Positions 1 to 47,018 of a stretch of 47,018 bases of DNA are shown here, piece after piece. A program made the position numbers and the translations under genes. The notes beneath the pieces are model-generated. The model made no database searches. It was given only the letters and a program-made list of their open reading frames with translations, and was not told the DNA's origin. This stretch comes from a virus. Lineage: Duplodnaviria > Caudoviricetes. Where the stretch lies: the IMG/VR virus record IMGVR_UViG_3300017700_000722, positions 1-47,018 of that record, one strand, 5' to 3'. Numbering within the stretch: position 1 is the stretch's first letter; every line of letters starts with the position of its first letter.

Positions 1-123
1 GCGTGGCAGACTGGCGCGATCGGCTCATCGCGGATCCGATCCCACGCGACGGGTGCGCGGCAGTAGCGGCACCTCGGGCGTTTCGACTTGGGTGTCACGC
101 GGAGCGAGCTCCCGAGCACACCC
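1..123. repeat. Terminal direct repeat, copy 1 (identical to 46896-47018); circular contig overlap
   Basis: GCGTGGCAGACTGG...CCCGAGCACACCC at the start is repeated exactly at the end of the window. Confidence 0.97.
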
Positions 124-188
124 CGCAAAGGGTCGCCCTTGGGAAGGGTCGCCAGGCCTACGAGGGCGAGGGCGCGAAGCGGGGTCAT
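1..188 (-). CDS. 5' part of a junction-spanning small Zn-finger protein (continues through the terminal repeat to the stop at 46673)
   Basis: ATG at 188 preceded by GAGGA; reads MTPLRALALVGLATLPKGDPLRGVLGSSLRVTPKSKRPRCRYCRAP...VCHAH, in frame with ORF 46673..47014. Confidence 0.5.
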   Translation of the reverse strand, partial: MTPLRALALVGLATLPKGDPLRGVLGSSLRVTPKSKRPRCRYCRAPVAWDRIRDEPIAPVCH

Positions 189-389
189 GGATCCTCACGC
201 CCCGAGCCTACGCCTGATCGGGTGTGTGGGTCAAATCTGACTTGGATCCTCGAGCGACCACGGTAAACGAATTACCAGGGTCGGGCGGGCGTAGCACGAG
301 GCGGGCCGCACGAGTTGGGGCGTCAGGCTGATTTAATCGACCTCGACGCGCACGAGCCTCGACGAAAGGGCGGCGGGTTCGACTTTTCA

Positions 390-680
390 GCTAAAGATCG
401 CATTCGGGGTCGGGTGATCGCATCCTGATCGGATCGGGAAATCGGATGCGATCATTTGATTTACCCTAAAAGATCAAGTAGTTATATATTTCTGATCTTA
501 AAGAAGATCGTATAGATCGCATTCCTGACGCACTGATCACATGCGCGCCCGCGCACCCGCACACGCGCACACGCTGGCAACCCGACACCCTAGCGGAATC
601 CGATCTATACGATCTTGATCAATGGTTTCGGGTTTCTATGTGATCCGAAATGCGATCCGATGCGATCGGAACCCGATCGG
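390..680. other. Putative replication origin / divergent control region
   Basis: Non-coding gap between divergent arms. GATCGCAT at 396, 416, 515 and its inverse ATGCGATC at 446, 650, 660. 22-bp inverted repeat 504-525/595-616 with one mismatch. AT-rich patch at about 453-505. About 17 GATC sites. Confidence 0.65.
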
Positions 681-715
681 GGGGATTTTCCACACGGAGG
701 GGGAATTAAATCTCA

Positions 716-757
716 TGCCACGATTGACACGGTCCGGGGGCTGATTAAATAGGGCCC
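716..757 (+). promoter_or_regulatory. Early sigma70-like promoter with conserved box, probably leaderless
   Basis: TGCCACGATTGACACGG (contains TTGACA) followed by TGATTAAAT-AGGGCCC-ATG; same layout at 19178-19223. Confidence 0.65.
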
Positions 758-1003
758 ATGAATTGGATCGCGATAGCAGGGGCGCGCGCGGGAAATGGCT
801 ACGTGTGCACCCTGGCGCGGGGCACGACCGAAGGACCGCGAGCGCAAGTCGCGATCGTCCAGACTCCCGACGCGGGGGTAATCCACGTGTGGGGCGCCCG
901 CTACCTCGAGACGGGCTCCCGCCTCACGGGTAAATCGCTGGCCTCCGCGATCGGCGTCGCGTGCGAGGCTTTGGGCATCGAATATGATAGGGTGACCGAA
1001 TGA
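758..1003 (+). CDS. Hypothetical early protein
   Basis: First ORF after the promoter; ATGA overlap with the next gene. Confidence 0.75.
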   Translation: MNWIAIAGARAGNGYVCTLARGTTEGPRAQVAIVQTPDAGVIHVWGARYLETGSRLTGKSLASAIGVACEALGIEYDRVTE

Positions 1004-1410
1004 GCAGCTCCGAGCTCCGAGAAGCAAAGCTAGCCCGCCTCAAGGCATGGGAAGCGGTGTGCACCGCTACGGCGAAATACGGCGAGGCCTGCGCGCACGT
1101 TGCCCTACTCGAGCGAGGGCCCGAGACGCCCCGCGTCACCCCGCCGCCCGTGCGCACCCCGTCGAGCTCGATCCGTTTGGGCGACGCGAACCAGGTGCGC
1201 CCGTTGCCCCCGCCGAGCCTCGGGGAAGATCCGACCGTGGTAGCCCTGCCTTTCGTGGGAGCTCGCGTCATGGATCGGCACGGCGAGCCCGACCCGAGCA
1301 GGGCGGGCACGGTTCGCGGCATTTTCGGCGGGAGCGCTTCCGTCGAGTGGGATCACTCTCAAGGGAATTACAGCCCGTACCCTCTCGCCGATCTCCGGGT
1401 GCTGGTGTGA
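1000..1410 (+). CDS. Hypothetical protein with possible C-terminal SH3-like beta domain
   Basis: Coupled to both neighbours; C-terminus VGARV...GTVRGI...SVEWD resembles small SH3-fold barrels. Confidence 0.65.
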   Translation: MSSSELREAKLARLKAWEAVCTATAKYGEACAHVALLERGPETPRVTPPPVRTPSSSIRLGDANQVRPLPPPSLGEDPTVVALPFVGARVMDRHGEPDPSRAGTVRGIFGGSASVEWDHSQGNYSPYPLADLRVLV

Positions 1411-1733
1411 GCGTGCGGATCGAGCAGCTGCGCGCCCTCGTGCGAGCTCACCCGGTCAAGCTTGTTGCGGTCGACGTTGAGACCCTCGACCCTCGCACGC
1501 GCAGGTTGCGCGTTTCCGTGCGCGTGGCAGCCGAGACCGAACGCGAATATTTCGCTCGACGTTGGCACGATGAATTCGGCGAGACGCCCACGCGCAAAAC
1601 CCTCGACGCGTGGGATCACATCCAAGCCATGACCGCGGGGCGAGCATGCGGCGTCGAGGATCTGATCAAGCTCCGTCGCAAGCTCGACGACGATCGAGCA
1701 CGAGCCCTCGCGTTGATCGGTCGCGTGCGATGA
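1407..1733 (+). CDS. Hypothetical protein
   Basis: GTG start overlapping the previous stop (GTGA); 3' part of ORF 1047..1733. Confidence 0.6.
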   Translation: MSVRIEQLRALVRAHPVKLVAVDVETLDPRTRRLRVSVRVAAETEREYFARRWHDEFGETPTRKTLDAWDHIQAMTAGRACGVEDLIKLRRKLDDDRARALALIGRVR

Positions 1734-2338
1734 CGATCCCTCCCGCTGTCGTGGCGCTTTACGTCGACCCACACGGGCCCTACACCAAGCCCGGCAAGGT
1801 CGCGGCGTGGTTCGATGCCAAGCGCGACGCGAAGAATTACCGCGGCACGTTGCCCGTTGTTGCACACCCTCCGTGCGGGCCATGGGGGAGACTGAAATTC
1901 CTTTGCACCAAGCAACCCGCCGATCTCGGGCCTCTCGGCGTGAGCCAAGTGCGCCAGTGGGGGGGCGTCTTAGAGCACCCCTCGAATTCCACCCTTTGGA
2001 AATATTGCGCCATGCCTCGACCGGGTGAGCAGCCCGACGCACACGGAGGCTTTTCGATCCAAGTGAACCAATGCGATTGGGGGCACCGATGCAAGAAAAC
2101 GACGTGGCTCTACATCGTCGGATGCCCTCTCGAGAGTGTGCCCGCGTTGCCAGCTGCGCGCGGGTTCACGCACAGGATCACGAATGGATCGCGCGGAGAT
2201 ACGACCCTCCCACGTGTCGGAGCGCTCGAGGCGCGCTTGAGCCCCGAGGCCTTCGCCGATTTTCTGATCGCCATAGCGGCGAGCAGTGCAATTTCGCCCC
2301 ACGCGTGCAAAAATGCCTCGCTCGAATTTCGGGGGTAA
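1730..2338 (+). CDS. Minimal DNA cytosine-C5 methyltransferase-like protein
   Basis: VVAHPPC (motif IV catalytic PC), VLEHP (motif VI-like), QCDWGH..KKTTWL (motif VIII-like); no FxGxG motif I visible. Confidence 0.65.
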   Translation: MTIPPAVVALYVDPHGPYTKPGKVAAWFDAKRDAKNYRGTLPVVAHPPCGPWGRLKFLCTKQPADLGPLGVSQVRQWGGVLEHPSNSTLWKYCAMPRPGEQPDAHGGFSIQVNQCDWGHRCKKTTWLYIVGCPLESVPALPAARGFTHRITNGSRGDTTLPRVGALEARLSPEAFADFLIAIAASSAISPHACKNASLEFRG

Positions 2339-2405
2339 TCGCTCGAGGTGTGGCGTAATGCCTCACTGCCTGTAATTCGTTCAGTGTGCTTTTGAGGGAA
2401 ATTAC

Positions 2406-2446
2406 ACCGTGTCAATCGTGGCACGATGCCTGCTTAAGGTAATGTC
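2406..2446 (+). promoter_or_regulatory. sigma54-like promoter overlapping an inverted copy of the conserved box
   Basis: TGGCAC-GATGC-CTGCT at 2419-2434 (consensus TGGCAC-N5-TTGCW); 2406-2423 is the exact reverse complement of 716-733; ATG at 2447. Confidence 0.55.
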
Positions 2447-2644
2447 ATGCACAAGGCGACGCGCAGCACGAAAAGCGGCGAAATCCAAAATCACCACACC
2501 GCGGTGTGGGACGGATGCCCCCGCAAGGTTGTGGGCACGGATGACATTCAATGCACGACGTGCAAGCCCTGCCTTCGCCGCCTGATCAAGCGCGGCGTCG
2601 AGGGCGCAGCCGCACGCCTCGCCGAAATCGAGGCGGGCCCGTGA
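2447..2644 (+). CDS. Small Cys-rich hypothetical protein
   Basis: H..C...CTTCKPC cluster; lies directly after the putative promoter. Confidence 0.65.
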   Translation: MHKATRSTKSGEIQNHHTAVWDGCPRKVVGTDDIQCTTCKPCLRRLIKRGVEGAAARLAEIEAGP

Positions 2645-2706
2645 GGGCTTGATCTCGCGCGATGCAACCATCGATCCAAACTGTCAATTTTCAGAAAGGT
2701 AATTTT

Positions 2707-3144
2707 ATGAATTTCACGACCGCAATCAAACCCGTTCTCGCCTTCCTCGCGGGCCTCGTGCTCGCCCTGTGCGCTGGCTTCCTCTTACTGGGCTGCTCGG
2801 CGGAGGTCGACTCCGACGGTGACGCCGAGCCCGAAACCTACGAGGTCATCGCGGCCGTTTCGCTTCGCTCGGGAGAGGCGAAGGGCGTGCACGTCTATTG
2901 CCGCGAGCGAACCGATCGCATCGTGGACGCCGCTTGCTCCGTCGCGCCCAATCCCACGCGCGTAAAGCTCGACTATGACGGGCCGAACGACACCCTAGGC
3001 GGCGAGCCTGTGGGCGTGGCGTGGTTTTGCATCGGGCACGCGCCCGAGCAACCCGGCGGACCGCACGTGAGCGGCGGGCGCATCCGCGTGCAAGCGACGT
3101 GTGAGGTTGGCGGTCGCCCCGAGGGCTACGAGGTGCAGCCGTGA
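2707..3144 (+). CDS. Lipoprotein, possibly surface or superinfection-exclusion
   Basis: Signal peptide MNFTTAIKPVLAFLAGLVLALCAGFLLLG-C with lipobox; four further Cys; AAAGG RBS upstream of 2707. Confidence 0.7.
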   Translation: MNFTTAIKPVLAFLAGLVLALCAGFLLLGCSAEVDSDGDAEPETYEVIAAVSLRSGEAKGVHVYCRERTDRIVDAACSVAPNPTRVKLDYDGPNDTLGGEPVGVAWFCIGHAPEQPGGPHVSGGRIRVQATCEVGGRPEGYEVQP

Positions 3145-3341
3145 GCCGCGAAGCAGTGAACAAGGCGCGCGACCGCCTTACGGAAGAGCTATGCCGGGCC
3201 ACAAGTTGTAACGAGGTCGAGGCAACGATCGTCGCGGCGATCAAGGCACACGGCCGCGAGGCTTACGGTTGCCCGGATTACGACAACGCGATCAGTGACG
3301 TGCTGATCATCCTCGGGAGTGACGGCGAGGTGTTCAAATGA
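3141..3341 (+). CDS. Hypothetical protein
   Basis: 4-nt overlaps with both neighbours. Confidence 0.65.
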   Translation: MSREAVNKARDRLTEELCRATSCNEVEATIVAAIKAHGREAYGCPDYDNAISDVLIILGSDGEVFK

Positions 3342-3706
3342 GCGGGCCTATTCGCAAGCTGCTCGCCGATTGGGTCTCGGGTCGTGAAAGCGAATTGCGC
3401 GCAGCCATCGAGGATGGCTCGAACGAGCCTCGACGCTTCCGCCTGCGCGGCGAAGCTCTCGCGGCGGGCGAGGTCGAGTTGCTGCTAGGCGACTTGATCG
3501 ACGGGCTCGAAAAGGACCGCGAGATCCTCCGTGACCTCGGAGTCAAGCGGGAGGCCCACAACGTGGCTCGGGCGGCTTACTGTGACGTCAAGAACCCGGG
3601 TGAGTCGATCAACCTAGGCGAGGCTGCGCGGAACGCTCACGCGGCCTATTACGAGGCACGACACGCGGCGGGCAAGCGCGCTCGAGAGTTGGCGGGTGAA
3701 AAGTGA
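3338..3706 (+). CDS. Helical hypothetical protein, paralog A
   Basis: C-terminal half similar to 3703..4080 (EKDREILRDLGVKR...KRARELAG). Confidence 0.7.
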   Translation: MSGPIRKLLADWVSGRESELRAAIEDGSNEPRRFRLRGEALAAGEVELLLGDLIDGLEKDREILRDLGVKREAHNVARAAYCDVKNPGESINLGEAARNAHAAYYEARHAAGKRARELAGEK

Positions 3707-4080
3707 ACGTGGGATTGAAGCTGCAAACGCTGCTCGCGGAGGCGGAAGAGACCCTAGCCTTTTGCTTGCGAGCTCCCGGCAAAGCACCGTTCACGCGCAA
3801 AGAAGCGGAGCACGGGCGTAACATCGTGCGGGCGATCGTTGACTGGCTCGATCCCGAGGTCGAGGCGTTCGAGCGGGATCGCGCCATCCTGGCGGAGCTC
3901 GGGCGCAAGCGCGCCGACCAGATCGCCGCGATCGACTCTTACACGGAGCTCACGCGAAAGGGTTTCACGCACTCCGAGATCCTTCCGCGTAAACGGAAGC
4001 TCGACGCCGCGAACGAGGCTTACGGCGTGGCGCTCAAGGCAGCCGAGAAGCGCGGCGCGGAATTGGCGGGTGTGTCGTGA
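3703..4080 (+). CDS. Helical hypothetical protein, paralog B
   Basis: ERDRAILAELGRKR...KRGAELAG. Confidence 0.7.
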   Translation: MNVGLKLQTLLAEAEETLAFCLRAPGKAPFTRKEAEHGRNIVRAIVDWLDPEVEAFERDRAILAELGRKRADQIAAIDSYTELTRKGFTHSEILPRKRKLDAANEAYGVALKAAEKRGAELAGVS

Positions 4081-4616
4081 GCCTCCGCGAATTGTTCGGC
4101 GCAATGAAAGCGAACGCGGTTGATGTGGTGGCAACGCTCGACGGCCGTCGATACACATGCGCGGAGCTCAACGCGGAGCTCGATGAGCTCTTTACGATCC
4201 GAAACATGCTGATCCATTCGGGCCTAGCGCGCATGCTCCCGAGCAAGGGGATTTCGCCCGAGCTCGCCGAAACGCACAAGCGGGCCCGGGTGTTCTCGCG
4301 TGACGCTATCGACGTGCGGGCCCTCGCCCTGGCGTCGCTGGCGCATCAACAAGGCGTGAGGCTTTGCAGGTGCGGGCTCATGTCCGCGCCGCATGGCCCG
4401 TGCCGCATTCACCCGCGAGCGGCGGGCGAAGAACACGGGCGGCGCTATCGCTGCGAAGCGTGCTGCGAATGCCGCGATCCGGAATACTTCCCGAGCGGGT
4501 GTTACGACTCGACCGACGTCGACTCCGACGATGGGCGCGACGTCGATTCCGATCCCATGCCCGAGAGTGACGAAACGCCTTCCTGGCGCAAGCGTCACGG
4601 GTGGCCCGAGCCATGA
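4077..4616 (+). CDS. Cys-rich, putative Zn-binding hypothetical protein
   Basis: CRCG..C..H and CEACCEC..C motifs with an acidic tail; coupled. Confidence 0.65.
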   Translation: MSLRELFGAMKANAVDVVATLDGRRYTCAELNAELDELFTIRNMLIHSGLARMLPSKGISPELAETHKRARVFSRDAIDVRALALASLAHQQGVRLCRCGLMSAPHGPCRIHPRAAGEEHGRRYRCEACCECRDPEYFPSGCYDSTDVDSDDGRDVDSDPMPESDETPSWRKRHGWPEP

Positions 4617-4837
4617 GCCTCCGCAAGCTCCGAGCTCAGCGGGAGCACGACAAGCGGGCACGCGCGCAGCTTTGGCCGTGGGGCCCGAGGCAAGGTGCGC
4701 ACGCCCTCATCGGGTGGCGTCGAGGTTGGCGCCTCACGCTTTGGGTGCTTCGCATCGTCGCCCACATCGACGGCGTGGCAATCGCTCGCCTCGGGCCCCA
4801 CGCGCGGCGCCCGTTGCCCTGGCGGGGTGCGGCGTGA
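4613..4837 (+). CDS. Small basic, Trp-rich hypothetical protein
   Basis: ATGA overlap at 4613 and GTGA overlap at 4834. Confidence 0.5.
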   Translation: MSLRKLRAQREHDKRARAQLWPWGPRQGAHALIGWRRGWRLTLWVLRIVAHIDGVAIARLGPHARRPLPWRGAA

Positions 4838-5196
4838 TCCGGGAATTTATCCGGGCGTTTTTCGAGACACTGCTCGCACCCTATCGGCGGCGCGTGCTCA
4901 CCCCGAGGCAACGTCACGCGGATTTCATCATTCGTAAAATGTACGCCGAGCAAAAGAAACTCGACGCGTTGCGGGCACGCTGGCGAGCAGTCGACGGCGC
5001 ATGCTGCCCTGAATGCTGGTCGGGTGGGCGAACCTCCAAAATCATCGACGCACAGGAACGACGCGCAACCATGCTCGCGGTGCAGCTCAAACGCGATCCC
5101 TTGCCTCAACACCTCGAATTCCTCCGCCTGGCACGGGAAGGAAACCTCGACCTTGCCGAACCGCTCTCACGGTTTACGGGTGACCCGTGCTCCTGA
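4834..5196 (+). CDS. Hypothetical protein
   Basis: GTG start (VIREFIRAFF); CCPEC motif; 3' part of ORF 4393..5196. Confidence 0.55.
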   Translation: MIREFIRAFFETLLAPYRRRVLTPRQRHADFIIRKMYAEQKKLDALRARWRAVDGACCPECWSGGRTSKIIDAQERRATMLAVQLKRDPLPQHLEFLRLAREGNLDLAEPLSRFTGDPCS

Positions 5197-5501
5197 GCAG
5201 CTCACAGAAACGGTTGCTCTACCGCATCCTCGGATGGCAGGGCGAGCACGAGCATGGGCGAGGCTCTTACGAGCTCACGCCCGCGGAGCTCGTAATCCGA
5301 AAACTGATCGAGCTCGGAGTGATCCGGGTTCACGTCTCGGAGCTCGCCCGCGCGCTGCTCGAAATCAACCCGCCGCGCAAGCCCGATGTGCTGCCACACG
5401 ATGAGCTTTGGCAAGCGAAAGCGGATTGCAAGGGCTCCGTGATCCATGCCCCTGGCGGCGGGGTCAAGTGCACCGGTTGTCACGGGTGGTACTGCCTGTA
5501 A
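5187..5501 (+). CDS. Hypothetical protein with C-terminal Zn ribbon
   Basis: DCKG...GGGVKCTGCHGWYCL; followed by a terminator. Confidence 0.65.
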   Translation: MLLSSSQKRLLYRILGWQGEHEHGRGSYELTPAELVIRKLIELGVIRVHVSELARALLEINPPRKPDVLPHDELWQAKADCKGSVIHAPGGGVKCTGCHGWYCL

Positions 5502-5525
5502 CGCCCCGCGTCGAGCCCATCCCCG

Positions 5526-5559
5526 AGCCCCGATCTCCCTGTGAGGTCGGGGCTTTTTT
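5526..5559 (+). terminator. Intrinsic terminator ending the first early operon
   Basis: AGCCCCGATCTC-CCTGT-GAGGTCGGGGCT followed by TTTTT. Confidence 0.85.
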
Positions 5560-5612
5560 GCGCGTTCCGCTCGTTCAGTTTGCGTAATTTTGCATCGGGC
5601 GTTTTTGGACAC

Positions 5613-5641
5613 TTGACCCGAAAGGCAACGGGGCTTATTGT
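5613..5641 (+). promoter_or_regulatory. sigma70-like promoter of the replication operon
   Basis: TTGACC-N17-TATTGT. Confidence 0.65.
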
Positions 5642-5661
5642 CACTGCTCTCGAGGAGAGGC

Positions 5662-5705
5662 ACCCCCGCACGCGCGTTCCTCCTGACGCGTGTGCGGGGG
5701 TTTTT
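5662..5705 (+). terminator. Terminator-like hairpin in the primase leader (possible attenuator)
   Basis: ACCCCCGCACGCGCGT-N8-ACGCGTGTGCGGGGGT followed by TTTT, between the promoter and ATG 5729. Confidence 0.7.
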
Positions 5706-5728
5706 AGCCCGCCCCGAGTGCCCCGCCT

Positions 5729-7861
5729 ATGTCACACCTCGTTACGGCTGCTCGCTGGTATGCGGAACGTGGCTTCATTCCGTTGCAGCTCAGCGATCCG
5801 CGCGACGCGAGCGACCTTGCGCCGGGTAAGCGCCCGCTTGGCAAGTCGTGGCAAACCACCCCGTACGCCGACCCTGACGCGGTAGCGGCGCGTTTCGCCT
5901 CGCACTCGGGAAACATCGGAATGCGCATGGGCGCGTGCCCCGCCGGTCGTGTGGTCGCCCTCGACGTGGACGGGCCCGAGGGAGCCTCAACGCTCGCCGC
6001 CCTCGAGAGGGAGCTAGGTGCCCTCCCGCCCACGCTCACGAGCCGTAGCGGGCGCGCGGAGGGGGGAGAGCATCGAGTGTTCGTGCTTCCCGACGGAGCC
6101 CCCACGATCGGCAACGCGAGCCCTGTGCGTGGCGGACACCTCGACGTGAGAGGCGAGGCCGGTCAAATCGTTGTCGCCCCGAGTATCCACCCCGCAACGG
6201 GCGCGCCGTACCAGTGGACAAGCCTCGTAGCCCCCGCAACGCTTCCCGCCGCTTGGGTCGCCCGTCTCGTGCAAGCTGGCAACGGAGGCGCCACAGGGGC
6301 AACGGTTCGCAGTGGCGGGGTGCTCGACTCGATCGACGGCGCAACCATCCCCGAGGGCGAGAGGCGTAACAAGCTATTCCGCGTCGCCTGCGCCGCTCAT
6401 GCGATTGGTGCCGACGTCGCGAAAGTCGTGCACGCCGCGAACGAGCGTTGCGTGCCCCCGCTCCCGCATCCCGAGGTTGCCCACCTAATCACGGATGTAA
6501 TTCGCCGCTATCCCGCGGGGCACGGGCTTTCCGACCTCGGGAACGCGGAGCGGTTTTATGAGCGCTACGCGGGCGCCTATCGCTATTGCGGCGATCTCGG
6601 AGGCTGGCTCGAATTCGATGGGCGACGATGGCGCGCGAACGAGCACGGCGTAACGCGCGCCGTCGCTGAAACCATCCGTGCCCTTTACGTCGAGGCAGCG
6701 GCTTGCACCGATGACGACGCCGCGAAACAGATCCGAGCTCACGCCAAAGCCTGCGAGGCGGCGGGCCGCATTGCCTCGTGCCGCACGCTCGCCGAATCGA
6801 AGTGCGACCTACCCCCCGAGGCGTTCGATCGTGACCCGTGGATTTTCGTGGCAGCGAACGCGACGATCGACCTCCGCAACCTCACGCCCCGAGCTCACGA
6901 CGCGAAAGACCTTGCGACGCAAGCCGCCAGCGATGCGACGGTTTACGACCCTGTGGCGGTCGCGCCGACGTGGGAGGCGTTCCTTTCGCGGTGCTGGCCA
7001 GATCCGAGCGTGCGCGCGTTCTTGCAGCGATGGTGCGGCTTGCTGCTCTCGGGGGATTGCAGCGAGCAGAAATGGCTTTTGCTCACGGGCGAGGGCAACA
7101 ACGGAAAGGGCGTGCTCGTGCACACGCTCACGGCGTTGCTCGGGTCGTATGCATACAACGCCCCCACGAACTTTCTCACGAAACGCAAGAACGAGCCGCA
7201 CCCGACCGAGCTCATGGCAATCCGCGGCAAGCGGGCGATCTTCCAAAGCGAGACCGAGAAGGGCGCGACTTGGAACGAGGAACGCCTAAAGCAGCTCACG
7301 GGACGCGATCCCATTACGGCGCGTCTGATCTCCGAAAACTTCGTTACGTTCGAGCCCACGGGAAAGATCATGGTTTGCGCGAACGACGCACCGATCGTCG
7401 AGGGCGACAATCATGCTTTCTGGCGGCGCATCCTCACGTTGAAATGCGGCGTCATCATCCCGCCGGAAGAGATCGATATTCGTCTCGAGGAAAAGCTACG
7501 CCTTGAGCTCTCGGGCATCCTCAATTGGTGCATTGCGGGCCTCGCGGATTACTACCGCACGGGCCTGCGCCCGCCGCCCGCCGTGGTCGCGGCGGCTGCC
7601 GAATACCGCGAGAGCGAAGATCCCCTGATCGCATTCATCGAGCAATGCACCAAGCCCGCACCCGGCGGGCACGTGGACGCGGGAGCGCTGTATCAGGCTT
7701 ACAGCACGTTCGCTCGCCGCGGGAACGTCGAGCCGATTTCGATCAACGCGTTCGGTCGTGCCATGCAACGCCGAGGTTTCACGAGTGCGATTGTGGGCGC
7801 GAACCGATCACGCGTTCGCACAGGGATTACATTGATCGACCCGATTGGAGTGTCATTGTGA
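5729..7861 (+). CDS. Bifunctional primase-polymerase + PriCT + D5/P4-type SF3 helicase
   Basis: N-terminal GKRP, ALDVD, GEH and VVAPS Prim-Pol motifs; EGERRNKLF (PriCT); SDLGNAERF (D5-N); Walker A GEGNNGKG; LKQLTGRDPITAR; AFWRRI. Confidence 0.93.
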   Translation: MSHLVTAARWYAERGFIPLQLSDPRDASDLAPGKRPLGKSWQTTPYADPDAVAARFASHSGNIGMRMGACPAGRVVALDVDGPEGASTLAALERELGALPPTLTSRSGRAEGGEHRVFVLPDGAPTIGNASPVRGGHLDVRGEAGQIVVAPSIHPATGAPYQWTSLVAPATLPAAWVARLVQAGNGGATGATVRSGGVLDSIDGATIPEGERRNKLFRVACAAHAIGADVAKVVHAANERCVPPLPHPEVAHLITDVIRRYPAGHGLSDLGNAERFYERYAGAYRYCGDLGGWLEFDGRRWRANEHGVTRAVAETIRALYVEAAACTDDDAAKQIRAHAKACEAAGRIASCRTLAESKCDLPPEAFDRDPWIFVAANATIDLRNLTPRAHDAKDLATQAASDATVYDPVAVAPTWEAFLSRCWPDPSVRAFLQRWCGLLLSGDCSEQKWLLLTGEGNNGKGVLVHTLTALLGSYAYNAPTNFLTKRKNEPHPTELMAIRGKRAIFQSETEKGATWNEERLKQLTGRDPITARLISENFVTFEPTGKIMVCANDAPIVEGDNHAFWRRILTLKCGVIIPPEEIDIRLEEKLRLELSGILNWCIAGLADYYRTGLRPPPAVVAAAAEYRESEDPLIAFIEQCTKPAPGGHVDAGALYQAYSTFARRGNVEPISINAFGRAMQRRGFTSAIVGANRSRVRTGITLIDPIGVSL

Positions 7862-8487
7862 GCAAGAACCGCCAAAACCAGAATCGCCCCGCTTCCAAGC
7901 CCGTCGAGCTCCGCGAGCCGATCGCCGAATACACCCCGATCGAAAAAGCGGCGGGCCTCGGTTCGATGAGTTTGGAAGAGTACGCGGAAGCCTGCGCGCC
8001 CGTTGTCGCGCCCATCATCGAGCCCCCGGTATACTCGAGCGAGGGCGCAGCCGCCGATCCCGACCTTTTCGGCGTGCTCGTGAAAGGGCACGATGTGCGG
8101 TCCGCAAAGGTGTATGTCATGGGTTCAAGCCGTGACTTGGATCGCGCCCGCGCCGCGATGCAAATGCTCGGGTACGATCGGATTACCCACGATTGGGTGA
8201 AAGTGATCCAATCGCAAATGTTGCCCGATCACTCCCTCTCGCGGAATCAGTGTCGGAAATTCGCCCTTGAGGATCTCGAGGGCGTTGACGCCGCCGACGT
8301 CGTGCTAGCGTTGCTGCCTACGGACCGCACGCCGAGCACGGGTCATTGGTTCGAGTTTGGCTACGCCTACAAGTCGTGTAAGCCCATCATTACGGCGGGC
8401 ACGCGCAAGGGCATTTTTTGGGCGTTGGGCGATAAGCACTTCGGGAGCGACGCGGAGGCAATCGCGTTCTTGCGGGGTGTAGCGTGA
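7858..8487 (+). CDS. Nucleoside 2-deoxyribosyltransferase / N-glycosidase fold protein
   Basis: KVYVMGS...EDLEGVDAADVVLAL...STGHWFEFGYAY..KPII with the catalytic Glu; GTG start overlapping the primase stop. Confidence 0.8.
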   Translation: MSKNRQNQNRPASKPVELREPIAEYTPIEKAAGLGSMSLEEYAEACAPVVAPIIEPPVYSSEGAAADPDLFGVLVKGHDVRSAKVYVMGSSRDLDRARAAMQMLGYDRITHDWVKVIQSQMLPDHSLSRNQCRKFALEDLEGVDAADVVLALLPTDRTPSTGHWFEFGYAYKSCKPIITAGTRKGIFWALGDKHFGSDAEAIAFLRGVA

Positions 8488-8870
8488 TCCGGTTCGGCGA
8501 GGCCTCCGCGTTCTGGGCTACCCCCGCCGTCGAGGCGGAGATTTGGGGGCGTGCCTTCGCGGTGTGCCTGGCTCGCGGGCAATCGATCCCGTTCGCGGGT
8601 GAACAAGCGGATCTCTCTGTGCTCGAGTTACGCAAGCGATACGCCGCCCCCGTCGCGCTGCTCACGGGTGACACGGAGCCCCCGCCCTCGGGGCGGTCGC
8701 GAATCGTGTGCGTTGAGTGTGACGCTGAGATCGACGGCGAAAAGCTGAAACTGTATTGCGCGGAATGTGCCCCCGTCGCAATCGAGCGTGAGCCCCGCCC
8801 GTGCGTGCGCCCGCCGCTGCTCGATCGCCCCGAGCCGCCGACGTCTAGCGCTGGCGGGGGTGAGTCGTGA
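8484..8870 (+). CDS. Zn-ribbon hypothetical protein
   Basis: CVEC...YCAEC. Confidence 0.6.
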   Translation: MIRFGEASAFWATPAVEAEIWGRAFAVCLARGQSIPFAGEQADLSVLELRKRYAAPVALLTGDTEPPPSGRSRIVCVECDAEIDGEKLKLYCAECAPVAIEREPRPCVRPPLLDRPEPPTSSAGGGES

Positions 8871-9058
8871 TCATTGGCTACGGCGTGCGTGACCGACTCG
8901 ATCGCCCGCTCCGTCGCGGGTGGGAAACCTCGGAAGCACCCTTCGCGGGCACGTTGGGGATCTGGACCACGACCAAAGAACAAGAGGCAATCGCGGCCGT
9001 CGAGCGCTTCCCTCCCGCCGTCGGAGCTCGCGTCGTGGTCGTGAGGCTCGGGCAATGA
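8867..9058 (+). CDS. Hypothetical protein
   Basis: 4-nt overlaps on both sides. Confidence 0.55.
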   Translation: MIIGYGVRDRLDRPLRRGWETSEAPFAGTLGIWTTTKEQEAIAAVERFPPAVGARVVVVRLGQ

Positions 9059-9240
9059 GCGGCGAGCAGCCCGACGGCGAAGGCGTGGAAATCCGTTGCT
9101 CGTGCGGGCATCGGTTCCAAGTGCCGCAATGGATCATCGACACGGCGCAGGCCTTCCGCCCGCGCCCGCCTTACCTTCAATCAACGTGCCCGAATTGCAA
9201 GGCGAGCCATCGTGCGAAGCTCGACCCCGCCCCCGCGTAA
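9055..9240 (+). CDS. Small Zn-ribbon protein
   Basis: IRCSCGHRF...TCPNCK. Confidence 0.65.
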   Translation: MSGEQPDGEGVEIRCSCGHRFQVPQWIIDTAQAFRPRPPYLQSTCPNCKASHRAKLDPAPA

Positions 9241-9499
9241 ATGCATCGGGTGGGCCCATTGCGAAGCTTGCAGGCCCGGCCGTCCACGTTGTCAATTACG
9301 AGCTCGTGAGTCGAGCTCCGAGACCGCCCGTAAATACCGCGTGTGCTACTGCGGTCGGGTTCACTGGCCACACCGCTTAGGCTACTGCGAGAGCGGCGCG
9401 GCGGACCGTTACGAGAATGCGAGGATCTATGGCCCACCCCCCGAGCCCCTACCGGAAACCAGCGAAAGCCCCCGAGCCCATTCCGTGGGCGGGCTGTAA
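9212..9499 (+). CDS. Cys/His-rich small protein; start uncertain
   Basis: CEAC..C and CYCG..HWPH..C. Confidence 0.45.
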   Translation: MRSSTPPPRKCIGWAHCEACRPGRPRCQLRARESSSETARKYRVCYCGRVHWPHRLGYCESGAADRYENARIYGPPPEPLPETSESPRAHSVGGL

Positions 9500-9610
9500 C
9501 CACGAGGCCTACGTTTTGCGCTGCTATGGCGTTTCGCGCCCGTGCTCGCTTTGCGCGCAGCCCCCGCCGCTTCGCATGCCGCCGCCTCCGATGGATCGGA
9601 AGGATTGACG

Positions 9611-9910
9611 ATGCCTTACGATCGTCATCGAGGGTGGTTCGCTGAGCTCTTCCAAATCGACGTGTATTACACGCCCGTCGAGAGTGCGCGCGCCGACTCA
9701 TTCCACATCAACGAATATGACGCCCCGATCATGGGTGCGGCGCCCGCTCTCAACTTTCTCGATCGCCTGCGCGTCGCGGTCATTTCGCGTGCCAAGTCGA
9801 GCGACGCAAGCGCGCGTGTGATCGCCTATCGCATCCTCCCGCGCACCCGCGAGCGAATGCGCTACGTCGATCGTCTCGTTCGGCTCGACGGCGGCGATCT
9901 CACGCTATGA
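9611..9910 (+). CDS. Hypothetical protein
   Basis: AAGGA RBS before ATG 9611; ATGA overlap with the nuclease gene. Confidence 0.6.
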   Translation: MPYDRHRGWFAELFQIDVYYTPVESARADSFHINEYDAPIMGAAPALNFLDRLRVAVISRAKSSDASARVIAYRILPRTRERMRYVDRLVRLDGGDLTL

Positions 9911-11610
9911 GGATTTCGGGCTCAACGATCGGAAGCTTTCGGCGTTGCCCGAGGATCTTCTATTTCGAGCAGGTTGTAGGTTTCTGCAATGCGCCGCCTA
10001 CACTTGCGGGCGTCACGAAAGAGCTATCCCGGATCGATCCCGTCGGGTTCCTTCCTGTGCCGAATGGCTCGGGCCTTTACCACCCGCTCGCCGTCCCGCT
10101 TTGGCTGCGAGTGCTCGAGATCACATCGGGGCGGGGCGAGCCCATTACCCGTGCCGACTTGCTAGCGATCCGGGTAATGCCCGCGACGCATCGAGGCACC
10201 CTCGTTCACGCTGCGCTTGAGCGTTGGTTCAATGGCGGGCACCTCGACCCCCTTCGCAACCCGATTGACGCAATCGCGTTCGAGGCCCTCCCGTTCCTCC
10301 CGCCACGGAACGCGCCAGGAATTACGACCGAATCGGAATTCGTGCTCGAAATCGACGGCGTGGCTTGGAATGGCCGAACCGACCTCGAGACCGCGGAAGA
10401 GCTATTCGATCATAAAACGACCAAAGATAAGGAATACGCCAAGATCGTTTGCGAGGAATCCGGGCCCGTAGCCTCGCCGTGCCTGAACGACGGGCGCGAC
10501 GATGACACCCCTACATGCTTGCTTTGCCACGATCTCCAGTGCGCGCTTTACAGCCTTAAGAAAATGATTGCGCGGGGGGTGGAAACGCTCCGCATCCGTT
10601 GGAATTACTTGATCACGAAATGGGGCAAGGGCCTCGACGGCGAACCCAAGATCCGGTGTATTTCCCGAGCGGGCACCATTACGAGGGCCCGAGCTCTCGC
10701 GGTCGTGCGTAATGCAAATAACGACGCCCGCAATGCAAAGACACTTGCAATCCACCCGTCACACCTTACAGTGCCATTCAACCCGAACGGTTGCCGCGCC
10801 TTTGGAGGGTGCGACTTTGAACCGATCTGCAACCTAACCTCAGACCAGAAACTAGAGGCTCTCATGTCTACCGCTCCGATGACCCTTCCCCCGTTCCCTG
10901 GCTCGACTCCCGCTCCCGCGATCACTTGGGGCCCGCACCCCGATCCCGCCACGGCCGCAAAGGGCGTTGTCGTGAGCTCCGACCGCGCTTACATGAGAGA
11001 CCCGAGCGGCAATCTCTACAGCTGCGCCGACGGTCGCACGTTCCTCGCAACGCAACTCCCGCCCGAGCTCGCCGCCTACGCGTTGAATGCCGCGCCGCCG
11101 CCCGACCCGTTCGCGAACCTCCCGACACTTCCGGGTGTGCCGCAATCGCCCGCGCAAGCTTCCGCGTCGACCACGACCACGGAGGCGCCCGCCGTCGAGC
11201 AGGTTGCCCCGCGCAAGCGTGGACGCCCCAAGGGCTCGGGGAAAGCAGGCACGGCCGAGACTCCGCCGACCACGGCCGCGCCGAGCCTCGACGCCCTCAC
11301 GGCCGCGACCAACGCCGCGTACCTCGCAGCCAATCCCGAGGCAGCGGCCCGAATCTCGGCGCAGCCTGGCGGCGCGGAGGCGATTGCAAAGCTGCAAGCC
11401 ACAGTCCAGCAAGGCGCATACATGAATGGCAGCGTGGACACTCCGCCGCCGAACATGCCGCCGCCTCCCGGCGGAGCTCCGACGACGACCGCCGAGATCG
11501 CGGAGGATTCCGCGTTGCGCGCCGCCCTCAACGTGAAAGAGAAACTCTTTCTCGCGGCGCCGCACCTCCGCGCCATCGCTGACATTTGGGAAGGCAAGGT
11601 GACGAAATGA
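9907..11610 (+). CDS. PD-(D/E)xK Cas4/AddB-like exonuclease fused to a Pro/Ala/Thr-rich tail with an AT-hook
   Basis: SGSTI..FRRCPR, GTLVHAALE, GRTD, DHKT, Q..LY and C..FGGC.F..IC (Fe-S staple pattern); tail contains PRKRGRPKGSGK. Confidence 0.85.
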   Translation: MRISGSTIGSFRRCPRIFYFEQVVGFCNAPPTLAGVTKELSRIDPVGFLPVPNGSGLYHPLAVPLWLRVLEITSGRGEPITRADLLAIRVMPATHRGTLVHAALERWFNGGHLDPLRNPIDAIAFEALPFLPPRNAPGITTESEFVLEIDGVAWNGRTDLETAEELFDHKTTKDKEYAKIVCEESGPVASPCLNDGRDDDTPTCLLCHDLQCALYSLKKMIARGVETLRIRWNYLITKWGKGLDGEPKIRCISRAGTITRARALAVVRNANNDARNAKTLAIHPSHLTVPFNPNGCRAFGGCDFEPICNLTSDQKLEALMSTAPMTLPPFPGSTPAPAITWGPHPDPATAAKGVVVSSDRAYMRDPSGNLYSCADGRTFLATQLPPELAAYALNAAPPPDPFANLPTLPGVPQSPAQASASTTTTEAPAVEQVAPRKRGRPKGSGKAGTAETPPTTAAPSLDALTAATNAAYLAANPEAAARISAQPGGAEAIAKLQATVQQGAYMNGSVDTPPPNMPPPPGGAPTTTAEIAEDSALRAALNVKEKLFLAAPHLRAIADIWEGKVTK

Positions 11611-12158
11611 GCTCCCGTCGACTGTTCAAGCTCGACTTGCTCGACGCGGTGCTCGAGTCGATTCCGCCTCGTGAGCATGCAACCGACGGCGAGCGAATGG
11701 CGCTGCTTTGGGATCGTCTCGGGATCATCGCGGATCTGCTCGACGCCGCTTCGCTCGCAGCCATGCGCGGCATGAGCGCGAATGCGATTCTCGAGGCAAT
11801 GCGCGCGGACCGCGGAGCGGAAGACGTCGCACTCGAGCACGAGCATTCGCGCCAGGCAGTGAACGAGGTTCGCAAGCGGAACGACTTTGCCTCCGCTGGC
11901 GGAATGCGCGTCGGCGTCGATCTCGCTCGCCCTGGCTCGCGCGACCATACCGCGATGGTCATCATCGACGATCCGATCAAACCGGGTTATTCCCCGGTCG
12001 ACGGCGCACGAGCCGCCGCGTGGTTCGAGCAGGCCCTCGCACCGAAACCCGGGCGTCGATTCGGCGGAACGATCGTCGTCAACGGCGCGCGCCCATTCGA
12101 TGCCAACGATCCGATCAAGGCAATGCTCGATCAGATCATCCGCGACGCTGCGAAATGA
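11607..12158 (+). CDS. Hypothetical protein containing terminase large-subunit-like fragments
   Basis: VGVDLARPGSRDHTAM and VIIDDPIKP...W...GTIVV..R...NDP; the phage TerL has VIDDPIKP...W...RVMIMQRIHEDDP. Confidence 0.7.
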   Translation: MSSRRLFKLDLLDAVLESIPPREHATDGERMALLWDRLGIIADLLDAASLAAMRGMSANAILEAMRADRGAEDVALEHEHSRQAVNEVRKRNDFASAGGMRVGVDLARPGSRDHTAMVIIDDPIKPGYSPVDGARAAAWFEQALAPKPGRRFGGTIVVNGARPFDANDPIKAMLDQIIRDAAK

Positions 12159-13969
12159 GCGAGCCCGCGGCGTGGGAGGATCTCGATCTCAAGGCAGGGG
12201 CGCCCGTGCGGCGCTTCGCTTGGGATCACGAGGTGCAAGCTACGAGTGAGCTGCGCCGAATCATCAACATCCCACGCCGCATTTACACCCCCGAGAACGA
12301 GGCTGCGATCGTTTCAACCTACACCGGGTGGTTACGTAAGCCCTCGAGCGATTGGACGCTACACGCGCAACAAGCCGTACCGTTGCACGAGGCGCGCACC
12401 TACGGCGGGTTTTTCGGAAACATCTATGCGGGCGGCGGTAAGACGCTGCTTAGCGGGTTGTTGCCGATGGTCGGCGAGGCGCGAAATCCTGTGCTGCTCA
12501 CGGAGTCGGGCCTACTTGAAAAGACCTCCCGGGAAATGCGTGAGCTCGACGGAAAGTTTCACGTGTGCACCTGGCTCCGCACGCTCGGATATAGCGCCCT
12601 CGGGCGTGCCTCGTATTACGCGGAGTATGACCCCGAAACCAAGCTCCCGATCCCGGAGTCAGGGCTACTCGAACGAATCGATCCGGATTGGCTGATCGCT
12701 GATGAATGCTTCGCCCTCGCGAACAAGAAATCCGCCGTCACCCAACGCGTGATCAACTTTCTCGAGGCGCGCTTGCGCGCTGGTCGGCGCGTCAAGTTCT
12801 GTGCCTTCTCGGGCACGATCACGAACAATTCGATCCTGAGCTACGCGCACCTCATTCGCTACACGACGCCGCGGGCTTGGTGCTGGCTCCCTGGCAATCG
12901 CCTCGAATTGTGGGAGTGGCATAAGGCGATCGATAAAGAGGAAGTTGGGCCCGGCGCACTCGTGCAAGGGCTCGGCGCCGCGAGCTACAATATCGCCGAC
13001 GTGCGCCGCGCCTACGCGGACCGCATGATCGCAACGCCTACCGTGTACCTCACGAAAGAGGGCGAGGCCGGAAGCTCACTCGAATTCCGCGAGCAGCTGC
13101 TCGAATATCCCCCCGAGGTCGCGAACGCATTTACGCCGCTCCGCAAAGATTGGGAAATGCCCGATGGCTGGCGATTGGAAGACGCGCCGCTAGTGTGGGC
13201 TCACGCGCAACAACTCTCGCTCGGGTTCTACATGGCGCACACGCCGCGCCCTCCCATCCCGTGGGCGGAGGCCCGCTCCGTGTGGGCGGCTTGGTGCCGA
13301 CACATTCTCACTTACAACCGGCGCAACCTTGAGAGCGAGTTGCAGGTAACCAATTCGGTCGACGCGGGTAACGAGGATCCCGAGGCGTGGAAAGCCTTGC
13401 AGGCCTGGCGCGCAGTGCGCCCCACGTTCGAGAGCAAATCCAAAGCGGTTTGGATCTCCGATGTGGGATTGCGGACCGTGCGAGATTTTCTAGCGAAGGC
13501 GGAACGCCCGACGCTGGTTTGGGTCAATCATACGGATTTCGGCGAGGCCTGCGCGCAATGGTGCGGAGTGCCCTACTTCGGTCAAAAAGGCTTGACGCGG
13601 GACGGCCGTTACATTGAAGATCACAACGGACATGCAATCCTCTCTCATCGTGCGAACGAGAAGGGGCGCAACCTCCAACATAGGTGGGCCGACAACCTCG
13701 TAACCTTCGCCGCGCCTGGCGGCGCACACACGGAGCAACTCGTAGCGCGCACGCACCGCTACGGACAGAAAGCGGATGTGGTAAACGTGACTTTCCTTAT
13801 CGGGTGCTGCGAGCACATCGCGGGCCTTGATAAGGCGGAACGGGAAGCGCATTACGCACAAGATACGATGCGCCAGCCGCAACGCCTCGTTTACGGAAAT
13901 CTCACCCGCTCGATCTCCCGCAAGTTCGCAGGCAATCGCGCGGAGCATCGATGGTTCAAAGAAAGGTGA
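12155..13969 (+). CDS. Superfamily 2 (SNF2-like) helicase
   Basis: Walker A AGGGKT, Walker B IADE, motif III SGT, motif V GRNLQ, motif VI EQLVARTHRYGQ. Confidence 0.88.
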   Translation: MSEPAAWEDLDLKAGAPVRRFAWDHEVQATSELRRIINIPRRIYTPENEAAIVSTYTGWLRKPSSDWTLHAQQAVPLHEARTYGGFFGNIYAGGGKTLLSGLLPMVGEARNPVLLTESGLLEKTSREMRELDGKFHVCTWLRTLGYSALGRASYYAEYDPETKLPIPESGLLERIDPDWLIADECFALANKKSAVTQRVINFLEARLRAGRRVKFCAFSGTITNNSILSYAHLIRYTTPRAWCWLPGNRLELWEWHKAIDKEEVGPGALVQGLGAASYNIADVRRAYADRMIATPTVYLTKEGEAGSSLEFREQLLEYPPEVANAFTPLRKDWEMPDGWRLEDAPLVWAHAQQLSLGFYMAHTPRPPIPWAEARSVWAAWCRHILTYNRRNLESELQVTNSVDAGNEDPEAWKALQAWRAVRPTFESKSKAVWISDVGLRTVRDFLAKAERPTLVWVNHTDFGEACAQWCGVPYFGQKGLTRDGRYIEDHNGHAILSHRANEKGRNLQHRWADNLVTFAAPGGAHTEQLVARTHRYGQKADVVNVTFLIGCCEHIAGLDKAEREAHYAQDTMRQPQRLVYGNLTRSISRKFAGNRAEHRWFKER

Positions 13970-13975
13970 CACGTC

Positions 13976-14854
13976 ATGGCTAACACTGAAAATTGGAGCA
14001 ACGCGATTCGATCGGTAAACGCCCTCGGGAACGAGGCTGCAACGGCGATCGACTCGCTCAAGGTTTCCGAGACCTCCCGCGAGCAGCAACGGAAGACGAT
14101 CGAGCAGCTGCAAGAGGAAAAGCGGCGGCTCGAAAATGACCTCGCGGCGGAGGTCAAGAGCAACGGGACGTGGGAGACCAACAACCGGGAGCAATTCAAC
14201 AAGATTCGGCGCGCCGCTGCTCTCGAGTTTGCGGACAATCGCCCGCCGCTCTCGTGGGATGACCTCGCGAACCGCATTCAGATCATGCGTTCGGCGCGTT
14301 GCGCGGGCACCACAGGAACGAATCAACACACCTGCTACGTCGATCCCGAGCTCGCCACCCTCCGCGAGAAAGCCGCCGACGCAATCGCGGAAACGAATCG
14401 GATCCGCGAGGCAGCCACCAAGATGGATCGCGAGCGGTTCGAGTCGATCGCCATTGCCGCGGGCTTCTATGACGAACGCACGCGCCCGCGGAATTGGGAA
14501 GAGCTCGCCGACGGGATCCGCACCATGCGCGCAAAGCCTTTCGAGCCTCCGCCCGTCGTCAACACGACGATCACGGTAAACGGGTTCGAGGGTCCGAACG
14601 CCGAGCAGCTCAAGGCGGCGCTCGACGATTACGTCGATGCTGCTACGCGGGCCCTCATTCCCGACACGTCGTGCCGCTCCGCCGCCGCGGAGATCCGCGG
14701 GCAGAAAAACGAGCGGTCGCGCGCCGTGCGCATGCTCCGAGAGTTTGCCCGCAACCTCGAGCGAGGGGTGGGCACGAACGAGAAAGAATTTACACGCAAC
14801 GTCAAAGCCGCCGCGCTGTATCGCGCCGCGGATGCAATCGAAGGAACGGAGTGA
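13976..14854 (+). CDS. Coiled-coil protein with an internal duplicated module
   Basis: REQFNKIRRAA...RPPLSWDDLANRIQIMR vs RERFESIAIAA...RPRNWEELADGIRTMR. Confidence 0.75.
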   Translation: MANTENWSNAIRSVNALGNEAATAIDSLKVSETSREQQRKTIEQLQEEKRRLENDLAAEVKSNGTWETNNREQFNKIRRAAALEFADNRPPLSWDDLANRIQIMRSARCAGTTGTNQHTCYVDPELATLREKAADAIAETNRIREAATKMDRERFESIAIAAGFYDERTRPRNWEELADGIRTMRAKPFEPPPVVNTTITVNGFEGPNAEQLKAALDDYVDAATRALIPDTSCRSAAAEIRGQKNERSRAVRMLREFARNLERGVGTNEKEFTRNVKAAALYRAADAIEGTE

Positions 14855-15246
14855 TCAGCATGGTAATTTTCAGAGGCATCCTAGGCGCAGCAATCAAAGC
14901 AATCCCCGACGGCCCCAAGCGGCGCGTGTTCTTCGCCACGGCGATCGACTTGTTCGAGACCCACGGCCCCAAGTCGTTCGACGCCCACGACTACGAGCAC
15001 ATCGATGACGAATTCGATTCGCTGCTCGAGGCGCGGCCGTTGCCGTTCAAGCCCACGCCCGAGCTCGCCGACGACGCCGAGCCCGCCAGCGAGCCGCCGC
15101 CCTCCGTGACGCGGGCGGAAGGCGAGGGGCTGCCCCCGCGCAAGCCCGCTGCCAAAGCCAAGCCCGCCCCGAAGAACGGCAAACCGGGAACCCTCGACGG
15201 GAAGCCCGCGAAGGCCCTCGACGACACGAACGGGGGTGAGTCATGA
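14851..15246 (+). CDS. Hypothetical protein
   Basis: GTGA overlap; helical N-terminal domain with a Pro/Lys-rich tail. Confidence 0.65.
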   Translation: MISMVIFRGILGAAIKAIPDGPKRRVFFATAIDLFETHGPKSFDAHDYEHIDDEFDSLLEARPLPFKPTPELADDAEPASEPPPSVTRAEGEGLPPRKPAAKAKPAPKNGKPGTLDGKPAKALDDTNGGES

Positions 15247-16277
15247 ATCAGCCCCCGCCCTTTGGCCCGCCCGCCGCCGCCGCGTGGGGGGCTCCCGCCG
15301 CCCCGCCACAGGCCTACGCGCAGCCGCCCGCCCCGCCAGGGTGGGGGCAGCCCCCGGGCCCTCCGCCGCCCGCGCAGCCGCAAGCGTGGGGCCCTCCACC
15401 CGCGCAGCCGCCCGCCGCACAGTGGGGCCCGCCTCCGGGGGCGCAGGGCGGCTATGCGCCCGCTGGCATGCCTCCCGCCGGGCCTCCGGGCCCTCCGCCC
15501 GCACAGTGGGGCGCGACCCCTCCCGCCCCCGTCCAAAGCGCTGGCGCGCTCATGGCGCAGGCGTGGGGGCCCGCTCCGCAAGCCATGCCCCCCATGGTCG
15601 CGGTTCCCGCCGCTGAGCACGATCTCAACTCCGCCAAAGATGAGGCGGATCGCTTCCCGCGCATCGAGGCGGGCGCAACGTGCGATTGCGTCGTCGAACG
15701 CGTGCACAAGGTGCCGACCCGTGGAAAGGGCGATTTCGTGGAATTCGTGTTCAAGGTGGTTCGCTCGAACCATCCGCGAATGCCCGTCGGTCACATGTGG
15801 AGTATCTTTCAATCCTGCTCGTTCGACGGGGTAGACAAGATTTTCCGCGGTATCGTGCTCGCGATCATGGGTTACTCGAAAGAAGATTTCGAGGCCCTCA
15901 AGGCGGCGGGCACGCCTCCCGACCTCAACGGAACTTGGCGCGCCATCCGCGAGCCTCACAACCCGGCGCACGGTCGCATGGTCCGCGCGACCGCGAAGAC
16001 CTCGATTGCAGGCCCGCGATCGAAGCACGCGGGTAAGGCGTTCACGGATGCGAAGCTCTCGAAATACATCGAGGGCGCGCCGCTTCCCGAGCTCGCCGCG
16101 GGAGCTCCCGCCGCGCAGGCAGCACCCCCGCCGCCTCCGCCCCCGCCTCCCGCACAATTCGCGGCGCCTCCCCCCGTTGGGCCCGCCGCACCCGTCACGC
16201 CGCTCCCGCCTCATCTTTGGCGGAACGACGCCGACGGTTCGATCTGGGATCTCAACACACGGAGTCGCGTCCAATGA
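15243..16277 (+). CDS. Putative single-stranded DNA-binding protein with Pro-rich termini
   Basis: Central beta-rich OB-fold-like core (RFPRIEAG..DCVVERV...FVEFVFKVV) located between helicase and polymerase genes; function is inferred. Confidence 0.55.
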   Translation: MNQPPPFGPPAAAAWGAPAAPPQAYAQPPAPPGWGQPPGPPPPAQPQAWGPPPAQPPAAQWGPPPGAQGGYAPAGMPPAGPPGPPPAQWGATPPAPVQSAGALMAQAWGPAPQAMPPMVAVPAAEHDLNSAKDEADRFPRIEAGATCDCVVERVHKVPTRGKGDFVEFVFKVVRSNHPRMPVGHMWSIFQSCSFDGVDKIFRGIVLAIMGYSKEDFEALKAAGTPPDLNGTWRAIREPHNPAHGRMVRATAKTSIAGPRSKHAGKAFTDAKLSKYIEGAPLPELAAGAPAAQAAPPPPPPPPPAQFAAPPPVGPAAPVTPLPPHLWRNDADGSIWDLNTRSRVQ

Positions 16278-16507
16278 AATTCTCGCCCTACGTTTCCAAG
16301 TCGGTCTATTCCAAGGTTGCCAGCGATCACAAGATCAAGGCATCGCAGATCCTCGAGCACAAGGACGCACGCGCGCAGGTGTTCAAGAGCTGCTATGAGG
16401 CGGGCCTCACGATGCTCGAGATCGCAACCCAATTCGATACGACGCCGCCGACGGTCTATCGAAACATGAAACGCGCCTACCCGAAGGAATTCCGCGGGCG
16501 CGCGTGA
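16274..16507 (+). CDS. Small helix-turn-helix protein
   Basis: GLTMLEIATQFDTTPPTVYRNMKR. Confidence 0.75.
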   Translation: MKFSPYVSKSVYSKVASDHKIKASQILEHKDARAQVFKSCYEAGLTMLEIATQFDTTPPTVYRNMKRAYPKEFRGRA

Positions 16508-16607
16508 GACGTGCGACACCCCTAGCCCAAAGCCATTGGTAGCCGGGTGTGGGATCGCAGAACGAGCGTAGGGTGCCCCGCTCCCTTGGAAATAGGGCAC
16601 CAATCTT

Positions 16608-16669
16608 CCCCACTAGGAGGCCCGCCCATCGAGGCGGGATCCGTCGTTCGATTCGGCGGGTGGGGGCCC
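16608..16669 (+). ncRNA. D-armless tRNA-like element A
   Basis: Acceptor CCCCACT/GGTGGGG; T-arm CGTCG-TTCGATT-CGGCG; central stem CCCGCC-CATCGA-GGCGGG; D arm replaced by AGGAGG. Confidence 0.6.
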
Positions 16670-16845
16670 GGGTGCTGAAACGATAGGCAGCCCGTTTGCA
16701 CATTCCACGACCAACGAAATCCGGGGCCTCATGTAGCAGTCGAGCGGGTGACGCCCGCGACCTCGCCGAAAAAAGGCAAAAGCAAAGCAGAGTGGGCCCG
16801 CACCCCTCGACCGTTCAGCGACTGTTTCAGGGGTGCGGGCATTTT

Positions 16846-16985
16846 CCCTCGGATTGGCGGAAGTGCCCGAGGCACCGAAACCGAAAGGTTCACGGCCCAA
16901 AGGCTAGGCATACGCGACCCCTAGAGGGGTGCACTAGTACCGCGAGGGCTAGGCAATGCGGGTTCGAGTCCCGCACGAGGGGCTA
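16846..16985 (+). ncRNA. Type-II (Leu/Ser-like) tRNA mimic B with a D-loop insertion and a 4-nt anticodon loop
   Basis: CCCTCG..TGGCGGAA[43-nt insert]AGGCATACGCG-ACCCC-TAGA-GGGGT, long variable arm, GCGGG-TTCGAGT-CCCGC-ACGAGGG-G-CTA. Confidence 0.7.
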
Positions 16986-19013
16986 ATGTTAGGTTGGGAT
17001 TTCGAGACCGAACCGTTTTCGCCAGGGGATCAATTCCCGCTTGCGGCGTGCCTCTCGTGGGCCGACCTCAACGGGAACGCGGGCCTATTGCACGGGCTCG
17101 ATCCTCAAACGCCGCTTGCGCTGGCGCAGGCGTTCGCAGGTAATACGGCGGGGGCTAACACGGCGTTCGACGCGGGCGTAGCGTTGCGCAATTACCCCGA
17201 GCTCGGGCCCGCGATATTCGACGCCTACGATTCGGATCGCGTCTATGACGTGCTGATCCGCCAGCAATTGATCGACCTCGCGGAGGGGCGACTACGAGGC
17301 TACCGAAGGGGCGAAGGCGGGAAGCTCGAAAAAATCGGGTATGGCCTCGATGAGGTCGCGCCGCGTAATGGCTTCCCGATGCCAAAGAAGGCGAAGCTAC
17401 GCAAGGGGCAAGAGATCCCGCGGAGCTCGCCCGACTATTGGCGGCGTCGCTACAATGAGCTCCGCCCGCTCATGCTCGAGGAATGGCCCGACGACGCCCG
17501 CAAGTATGCGATCGACGACGCCCGCGCCACAGTGGCAACCGTCGCGTGTCAGCAAGCAAAGGCGCACCTGCTCGACGATCAATTCCGGCAATGCCGCGCC
17601 GACTTTGCGCTAAAGCTCACGAGTGCTCGCGGGCTGATTACGGATCCTGACGCCGTCCCGTATTTCGAGCGGGCTATCGAGCGAAGGATCGGCGAGCTCC
17701 GCGACGTGCTTTCCGAGCCCGCCGCTTGGATGTGGTCGGGCTCGCAGTGGGAAGGCGCGGGCCTCGTGCGTGAGGATGGCTCCCGCGACATGAAAGCCGC
17801 CCGCGCGCGCATGGTGGCAGTGTGCCAACGCGAGGGGATCCCGGTCAAGCTCACCCCGAAGGTTTGGAAAGTCTCGAAAAAAACGGGCGAGCGCTACGAG
17901 TCGGGCGGCGAGGTCATGACCGACGCCGACACGTGCGAAGAGACGGGCGATGAGATCCTAAAGTTGTTTGGGGAATACGCCCAAATGATCGCGGTCAAGT
18001 CGAAGGATCTCGAATTCCTGACGCGAGGCACGCGCGAGCCGATCCATTGCCGTTACAATTGCATCCTCGAGACGGGCCGCACGTCGTCGAGCAAGCCCAA
18101 CGTTCAGAACTTGCGCACGCTGCCAGGCATCCGCGAGGCGTTCATACCTCGAGCGGGCTACGTGTTCGCAATGGCGGACTATTCCGGCCTCGAATTGGCA
18201 ATGATGGCGCAGGCCTGCCTAGAGCTCGTAGGCTTCTCGCACCTCGCCGACGCAATCAACGCGAACCGCGACGCACATCTAGAGGTTGCCGCTCGCATCC
18301 TGCAACGCCCGTACGATGAGCTCGTAACGATTTACGAGAACGAGGATCACCCGGAATGGGACGTCGTTTACAAGGCGCGCCAAACGGGCAAGGTCGCTAA
18401 CTTCGGGTTCCCTGGCGGGCTCGGAGCCGCGACGCTAGTGGAATACGCCCGCGCCCTTTACAACGTGCGGATCACGGAAGCGGAGGCCAAAAACCTTAAG
18501 CGCATTTGGCTCGACACGTTCCCCGAATTCCGCCGCTACTTCCAAATCATTGGCGCAGCCGTCGAGCGTGGCTTGGGTATTACCCAACTCTACACGCGCA
18601 GGCATCGGGGCAAGGTCACCTATTGCGCCGCCGCGAACACGCTGTTTCAGGGGCTCGGCGCCGACGTCGCGAAATCGGCGGGGTGGAAAATCGCCCGCGC
18701 TTGCTTCAATGACGTTCATTCGCCGCTATGGGGATCGTTCCCGGTCGTGTTCGCCCACGATGAATGGATCTTGGAAGTGCCCGAGTACAAGGCGCACGAG
18801 GCTGCGATCGAATTGGAACGCCTCATGCTCGAGGCAGCCCGCGAGCTCGTGAAAGGTGTACGCCTCAAGGCTGCCCCGAAGCTCGCGCGGCGTTGGGCGA
18901 AGAAAGCGAAAACGCTAAAAGATGGTAATGGGCGCTTGATTCCGTGGGATAAGCCTTACCTTGAGCTCATGAAAACGAGTGAGGCGGAAGACAAGCGAAA
19001 GCAGGCAGCATGA
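16986..19013 (+). CDS. polA: Family A DNA polymerase with 3'-5' exonuclease
   Basis: ExoI DFET, ExoII NTAFD, ExoIII YAIDD; TGRTSSSKPNVQN; motif A ADYSGLE; motif B RQTGKVANFG; motif C HDE. Start placed at ATG 16986 after GAGGGG. Confidence 0.95.
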   Translation: MLGWDFETEPFSPGDQFPLAACLSWADLNGNAGLLHGLDPQTPLALAQAFAGNTAGANTAFDAGVALRNYPELGPAIFDAYDSDRVYDVLIRQQLIDLAEGRLRGYRRGEGGKLEKIGYGLDEVAPRNGFPMPKKAKLRKGQEIPRSSPDYWRRRYNELRPLMLEEWPDDARKYAIDDARATVATVACQQAKAHLLDDQFRQCRADFALKLTSARGLITDPDAVPYFERAIERRIGELRDVLSEPAAWMWSGSQWEGAGLVREDGSRDMKAARARMVAVCQREGIPVKLTPKVWKVSKKTGERYESGGEVMTDADTCEETGDEILKLFGEYAQMIAVKSKDLEFLTRGTREPIHCRYNCILETGRTSSSKPNVQNLRTLPGIREAFIPRAGYVFAMADYSGLELAMMAQACLELVGFSHLADAINANRDAHLEVAARILQRPYDELVTIYENEDHPEWDVVYKARQTGKVANFGFPGGLGAATLVEYARALYNVRITEAEAKNLKRIWLDTFPEFRRYFQIIGAAVERGLGITQLYTRRHRGKVTYCAAANTLFQGLGADVAKSAGWKIARACFNDVHSPLWGSFPVVFAHDEWILEVPEYKAHEAAIELERLMLEAARELVKGVRLKAAPKLARRWAKKAKTLKDGNGRLIPWDKPYLELMKTSEAEDKRKQAA

Positions 19014-19189
19014 AATTTCCCCCCTACACCTGCGCGGAGCTCGACGCCCTCGACGCCGAGACGATCCCGGCGGAGCTCGAAACCCTCGAGAGCCTGCCCC
19101 GTTGGACGTCGGCGGAAATGTCGGCGTGCTGCAAGGCCTGGCGCAGGCAATCGAAAGCCCCTCGTAAAAAGTTGGCGTGCCAGGATTGA
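19010..19189 (+). CDS. Small hypothetical protein (59 aa, not in the ORF track)
   Basis: ATGA overlap with polA; MKFPPYTCAELDALDAETIPAELETLE... Confidence 0.5.
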   Translation: MKFPPYTCAELDALDAETIPAELETLESLPRWTSAEMSACCKAWRRQSKAPRKKLACQD

Positions 19190-19220
19190 CACGGCGAGCG
19201 GTCGTGGTTTACTAGGGCCC
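19178..19220 (+). promoter_or_regulatory. Second copy of the conserved sigma70-like leaderless promoter
   Basis: TGCCAGGATTGACACGG followed by TGGTTTACT-AGGGCCC-ATG. Confidence 0.65.
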
Positions 19221-19418
19221 ATGACAAGCATTCTGGATTCCGCCTCCGCCGTTCGGTTCGCAACGTTGCACGGTCCGCGTACCCGCCGCGCGATGATTCA
19301 GGTTCGCCAGATCATGGGGAACGTGCTCTTGCAGCGCAAGGTTAGCTCCCTCTTTCAACGCGTGCGCGGCACGCGGATCGACCCGAGCCCGAAAGTCGGC
19401 GGCTCATGGTGCAAGTGA
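19221..19418 (+). CDS. Small basic hypothetical protein
   Basis: ATG directly after the promoter. Confidence 0.55.
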   Translation: MTSILDSASAVRFATLHGPRTRRAMIQVRQIMGNVLLQRKVSSLFQRVRGTRIDPSPKVGGSWCK

Positions 19419-19573
19419 CCCCGCTTACCGCGCTGGCCATCGTGGACGCCTCCGCCGCCCGCGCGAAGATCAAAGCCGCCCTCAAGGATTCGACTCACCC
19501 CGCCGCCGCAAAGGCTCTCGGCGTCTCTCTTTCGACCCTTTGGCGCCTCGTGCGCAAGCTCGGGATCCAATGA
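19415..19573 (+). CDS. Stand-alone Fis-type HTH protein (52 aa, not in the ORF track)
   Basis: AAAKALGVSLSTLWRLVRKLGI, typical of the Fis/NtrC C-terminal HTH. Confidence 0.75.
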   Translation: MTPLTALAIVDASAARAKIKAALKDSTHPAAAKALGVSLSTLWRLVRKLGIQ

Positions 19574-19713
19574 ACAAGCCCGCGTATTTCGTGCAACAAG
19601 TCGGCGGCTCATGGTACGCGGAGGTTACGATCGGGTGGCGTACCTACGCCGCTTTCGGGTCGACGTTCCGCGAATGTGCGGAGGCCCTCAAGGCGAAGGC
19701 GGGCCATGCGTGA
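19570..19713 (+). CDS. Small beta-beta-beta-alpha protein (47 aa, not in the ORF track)
   Basis: MNKPAYFVQQVGGSWYAEVTIGWRTYAAFGSTFRECAEALKAKAGHA; ATGA overlap. Confidence 0.55.
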   Translation: MNKPAYFVQQVGGSWYAEVTIGWRTYAAFGSTFRECAEALKAKAGHA

Positions 19714-19757
19714 AACTCGGGATCACATGTGGCGGGCCCGCGCCTCGAAAGGCAATC

Positions 19758-20231
19758 ATGGCACTGCTCTCGATTGATTCAGGCGATGAGACGGGGTGGG
19801 CGTTCTTCCCGACGTTCGGCGATCCCGTCGGCGAGCCGAACCGCCTTTACGCGTGCGGCATCACTAAAGGTGACGCGCCCGTGTTTCCGCGCTACCCCTG
19901 CGCCTCGCTGAGCACGATCGTCGAAATCCCTCACAAGGGCAAAGGGAAGGCAAAGAAGGGCGATATTATCACCCTCGCTTTCCGCGCAGGCCTGGCGGCG
20001 GGCACCTACGGGGCACCCTGGCGCGCCATTCCCGCGAACGTGTGGAAAGGCACGGCCCCGAAATCCGTGTTTGCGCGTCGCATCCTCAAGGCTCTTACCC
20101 CCGCTGAGCTCGCAACCCTCAAGCGGGTTCTTTCGACACTTGCGAAAACCTATCATGACGACGTAATCGACGCCGTGGGCCTCGGGTTGTGGGCTTGCGG
20201 TCGTTTACCGAAAGGCGGTCCGCGTGGATAA
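19758..20231 (+). CDS. RuvC-like Holliday junction resolvase
   Basis: LLSIDSGDETGWA, IVEIP, WKG..PK, DDVIDAVGLG. Confidence 0.8.
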   Translation: MALLSIDSGDETGWAFFPTFGDPVGEPNRLYACGITKGDAPVFPRYPCASLSTIVEIPHKGKGKAKKGDIITLAFRAGLAAGTYGAPWRAIPANVWKGTAPKSVFARRILKALTPAELATLKRVLSTLAKTYHDDVIDAVGLGLWACGRLPKGGPRG

Positions 20232-20571
20232 TCAGAACCCGGAGAATCTCGTTTGCCTTCCCACGGAGGTTGGAAAGGCGATTCACAAGGCGTTGCAATT
20301 GAAATACGAGGAAGGGTTCCGCGCGCAGGGGCTCGCCACCCGTCAAGGCGTGCTGCTCGAAATCGTCGGGCTCGTGAAAGAGTGGGAGCGGAAGCACCTC
20401 GAGAACCGCGACCGCTACGAGAGCGACGCCCGCGAGGCGATCACGCCCGCGCCGTTTCAGTCTCGCCGCCCTGTGCGGCCGTGGCGTGAGTCGATCATCC
20501 TCGCCCTGCAAGAGCACGACGCCGCGGAGCTCTTGCACGTTTACGTTCAGAAATTGGAGGCGTTGCGATGA
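20224..20571 (+). CDS. Hypothetical protein
   Basis: Overlaps both neighbours; protein-like composition. Confidence 0.6.
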   Translation: MDNQNPENLVCLPTEVGKAIHKALQLKYEEGFRAQGLATRQGVLLEIVGLVKEWERKHLENRDRYESDAREAITPAPFQSRRPVRPWRESIILALQEHDAAELLHVYVQKLEALR

Positions 20572-21053
20572 TCGACTTTTACCGTTACGGGAAGCGCCCG
20601 CCGACGCCGCCCGATGCTTGTTGCATTACGGATGTGGGGCGCGCGGGCGAATCGCGCGGGAAGATCCCCGAGATCGAGTTTCAATTCGATTGCAGGGGCA
20701 ACCTACATCAACCGAGTTGCAATCCGGGTTGCAACAATTGCGGGCGGCGTCGCTGGCTTTTGGCCGTCGACTCCGCGATCGGCTGCGAGGAAACCGCAAT
20801 TCTGATCGACGATAGCCCCGACACCCTCGGGCACGATCCAAACGCCGCGCTGGTCATTGCTCAGCGCAAGCGCAGGCAATACGAGGATCCCCACAACGGA
20901 AAGGGCGAGATCACAGAGATCGGGTACATCGGGCAAGGTATGCGGGATCAGTGGACGGCGTTCCCGATCGACCCCGAGGCAGCCCGCAAGCTCGCCGCGA
21001 TGCTCAACGCGTGGGCCGACCACGCGCAAGAGGGGGGTTACTGTGCCTTCTGA
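20568..21053 (+). CDS. Hypothetical Cys-containing protein
   Basis: Coupled; C-terminal PEAARKLAAMLNAWAD helix common in phage proteins. Confidence 0.6.
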   Translation: MIDFYRYGKRPPTPPDACCITDVGRAGESRGKIPEIEFQFDCRGNLHQPSCNPGCNNCGRRRWLLAVDSAIGCEETAILIDDSPDTLGHDPNAALVIAQRKRRQYEDPHNGKGEITEIGYIGQGMRDQWTAFPIDPEAARKLAAMLNAWADHAQEGGYCAF

Positions 21054-21606
21054 GATCACAACCTCCGCCACGATTGACCGCGAACGCGTCGACCTCATCG
21101 TCAAGGCGGCGAAAGAGAACGCCGCAACCATCCTTGCCCTGCGCGTCGTGGACGCCGCTACGCACGCCCGCGCCGCGGAGGTGCTCGAATGGGCGGCGAA
21201 GGCTAGGAAGGCCCTTGCAGACGAACGGAAGGCGGTAAACAAGCCCCTCGCCGACGCAATCGAAAGGGTCGCATCGTGGTTCACGCCAGCGGAACAAGAG
21301 CTCGCGGCGGGCGAGCAGCACCTACGAAAGGAGATCGCCGAATACACGACCGCCAGCCGAGAGCGGAACATGCGGGCTCTCACAACGGGGGCTGCAATGG
21401 TCGAGGTTGCACACGATCCGCGCCTGCGAATCGTTCCCAAGGTCACGATCGAGATCGTCGATCGCAGCTTGATCCCGGCCGAATACCTCGTGCCCGATAC
21501 CGCAAAGCTGCTCGCCGTCGCAAAGGCGGGCGTCGAGGTGCCAGGCGTCAAACGCATCGTGACGAACACGACGCAACGCACGGGCGGTCGGAAGGCGGGA
21601 ACGTGA
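21043..21606 (+). CDS. Coiled-coil protein with Gp157/Gam-like C-terminus
   Basis: ERKAVNKPL...WF coiled coil followed by IEIVDRSLIPAEYLVPD..L....KAGVEVPGV. Confidence 0.7.
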   Translation: MPSEITTSATIDRERVDLIVKAAKENAATILALRVVDAATHARAAEVLEWAAKARKALADERKAVNKPLADAIERVASWFTPAEQELAAGEQHLRKEIAEYTTASRERNMRALTTGAAMVEVAHDPRLRIVPKVTIEIVDRSLIPAEYLVPDTAKLLAVAKAGVEVPGVKRIVTNTTQRTGGRKAGT

Positions 21607-21830
21607 GAGCCTATGCGCTTTGCCTGATTCGCGGGTGCGATCTGCGATGTGCAATCTTTCTTTCGGTGCATAGCACGGAAGAGCTAGCGAAACAGCGCGG
21701 CGGCGAATACTGGCGCGCGGGCCTGCTCGGCTGGCGCGAAATCTACACGCCCGGGAAAGAGCGGGTTTTGGTAGGTTTCGACCGATGGGATCAACCGGTT
21801 TTGGTCATTGAAGGGACACACCTCGAATGA
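21603..21830 (+). CDS. Hypothetical protein
   Basis: GTGA and ATGA overlaps. Confidence 0.55.
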   Translation: MRAYALCLIRGCDLRCAIFLSVHSTEELAKQRGGEYWRAGLLGWREIYTPGKERVLVGFDRWDQPVLVIEGTHLE

Positions 21831-21991
21831 AGCGCATTACGATCGAGCTCAACGAAAAAGATCACGCCCGTTTGGTCGCGCTGGCGCGCGCCAAGAACGC
21901 CACGCCCGAGGCTTGCTTGATTCGCATGGTGCAATCTTGCCAGCCGAACGGATCGGGGTGGGTACACCCGGCGGATAAACCCAAGTCATGA
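21827..21991 (+). CDS. Ribbon-helix-helix (CopG-like) protein (54 aa, not in the ORF track)
   Basis: MKRITIELNEKDHARLVALARAKNAT; overlaps the methyltransferase start. Confidence 0.6.
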   Translation: MKRITIELNEKDHARLVALARAKNATPEACLIRMVQSCQPNGSGWVHPADKPKS

Positions 21992-22782
21992 TCTATCACG
22001 GCAACATGCTCGAGATCAGCCCCGCGGCGGTCGCGACTTACGACGTAATGCTAACGGATCCCCCCTACCGGGAGCACGTGCACTCCGCCGCGACGTCGCA
22101 AAGCGTTGGGCGAGGGACGCGAAAACGCGATCTCGGGTTCGAGTCACTCTCGCGAGCGCTTCGCCAGCGCACGGCGGATTACGCCTCGATGGTCCGCCGC
22201 TGGTCGGTCGTATATTCCGACGTCGAGGATTCGACTTGGCTGCGCCTCGCCGTTCAAGCTCGCGGCGTGGATTACATCCGGACCATACCATGGGTGCGTT
22301 GGAGCATGCCGCAACTCTCGGGCGACCGCCCGCCTCAAGGGTTCGAGCATTTGCTCGTGTTTCACCCAAAAGGGCGCAAGCGTTGGAATGGGCCCGGCAA
22401 CCTCACGCACCTCGAGCACCTTGCGCTTAGGGGCGAGGGGAAACACAAATGCGAGAAACCTCTCGATCAGGCGCTCGATCTGGTGAGCTACTTTTCAGAT
22501 CGCGGGGAAACCGTGTTCGATCCCTTCTCAGGGTCGGGCGTGTTCGCGCTGGCGGCTCGGCTGCTCGAACGGAACTTCATTGGCGTCGAGCTCGATCTCG
22601 AATGGGTGGCGAAGGGCAACGCCCGAGCTACAAGCCGCCTTAGCGCTCGCGACCATGAGCGTTTGACTCGATGGCTCGACGCGCCCACGGAGCCCGTTAG
22701 CGCGCTCGCGGAGGGCCCTAGCCTCGTGCGTGCCTCGAACCGTCGCGGCGATCGGGAGCTCGCCGCAAGGGCCCTCCAATGA
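21988..22782 (+). CDS. Beta-class N6-adenine/N4-cytosine DNA methyltransferase
   Basis: TDPPY precedes H..EKP and VFDPFSGSG...FIGVE. Confidence 0.92.
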   Translation: MIYHGNMLEISPAAVATYDVMLTDPPYREHVHSAATSQSVGRGTRKRDLGFESLSRALRQRTADYASMVRRWSVVYSDVEDSTWLRLAVQARGVDYIRTIPWVRWSMPQLSGDRPPQGFEHLLVFHPKGRKRWNGPGNLTHLEHLALRGEGKHKCEKPLDQALDLVSYFSDRGETVFDPFSGSGVFALAARLLERNFIGVELDLEWVAKGNARATSRLSARDHERLTRWLDAPTEPVSALAEGPSLVRASNRRGDRELAARALQ

Positions 22783-23207
22783 TGACGGTAAATTACCCCG
22801 AGCGGGATACGCTGCTCGTAACAGGGTCGCGCGACTGTAGGGCGCAGGGCTTGATCTTCGCCGACCTCGACTCGATCCTGATTTGCGTGCGGCCCATCCG
22901 CCGCCTCGTGCACGGGGATTGCCCCACGGGGGCGGATCGAATCGCCGACTTTTGGGCGAGGGCTCGCGGTCTCGAGGTGCTGCCCTACACCGTGAATCAC
23001 GAGCTCGACGGCCCATGGCCCGGCGCAGGCCCGCGCCGCAACGAACGCATGGTGCGGGCGGAGGCTCCGCGCCTGCGAGCGGTGTGCGCGTTCTCTGTGA
23101 CGCTACAGGGCTACACCCGCGGCACGGGCGGGTGTGTTGAGTTGGTCGATCGCTATCTGTCCGCCGTCGGGCGGAGCGTGCCGCGCTTCTCGGCGTTCGG
23201 CCGTTAG
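22779..23207 (+). CDS. YspA-like SLOG family protein
   Basis: LLVTGSRD, LVHGDCPTGAD, AGPRRNERM, RGT. Confidence 0.85.
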   Translation: MMTVNYPERDTLLVTGSRDCRAQGLIFADLDSILICVRPIRRLVHGDCPTGADRIADFWARARGLEVLPYTVNHELDGPWPGAGPRRNERMVRAEAPRLRAVCAFSVTLQGYTRGTGGCVELVDRYLSAVGRSVPRFSAFGR

Positions 23208-23211
23208 GCCG

Positions 23212-24435
23212 TTAGGCCCCCATGCGGAGGCCATACGCGAAGGCGTGAGAGCCCGCCGCGACATAACCCGCGCAGGCCCAACGCCGATCCGTGACCCGAA
23301 CGATATTGATCGTCGGATCCGGGGTAAGCGTCGTGTGCCGCGCCATCGGGTCGGGAACGAACGAGAACGATTCGCAAGCGTCACCCGTCCACAGGATCCC
23401 GGGTTGCCCGTCGAGCTCGCCAGCGACGGCGAAGATCGAACCTCGCACCGCACTCGTGTTGTTTCGCGAGAGCAGCACGAAATCCGCCGGGAGGTTCGCC
23501 GACTTGTCCACCCAAGTATTCCCGCCGTCGGCGGATACGAGAATGAACGTCGTCGATCCATCCTTCGCCATAAGGACCATGAGATCATCGGCGGGCATGT
23601 AGCGCAGCTCTTGCGCGTTCGCGCCGCCCATCGGGCCCGTGAGGGGCGAGGTTTGCTTTACAGGCGTGAACACACCCGCCACGCTCGGAGGCCATCGCCA
23701 AAATTCCGTATCGTTTGCGGCGAGCTTCCAATCCGGGCCCGCTGCGATGAGGTAGAAAACCGGAGTCTCGCCCGTGTCGACCGTGTTCAAGGTCATAGGC
23801 ATCGATCCATTTGCATTCGTGAGCCGCCAGATCCCGCCGCTGCTCGAGTGCTCGCCGACAACCCAAAAGCAATTTTCGTCGGAGTCGAACGTAATTGCGT
23901 TCGCTTGCGTGCACGAGGTAAGCGCCTGGCTTGTCCACGTCGTGCCCGCCGAGCCCTGGCAGTAAATCCGCCCTGCGCCCGCGACCTCGTAAATCGCAGC
24001 GTTGCACAATGGCGCCTGCGCCAGGCCCGTAAATACCGCGCCAGGGGAATTCAGATCCGACGCCCACGTAACGCCATCGTTGAGGCTGATCATCAGATCC
24101 TCATCGTTCGAGACGAAGATCAGGGGGCGGCGAGGATCCCAAAGCTTCGCGCTGAGATCCGTTGTGGAATTCCCGCCCGCCGCGCACGAGCCATCCCCGT
24201 TGCCAGGCAAAGGCCAATTCATGATCTCGAGGGCGTCGAGGTCGAGCAGACGCCTTCCCACGTCGTTATCGCGGAAGTTCGCCCAATTCGACGGGAGCGA
24301 TTGCACGGGCTGATACAGGCCCGCCGCCTTTTCGCCTAGCGAAGGTTCGAGCTTGCAATCGATCGCCGTGTAGGGCGCATCCGCAAACTTCTCGTTCGTT
24401 GCATATTGGCGCGGAGCGCCCGCCGGTCGACTCAT
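23212..24435 (-). CDS. Tail fibre / receptor-binding protein with beta-propeller (Asp-box) domain
   Basis: Last late gene after the baseplate; Asp-boxes SLNDGVTW and SADGGNTW. Confidence 0.65.
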   Translation of the reverse strand: MSRPAGAPRQYATNEKFADAPYTAIDCKLEPSLGEKAAGLYQPVQSLPSNWANFRDNDVGRRLLDLDALEIMNWPLPGNGDGSCAAGGNSTTDLSAKLWDPRRPLIFVSNDEDLMISLNDGVTWASDLNSPGAVFTGLAQAPLCNAAIYEVAGAGRIYCQGSAGTTWTSQALTSCTQANAITFDSDENCFWVVGEHSSSGGIWRLTNANGSMPMTLNTVDTGETPVFYLIAAGPDWKLAANDTEFWRWPPSVAGVFTPVKQTSPLTGPMGGANAQELRYMPADDLMVLMAKDGSTTFILVSADGGNTWVDKSANLPADFVLLSRNNTSAVRGSIFAVAGELDGQPGILWTGDACESFSFVPDPMARHTTLTPDPTINIVRVTDRRWACAGYVAAGSHAFAYGLRMGA

Positions 24436-25040
24436 TACAACCTCATAGCGACGCTAAGCCGCCCACCAAGATCAGGATCACTCGAGAGCCCGCACCCTTG
24501 CGCGCCCTCGCCGATCGTTCGATCGGTATCAATTCCGCAAATGAACGTGTCGGCCCGCTCCGCCGTATTCCACACGAAATCACATCGTGACCCGAGCGGC
24601 TTGATCGTCGCCAGGTTCGCGACCAACGGATCGAGCGCAACCGGGAGGGCGATCACGCACTCGATAACGAACGAGGCGGGCGGGAAATCGCGCGTTACGA
24701 TGACGTCGGTTAGTTGGGTGGACAGATCCCCAATCTCTTTCACGTCGGCGTCATTGCCGATCGCGCGGAGGATCCGACCCTGCGCGTAAAGGGCGACGCG
24801 ATAATCATCATCGTCGAGCCCATTACGCCCACGGTCGAGCAGGCTGCCGAACATGTCGAGGATTTTCCCGAACCCGTCGGTTAGATTCAGGTAATCCGCG
24901 ACCTCCCATGCCGCATCCTCCAACTTCTGAATTTGCTTGAGCGAGGTCGAAACCCACGCCTGCAACTTCGGTTGTCGGAGCGGGCCGATCCAGCGCTTGA
25001 CGCCGCGAGCGACGTGCGAGGTTGACCTTTCGACGGCCAT
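24435..25040 (-). CDS. Baseplate wedge protein (DUF2612-like)
   Basis: GKILDMFGSLLDRGRNGLDDDDYRVAL. Confidence 0.8.
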   Translation of the reverse strand: MAVERSTSHVARGVKRWIGPLRQPKLQAWVSTSLKQIQKLEDAAWEVADYLNLTDGFGKILDMFGSLLDRGRNGLDDDDYRVALYAQGRILRAIGNDADVKEIGDLSTQLTDVIVTRDFPPASFVIECVIALPVALDPLVANLATIKPLGSRCDFVWNTAERADTFICGIDTDRTIGEGAQGCGLSSDPDLGGRLSVAMRL

Positions 25041-26209
25041 CAATCCACCCAACCAAATCCAAGCAAGTTGGGATCATCGAGCCGACGCGTCATGCGTGCG
25101 ACCTCGTTCGTTTGCGGGCCCGAGTTGCCCTCGATGCTGACGAAATGGATCCCGTCGGAGGGAACCGACTCGAGCACGCCAATATGCCCCGTCCACGCGC
25201 CAGGCTTCCCGCGATGCCACACGGGAACCATGCCCGCCTTGAGCTCGTGCCCGCGGTTCGCCCGCACGTCGGCAGCCGAGACCCAACGCGCCGCCGCTTG
25301 AAACTGTGCCATGGTCGCCTTAGCGCCAGCCGAGCCAGCGATCGGGCTCTTGACGTCGAGGCGGGCGCACGCGAGGCGGAGCCAGTGAGCCACAGCGGCG
25401 GCGCACCAATTGTTCGGCGAGCCCGCGCCGACCTCCGCGAGCCAGCGATCGATCTCGCCGCCCGTGTTCGCGACGTGCCCTTCCCGTACCCCCGTCTCGA
25501 GGCTCCGCACTGCCTCCAACAAGAGGGCATCGGCGAGGGTATGGGACGGCCCGCCCCATGGCCACACGGCGCGCCAGGCGCCCGCCAGCGCTTGCCCGAG
25601 GGCGGGAAGCACATCAGGCAGGGGCGGCGCGGCGTCGAGGCCTAGGAAGCCCTCGCAAAGCTGCTCGGCGTAGGTGTTGATCTGGGCTCCGTGGGCGGGC
25701 TTGTCGCACGTCGTCGAGCGGTAGGACGCGATCACGACGTTCGAGTCGTGTAGTCGGGTGTACCGCGGGCCCGCGCCCTCCGCCGGGATCGGGAGCAATT
25801 GCCCCGTCACCTGGCGAAGAACGCTCACGGTCGAAAGGTACGGGCCCGGATCGAGTTGCTCCGTGTAGGTGTTGTAAGTGTGGCTCGCGATCCATTGCAA
25901 TTCGCCGCGGGCCGCTCGTTCATAGAGATCCCTCCACTGCCCTACGGGCATCGTCTGAGGTCGCTTGGGTAGAGAACCGTGCGTACCGTCGAACGTGAAC
26001 ACCTCCGCGGGGGCAAGCCCCGCCGCGCATAGCTCGCGAACGCCCGCGCACCCGGCGGAGTAGCCCAGCAATCGCAGCGGGCTACCGTCGTCGGATTTGC
26101 GAATCGTCGCGAGGTTGCCGCGCGTTCCGGGAAAGGTGACGATCTTTTCCGAGGGGTAGCGCTTCCGCAACTTCCCCGGGAGATCGCCGCAGTAAATGGT
26201 AACGATCAT
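25040..26209 (-). CDS. Putative endolysin: alpha/beta-hydrolase domain + CHAP amidase domain
   Basis: N-terminal LLGYSAG and FDGTH; C-terminal NWCAAAV...GHIGV...IEGNS. Confidence 0.75.
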   Translation of the reverse strand: MIVTIYCGDLPGKLRKRYPSEKIVTFPGTRGNLATIRKSDDGSPLRLLGYSAGCAGVRELCAAGLAPAEVFTFDGTHGSLPKRPQTMPVGQWRDLYERAARGELQWIASHTYNTYTEQLDPGPYLSTVSVLRQVTGQLLPIPAEGAGPRYTRLHDSNVVIASYRSTTCDKPAHGAQINTYAEQLCEGFLGLDAAPPLPDVLPALGQALAGAWRAVWPWGGPSHTLADALLLEAVRSLETGVREGHVANTGGEIDRWLAEVGAGSPNNWCAAAVAHWLRLACARLDVKSPIAGSAGAKATMAQFQAAARWVSAADVRANRGHELKAGMVPVWHRGKPGAWTGHIGVLESVPSDGIHFVSIEGNSGPQTNEVARMTRRLDDPNLLGFGWVD

Positions 26210-26376
26210 TTCGCGCTAGCCTCCGCCTCACGTCGAGCAGCGTCGAACGCCGCCTTACCCCTGATTCGGAGCTTGTGCCCCTTGAGCGCCTGCGCCACAA
26301 CCGCCGAGACGCCCGCGGCGCCGAGCAGCCCGCCGAGAGCGACGCCGCCCGCTTGGATGATCTCGAGGTAGCTCAC
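26206..26376 (-). CDS. Small membrane protein (holin- or spanin-like)
   Basis: GTG start; hydrophobic GGVALGGLLGAAGVSAVVA followed by a basic tail. Confidence 0.55.
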   Translation of the reverse strand: MSYLEIIQAGGVALGGLLGAAGVSAVVAQALKGHKLRIRGKAAFDAARREAEASAK

Positions 26377-26702
26377 GGCGTCACCTCGGGTTCCGCGCAC
26401 ACTTCGGGGAACGTCGAGCACACGCCGACGCGCAATGCCTCGAGAGCTTGCACCACAGGCCCGACCTCGAGCGATTCGGCCTCGATGCATTGCGAACGAT
26501 CGTCGGCGAGCTTGCAATCCTCGAGACGTTCCTCGTAGCAGCTCAACACGTAGGGCTCGGAAACGTTCGCGCCCTCGACGGCGGGAACGAGGATCTTGCT
26601 CAGCGCTTCCGAGTTGCAGCCCGCCAGCACGGCGATCACGACGTAAGCAGCGAACGCGTACACGATTGCGCGCACCTCCACAGGCAATCGGCGGGCGGTC
26701 AC
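26373..26702 (-). CDS. Lipoprotein (spanin-like)
   Basis: Hydrophobic signal ending in lipobox LAGC; further Cys; located in the lysis cassette. Confidence 0.65.
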   Translation of the reverse strand: MTARRLPVEVRAIVYAFAAYVVIAVLAGCNSEALSKILVPAVEGANVSEPYVLSCYEERLEDCKLADDRSQCIEAESLEVGPVVQALEALRVGVCSTFPEVCAEPEVTP

Positions 26703-26980
26703 TTGATCGCCCCTAGCTGCGCGTCGAGCTCTTCCGTGAGCTCACGTAGCGGATCGTTCGGGTCGAGGCGGTTGCGCGCTTCCTCGATGACGCGTTCCGT
26801 AGTGAGAGGCACACCCGGGCGAGCGAGCGCGATTGCGAGCGGGCCGTAGCGGCGAATCGCCGTGGCGATGGTCGGGCCGTACTTCGGGATCCGACGCGTG
26901 AGCAGGATCGCGAGGTTGCACACCAAACCGAGGTGCACGTAAACGAGCGAGAAGTAGAGAACGAAATCCGCGACGGTCAT
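26699..26980 (-). CDS. Holin-like membrane protein
   Basis: N-terminal TM helix with a charged C-terminus; upstream of the lysin. Confidence 0.5.
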   Translation of the reverse strand: MTVADFVLYFSLVYVHLGLVCNLAILLTRRIPKYGPTIATAIRRYGPLAIALARPGVPLTTERVIEEARNRLDPNDPLRELTEELDAQLGAIK

Positions 26981-28206
26981 AGGGCCTCATCGTCAGTCGC
27001 GACGATAGCGATGTTGGAAGTATCGATTACAGCGATGCGCCGAGCAGGGATCGTAAGGTCCGCGTTCGTCACGATCGAAACACCTGAATAGCTTAGCACG
27101 ACCGACGTAACCCGGGTAACCCCCGTCGCGGTGTGTGCCGACGAAAGGTAATCGGAGAATGCGACCACGCCAGAATCACCCCCGATAGCGGGCTTTTGCT
27201 CGAGTGCGCCCGTCGCTGCGAGCAACGTTTCGACGGCGGCGTTTCCGACGTAGCGCGCAGGGTCTTTTTTGAGCGTGACGATCATCAGAATATCGATCGG
27301 CTCCGCGCGCGTGAACGAATATTTGAACGTCGGATCCGTGGTTTCCCCGAAGCTCTTTACCCCGTTGGGCTTGTGCTTTTTGATGATCGCCCAAATATCC
27401 TCATCGGGCACGGCCGCGCTTACGCCGTCCCATAGGATTACCTCGAACGAGTGCGGAGGCACCCCGAGCTTATCCGTTACGTCATCATCGTTATCGATGA
27501 TCTCGACTGCCAAGATTGGATGATTGCCCTCGGCGTCCACGTAGGCGAGCAAGGCAGCCTCGAGCGCTGGCGCGGTCGTGCCTCCGAGTGCGCGGAGCTC
27601 CGCGCGCCTGCGCCGGCGCAAGCCCACGTTGCCCTCGATGTTTGCCCCGATCGTTCCGTCGAGTGTGTTCGTCACGGAAACGAGACCCGTTGCAGGCGTG
27701 GCGATGACGGTAACCGTGCCCGCGTTCGCGACCACAGGCCCGAGGAATTCCGACCGCGCCTCGATGGGGAACGTATCGGTTACGCCCGTCTCGTTCGTGA
27801 AATTCTCGGTTGCGACGAATCGCGTTTCCGGACTGGCCCCAAGGGCGAACATGGTAACGCCCGCCTCGACCTCCGCTCCGTCGTCGAGCTCGACCGTGAG
27901 GGCGTTCGCGCCCTTGAACGTCGTATACGTTGCCGGATTGCGCGTCGTGCCTGTGATAGCGCACAGGGCGTCGAGGCGTTGATCCTCCGCGGCGTTCGGG
28001 TCGAGCCCATCATAGGCGATCTTGATTACCTCCCACCCTTCGCGGAGGTGCGAGGCAACGATCCCGTCATGCTCGCCCGCGACCGAATCAGCCTCGGTTG
28101 CGATCAACGCGTCGACTGTGCCCTTTGCATCGTCGCCCAATTGCGTTTTCAGCGAAACGACTGTGGGGATCTCGAGGCCCGAAGTTGTCAGGTATTGCGG
28201 CGGCAT
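26977..28206 (-). CDS. Baseplate J-like protein
   Basis: DPNAAEDQRLDALCAITG.TR, GPVVANAGT, LRRRR, PPHSFEV. Confidence 0.88.
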   Translation of the reverse strand: MPPQYLTTSGLEIPTVVSLKTQLGDDAKGTVDALIATEADSVAGEHDGIVASHLREGWEVIKIAYDGLDPNAAEDQRLDALCAITGTTRNPATYTTFKGANALTVELDDGAEVEAGVTMFALGASPETRFVATENFTNETGVTDTFPIEARSEFLGPVVANAGTVTVIATPATGLVSVTNTLDGTIGANIEGNVGLRRRRRAELRALGGTTAPALEAALLAYVDAEGNHPILAVEIIDNDDDVTDKLGVPPHSFEVILWDGVSAAVPDEDIWAIIKKHKPNGVKSFGETTDPTFKYSFTRAEPIDILMIVTLKKDPARYVGNAAVETLLAATGALEQKPAIGGDSGVVAFSDYLSSAHTATGVTRVTSVVLSYSGVSIVTNADLTIPARRIAVIDTSNIAIVATDDEAL

Positions 28207-28209
28207 GGC

Positions 28210-28647
28210 TTAGGGATTCCCCACGATGAAAGGTTGATTGGCGAGAGAGATTGCGCGCCCACCCGCCGAGACTCGAGCACGCGCCGAATAGGTGCGCGTG
28301 GGCTTGTGGAGGTTGTGTGTGTAGGAAAGGATCCGCGAAACGCCCGGAGTCTCTCGGATGATGCGCCGGAAGAACGACTCGACCAACGCGAGATCCGGAT
28401 TACGGATGAAAACGTTTTGCAAGTAGGGCACGCCCTCCCGGAGGTCGAGGAACCAATCCCCACGCCAAAAGCCCATGCGGATCGCGAGGCGTTGCGCTAC
28501 CGCGTCGACCCCTCCGACCAAACGCATGGGGATCGCGAGGTCACCCGTAAGCGGATCAAGGGCGTAATCCTTGCGAGCGATTGCCGGGCCCGGATCGTTT
28601 ACGAGCGGAATATCCTCGACCGTGTAGGACCATGCAAGGATCGTCAT
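28210..28647 (-). CDS. Baseplate wedge / sheath initiator
   Basis: DAVAQRL..R.GFWRGDWFLDL.EGVPY...I.ETPGV. Confidence 0.8.
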   Translation of the reverse strand: MTILAWSYTVEDIPLVNDPGPAIARKDYALDPLTGDLAIPMRLVGGVDAVAQRLAIRMGFWRGDWFLDLREGVPYLQNVFIRNPDLALVESFFRRIIRETPGVSRILSYTHNLHKPTRTYSARARVSAGGRAISLANQPFIVGNP

Positions 28648-29294
28648 TCGATTTTCACCTTATCACATTTGACCGAATCGAGAGGCCCTACGATGGTATC
28701 GGGAACGGCGGAGCTCCCGCTCCCGGTCGTGATCCCTCCGTGCTTATGCCCGTCGTAAGCGGCTTGCAGCGTGGCGATCCGATCGTCCACGTATTCAGCG
28801 ACGGCCGCGAATAGCTCCGCGTTCTCGGAACCGATGCGCGTCATCGGCGAACCGATCACGAGACTAGGCGAGGCGGCTTGCACGCCCGTAACCTTGAGCT
28901 TGGATAGGCGCGCGGGGAAGAACATTGCGGAGCCTAACGCGTTCCTCCGGAGGTCACCCGCGGGCGTCACTGTGCCCTTTTCGCGGAAGGCTCCCGATGC
29001 GCTCGAGGTGAACACGAGCAAACCCTCATCGCCCTTGTTGATCTTGCATGTGATCTGCACATCGCCCGCGGCAAAGAACATGACGGGAACGTTGCTCACG
29101 ATCGGTAACGTCTCGTGGCCCAAAGCTCCGTCGAGCTCCGCCGGTAGCGTGCGCTGCAATGCGGGTTGCACGTCGACCGTTTCGGTTGCGGCGTCGAACT
29201 TCTGAACGATGCAAGGTTCCGCCGTCCACGTGTTACGCGCACGCGTATCTAGGGCGGCGGAGATCAATTCGGCGAGGGTGACGCGGAGGCCCAT
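28644..29294 (-). CDS. Baseplate spike (Gp138-like N-terminus)
   Basis: TVDVQP, LP.V.NVPV.F, GDEGLLVF and the C-terminal HxH metal-binding tip (GHKHGG). Confidence 0.85.
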   Translation of the reverse strand: MGLRVTLAELISAALDTRARNTWTAEPCIVQKFDAATETVDVQPALQRTLPAELDGALGHETLPIVSNVPVMFFAAGDVQITCKINKGDEGLLVFTSSASGAFREKGTVTPAGDLRRNALGSAMFFPARLSKLKVTGVQAASPSLVIGSPMTRIGSENAELFAAVAEYVDDRIATLQAAYDGHKHGGITTGSGSSAVPDTIVGPLDSVKCDKVKIE

Positions 29295-29295
29295 G

Positions 29296-30132
29296 TTAGT
29301 ATTTCTTCGCTTGGATTTCGATTTGCCAGGGTGCGTCGGTTCGCGTGTCGCCCGAGTGTACGGTTTCCTCGATGCGATATTGACCCTTGAGGCGCGTTGC
29401 ATCGAGCACGAGCAGTCGCCCGGGGAAGACGTCGGGCTGTAGCAAGGTGCTCACAGTGAGAACGCCTTTCGGATCGATGGTCGGTTCCCCGATCATGCCT
29501 GCCCCCTTGGGGCCTCCGAGGTAGATTGCAGTCCCCTCTAGTGACCTTTTCCGCTCGAGGATTTGCAGCTTGCCGTTTTGGATCGACCAATCGAGCGAGA
29601 GCGAATTGCAAATGTTCGTCATTTCAGCGGCGGCTTGACCGCTGAGCACGGTTCCCATGCTGAAAATGTTTCCCGTGCCCGAGAACGCGCTACGGATCTT
29701 TCGCGCGGCGTCGTCGAGGTTGCCCGCCCCGACGCCCACGGCGAGCGCGATTTGCTTGAGCACTTGATCCGTGTTCGTGCCCTTCGCAATCGACACGTTT
29801 ACGCGGGAGGTCTTTACCTCTTTCTCGCCGTCACCTGCCTCGAACGTCGTGATCGCGTCGGGCTTGGGGCCTGTGGTGCCTCCCGAGCGGCAACGCCCGA
29901 GAAACACGGTTGACATGCCTTCCTCGTAACCCGCGTCGAATTGCACAGGGAGCCAAGTGCCTACGCTCATTTGCGCGATGTGATCACGGGTCAAATTCCA
30001 AACCTGAAAAACGCCCTTGTTGGGCTCGGGTTTCAGATTCTTAGAGACCGTGAACGAAAAGCGTAACGAGTCGCGGGATTCAATCCCGACGTTGTTTACC
30101 TTGAGCAAGGCGCGCCGCCCGAAGAGTCTCAT
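29296..30132 (-). CDS. Baseplate hub protein
   Basis: FTVSKNLKPEPN, WNL, AGY, WSIQNGKL, GMIGEP, HSGDTR. Confidence 0.82.
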   Translation of the reverse strand: MRLFGRRALLKVNNVGIESRDSLRFSFTVSKNLKPEPNKGVFQVWNLTRDHIAQMSVGTWLPVQFDAGYEEGMSTVFLGRCRSGGTTGPKPDAITTFEAGDGEKEVKTSRVNVSIAKGTNTDQVLKQIALAVGVGAGNLDDAARKIRSAFSGTGNIFSMGTVLSGQAAAEMTNICNSLSLDWSIQNGKLQILERKRSLEGTAIYLGGPKGAGMIGEPTIDPKGVLTVSTLLQPDVFPGRLLVLDATRLKGQYRIEETVHSGDTRTDAPWQIEIQAKKY

Positions 30133-30494
30133 AGCTCACCCGCGAGGGCCTCCAATTCGGCGAGCTCCGCGCCCGAGAAATACACGAGCTTTACCTCACG
30201 CCCGAGAGACGCGAACCCGGGAGCCTCTCGGGAGCCAAACCCGACTAGGCGGGCGTCCAGAAACGCGAGCTTCCCGGCGGGGCGATTGGCTGCAACGCAC
30301 CCGACCAGCAAATCCCAATTCGGCGTAACCTTCATTCCGGTTCGCACGGGAACGCCCACGGAGTCGTAAAGCGAGAGGTACCAGCGATCCTCGCGGCCGT
30401 TCCAATCAAAGGACAACTTGAAATCCACGCCGTCGAGCGGAACGGTTTCGGTGTACGATGACACCTCGGGGAACAAGGGGATTTCGACTCTCAT
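30129..30494 (-). CDS. Baseplate small component
   Basis: LDGVDFKLSFDWNGREDRWYLSLYD; position in the tail module. Confidence 0.75.
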   Translation of the reverse strand: MRVEIPLFPEVSSYTETVPLDGVDFKLSFDWNGREDRWYLSLYDSVGVPVRTGMKVTPNWDLLVGCVAANRPAGKLAFLDARLVGFGSREAPGFASLGREVKLVYFSGAELAELEALAGEL

Positions 30495-31102
30495 AGTTTC
30501 TTTCCGAGGTAATCCCACCCCTTGGATAGCAATGAGCTATCGCCGCCGAATAGATCCTTGAGCGTGGCATCAACGCCCGTTTGCGCGCCCTTCGCTTGGG
30601 TCGGAGCTCCGCGAGGCTCGGCGGGCTTGGGGGCGGTAACCTCTTGCGTGTTTACTACGCTGAGCTCCCTCCAATCGATGTGGATTTCCGCGTGCCCCGT
30701 AGTCTTAAGCGGGAGCCCGATGTATTTGATCAGCATCGACTCGTAGTCACGGGCGTGCGTGACGATGGTTCCCGTAATGAAACCGCTTTGCAGGGCCTCG
30801 AGACGGGCGACCGCTTCGCGGATGCGGTTCGCCTCGCGGGCGATCTGAAACGTCGTTACGCCCTTCGCATCGGTCACGTATGAGCCGCCCTCATAAAACG
30901 TGTTGTGGGTCGGGTTGCTGCTTACCACGACGTCGGCGGAAAACGTTTTCGGGACCTTGATCACATGATCGGAAACCGTCGCGCCCGTCTCGATCGGGTT
31001 GTCGGTCGGAGTTACTTCGAGCTTGTGATCCTCGAGCAGCGTGAGATCGAAACCGATGTAGTCGAACGTTTCGTCATCGGGGATGAAATAGACCGTCGAC
31101 AT
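30491..31102 (-). CDS. Dit-like / tail tube initiator protein
   Basis: E.H...VTPTDNPIETGATVSDH....P; follows the tape measure gene. Confidence 0.8.
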   Translation of the reverse strand: MSTVYFIPDDETFDYIGFDLTLLEDHKLEVTPTDNPIETGATVSDHVIKVPKTFSADVVVSSNPTHNTFYEGGSYVTDAKGVTTFQIAREANRIREAVARLEALQSGFITGTIVTHARDYESMLIKYIGLPLKTTGHAEIHIDWRELSVVNTQEVTAPKPAEPRGAPTQAKGAQTGVDATLKDLFGGDSSLLSKGWDYLGKKL

Positions 31103-31103
31103 T

Positions 31104-32861
31104 TCACAGGGCCTCGGTTAGGGCGTTGATCGCCGCCTCGTTCGACTTGGAAACCGCCCGCATGATCTGGTCTTTGGTAATCCCAAGGGCCTCGAGATCG
31201 GTCGTGTTGATCGTAAGCGACACGTTGGTCACGGGGGAGGCGTTGATCGTGTCGCCCTGTGGCTTGAACCCGCCCGCCCCATCCTCGACGAATCGCGTTC
31301 CGTATTCCTCGTTCGTGCGGGAGGTCGCGTAGCCCCTGCCCTCGACTGCCACGCCCGCCGCCGATAGCGTGTTGTGGAGGTCGGCAACAACTTGCTTTTG
31401 CTCCGCCAACCAAGCCTCATTGCCCGCGGCGTTCTGATCGTTGCCGACAAGCGATTTCAGCACCCGCTGATTTTCGCGCCACTGATCGGCGGGGTCGACC
31501 GTGCCCGCCGCCTCGAACTTCTGACGCCGAAACAACTTCTGATCGTTGCTAAGGCCCGCCTCGAATTTCTCCCATTTCGCAACCTCGGCGTTTGCGTTCT
31601 CGAGCAGCGTCGCGCGTTGCGTGGCGGTCGCGTCCCTATACGACTGGTGACGCTTGTCCGTTACCTCTTGCTCGAGGGTGCCCGCATCCTTGAACAGATC
31701 GCGCCACGTCGTATCAGCGCCCTTCATTTGCTTCGTTGCGACGCCGATAGCGGCGGGAATATCGTCCGCAAAGAACTTGACGATCGAGCCGCCGACGGTA
31801 CCGAACGTAACGGCTAGCTTGTCCAGCAATCCGTTTTGCGCGGCAATGTCCTTTGACAAGTCGTTCACGTCTTTTTTGATCTTCCGGAAAATATCGTCGC
31901 TGGCGTCTTTCCCAAAGATGTAATCCATGAATCGCTTGGTTACCGCGTTGCCACCCTCGAACGCCGTAATTACGTCGTCGACTACGAGGCCCACGAGACC
32001 CAACGCCGCGATAGTCAAGAGCCACGGAGCAAGCGCAGCTGCGCCCGCGATAGCGCCAGCAATGCCGACGCCGATCAACACATTCTTTAGGTGCCCGCCG
32101 CCCTCATCGCCCTTCCGGAAATTCGCCGCGAGCAGGCCCGCGTAGCTCGTAACTTTCGTAATGGCGGGCGCAATGCCGACAACCATTTGAGCCTTGAGCC
32201 CGTTTAGTGCGAGCTCGAATTGATCCGTCTTATCCCCGAGGTCATCGAGGGCACCGATCGCGTCTTCCGAGAGCCCGCCGCCTAGGGCCTCATATTGCTC
32301 GACCATGCCCGCGAAACCTTCGCGCCCCTCCGCGAACACGGGGATCAACTTGCCACCCGCTCGCCCGAATAGGTCGAGGGCGGCTTTGCTCCGCTGAGCA
32401 GGATCCTCGAGAGCGGCAATCGCTACGCCCGCGTCGGTCGCGATCTCGCCCATCGGGCGTAGCTTGCCCTCCGCGTCTTTCGTCTTTACCCCGAGCTCAT
32501 CGAGCAGCCCGCCCGCCTTCGCGCTCGCCCCGCCTACCTCCGCAATGTTCTTTTGCAGGGTGCGGAACATGGGCTCGACGTCGGAGGCTTGCCCGCCCGT
32601 TTGCCCGATGACGTATTGCCACTCTTGCAGATCGTTCGTGCTCACCCCGAGGCGGGCCGACATGTCATTGATACTCGACCCGAGGTCGACCATATCCGTA
32701 ACCATGCCCTTGATCACGCCGCCCACGGCCGCGCCCGCGATGAGCCCGCCGAGCCCGCGCAGGCCCGAGGTGAAGCCCCCGATCAACCCGCCCGCCTTGC
32801 TAAGCTTTGACGTGTCGACGTCGATCGAGAACTTCGCTAGAACTTCCTGCAATACGCCCAT
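31104..32861 (-). CDS. Tail tape measure protein
   Basis: Long Ala/Gly-rich helical protein; LGVST..LQEW, ALDLFGRAG..L.P; hydrophobic segment. Confidence 0.9.
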   Translation of the reverse strand: MGVLQEVLAKFSIDVDTSKLSKAGGLIGGFTSGLRGLGGLIAGAAVGGVIKGMVTDMVDLGSSINDMSARLGVSTNDLQEWQYVIGQTGGQASDVEPMFRTLQKNIAEVGGASAKAGGLLDELGVKTKDAEGKLRPMGEIATDAGVAIAALEDPAQRSKAALDLFGRAGGKLIPVFAEGREGFAGMVEQYEALGGGLSEDAIGALDDLGDKTDQFELALNGLKAQMVVGIAPAITKVTSYAGLLAANFRKGDEGGGHLKNVLIGVGIAGAIAGAAALAPWLLTIAALGLVGLVVDDVITAFEGGNAVTKRFMDYIFGKDASDDIFRKIKKDVNDLSKDIAAQNGLLDKLAVTFGTVGGSIVKFFADDIPAAIGVATKQMKGADTTWRDLFKDAGTLEQEVTDKRHQSYRDATATQRATLLENANAEVAKWEKFEAGLSNDQKLFRRQKFEAAGTVDPADQWRENQRVLKSLVGNDQNAAGNEAWLAEQKQVVADLHNTLSAAGVAVEGRGYATSRTNEEYGTRFVEDGAGGFKPQGDTINASPVTNVSLTINTTDLEALGITKDQIMRAVSKSNEAAINALTEAL

Positions 32862-32865
32862 AGCA

Positions 32866-33039
32866 TTACTCGATCGTGGCGTTCTCGAGCATGTCGAGCA
32901 CCTTGTGTGCTTCGATCAGATCCTCGATACTCCACTGATCATAAACCTCCGTGAGGGTGCAAGTAATCCGCGGGTGCGTGACGATGCGCCACACATCCCA
33001 ATTCACCCCTTGCGGGATCGCAAGGATACGGGCTTTCCC
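32866..33039 (-). CDS. Tail assembly chaperone, -1 frameshift extension (gpT-like)
   Basis: -1 frame after G GGA AAG: ARILAIPQGVNWDVWRIV...CTLTEV..QWSIEDLIEAH..LD. Confidence 0.75.
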   Translation of the reverse strand, partial: GKARILAIPQGVNWDVWRIVTHPRITCTLTEVYDQWSIEDLIEAHKVLDMLENATIE

Positions 33040-33395
33040 TTTGCCGGATTTTTTTCTTTGGCTGCCTCTCGCAGCCCATCGAAAAAATCGCCGGTCAAGG
33101 CCTCGACTGCCGCGGAGAAAATCAGGAAGGCAACGATCGGCTCGAAATCCTCCCAATCGATCAAGTCGCCCTCGACCTCGACGGTTGCGTTACCCTCCGC
33201 GTCTTTCATGGTCTCGGCGCCCGAGTAAACCTCGATGCGCGCCATGAGCCACGCTTGCGCGGCGGAGGCTTTTCCGGAGTTGTTGGCGGCGGTCGCTGCG
33301 ATGTATTCCTCGACGTAGGGGGCTGCCTCGAGAGTGCGGCGCACGCCCCACGGCTTGATCTGGTAATCCTTGCCCTTGACCGTAATCGTTTTCAT
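33003..33395 (-). CDS. Tail assembly chaperone (gpG-like)
   Basis: Between tube and tape measure genes; in-frame slippery heptamers near its end. Confidence 0.8.
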   Translation of the reverse strand: MKTITVKGKDYQIKPWGVRRTLEAAPYVEEYIAATAANNSGKASAAQAWLMARIEVYSGAETMKDAEGNATVEVEGDLIDWEDFEPIVAFLIFSAAVEALTGDFFDGLREAAKEKNPAKGKPVSLRSRKG

Positions 33396-33420
33396 GTTGC
33401 CCTTTCTAGTGACTGTGAAT

Positions 33421-33494
33421 GTTCCGCGACACGAGGCCACGCACGATGACTCCGGGAAAGGTGACCGGTCGTGCGTAGCCTCGCAGCGCGGAAC
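33421..33494. promoter_or_regulatory. Long imperfect hairpin between tube and chaperone genes
   Basis: Nested arms GTTCCGCG/CGCGGAAC, CGAGGC/GCCTCG, ACGCACGA/TCGTGCGT and CCGG/CCGG. Confidence 0.7.
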
Positions 33495-33512
33495 GCTGCG
33501 AGCTCGGGGCTT

Positions 33513-33953
33513 TTACGCCTTCCCGAGAATCAACGTGCCCTCGCCCGTCTCGAGAGTCCACATACGCATTTCGACGTTTTGGCTCATCTTGACGACCGGT
33601 TCCCCCGTAACCCACGCCTCGCCCGTGACGAACGAGTCGAGGTTGCTCCCTTTCCACAGGAACGGGAGCGCGATGCCGCCCGCCCCGAGCTCGCACACCA
33701 TGCGATCGGCGAGCAGCTGCGCCGTGAAATACTTGTTGGCCTTCGCGCCAGGCAGCAACTCGATCTCGATCTTGAACGACTTGTTAGCCGTGTAGGAGCG
33801 AGCTACCGCGCCATCGTTGCCGATGACGGAAACGAACTTCGGCCCCATGGGCGTAATCGTGATCGCCGCCCCCGTGCCGAATGCGCGGATACGCACGCCC
33901 CCGAGGGAGACGATCGAACCCGCAAGGGACTGTGTATCGAGTGATTCGCTCAT
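33513..33953 (-). CDS. Tail tube protein (DUF3277-like)
   Basis: Follows the sheath gene; IG.DG.VARS, I.LLPG..AN, R.W..E. Confidence 0.8.
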   Translation of the reverse strand: MSESLDTQSLAGSIVSLGGVRIRAFGTGAAITITPMGPKFVSVIGNDGAVARSYTANKSFKIEIELLPGAKANKYFTAQLLADRMVCELGAGGIALPFLWKGSNLDSFVTGEAWVTGEPVVKMSQNVEMRMWTLETGEGTLILGKA

Positions 33954-33955
33954 GA

Positions 33956-35317
33956 TCAAACTCCAATGTCGAAGATGAATGCTGCGCGGTGAATCGCCCC
34001 CGCGAGTCGACCTCGACCCTTGATCCCGGAGAGCGTGCGGGCTGCGCGTTGCGCCGCCGTGGTTTTGGAAAGCAGCGGCGCGGTAACCGTCGGAGGCTCG
34101 CCGTTTTCGTCCACGGGGGCGAGCACGCCTTGAGTGACGGCGAGGTTGAAAATCGCTTGCGCGATCCCCGTGATAATGTCGATGCCCGCTTGGGTAAACG
34201 GGATCTTCTTTGCGTTGAGCTGCGCGGCGAAGATCGCTTCCTGAACGCGAGCCGCCAGCCAATCGAGGTTGACGGTCGTATCGAACCAATCGCCGTCACC
34301 TACCTTACCCTCGAACACGATGTTTACGGAATTCAGGGTCGTATAGGTCGAGCCCCGCTTCCCGTTGATCGCGTTCGCTTGCGCACTCGTGAGGGCGTCG
34401 GGCTCGATGCCAGCGAGGATCTTGTAGGCGGGCGAGGCGCTACCCTCGGGCACGTTGAGCGCGAAGAACTTCGCCAGGAACGCGAGATCCCGGTAATCCT
34501 GAATCGAGCGCTGAGCATAGATGATGTGTGTTCGGGTTCGCGCCGCTGCCACGTTGTCGGAGAAAACATCCGTGGTCGTGGCCACATCGCAGCTCAGCGA
34601 ATCGGAGTTGCGCGCGGAGAAAACCATTTTCTGAGCTTCGACCCACGCGGCGGCGGCGTTGCACTCCGCCTCGCCGCAAGAGTCGAGCGTAAACCCGTAG
34701 GCGTCGATCAGCCCGCGGGAGGCCTCGAGAGCGAGCTTGATCTCGGCGAGGTCGGTTGCGATCCCGGGGTCGGCGGTCGTAACCTCGACCTTCATATCCG
34801 ACGGGCTCGGGAGCTCGTAGTATTCGATCAGCACGCCCGCCGTGCTGGTGTTCGTCACGGATCCCGTAGCGCTCGCGGAAACCATTCCGGAGATCGGGTC
34901 GAGGTCGACTTGCAGCCCGTCGGAAATGTCGGCGGCATCGTCGCCAGTCTGCACCGTGTAGGAGATCACGGTTTCGGTACCCGCGGCGTCGCGTGCCTTG
35001 AACGCGTACACGAAACCCACAGTGAGATTCAGCGGGGTAAATTTCACGACTTGCGTGAACGGGAGGAACCGCGAACCCACGACCAACTTTTCCGGTCGAG
35101 GGCTTTGCGAGAAGCACGCAACCGCCGCCTTGTAAATCGGGTGATTCACGGTGTAGCCCGCCGAGATTACCTCGGAGGTTTCCGCAAACTCTTGCAAGCG
35201 GATTCCGGGTTTGACCGTCTGATAACAGACGAACATGGGGATCCCGAAAGCCTTTTGCGCCGGGAAAACGTTTTGCTTGTTGATCGTGACGGAAGCGACT
35301 TGCGAGAGCGTGGGCAT
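33956..35317 (-). CDS. Tail sheath protein (DUF3383-like)
   Basis: FGIP, YKAA...FSQSP.P, K.LAG, DWL, KIPFT..G, LAGAIH. Confidence 0.9.
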   Translation of the reverse strand: MPTLSQVASVTINKQNVFPAQKAFGIPMFVCYQTVKPGIRLQEFAETSEVISAGYTVNHPIYKAAVACFSQSPRPEKLVVGSRFLPFTQVVKFTPLNLTVGFVYAFKARDAAGTETVISYTVQTGDDAADISDGLQVDLDPISGMVSASATGSVTNTSTAGVLIEYYELPSPSDMKVEVTTADPGIATDLAEIKLALEASRGLIDAYGFTLDSCGEAECNAAAAWVEAQKMVFSARNSDSLSCDVATTTDVFSDNVAAARTRTHIIYAQRSIQDYRDLAFLAKFFALNVPEGSASPAYKILAGIEPDALTSAQANAINGKRGSTYTTLNSVNIVFEGKVGDGDWFDTTVNLDWLAARVQEAIFAAQLNAKKIPFTQAGIDIITGIAQAIFNLAVTQGVLAPVDENGEPPTVTAPLLSKTTAAQRAARTLSGIKGRGRLAGAIHRAAFIFDIGV

Positions 35318-35826
35318 TACGGTTTCTCCGGATGGTTGGAAAGATCCTCGAACGAGGGCACGCACCCGCGCACCTGCGCCGCGAGAAGGATCGAGATTGC
35401 GACGGCGGCGGGCCCGAGCAGCTTGTAGACCGCGCCGAAAATTCGCAGCACGATTTCCCCGCGAACCTTCGCCTTGATCTTTCGGGTCTCGGCGTCTGAG
35501 AAACTTGCGCGGGCGTCGAGCGAAATCTTTTCCGCTAGAGCCTTCTCGGCTGCGCTCGCGTAGGTTCGGGTTCCCGCGTTGAGCTCCAATCGGAGCAACG
35601 CGCCCGTGGTTTCCTTTTGGTGTTTCTCGAGGTCGCTTCGCAGACCTTGCACGTCGGCGGCGAGAGCTCCGACAAGTTGCGCTTGCTCACGGTGTGCGTG
35701 CTCGATGGCTCCGACCACATCGCCATTTGAGCGGGCGAGCTCGAAAGCTCGATCCGCCGTGCGCACTGCAACGCTAGCGGACCGCTCCGCCAACTCCGCT
35801 TTTCGTTCGATTACATGCAACGTCAT
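35317..35826 (-). CDS. Coiled-coil protein with C-terminal membrane segment
   Basis: Heptad-like region followed by hydrophobic LLGPAAVAISILLAA; coupled to both neighbours. Confidence 0.65.
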   Translation of the reverse strand: MTLHVIERKAELAERSASVAVRTADRAFELARSNGDVVGAIEHAHREQAQLVGALAADVQGLRSDLEKHQKETTGALLRLELNAGTRTYASAAEKALAEKISLDARASFSDAETRKIKAKVRGEIVLRIFGAVYKLLGPAAVAISILLAAQVRGCVPSFEDLSNHPEKP

Positions 35827-36419
35827 TGCGGGACCCTCGCTCGAGTAGCGACCTCCGCCCTTTCGATCCGCGAGTATCGCGCGACCGAAGTAGCGAGGTT
35901 GTTTGCATTGAATCTGAGATCCATTACGTAAACGGATCGCACGCGGTCATCAGTGACGGAGCGGAGCGGGGTGGAAAGCCCGACCGACAAGAACCCGAGG
36001 CCTAGGGCTTTGAACGCGAGCACGTTTTCCGTGAGCTCCAAACACCCGCGAAGGGCCTCCGCGTAGGTTTCCGCCTCCGTGCCTGGCGTGTGCGCGTCGC
36101 ACTCGAATCGAATGCGGAGCGTGAGCCCGACGACGGTAGTAGCCTGCTCTTTCAATGGCGCGACCTCGCCGCCCCACGGCGATTCACCCGCCGCCCATTC
36201 GGTCGCCTCGACCTCGAGATCCTCAACGTCGGCGGTTCCGATCGTCTCGTAAGTGAGGGGCTGAACAATGAGCCAGGCAGGCGCGCCAAAGGGTCGTTTC
36301 TGATCTTCCCAGATCGCGGCGGGCGCGGCGCGGTCGGAGTCGGCGGCGAGCTCGGGAAGGCCCGCCATGGTGGCAAGCAAGGCGAGCAGCGGCACTTTGA
36401 TTGACGCGAACGAGATCAT
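35823..36419 (-). CDS. Neck / tail terminator protein
   Basis: Position before the sheath gene; beta-rich C-terminus (R...DLRFN). Confidence 0.65.
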   Translation of the reverse strand: MISFASIKVPLLALLATMAGLPELAADSDRAAPAAIWEDQKRPFGAPAWLIVQPLTYETIGTADVEDLEVEATEWAAGESPWGGEVAPLKEQATTVVGLTLRIRFECDAHTPGTEAETYAEALRGCLELTENVLAFKALGLGFLSVGLSTPLRSVTDDRVRSVYVMDLRFNANNLATSVARYSRIERAEVATRARVPQ

Positions 36420-36868
36420 TTGCCTGCTACTACCTTTCCGCGGATTGCCGCTTTCGTCTGCCCCGTATCAACCCAAGGGACCGTCGAGCCCTTGCGATCC
36501 ATCGTGCTCTGCTTGTTGGGTGCGGTGCTGGCGGTAGCGGCTTGGATCTCGCCCGCCCATACCTGCGCCAATTGGTCGATCGCCTGCGCCGGGTTCTTGC
36601 CTGCCTTGAGGGCGGCGGCGTATCGGTCGCGAATCGCTCGAGGTGCCTCCGTTGCCATGCGATCCCCGAAAGCCGTAATCGCGGGGCGGGGCACTTGGTT
36701 GGAGGTTCCGAATTCGAGATCCTCCGCGTTCTGTGCAACGGTCCGCCCACCCTCGCCCTGCGCGGCGCCTTCCTCCGCGTGGATTCCGAGAGTGACGGAA
36801 AGGTTTTTCGCCGCGTTGATCGTCGCGATCAACTTGTCGTAACCGTTGTCTTTGGTCGTCACAGGCAC
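36416..36868 (-). CDS. Neck / virion morphogenesis protein
   Basis: LGI, EFGT..VPRP, PN..ST..RKGS..P.VDTG. Confidence 0.8.
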   Translation of the reverse strand: MPVTTKDNGYDKLIATINAAKNLSVTLGIHAEEGAAQGEGGRTVAQNAEDLEFGTSNQVPRPAITAFGDRMATEAPRAIRDRYAAALKAGKNPAQAIDQLAQVWAGEIQAATASTAPNKQSTMDRKGSTVPWVDTGQTKAAIRGKVVAGK

Positions 36869-37155
36869 GTGACGCCCTTAGGGAAGATGCGAATTCCGCA
36901 AGCGCACGTAGCCTGCAACTCCAAAAGGGGCGCGTCGTAAACGGTTTTCCCCTCTTTCGATACGAGCTTCGCGTTGACGCCCCACGGGCTAAGCGCGAGC
37001 TTGCGCGCAGTGATCAGCCCGTGAGCCTCGTTCGCGTGATCGCCGTATTCCTCGCCGACGCAAGCCGCCGCTTCCGCGAGCTTCGCGTCGATTAGGGAAT
37101 TGTCCGCGGAGCGAAACTCCGCGTAGCCCTCGAGGAATACGGCGCGGGTGAGCAC
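36859..37155 (-). CDS. Head-tail adaptor (DUF4054-like)
   Basis: F...Y.EF...D...I...L..A...GL.TA..L; follows the capsid gene. Confidence 0.75.
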   Translation of the reverse strand: MLTRAVFLEGYAEFRSADNSLIDAKLAEAAACVGEEYGDHANEAHGLITARKLALSPWGVNAKLVSKEGKTVYDAPLLELQATCACGIRIFPKGVTCL

Positions 37156-37156
37156 A

Positions 37157-38197
37157 TCAGTCCCGCATTCCGTCGAGGTATTCGATCCCCATCGGTTCCT
37201 CGATGACGACGCCGCCGAACCGGGCGTAACCGGGAACCTTGATCAGCATCCCATCCGCTTGCGGCGAAAGGGCCTGATAGTCGACGGGGCACACCAAGCG
37301 GCACACCTCGAGATTCGGATCGTAGGCGATCCAGCGCGGACCGTCGGAGCCCGCGTCGGCGAGCGCGCAACGATTCCACGAGACAACCTCCGTGACCGTC
37401 GGGTGATTCTGCAAGAACACTTGCAGCACCGTATCCGGGTACTGATCCGAGTAGCGCTTGGTGCGCGCATTGAAGTGCGAGGCGGGGTCGAGCACGAGCC
37501 GCTTTGCAGTCCACGCGCCATCGGAGCGGAGCTCGACGGAGTTTGCGAACTTGTTGAGATCGTCGACCATGGTGGGGCCCGTGGCAGTGTCGCCCCAATT
37601 GCCGGTGTAGCCATCGCCCACGACTTGCAGGTGTACGCCGTACTTTTCCTCGCCCTTGAGCAAGCCGCCGATACCGCGGGTTGCGTCGCCGAAAGCGCCC
37701 CATCGATCGATGAAACGCTCGACGGCGCGGCGAGCCTTGAGGGCGTCGGCGCTCGCGAGAGGGTGACCGATCGCAGCCGCCATCATCAGATCGACGACGG
37801 AGTATTGATGGTTGATCTCGATCTCGCGAATGAGCGTGGATTCCTCTTGAATGAATCCCGACACGTTGCCCGCGTCGTCGGCGCCTTGATCGCCCATCCA
37901 TTTCGCTTCGCCCGATTCCTGCTCACGCCGCCAGGTGAAAGACTTCGCGTAGGCGGGCACGCTCGTATCCAGGGGAACGAGCTTGCGGAGCATGAGCTCG
38001 GGGAATCGCGTCTGAACGATCTGTGCCTGAACGTGCTCGAGTTGGCGGGTGACCGCCATCGTCTCGCCCGCGTCGACACGCTTCCCGAGCTTTCGACCGG
38101 GGATGTTGAGCGCATCGAGGTTGATCGTCGAAAGGATCGCGCCGACGGCGGCGAGGTTGGAGGGGTTGCAGCGGTAGTTTTTCGGAAGGATCAGCAT
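37157..38197 (-). CDS. Major capsid protein (DUF2184 / encapsulin-like HK97 fold)
   Basis: RQLE, YS..DL..A, FGD...I.GLL, R.GGV....P..I.Y.DG. Confidence 0.9.
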   Translation of the reverse strand: MLILPKNYRCNPSNLAAVGAILSTINLDALNIPGRKLGKRVDAGETMAVTRQLEHVQAQIVQTRFPELMLRKLVPLDTSVPAYAKSFTWRREQESGEAKWMGDQGADDAGNVSGFIQEESTLIREIEINHQYSVVDLMMAAAIGHPLASADALKARRAVERFIDRWGAFGDATRGIGGLLKGEEKYGVHLQVVGDGYTGNWGDTATGPTMVDDLNKFANSVELRSDGAWTAKRLVLDPASHFNARTKRYSDQYPDTVLQVFLQNHPTVTEVVSWNRCALADAGSDGPRWIAYDPNLEVCRLVCPVDYQALSPQADGMLIKVPGYARFGGVVIEEPMGIEYLDGMRD

Positions 38198-38203
38198 TTT
38201 GGA

Positions 38204-38986
38204 TCAGCCTCGCAGCACGCCGTGAAGGGTTCCCGCGGCGTCCACATCCGCGGCGTTGGCAGCGGTGAACACGCGAATCGTGATAGAGCCCGTGCCAGGC
38301 TCACCCGCCACGTTGTCGGCGATCGTGTGAGCCAGGTACGCGGCGTTGGTCGTGGTCGCGAGAGCCTCCGAAAGGTCGAACGTCGCTTTGCTGTCGGCGG
38401 TCACGCGAAGGCCCGTGTTGATGGTGCAGACGCCCGCGACGATGTTCCCCGTGAATGACTGCTCAGCGGCGCTTTGCTGCCCCGCCTTGATCGCATCCCC
38501 GAGTTGCACCTCCGCAATGTCGGCGCCCGTGGTTTCGAGCTTGCCGGTAAACGAGACGCCAGGCACGAGCACATAGCCCGCGGCGGCGGTCGGGGAAACC
38601 ATGCCGCGATCGGCGGCGGTTCCGCCGACATACATGTAGACCGCGCCGCCCGCGACGGGCGAACCGGTTTTCAGCGCCATCCAGATCCGACCCTCACGCG
38701 CCAGGGAGAGCACATCCCCGATCGCGTATTGAGTGCCATCGGCGGCGGGAAGCGGCGGCTTGAACCGGTTGTAAACCGAGACGCCGAGCACCGTTGAGAC
38801 GTCGGAGGCGGCGTCGGGCGGCTCGCAGGTTTCGGAGTTGCCGACCACGAAACGACCGGGTTTGATTGCCGCGACCGCGCAGGTTCGAGAGATCAGATCG
38901 CGAGGCCCGCCATCGGCAAGCATGCCCACGAGAGCCTTTACGGGATCAGCCGTAACGGCAACTTGATTCATTCCACCGTATGTCAT
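38204..38986 (-). CDS. Head decoration / cement protein with C-terminal extension
   Basis: Between the DUF2213-like gene and the capsid gene; I.PG..V, LGVS, Y..GD.....EGRIW. Confidence 0.7.
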   Translation of the reverse strand: MTYGGMNQVAVTADPVKALVGMLADGGPRDLISRTCAVAAIKPGRFVVGNSETCEPPDAASDVSTVLGVSVYNRFKPPLPAADGTQYAIGDVLSLAREGRIWMALKTGSPVAGGAVYMYVGGTAADRGMVSPTAAAGYVLVPGVSFTGKLETTGADIAEVQLGDAIKAGQQSAAEQSFTGNIVAGVCTINTGLRVTADSKATFDLSEALATTTNAAYLAHTIADNVAGEPGTGSITIRVFTAANAADVDAAGTLHGVLRG

Positions 38987-38987
38987 T

Positions 38988-40244
38988 TCACTTCGCTCCG
39001 TTGGGAAGATGGGCGCTCGCGGCGTCGAGTCGGGCTTTCGCCTGAATGCTGGCAAGCGAGCTCATGTCGCCAGCGGAATCGTTTCGAGAGTCGGAGTCGG
39101 CGCGGTCGCCACGTCGAGCGAACGTCGAGTCACCCGCAACCGGGGGCTTTTCCGTTTCCTCCGCGCCTACCTCGCCTTGAGTCACGGCGTCGGCGTCTGC
39201 CTCGACGTCGGCGGGGGCGGAGGCCTCCGCGGGATCGCCGCCAGCCATCCCGATCGCGATCTCGAGAGCTTCGCCCAACTGCTCGGGCGTCTTCCCCTCC
39301 GCGTTGTAATTGGGCAAGAGGATTTTGAGCGCGCGGGCGACCAGCGCGGAAAGATCCATCGGAGCATCTTTCTTGTCGGCGATCTCGCGCGTGAACGTGG
39401 AATCCTTCCGGCAAAGGATCCGGATCAGTAGCTCTCGCTTGTCGCGGGCGATCTTCGCCTCCGCGGCGTCGGCGCGGGCCTTCTCTTTTTCGGCCTCCGC
39501 CTTCGCATCCGTGCTCGCCTTGAGGGAGTCGGCAGCATCCTTCTTTGCCTTCGCGGCGCTGTTACGCAATGCCGCGAGGTGTTCGGGAGTGCCAACGGTG
39601 TATTCCACGCCGTCGATCGTTTCTTTCATTTGCTCCGCTCCGTTGGACTCCCCCGGGGGGTGGGTCAAATCTGACTCCCCGAGGCTATCAGCCAATCCGT
39701 CGAACCTCAAGGATTCGTTTTTATCCACCCGAAGGCGGACATTCCGCCCCGCGCGCCCCCACCCGACTTGGCCCAAAGCCAGGTGATTTCCCCTGATTCG
39801 CGTTTGCTTCCCGTCGTAAGCACCATACTCCGGGTGCACCCCTGCGCCGGGAACGTAATCAGCGTAATAGCCGCACGAGCACTCCCGCAAATCGCCCTCT
39901 TGAAACTTGCGGAGGGCCTCGCCGTCGTTGATGTGGACGCGGGCTTTTACGTAATCCCCATCGATGACGGGGGCGTCGATATGCCCAATCGCGTAATCCT
40001 TCCAAGTCTCGGGCGTTACCATATCGGGCGGATGATCGTCCGTTACGGTCGCGCCTGCGAACGAGGCGAGCGACTCCGGGCAAAACACTTCCTCGGGCAA
40101 GCGCAATTCTCGGCGCTTGCTCCCGTCGCGTAGGGTGTACTCGAACACGCCCACGCGCGTAATGTTCGCGTCCAACAACACGCCACCCGTGGGCGTGGTC
40201 GACACAAGGATCGGGCTGTAGTCGAATCGTAATACGCGTTTCAT
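38988..40244 (-). CDS. Prohead protease/scaffold (DUF2213-like)
   Basis: ITRVGVFEY, R.PEEVF.PESLASF.G..VT.DHP, E.SCGY, NHLA....GRAG. Confidence 0.9.
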   Translation of the reverse strand: MKRVLRFDYSPILVSTTPTGGVLLDANITRVGVFEYTLRDGSKRRELRLPEEVFCPESLASFAGATVTDDHPPDMVTPETWKDYAIGHIDAPVIDGDYVKARVHINDGEALRKFQEGDLRECSCGYYADYVPGAGVHPEYGAYDGKQTRIRGNHLALGQVGWGRAGRNVRLRVDKNESLRFDGLADSLGESDLTHPPGESNGAEQMKETIDGVEYTVGTPEHLAALRNSAAKAKKDAADSLKASTDAKAEAEKEKARADAAEAKIARDKRELLIRILCRKDSTFTREIADKKDAPMDLSALVARALKILLPNYNAEGKTPEQLGEALEIAIGMAGGDPAEASAPADVEADADAVTQGEVGAEETEKPPVAGDSTFARRGDRADSDSRNDSAGDMSSLASIQAKARLDAASAHLPNGAK

Positions 40245-41134
40245 TCCTCGGGACTCCAATCCGGCAAATCTTCAATGTCCGGTAATACGGGCATGGCAAT
40301 ACAGCGACACTGGTAATCTTGGCCCGGGTGATTCCGATCCCCGTTCTCGTTCGTCACGGGCGGCGCGTCCCACGATTGGATCGAGCCGTCCAAATCGAAA
40401 TGCATTCCGCGAGGCCATTTGCCGGAAGGGTTGCCGCGCACCCTCTCATCTTGCGATGTGCGCCAAAGGTATTCCCGGATCCCCGATTGCGTTTGGCGTT
40501 CCTGTGCAATGTCGGCGGCGAGCTTTAGAGTTTGGTCGCGGGCGAGCAACTCCGCCCGAGCTTGCGTAACGTCGAGGTCATCGAGGATCCGATTACGCAA
40601 AACGTCGACTTGCCAGCCGCCCGCCTCCGCCTCATCGAGGATCCCTTGCAGCTTTTGGAGCTCCGTGTTTCGGAGGCTCGTGATCTTGTCCGCGTTGATC
40701 CGTTTGAATTGCTCGACGCGATCCCCTAGTTGCGGCTGCAACCCGATTCGCTCGAGGCTGCCCCGCTGAGCTCGGAGGAAATCGATCCCGCGCATGCCCT
40801 TAGGCATGGGCCCGCGCTTGGGGCGCGCGCCGTCGATCAGGCGATAGAAATCCTCGGAGGCCTTGCTATCGACGCGGTTCGCGGCCGTCGCAATTTCCTC
40901 GACGGGCGGGCCCGCCATTTTGCGCCCGAGGTCACGGAGCTTGCCTTTCGTCCACGATGACGAATCGGAGTAGGGCAGGAACCCGCCGGGCCCGAACGCA
41001 ACCGGGTTCTTGTACCAAACATCGAGCACCTCCGCGACGATGACACCCCGCCACTGCTCGACGGTTGCCCCGTAAGCGGTCGCCAGCCTCGCCGCGATGA
41101 CGACGGGCGGAGCAACGGGTACGGGCTGCCTCAC
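40241..41134 (-). CDS. Head morphogenesis protein (SPP1 gp7 / Mu F family)
   Basis: RAELLARDQ, Y.W.TS.DERVR, H..LDG, HPG.DYQCRC. Confidence 0.9.
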   Translation of the reverse strand: MRQPVPVAPPVVIAARLATAYGATVEQWRGVIVAEVLDVWYKNPVAFGPGGFLPYSDSSSWTKGKLRDLGRKMAGPPVEEIATAANRVDSKASEDFYRLIDGARPKRGPMPKGMRGIDFLRAQRGSLERIGLQPQLGDRVEQFKRINADKITSLRNTELQKLQGILDEAEAGGWQVDVLRNRILDDLDVTQARAELLARDQTLKLAADIAQERQTQSGIREYLWRTSQDERVRGNPSGKWPRGMHFDLDGSIQSWDAPPVTNENGDRNHPGQDYQCRCIAMPVLPDIEDLPDWSPEE

Positions 41135-42756
41135 GTCTCGGAGGGCCCTTCCGTGGGGGCGGGCGGGGCAGGTTCCCCGGGCGTCGGCGGAGCGGGAGCC
41201 ACGGGCGCGGGAGGCGGCGCGTTCGGGTCGTTCCCTGCCTCCGCCGACGCAACGGCCGCGATGAGGGAAGCTTGCTTCGCCTTGAGCTCAGCGATCTTCA
41301 AATCGCCGTTCACAGGATCGAGAGGTTGGCCGTACGCCTCGAGACCCTGATTCACGGTCAAGATGGTTTCGAGCGTGGTCGCGGTAAGCGCAACCTTTTG
41401 CACCTCGACGGCGGCGGGCGGCGCAGCCTCGACGGCGGTGGGCGCAACCTCGACTGCCTCGGGAGGCGGCGGCGCTACCTTGACGTCGAGTGCCTTGAGG
41501 TCGACTTGCAGGCGCTTGCGCTTCGCACCCATGCGCGCCCGCGCGACGTCTTCCGGGGAAACAACTTGGTTGATCAAGTAAATCTGATCGGTCTCGGCGT
41601 AAGCCTTATCGATCTCCGCTTGCTCCTTTTCCGTCGGCTCCCAAAGCGAGGGGAATTCCGGAACGCAATTCGCGGGAGCTCCGAGCATGCGAAGCACCTT
41701 GACGTAGGCGGGCGCGACCTCGCGTGTCTGGTAAGACTTCACTCGGTTATACCAATTCCTCGCGTCGCCATCGCCCGTCGCGTTGAGGCCCGCGGGCGCC
41801 TGCCCCATGAGAACGGTTACCGGAATCCGCGTTACCGCCGAGAGCATGTTGATCAATCGGTCGACGCTATCGGGCACACCTGAAAAGGTCATACTGTGGC
41901 GTTCGTAGCTCTCGCCCGTCGAGGCATCCAAAAGGATCGAACGTGTGAGCCCGCGGAACATGTCGAGCATGAGCCCGCGTTGAGCGAGTCGGGCTTTGCC
42001 ACCCGGATCCATGATCTGCCCCAACAAGCCGTGTAGCTTGAACACGGATTGCGAGGCTTCATTGAGCATGTGGCCCAACGCTAGGTAACCGTCGTTCGTG
42101 CTTCGCAGCGTCTTATAGATGCGATCGTAAATCGAGTAATCCCACCCGCCGTTATTCTGGCGTTCCTGATTAGGGGTGACGACGCCGCCGAACACGAGGC
42201 AACGGGAGCGGTGAACCACGAACGGGGCTTGCCCGTTGTGTGGCGACACGCGGAACAATTCGGGCTCGTGCGCGTGAGGGGAATTCGACCTCACGCCGAC
42301 GCAATCGATTGCGAGCTCGCGGCGATCATACACGTCGACGAATTCGATTCCCGAGCCAGGCTTCCCGCGGAAGGGGGTGTCGAGCTTGCCCCCGTCGTCG
42401 ATACCCGGGATTGCGATTGCGCAACCCATGGCCCGACCGAACGAGAGCCCCGCTTGCAACTTGTCGGCAAAGCGGATTGCGTCGAGCGCTTTCCCGATTG
42501 CCTCGCCGCCGTCACCCTGAATAGCAACCGGGAGGCGTAACGCTTCCTCGGGGTAGGCGTCGGCGCAAATCCCTGCGAGCGGATCGCCTACGTAAAGCTG
42601 CGCGTCTTCCTCCGCCGACAATACGTAATCCGGGAGGAACGTAGTCGCTACTTGCGCGTCGATGCTCGTGCCAAGCCCCGAGAGAGCGTTACTCCACCCG
42701 TCGATTCTTGCCACTGCGCGCGCGATGATCGCCGCCGCTTCTCGCCGAATACCCAT
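41131..42756 (-). CDS. Portal protein (DUF1073-like)
   Basis: DGW.N..SGLG, VHRSR, IP.T.L.GQ.PAGLNATG.GD..N.Y, F.SLW. Confidence 0.9.
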   Translation of the reverse strand: MGIRREAAAIIARAVARIDGWSNALSGLGTSIDAQVATTFLPDYVLSAEEDAQLYVGDPLAGICADAYPEEALRLPVAIQGDGGEAIGKALDAIRFADKLQAGLSFGRAMGCAIAIPGIDDGGKLDTPFRGKPGSGIEFVDVYDRRELAIDCVGVRSNSPHAHEPELFRVSPHNGQAPFVVHRSRCLVFGGVVTPNQERQNNGGWDYSIYDRIYKTLRSTNDGYLALGHMLNEASQSVFKLHGLLGQIMDPGGKARLAQRGLMLDMFRGLTRSILLDASTGESYERHSMTFSGVPDSVDRLINMLSAVTRIPVTVLMGQAPAGLNATGDGDARNWYNRVKSYQTREVAPAYVKVLRMLGAPANCVPEFPSLWEPTEKEQAEIDKAYAETDQIYLINQVVSPEDVARARMGAKRKRLQVDLKALDVKVAPPPPEAVEVAPTAVEAAPPAAVEVQKVALTATTLETILTVNQGLEAYGQPLDPVNGDLKIAELKAKQASLIAAVASAEAGNDPNAPPPAPVAPAPPTPGEPAPPAPTEGPSET

Positions 42757-42796
42757 GGCACATAGTACCACGGGGGGTCACTTTTGACCCACCCCC
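42757..42796 (-). promoter_or_regulatory. Putative extended -10 leaderless promoter for the portal operon, preceded by a small hairpin
   Basis: Minus strand GGGTCA-AAAG-TGACCC followed by TG-G-TACTAT-GTGCC-ATG. Confidence 0.45.
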
Positions 42797-44331
42797 TATT
42801 TGCGAGCGTGAATCATGGCATCCATCGCAGCGGCAAACACACTGTTTACCCCGAGCTTTAGAATCGCCTGTGTGAGTTGGTCGACCTCATCGTCACGGCG
42901 CACGCGCGGGAAGCGCAGTAGCGTCGACTTGATACGAGGGAACCACGGCGCGTCACGCGGGAGGTGCACTTGACCATTTGCGAAAAGCGGCGCGCAACCC
43001 TGCGCGCGTGCGAGCTTGGAACCCAAGGGCGTAACGAGCTCGATGAGTCCAGGCATCTTCGCCGCTAGGTGGTTCTCGCACGCGGGACCGTTGGCTTTAT
43101 CCTCGATGTAGATTGCGCTCGACGGCCAAGAACCACGTTTCTCGAGAATCGTATTACACGTGTCAGTGAACGAGAGCCGCTCGTTTACGACGTCGAGTAA
43201 CCAGAAATGCGGGACGATGCGCGTCCCGTTCCGCTCTCTCTCGTAGGTCACGCACCAATGACCGCCCGCCACGTAATCCGATGACTCCGCATCCTTGAAC
43301 GCGAGATCCCAAGATTGCACCTTTTGCCCGAGCTTCGCCCGCGCCTCCGCCAGGGTGCACGAATTGTCGAGCGAGGGATCCTCGTGCTGGATCCATTCTT
43401 CTTTGAAGATCGCGCCGCCAGGCGTCGAGGGGCGTTGCTGGTATTGCGTCGCCCACACATCCGGGCCCGCGGCGTGTTCGAGCTCATCGCATTCCGCTTC
43501 GCCAAAGCGCGACGTTCCAAGCGGCTCGCCGTCGACCGTGCGCACGTCGAACCGATTGGGATTACCTTTGCAGCTAGGGCATTCGCAGGCCTCGCCCGCC
43601 TCGTAGCGCATCGGGATGCGGACATGCGTCCACACGGGCGAGCCATCCTTGTTGACCTCTTTTAGAGCGCGCCCGCTCGGATCATCCTCATGGATCCTTT
43701 GCATGATCATAACGCGAGCGAACGTCGCGGGATCGATGCGCCGGGAGGCAAAGGTATTCTTGATCGTCTCCCACGTGGAATCTAGGACGATACCCGTAAT
43801 GGCTGCGCCGCCGCTCGCGTCGCGGGGCTTGATCGGATCGTCGATTACTTGGATGTGGCAGTGACGGCCCGTGCCGCGCCCGCCGAACGACGTGTTGAAT
43901 TTCAGTCCGCCGCGGAGTGTCTTAATCTCCGACGTGTTCGGCCTCCCGACGGGAAGCATGTTGCCCCACCGCTCGCGGAACCACGGCGAAGCCCACATGT
44001 TGATCAGGCGCGTCGAGTCGCCATTGAGCAAGCTCGAATCAAAGCTCGCATACATCCAAGCCCGTTTCGGGTTGATGAAAAGCGCATCCCACGCGGGCCA
44101 ATAGATGCCCGTAATTTTGCTCTTGCCCGTTCCGGGGGGAACGTTGATCAGCACACGCTTATAGCCCTCGACGCCCCTCGAGACTTTCTCGAGCACATCG
44201 CAAAGCATCCGGATATGCCACCCGTCACAGAACGGGTTTGGATCAGTGTGGGGCCAAGCGAGCCGCACGAAATGGTAGAGCGACCTCGACGCTAGTTCGC
44301 GGTCCGCGTCTGCTAGCGTCGGGAGGCTCAT
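42796..44331 (-). CDS. terL: Terminase large subunit
   Basis: INVPPGTGKS, VIDDPIK, IMQRIHEDD, QYQQRP, SWD.AFK, IEDKANG, DDEVD. Confidence 0.95.
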   Translation of the reverse strand: MSLPTLADADRELASRSLYHFVRLAWPHTDPNPFCDGWHIRMLCDVLEKVSRGVEGYKRVLINVPPGTGKSKITGIYWPAWDALFINPKRAWMYASFDSSLLNGDSTRLINMWASPWFRERWGNMLPVGRPNTSEIKTLRGGLKFNTSFGGRGTGRHCHIQVIDDPIKPRDASGGAAITGIVLDSTWETIKNTFASRRIDPATFARVMIMQRIHEDDPSGRALKEVNKDGSPVWTHVRIPMRYEAGEACECPSCKGNPNRFDVRTVDGEPLGTSRFGEAECDELEHAAGPDVWATQYQQRPSTPGGAIFKEEWIQHEDPSLDNSCTLAEARAKLGQKVQSWDLAFKDAESSDYVAGGHWCVTYERERNGTRIVPHFWLLDVVNERLSFTDTCNTILEKRGSWPSSAIYIEDKANGPACENHLAAKMPGLIELVTPLGSKLARAQGCAPLFANGQVHLPRDAPWFPRIKSTLLRFPRVRRDDEVDQLTQAILKLGVNSVFAAAMDAMIHARK

Positions 44332-44651
44332 GCGCGCTCAACGAAAACTTGCATTGCGCCTTTTGGAAATCCGCCTAGGCGTTGCACGCGCAGGCGAACC
44401 GACGTCGGCGAGAGCACCTCGACGCTTCCGTGGTACATCCCCACGACGCCCTCGATGCTGGTGTAAATATCCTCTTGCACGTCGGGCGCGCTCGAGAACA
44501 CGGCATACACCCGGATCGTTGGCTCGTAGGGGTAGCTTCCCGACGTCGCGGGCTGCGCGTATTCCAGAATCCCCCGAGGCTCGACGCCGCCGTGGTCGCA
44601 CGTGCCATCCTCCGAGGATCCGGAAAGGTTCACGCCCGCGTATTCAGCCAT
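44328..44651 (-). CDS. Small putative virion protein, paralog 1
   Basis: N-terminus MAEYAGVNLSGSSEDGTCDHGGVE. Confidence 0.7.
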   Translation of the reverse strand: MAEYAGVNLSGSSEDGTCDHGGVEPRGILEYAQPATSGSYPYEPTIRVYAVFSSAPDVQEDIYTSIEGVVGMYHGSVEVLSPTSVRLRVQRLGGFPKGAMQVFVERA

Positions 44652-44832
44652 CGGGATTTACCTCCGTGATCGTCACATACACTTCCGCGAAGGGCGTGAT
44701 CTTGCTGCCGACCACGGGCGCAATGTCCGCGACCTCTAGCCCTGTGTTCTTTACCAGCAATTCGACTCCGCCGTGGTCGCACGTGCCGACCTCGACGGAA
44801 CCGGAAAGCTCGACGCCCGGATAGGTGGCCAT
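44644..44832 (-). CDS. Small putative virion protein, paralog 2
   Basis: N-terminus MATYPGVELSGSVEVGTCDHGGVE. Confidence 0.65.
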   Translation of the reverse strand: MATYPGVELSGSVEVGTCDHGGVELLVKNTGLEVADIAPVVGSKITPFAEVYVTITEVNPDG

Positions 44833-44834
44833 GA

Positions 44835-45830
44835 TCAGAACGCCGCTACGGTGCCATCCCAAAACGTATTACAGTGCCCGAGGCACACGCGGTCGCGGGT
44901 GCTCGAGACCGTGATCACATCGGGATTGTTTTTGCCCACGGTATTCCAACGGAACAAGGTAGAGCGTCCTTTGATCCCCGGAGTCGAAAGCGCGCCGCGC
45001 CGCTGGTACCACAACGGGATCCCCGGGTGATTCCCCGTAATGGGTTGCGTGCTCCCGTTGTTGGGCCAAAGCACGGAGCCCACGCTCGGGAGGTATTGCG
45101 AGGGCACGTGCCAAGTGACGAACGACGTTCCGGGCGTGGCGCTGATGATGCTGCCCCAAATTGCGAACGTAGTAGCGGTCCCGCTTTCCGTCGCCATGGG
45201 CGTGGACTGCAAAGCGCTTTGGCCAGTGCACCACACGTGCGTAACGAACGGGTCACGATCGCCCGTGTCACCCTCGGCGCAAGGATCCTCGCACGCGAGC
45301 GTTCCGGGAATGTTCGAGGTCGGCGTACCTCCGCCCGTCGGGCGCGCGTTGAAAAGCCAGTCATAGGGCGCGGCGTTATTGACCCACCCGCAAAAGTTGT
45401 ATGTGTTGTTGGTCGTGAAAAAGTTCGCGTAGGTCGGGCTCGCATCGGTGCCCCCGCCGAGCAAGAGGTGTTGATTCGTGGCAGTAGGCACACGCGTTGC
45501 GCCGGGTGAACCGCCCGTGAAATACAGGCCCGCGTTACCATCCTGTGAGCAGGCGCGCAGCATGCGCCAAACAAGGTCGGTCGTTCCCCGCTGCCACACG
45601 AATTCGCGCAACCCGTCGGGCGAGCGCAGGCGCACCCATGCTCCCGAGTTTGCCAGGCCTCCCGCGCCCGATGCGCCCGAGCTCACGGCCGCGCCGCTGC
45701 TCGAGTAGGTGGTACCGTCGGAGTCGGCGACTTTCGTCCACCCCGCTGCGATCAATGCGGCGAAGAATTGCCACATGCAAAGGGTGCCCGTAATGGGCGG
45801 TACGGCGTCGTGGAAAAATACTCGTGCCAT
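44835..45830 (-). CDS. Putative virion structural / fibre protein
   Basis: Gly/Thr/Ser/Trp-rich beta protein; LIAAGWT N-terminus resembles virion appendage proteins. Confidence 0.6.
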   Translation of the reverse strand: MARVFFHDAVPPITGTLCMWQFFAALIAAGWTKVADSDGTTYSSSGAAVSSGASGAGGLANSGAWVRLRSPDGLREFVWQRGTTDLVWRMLRACSQDGNAGLYFTGGSPGATRVPTATNQHLLLGGGTDASPTYANFFTTNNTYNFCGWVNNAAPYDWLFNARPTGGGTPTSNIPGTLACEDPCAEGDTGDRDPFVTHVWCTGQSALQSTPMATESGTATTFAIWGSIISATPGTSFVTWHVPSQYLPSVGSVLWPNNGSTQPITGNHPGIPLWYQRRGALSTPGIKGRSTLFRWNTVGKNNPDVITVSSTRDRVCLGHCNTFWDGTVAAF

Positions 45831-45851
45831 GGTGATTCGGTCCTTTGGTCG

Positions 45852-46295
45852 TTACGGGTTCTCGAGGGCGTCGAGGCGCGCTTTGATTGCTGCGATCTGG
45901 TCTCGCGTGTCTTTCCACTCCGCATCCCACGAATGGCAGTAGCCCCGAGCTCCGTTGCGCTCGCCTGGCACTTCGCCTCGCATGGGTGGGCACACGATGG
46001 CGAGGGCGGTACCCGCGTCATCGCGCGTGAATCCGATTACGCGAATCACGCTTGAGCCATCGGCGTAATTGGCAGCGACGCGCACGCCTCCCGGTTCACC
46101 GGTTGCGACCAGCGTCCACAGGCCCCCATCATCCTCCGCGAGCTCCGCGGATGTGAGATCGGTTACGTCGAGGATCTCATAGGGCGTATCGGGGTGGGTC
46201 GCGCCCGTGAGCTCAACGGGGGTGTCGAGCCAGGCGTGATCAAGCGACGGGTTGCCCGCGCCTGCCCCGTCGGGCTGCTCGATGACGAAAGCCAT
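45852..46295 (-). CDS. Putative structural adaptor protein
   Basis: Acidic beta region and C-terminal coiled coil (IAAIKARLDALE). Confidence 0.55.
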   Translation of the reverse strand: MAFVIEQPDGAGAGNPSLDHAWLDTPVELTGATHPDTPYEILDVTDLTSAELAEDDGGLWTLVATGEPGGVRVAANYADGSSVIRVIGFTRDDAGTALAIVCPPMRGEVPGERNGARGYCHSWDAEWKDTRDQIAAIKARLDALENP

Positions 46296-46468
46296 TACCG
46301 CCGCCCCTTCCTGCGCGGCGAGCTCGCGGCGGTCGCCTGCGCGTCGGCGTTAAGGCGTGCGTATTGCTCCGCCATTTCGAGGCGCGCCTTTGCGGTCTCG
46401 TAATTCACTTTCGCCGCCTCGACCTCAGCGCGGCATTGTTCAATGTCCGAAAGCTTCGCTCCGCTCAT
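46295..46468 (-). CDS. Small coiled-coil protein (57 aa, not in the ORF track)
   Basis: MSGAKLSDIEQCRAEVEAAKVNYETAKARLEMAE...RRKGRR; overlaps both neighbours. Confidence 0.6.
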   Translation of the reverse strand: MSGAKLSDIEQCRAEVEAAKVNYETAKARLEMAEQYARLNADAQATAASSPRRKGRR

Positions 46469-46923
46469 GGTGCACCCTCGACCTTTGCGAGCAGCGCCCG
46501 CATTTGCAGTAATTCCGGTTCTGACAATTTCGTGAGGTCGGCGCGCGCCGTTCCGGGGATCTCGGTCGGAGTGCCCTGATCGAGCCGCCGCTTTTTATCC
46601 TCGAATTCCGCAACCTGAATATCGACGCGCCGCCCATACTCGAGCGAGCGAACGAGGCTCGGGAGAATCGGATCAAGGCTCACGCCCGGGTATTGCCTGC
46701 CCCGCGCAAACTCCCTCACGATGAAATCCCTCGCAGCGGCTCGAACCTGCTTGATCGTCGTCGGTTTGATCTCGATGGGCGCAGGCTCTAACCGGCGGGG
46801 TGGTTTGGCGGCATCGGGCACGAGGCACGCGAGCTCGGGCGGGAGCGGTACCGTCGGGCCTAAGTTCGGCGGGCTCGGGGGGATCGACTCCGTGGGCGTG
46901 GCAGACTGGCGCGATCGGCTCAT
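46465..46923 (-). CDS. Putative terminase small subunit; start uncertain
   Basis: Near the start of the late arm; C-terminal RL..G.PTE...DLTKLSEPEL resembles TerS tails. Confidence 0.55.
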   Translation of the reverse strand: MSRSRQSATPTESIPPSPPNLGPTVPLPPELACLVPDAAKPPRRLEPAPIEIKPTTIKQVRAAARDFIVREFARGRQYPGVSLDPILPSLVRSLEYGRRVDIQVAEFEDKKRRLDQGTPTEIPGTARADLTKLSEPELLQMRALLAKVEGAP

Positions 46924-47018
46924 CGCGGATCCGATCCCACGCGACGGGTGCGCGGCAGTAGCGGCACCTCGGGCGTTTCGACTTGGGTGTCACGCGGAGC
47001 GAGCTCCCGAGCACACCC
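46896..47018. repeat. Terminal direct repeat, copy 2
   Basis: Identical to 1-123. Confidence 0.97.

Follow-up and report, generated by a model that had tools for sequence, protein, structure and literature searches.

The window, the whole stretch of DNA analysed here (47,018 nucleotides), represents an entire phage genome of 47 kb and carries direct terminal repeats. A freshwater metagenome, the data set that best contains it, may be its source. In its gene annotation, a contractile-tail gene set lies on the minus strand and replication genes lie on the plus strand. Approximately 480 nt without a convincing gene separate a small helix-turn-helix gene, which ends at 16507, from polA (16986..19013, plus strand), a family A DNA polymerase gene of 675 aa identified by homology and a database gene call. 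The polA start at 16986 is backed by that call and by the in-register starts of homologues, and translation most likely begins there; an in-frame ATG at 16956 may be an alternative start. No sigma-70 promoter was found in a scan of 16000-17200, and no repeated promoter-like motif was present among the 20 largest repeat families of the window. Elsewhere in the genome we observed two 71-nt copies near the terminase genes (44581-44651 and 44762-44832, 77% identical and 181 nt apart) and a YspA/SLOG-family gene (22779-23207) behind an N6/N4 DNA methyltransferase gene (21988-22782).

The tRNA-like frame and its surroundings

A first-pass annotation of this DNA had described a type II skeleton of tRNA-Leu type beginning at 16846, and every feature it named can be read directly from the sequence. 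The frame occupies 16846..16982 on the plus strand (tRNA positions 1 to 73) and was recovered by inspection, pattern search, folding, a covariance model and ARAGORN with introns allowed. In the acceptor, 16846-16851 pairs with 16976-16981 (6 bp), followed by a GA bulge and a U16854-A16975 pair. The D signature consists of TGGCGGAA at 16855-16862 and GGCATACGCG at 16907-16916, and between A15 and G18 it is split by a D-loop insert of 44 nt (16863..16906; fold z -1.41 alone). The insert holds the three mini-hairpins reported earlier, at 16863-75 (3-nt loop), 16879-90 (GAAA loop) and 16894/5-16904/5. The anticodon arm (16917..16930) is only 14 nt long; its 5-bp stem, 16917-21 with 16926-30, encloses nothing but the 4-nt loop UAGA, bearing out the shortening first described, and no 7-nt loop can be drawn. 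A long (type II) variable arm with a GCGA loop (16931..16955) and a perfect T-arm (16958..16974) follow. The segment 16975..16985 comprises the acceptor 3' strand, G73 at 16982 and a CTA spacer, which leaves 3 nt between N73 and the polA ATG, and the Shine-Dalgarno (SD)-like tract GAGGGG lies within it at 16977-16982. When the element was folded alone, predicted pair probabilities were 0.96-0.99 for the acceptor, T and anticodon stems (0.70 for the outermost anticodon pair) and 0.47 for the D stem. All D/T signature bases are intact; pairing is seen in the anticodon stem, in the variable arm and in each of the three stems of the insert, and two of the loops are GNRA loops.

The tRNA-type frame is far beyond chance: the window contains a single copy of the combined D-signature and T-loop pattern, which 0/100 shuffles contain. 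A covariance model built from 27 other phage sequences, with the window excluded, had its sole window match at 16844-16986 (35.7 bits, E 2.3e-8), although the model is not class-specific and ordinary Leu tRNAs score higher (39-45 bits). The folding energy of the element is modestly unusual (z -1.36, and z -1.88 with 13/300 shuffles in a second run). ARAGORN missed the element by default and returned a frame with identical ends when introns were allowed, and Rfam gave no meaningful match to the element under loose or strict settings. An intron-containing tRNA was rejected, as removal of the insert still leaves a 4-nt anticodon loop and the ARAGORN intron call is a forced parse; a tmRNA was rejected because neither ARAGORN nor Rfam found a tag reading frame or tmRNA fold. 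A 151-nt contig from another study spans 16893-17041 with 2 differences, at a depth of 2, whereas sequencing runs presumed to be RNA gave no coverage of the element.

A 4-nt loop is unable to present an anticodon, and the element is real, derived from tRNA-Leu and almost certainly non-decoding, as the first-pass annotation had held. It has the Leu-type D signature, long variable arm and T-arm of a decoding tRNA-Leu but lacks the 7-nt loop and A73. It also has the G73 and long arm of a tRNA-Ser, yet G72, C2-G71 and U4-A69 stand in place of C72, G2-C71 and R4-Y69. In the accessible text of PMC9976931, bacterial Leu identity requires A73, G73 is an antideterminant for LeuRS and C2-G71 is an antideterminant for SerRS. 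Given the G73, G72 and C2-G71 of the element, charging by LeuRS or SerRS, and with it aminoacylation as judged from these bases, is unlikely. A decoy role had also been suggested. Anticodon nucleases recognise features that a 4-nt loop does not have, which makes the element a poor target for them, and any decoy would instead have to target proteins that bind the top half.

Directly 5' of the frame is a hairpin (16796..16845, plus strand) with a perfect 12-bp stem followed by AUUUU (z -5.07, 0/300 shuffles), which we infer either to resemble a terminator or to protect the 3' end of the RNA upstream. A hairpin and short pyrimidine tract can also be seen before the frame in several relatives, but this did not stand out from background, as 56% of random window positions pass the test. 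Further upstream, ARAGORN and folding indicate a second tRNA-like element (16576..16666, plus strand) of type II shape; it has four arms, a loop of 6 nt where the anticodon would lie, C1-G72, G73 and no CCA. Its acceptor has the same C-rich/G-rich strands as that of the 16846 element, with no gene behind it. The ARAGORN call of this element as tRNA-Gly(tcc) looks forced. A frame in one polA relative (L040:724-789) is loosely similar to it and ends in ACCA. The sequence between the two elements (16670-16795) contains more hairpins, one with an A6 loop, and has no Rfam match. Two neighbouring 8-mers at 16517-16532 recur in the 16846 element, in its anticodon arm and the third hairpin of its insert, and 16521-16528 is complementary to its variable arm at 16946-16953, a possible long-range pairing or trace of duplication. 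Six CTAG sites fall in 16508-16988, four of them within the 16846 element, whereas the genome-wide frequency (52 in 47 kb) predicts 0.53 (uncorrected p 1.6e-5), and GGCTA is present three times in the element; the CTAG excess may just mirror non-coding sequence.

Relatives of the locus and other D-loop-extended frames

A blastn search of the element region against GenBank phages gave zero matches, and a single-protein search of viral contigs gave no match. A metagenome scan with the five closest polymerases recovered 15 loci including the window itself, none with more than 39% identity. Besides the window, the polA relatives comprise 64 viral and 14 metagenome loci; a tree was built with FastTree. 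Gene order is kept among them: a helicase-like gene, a variable interval that is the tRNA site, polA and a RuvC-like gene (labelled from the L001 annotation and tblastn). In four relatives (L028, L029, L032 and L062) the helicase-polA interval contains an intact tRNA-Leu(UAG). That of L032 carries the window's D-arm signature GGCATACGC, and the window's shrunken anticodon loop retains UAG. Synteny and signature together suggest that the element likely descends from a tRNA-Leu(UAG), in line with the tRNA-Leu origin proposed at first. The four genes share with the element its gene interval, D-arm signature, UAG in the loop and lack of CCA; they differ from it in their 7-nt loop, A73, G1 and normal D loop, in being capable of decoding and in having no SD in the acceptor.

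Of 54 relatives, 18 have T-arm motifs 5' of polA in the coding orientation (21 motifs in 128 kb versus 9 in 565 kb of control sequence, an enrichment of about tenfold); the upstream DNA obtained for the other 36 has none. Several of the motifs belong to frames unable to decode (L040, L031 and L070). Minimal or odd tRNA-like frames were observed upstream of polA at L070:2416-2464, L031:718-766, L025:1874-2110 and L049:2021-2125; the L070 frame is an acceptor, one short hairpin and a T-arm, 33 nt ahead of the polA ATG.

In L028, L029 and L032, an ATG follows N73 of the tRNA-Leu(UAG) after 2, 3 and 3 nt, opening mutually dissimilar, putative ORFs of 35, 70 and 30 codons, respectively. None of these ATGs is preceded by an SD (-3.8, +0.6 and +0.4 kcal/mol). 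The ORFs have no PHROG match, and the 70-aa ORF, which is gene-called at the junction start, has no homologue beyond itself. When 28 Leu(UAG) loci (18 of them distinct) were scanned separately, the N73-(2-3 nt)-ATG junction was present in 3/4 of the family's Leu(UAG) genes versus 0/14 distinct ones from other phages; the Fisher p of 0.005 is overstated, because the three relatives form one clade apart from the window's lineage in the FastTree tree, so that they represent one event and the junction counts as two lineages rather than four cases. Since the relatives' tRNA-Leu(UAG) lies in the same interval and three of four end 2-3 nt before an AUG, the tRNA-AUG junction at polA looks inherited. 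The link between tRNA end and polA initiation drawn in the first-pass annotation is supported.

We searched IMG/VR for Leu-type frames in which 6-67 nt separate A15 from G18 and obtained 63 loci, with 49 distinct matches besides the window; a narrower first scan had given 22 loci. We retained matches with a full T stem, at least 6/7 acceptor pairs (a pairing test that random 7-mers pass at 1.4%), an insert of at least 15 nt and no ordinary D arm within the insert. By this filter, 27 of the 49 are full frames around unrelated inserts. Most of the 22 rejected matches were ordinary tRNAs that happened to have the motif upstream; three had short inserts, two were matched out of register, and two look genuine but did not survive the filter. 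The inserts of the 27 class members are 17-59 nt long, mostly hairpin-forming and not mutually alignable. A 5-bp stem with a 7-nt anticodon loop can be parsed in 2/27, with L103 near-canonical besides, and L129 shares the window's 5-bp/4-nt anticodon arm. The G-CTA end of the element is as first described, but its missing CCA is not the abnormality it was taken for: CCA is encoded in none of the four relatives' Leu(UAG) genes and in only 4/27 class members. The element shares with the class the structured A15-G18 insert (44 nt against 17-59 nt) and the intact D/T signature. Its acceptor of 6 bp and a 2-nt bulge, instead of 7 uninterrupted bp, would fail the filter, so that it differs from the class on the very pairing for which the 27 members were chosen.

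The nearest ORF of 50 codons is 13-449 nt from the 27 class members; none of them abuts a gene, and polA is directly downstream of none. An ATG at +2 or +4 in two members opens just 9 or 2 codons, and such triplets thus arise without a gene too. The window is the one case seen in which a non-decoding frame abuts a certain gene. In the class alignment 99.5% of positions in pairs are paired and 10/15 pairs have two-sided changes, but the rows were preselected for pairing and these counts, being circular, carry no weight as proof. In bacterial and archaeal genomes (36/64 parts), the pattern in its GGCA variant gave 120 loci, of which two passed the filter, both with N gaps and neither genuine. 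Standard tRNA finders and Rfam miss such D-loop-extended frames, and an Rfam search of the class members gave no meaningful match. Two loci, L103:1186-1304 (minus strand, UAA) and L104:1192-1322 (plus strand, GUA), combine an insert with a near-canonical anticodon loop and are possibly decoding tRNAs with a greatly enlarged D loop. In L008 (67-181), L011, L013 and L018, the class member is closely preceded by a tRNA-like gene whose anticodon region is enlarged.

The closest known counterparts of the element are RNA1 and RNA2 of phage T5 (NC_005859), which are annotated as "tRNA-like stable RNA with unknown functions". They too are found in a phage genome and combine an acceptor and T-arm frame with a non-canonical anticodon arm; they lack CCA, are of similar size (144 and 125 nt) and score weakly with the class covariance model (23.8 and 16.8 bits). 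RNA1 shares the type II Leu-like frame, the T-arm and acceptor and a remodelled anticodon arm, but it has a normal D loop and enlarged anticodon arm where the element has an enlarged D loop and shrunken anticodon loop. The T5 RNAs lie within a tRNA cluster, whereas the element lies against the start codon of an essential gene. RNAC of T4 (rnaC, species 1 RNA), a stable RNA of 139 nt, likewise has a T-arm at its 3' end, but it lacks the Leu-type D signature and has long rods in place of the D and anticodon arms. Such phage RNAs have been annotated for decades without an assigned function, and the accessible text of PMC3014915 and PMC9697503 states the roles of the T4 stable RNAs as unknown. The bacterial Y RNA YrlA is also a tRNA mimic that occurs in phages, and in one species it is an RNase P substrate, according to the accessible part of PMC4201824. 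YrlA itself was rejected as an identity for the element: it is encoded beside Ro60, the genome has no Ro60 gene, and there is no Rfam match. The element is a D-loop-extended variant of the known phage tRNA-like RNAs, and we found no description of a D-loop-extended class of phage RNAs in the literature searched, to which few subscription or older papers belonged and the first T5 RNA studies did not.

Initiation at polA and competing folds

GAGG lies 5 nt ahead of the polA AUG and forms a predicted SD duplex of -7.2 kcal/mol, which is matched or beaten at 7/28 other gene starts examined; with this strength and spacing, SD-led initiation on uncut RNA is possible. The earlier statement that the only SD-like tract is in the acceptor 3' strand holds for the 16986 start, but the ATG at 16956 has a tract of its own (-6.4 kcal/mol). 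A rival to the acceptor stem is predicted within polA, where codons at 17050..17059 (plus strand) form a 10-bp helix with 16974-16983 (-18.7 kcal/mol, versus -12.7 kcal/mol for the acceptor duplex). A match of this kind is reached by 1/398 genome windows and by 24% of synonymous resamplings, and the polA codons are hence not tuned to it. With polA sequence included, the predicted probability of the acceptor falls from 0.98 to at most 0.06. The coding-helix fold is 7.6 kcal/mol better than the acceptor-plus-T state in a model that has neither tertiary contacts nor co-transcriptional folding.

The frame as a candidate processing mark

We tentatively read the element as a punctuation mark, the best of the readings weighed here, in which host tRNA-processing enzymes would cut out the frame and thereby make the 5' end of the polA message. 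Remodelling has changed the D loop and anticodon arm but spared the acceptor, T-arm and D/T signature, and the retained acceptor, T-arm and D/T elbow bases are what processing enzymes read. In the accessible text of PMC7479834, B. subtilis RNase Z contacts the T-arm and acceptor, can do without D arm and anticodon loop, and makes its cut behind the discriminator, although the enzyme of this phage's host may differ. RNase P accepts precursors without CCA and handles substrates other than tRNA, as stated in the accessible parts of PMC1874595 and PMC11143913, respectively. The start codon is 3 nt from N73, and in the relatives the tRNA-Leu(UAG) of the same interval ends 2-3 nt before an AUG in three cases, with no SD.

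RNase P would cut at the 5' end of the frame, leaving the upstream RNA with its 12-bp hairpin, and an RNase Z-type cut after G73 would remove the frame together with the SD. Leaderless or near-leaderless messages are translatable in bacteria. The product would begin CUA-AUG, predicted to be single-stranded and suited to leaderless-type initiation; in the predicted fold after a cut at G73, the first 9 nt, including the AUG, are unpaired. Uncut RNA would be poorly translated, as the SD strand would be engaged in one of two helices, the acceptor stem or the one with polA codons 17050-17059. Several features speak against processing. The trailer starts with C (C74), which slows RNase Z; according to the accessible text of PMC7479834, cytidines after the discriminator suppress the enzyme, CC and CCA being worst. 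In addition, a 2-nt bulge interrupts the acceptor, and polA codons are predicted to compete for its 3' strand.

The arrangement resembles the punctuation of animal mitochondrial transcripts, where, in the literature accessible to us, a tRNA fold likewise lies directly before a start codon and its excision gives a leaderless message. Mitochondrial punctuation is demonstrated and uses functional tRNAs, whereas here the frame belongs to a phage, is non-decoding, and its cutting is inferred. No description of tRNA punctuation in phages was found in the literature searched, with subscription and older papers mostly outside its scope. As most class members are not beside a start codon, punctuation cannot be what the class as a whole does. 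The stronger proposal, that the phage keeps a frame dead for decoding and charging purely as a cis cutting signal through which host RNase P and RNase Z make the leaderless polymerase mRNA, such that host tRNA processing gates phage DNA replication, is somewhat less probable.

The frame may alternatively be a trans-acting stable RNA like T5 RNA1/RNA2 and T4 rnaC, which by analogy would be excised, accumulate and bind a host protein that recognises the top half, for example an acceptor-end toxin or processing enzyme, while the inserted hairpins make other contacts. We consider this unlikely, although it accounts for several observations. The 27 class members have structured inserts and no adjacent start codon, 44 extra nt are needless for a pure cut signal, a second such element lies 180 nt upstream, and the precedents are annotated as stable RNAs, with T4 RNAC seen by Northern blot in the accessible part of PMC9697503. 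The polA junction would then be inherited packing, with polA translated from unprocessed or differently started transcripts. The genome, however, lacks a Ro60/TROVE gene, and the identity bases fit neither LeuRS nor SerRS. Processing also cannot be neutral for polA, because excision takes the only SD of the 16986 start. A processing mark and a trans-acting stable RNA can both hold.

Somewhat less probable still is that the element is a decaying tRNA-Leu(UAG) with a neutral insertion, whose G-rich strand was recruited as an ordinary ribosome-binding site after intervening genes were lost. The bulged acceptor, C1, G73 and CTA would be expected of decay, as would a folding z of just -1.9, the lack of a T-arm in the upstream DNA obtained for 36/54 relatives and our failure to find a close homologue with covariation in the insert. 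The first-pass annotation had taken the intact inserted stems as a sign of selection; no close homologue of the inserts was found. Yet the T-arm and D/T signature bases are intact although the anticodon loop is lost, and pairing is kept in the anticodon stem, in the variable arm and in every stem of the insert, with two GNRA loops. The same remodelling is found in 27 unrelated sequences, one of which (L129) has an anticodon arm of the same 5-bp/4-nt form, and the contig from another study preserves 16893-17041 with 2 differences (depth 2).

The least probable alternative, and the one we doubt most, is the cis switch suggested by the first-pass annotation, in which the acceptor would sequester the polA SD and a tRNA-recognising factor or refolding would gate ribosome loading on the uncut transcript, so that complete processing would destroy rather than create the polA message. 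The SD is of usable strength and spacing, C1-C2-C3 of the acceptor 5' strand differs from the G1 of the relatives' Leu genes, and the acceptor and 17050-17059 helices are mutually exclusive, with opening of the site costing ~4.7 kcal/mol. The design is nonetheless conserved in 0/27 class members, which have no gene start closer than 13 nt, and in 0/3 junction-bearing relatives, which have no SD; the 16576 element has a like acceptor polarity with no gene behind it, and the competing helix arises in 24% of synonymous resamplings.

The processing-mark reading draws its interest from where the element lies: 3 nt separate it from an essential gene, and its processing must take away the sole Shine-Dalgarno of the 16986 start. 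If true, it would place mitochondrial-style punctuation in a phage and would explain why only the top half is conserved in such frames. Being unable to take part in translation, this frame would then offer bacterial tRNA punctuation its cleanest test case and give tRNA-like RNAs of the T5/T4 type their first assigned function.
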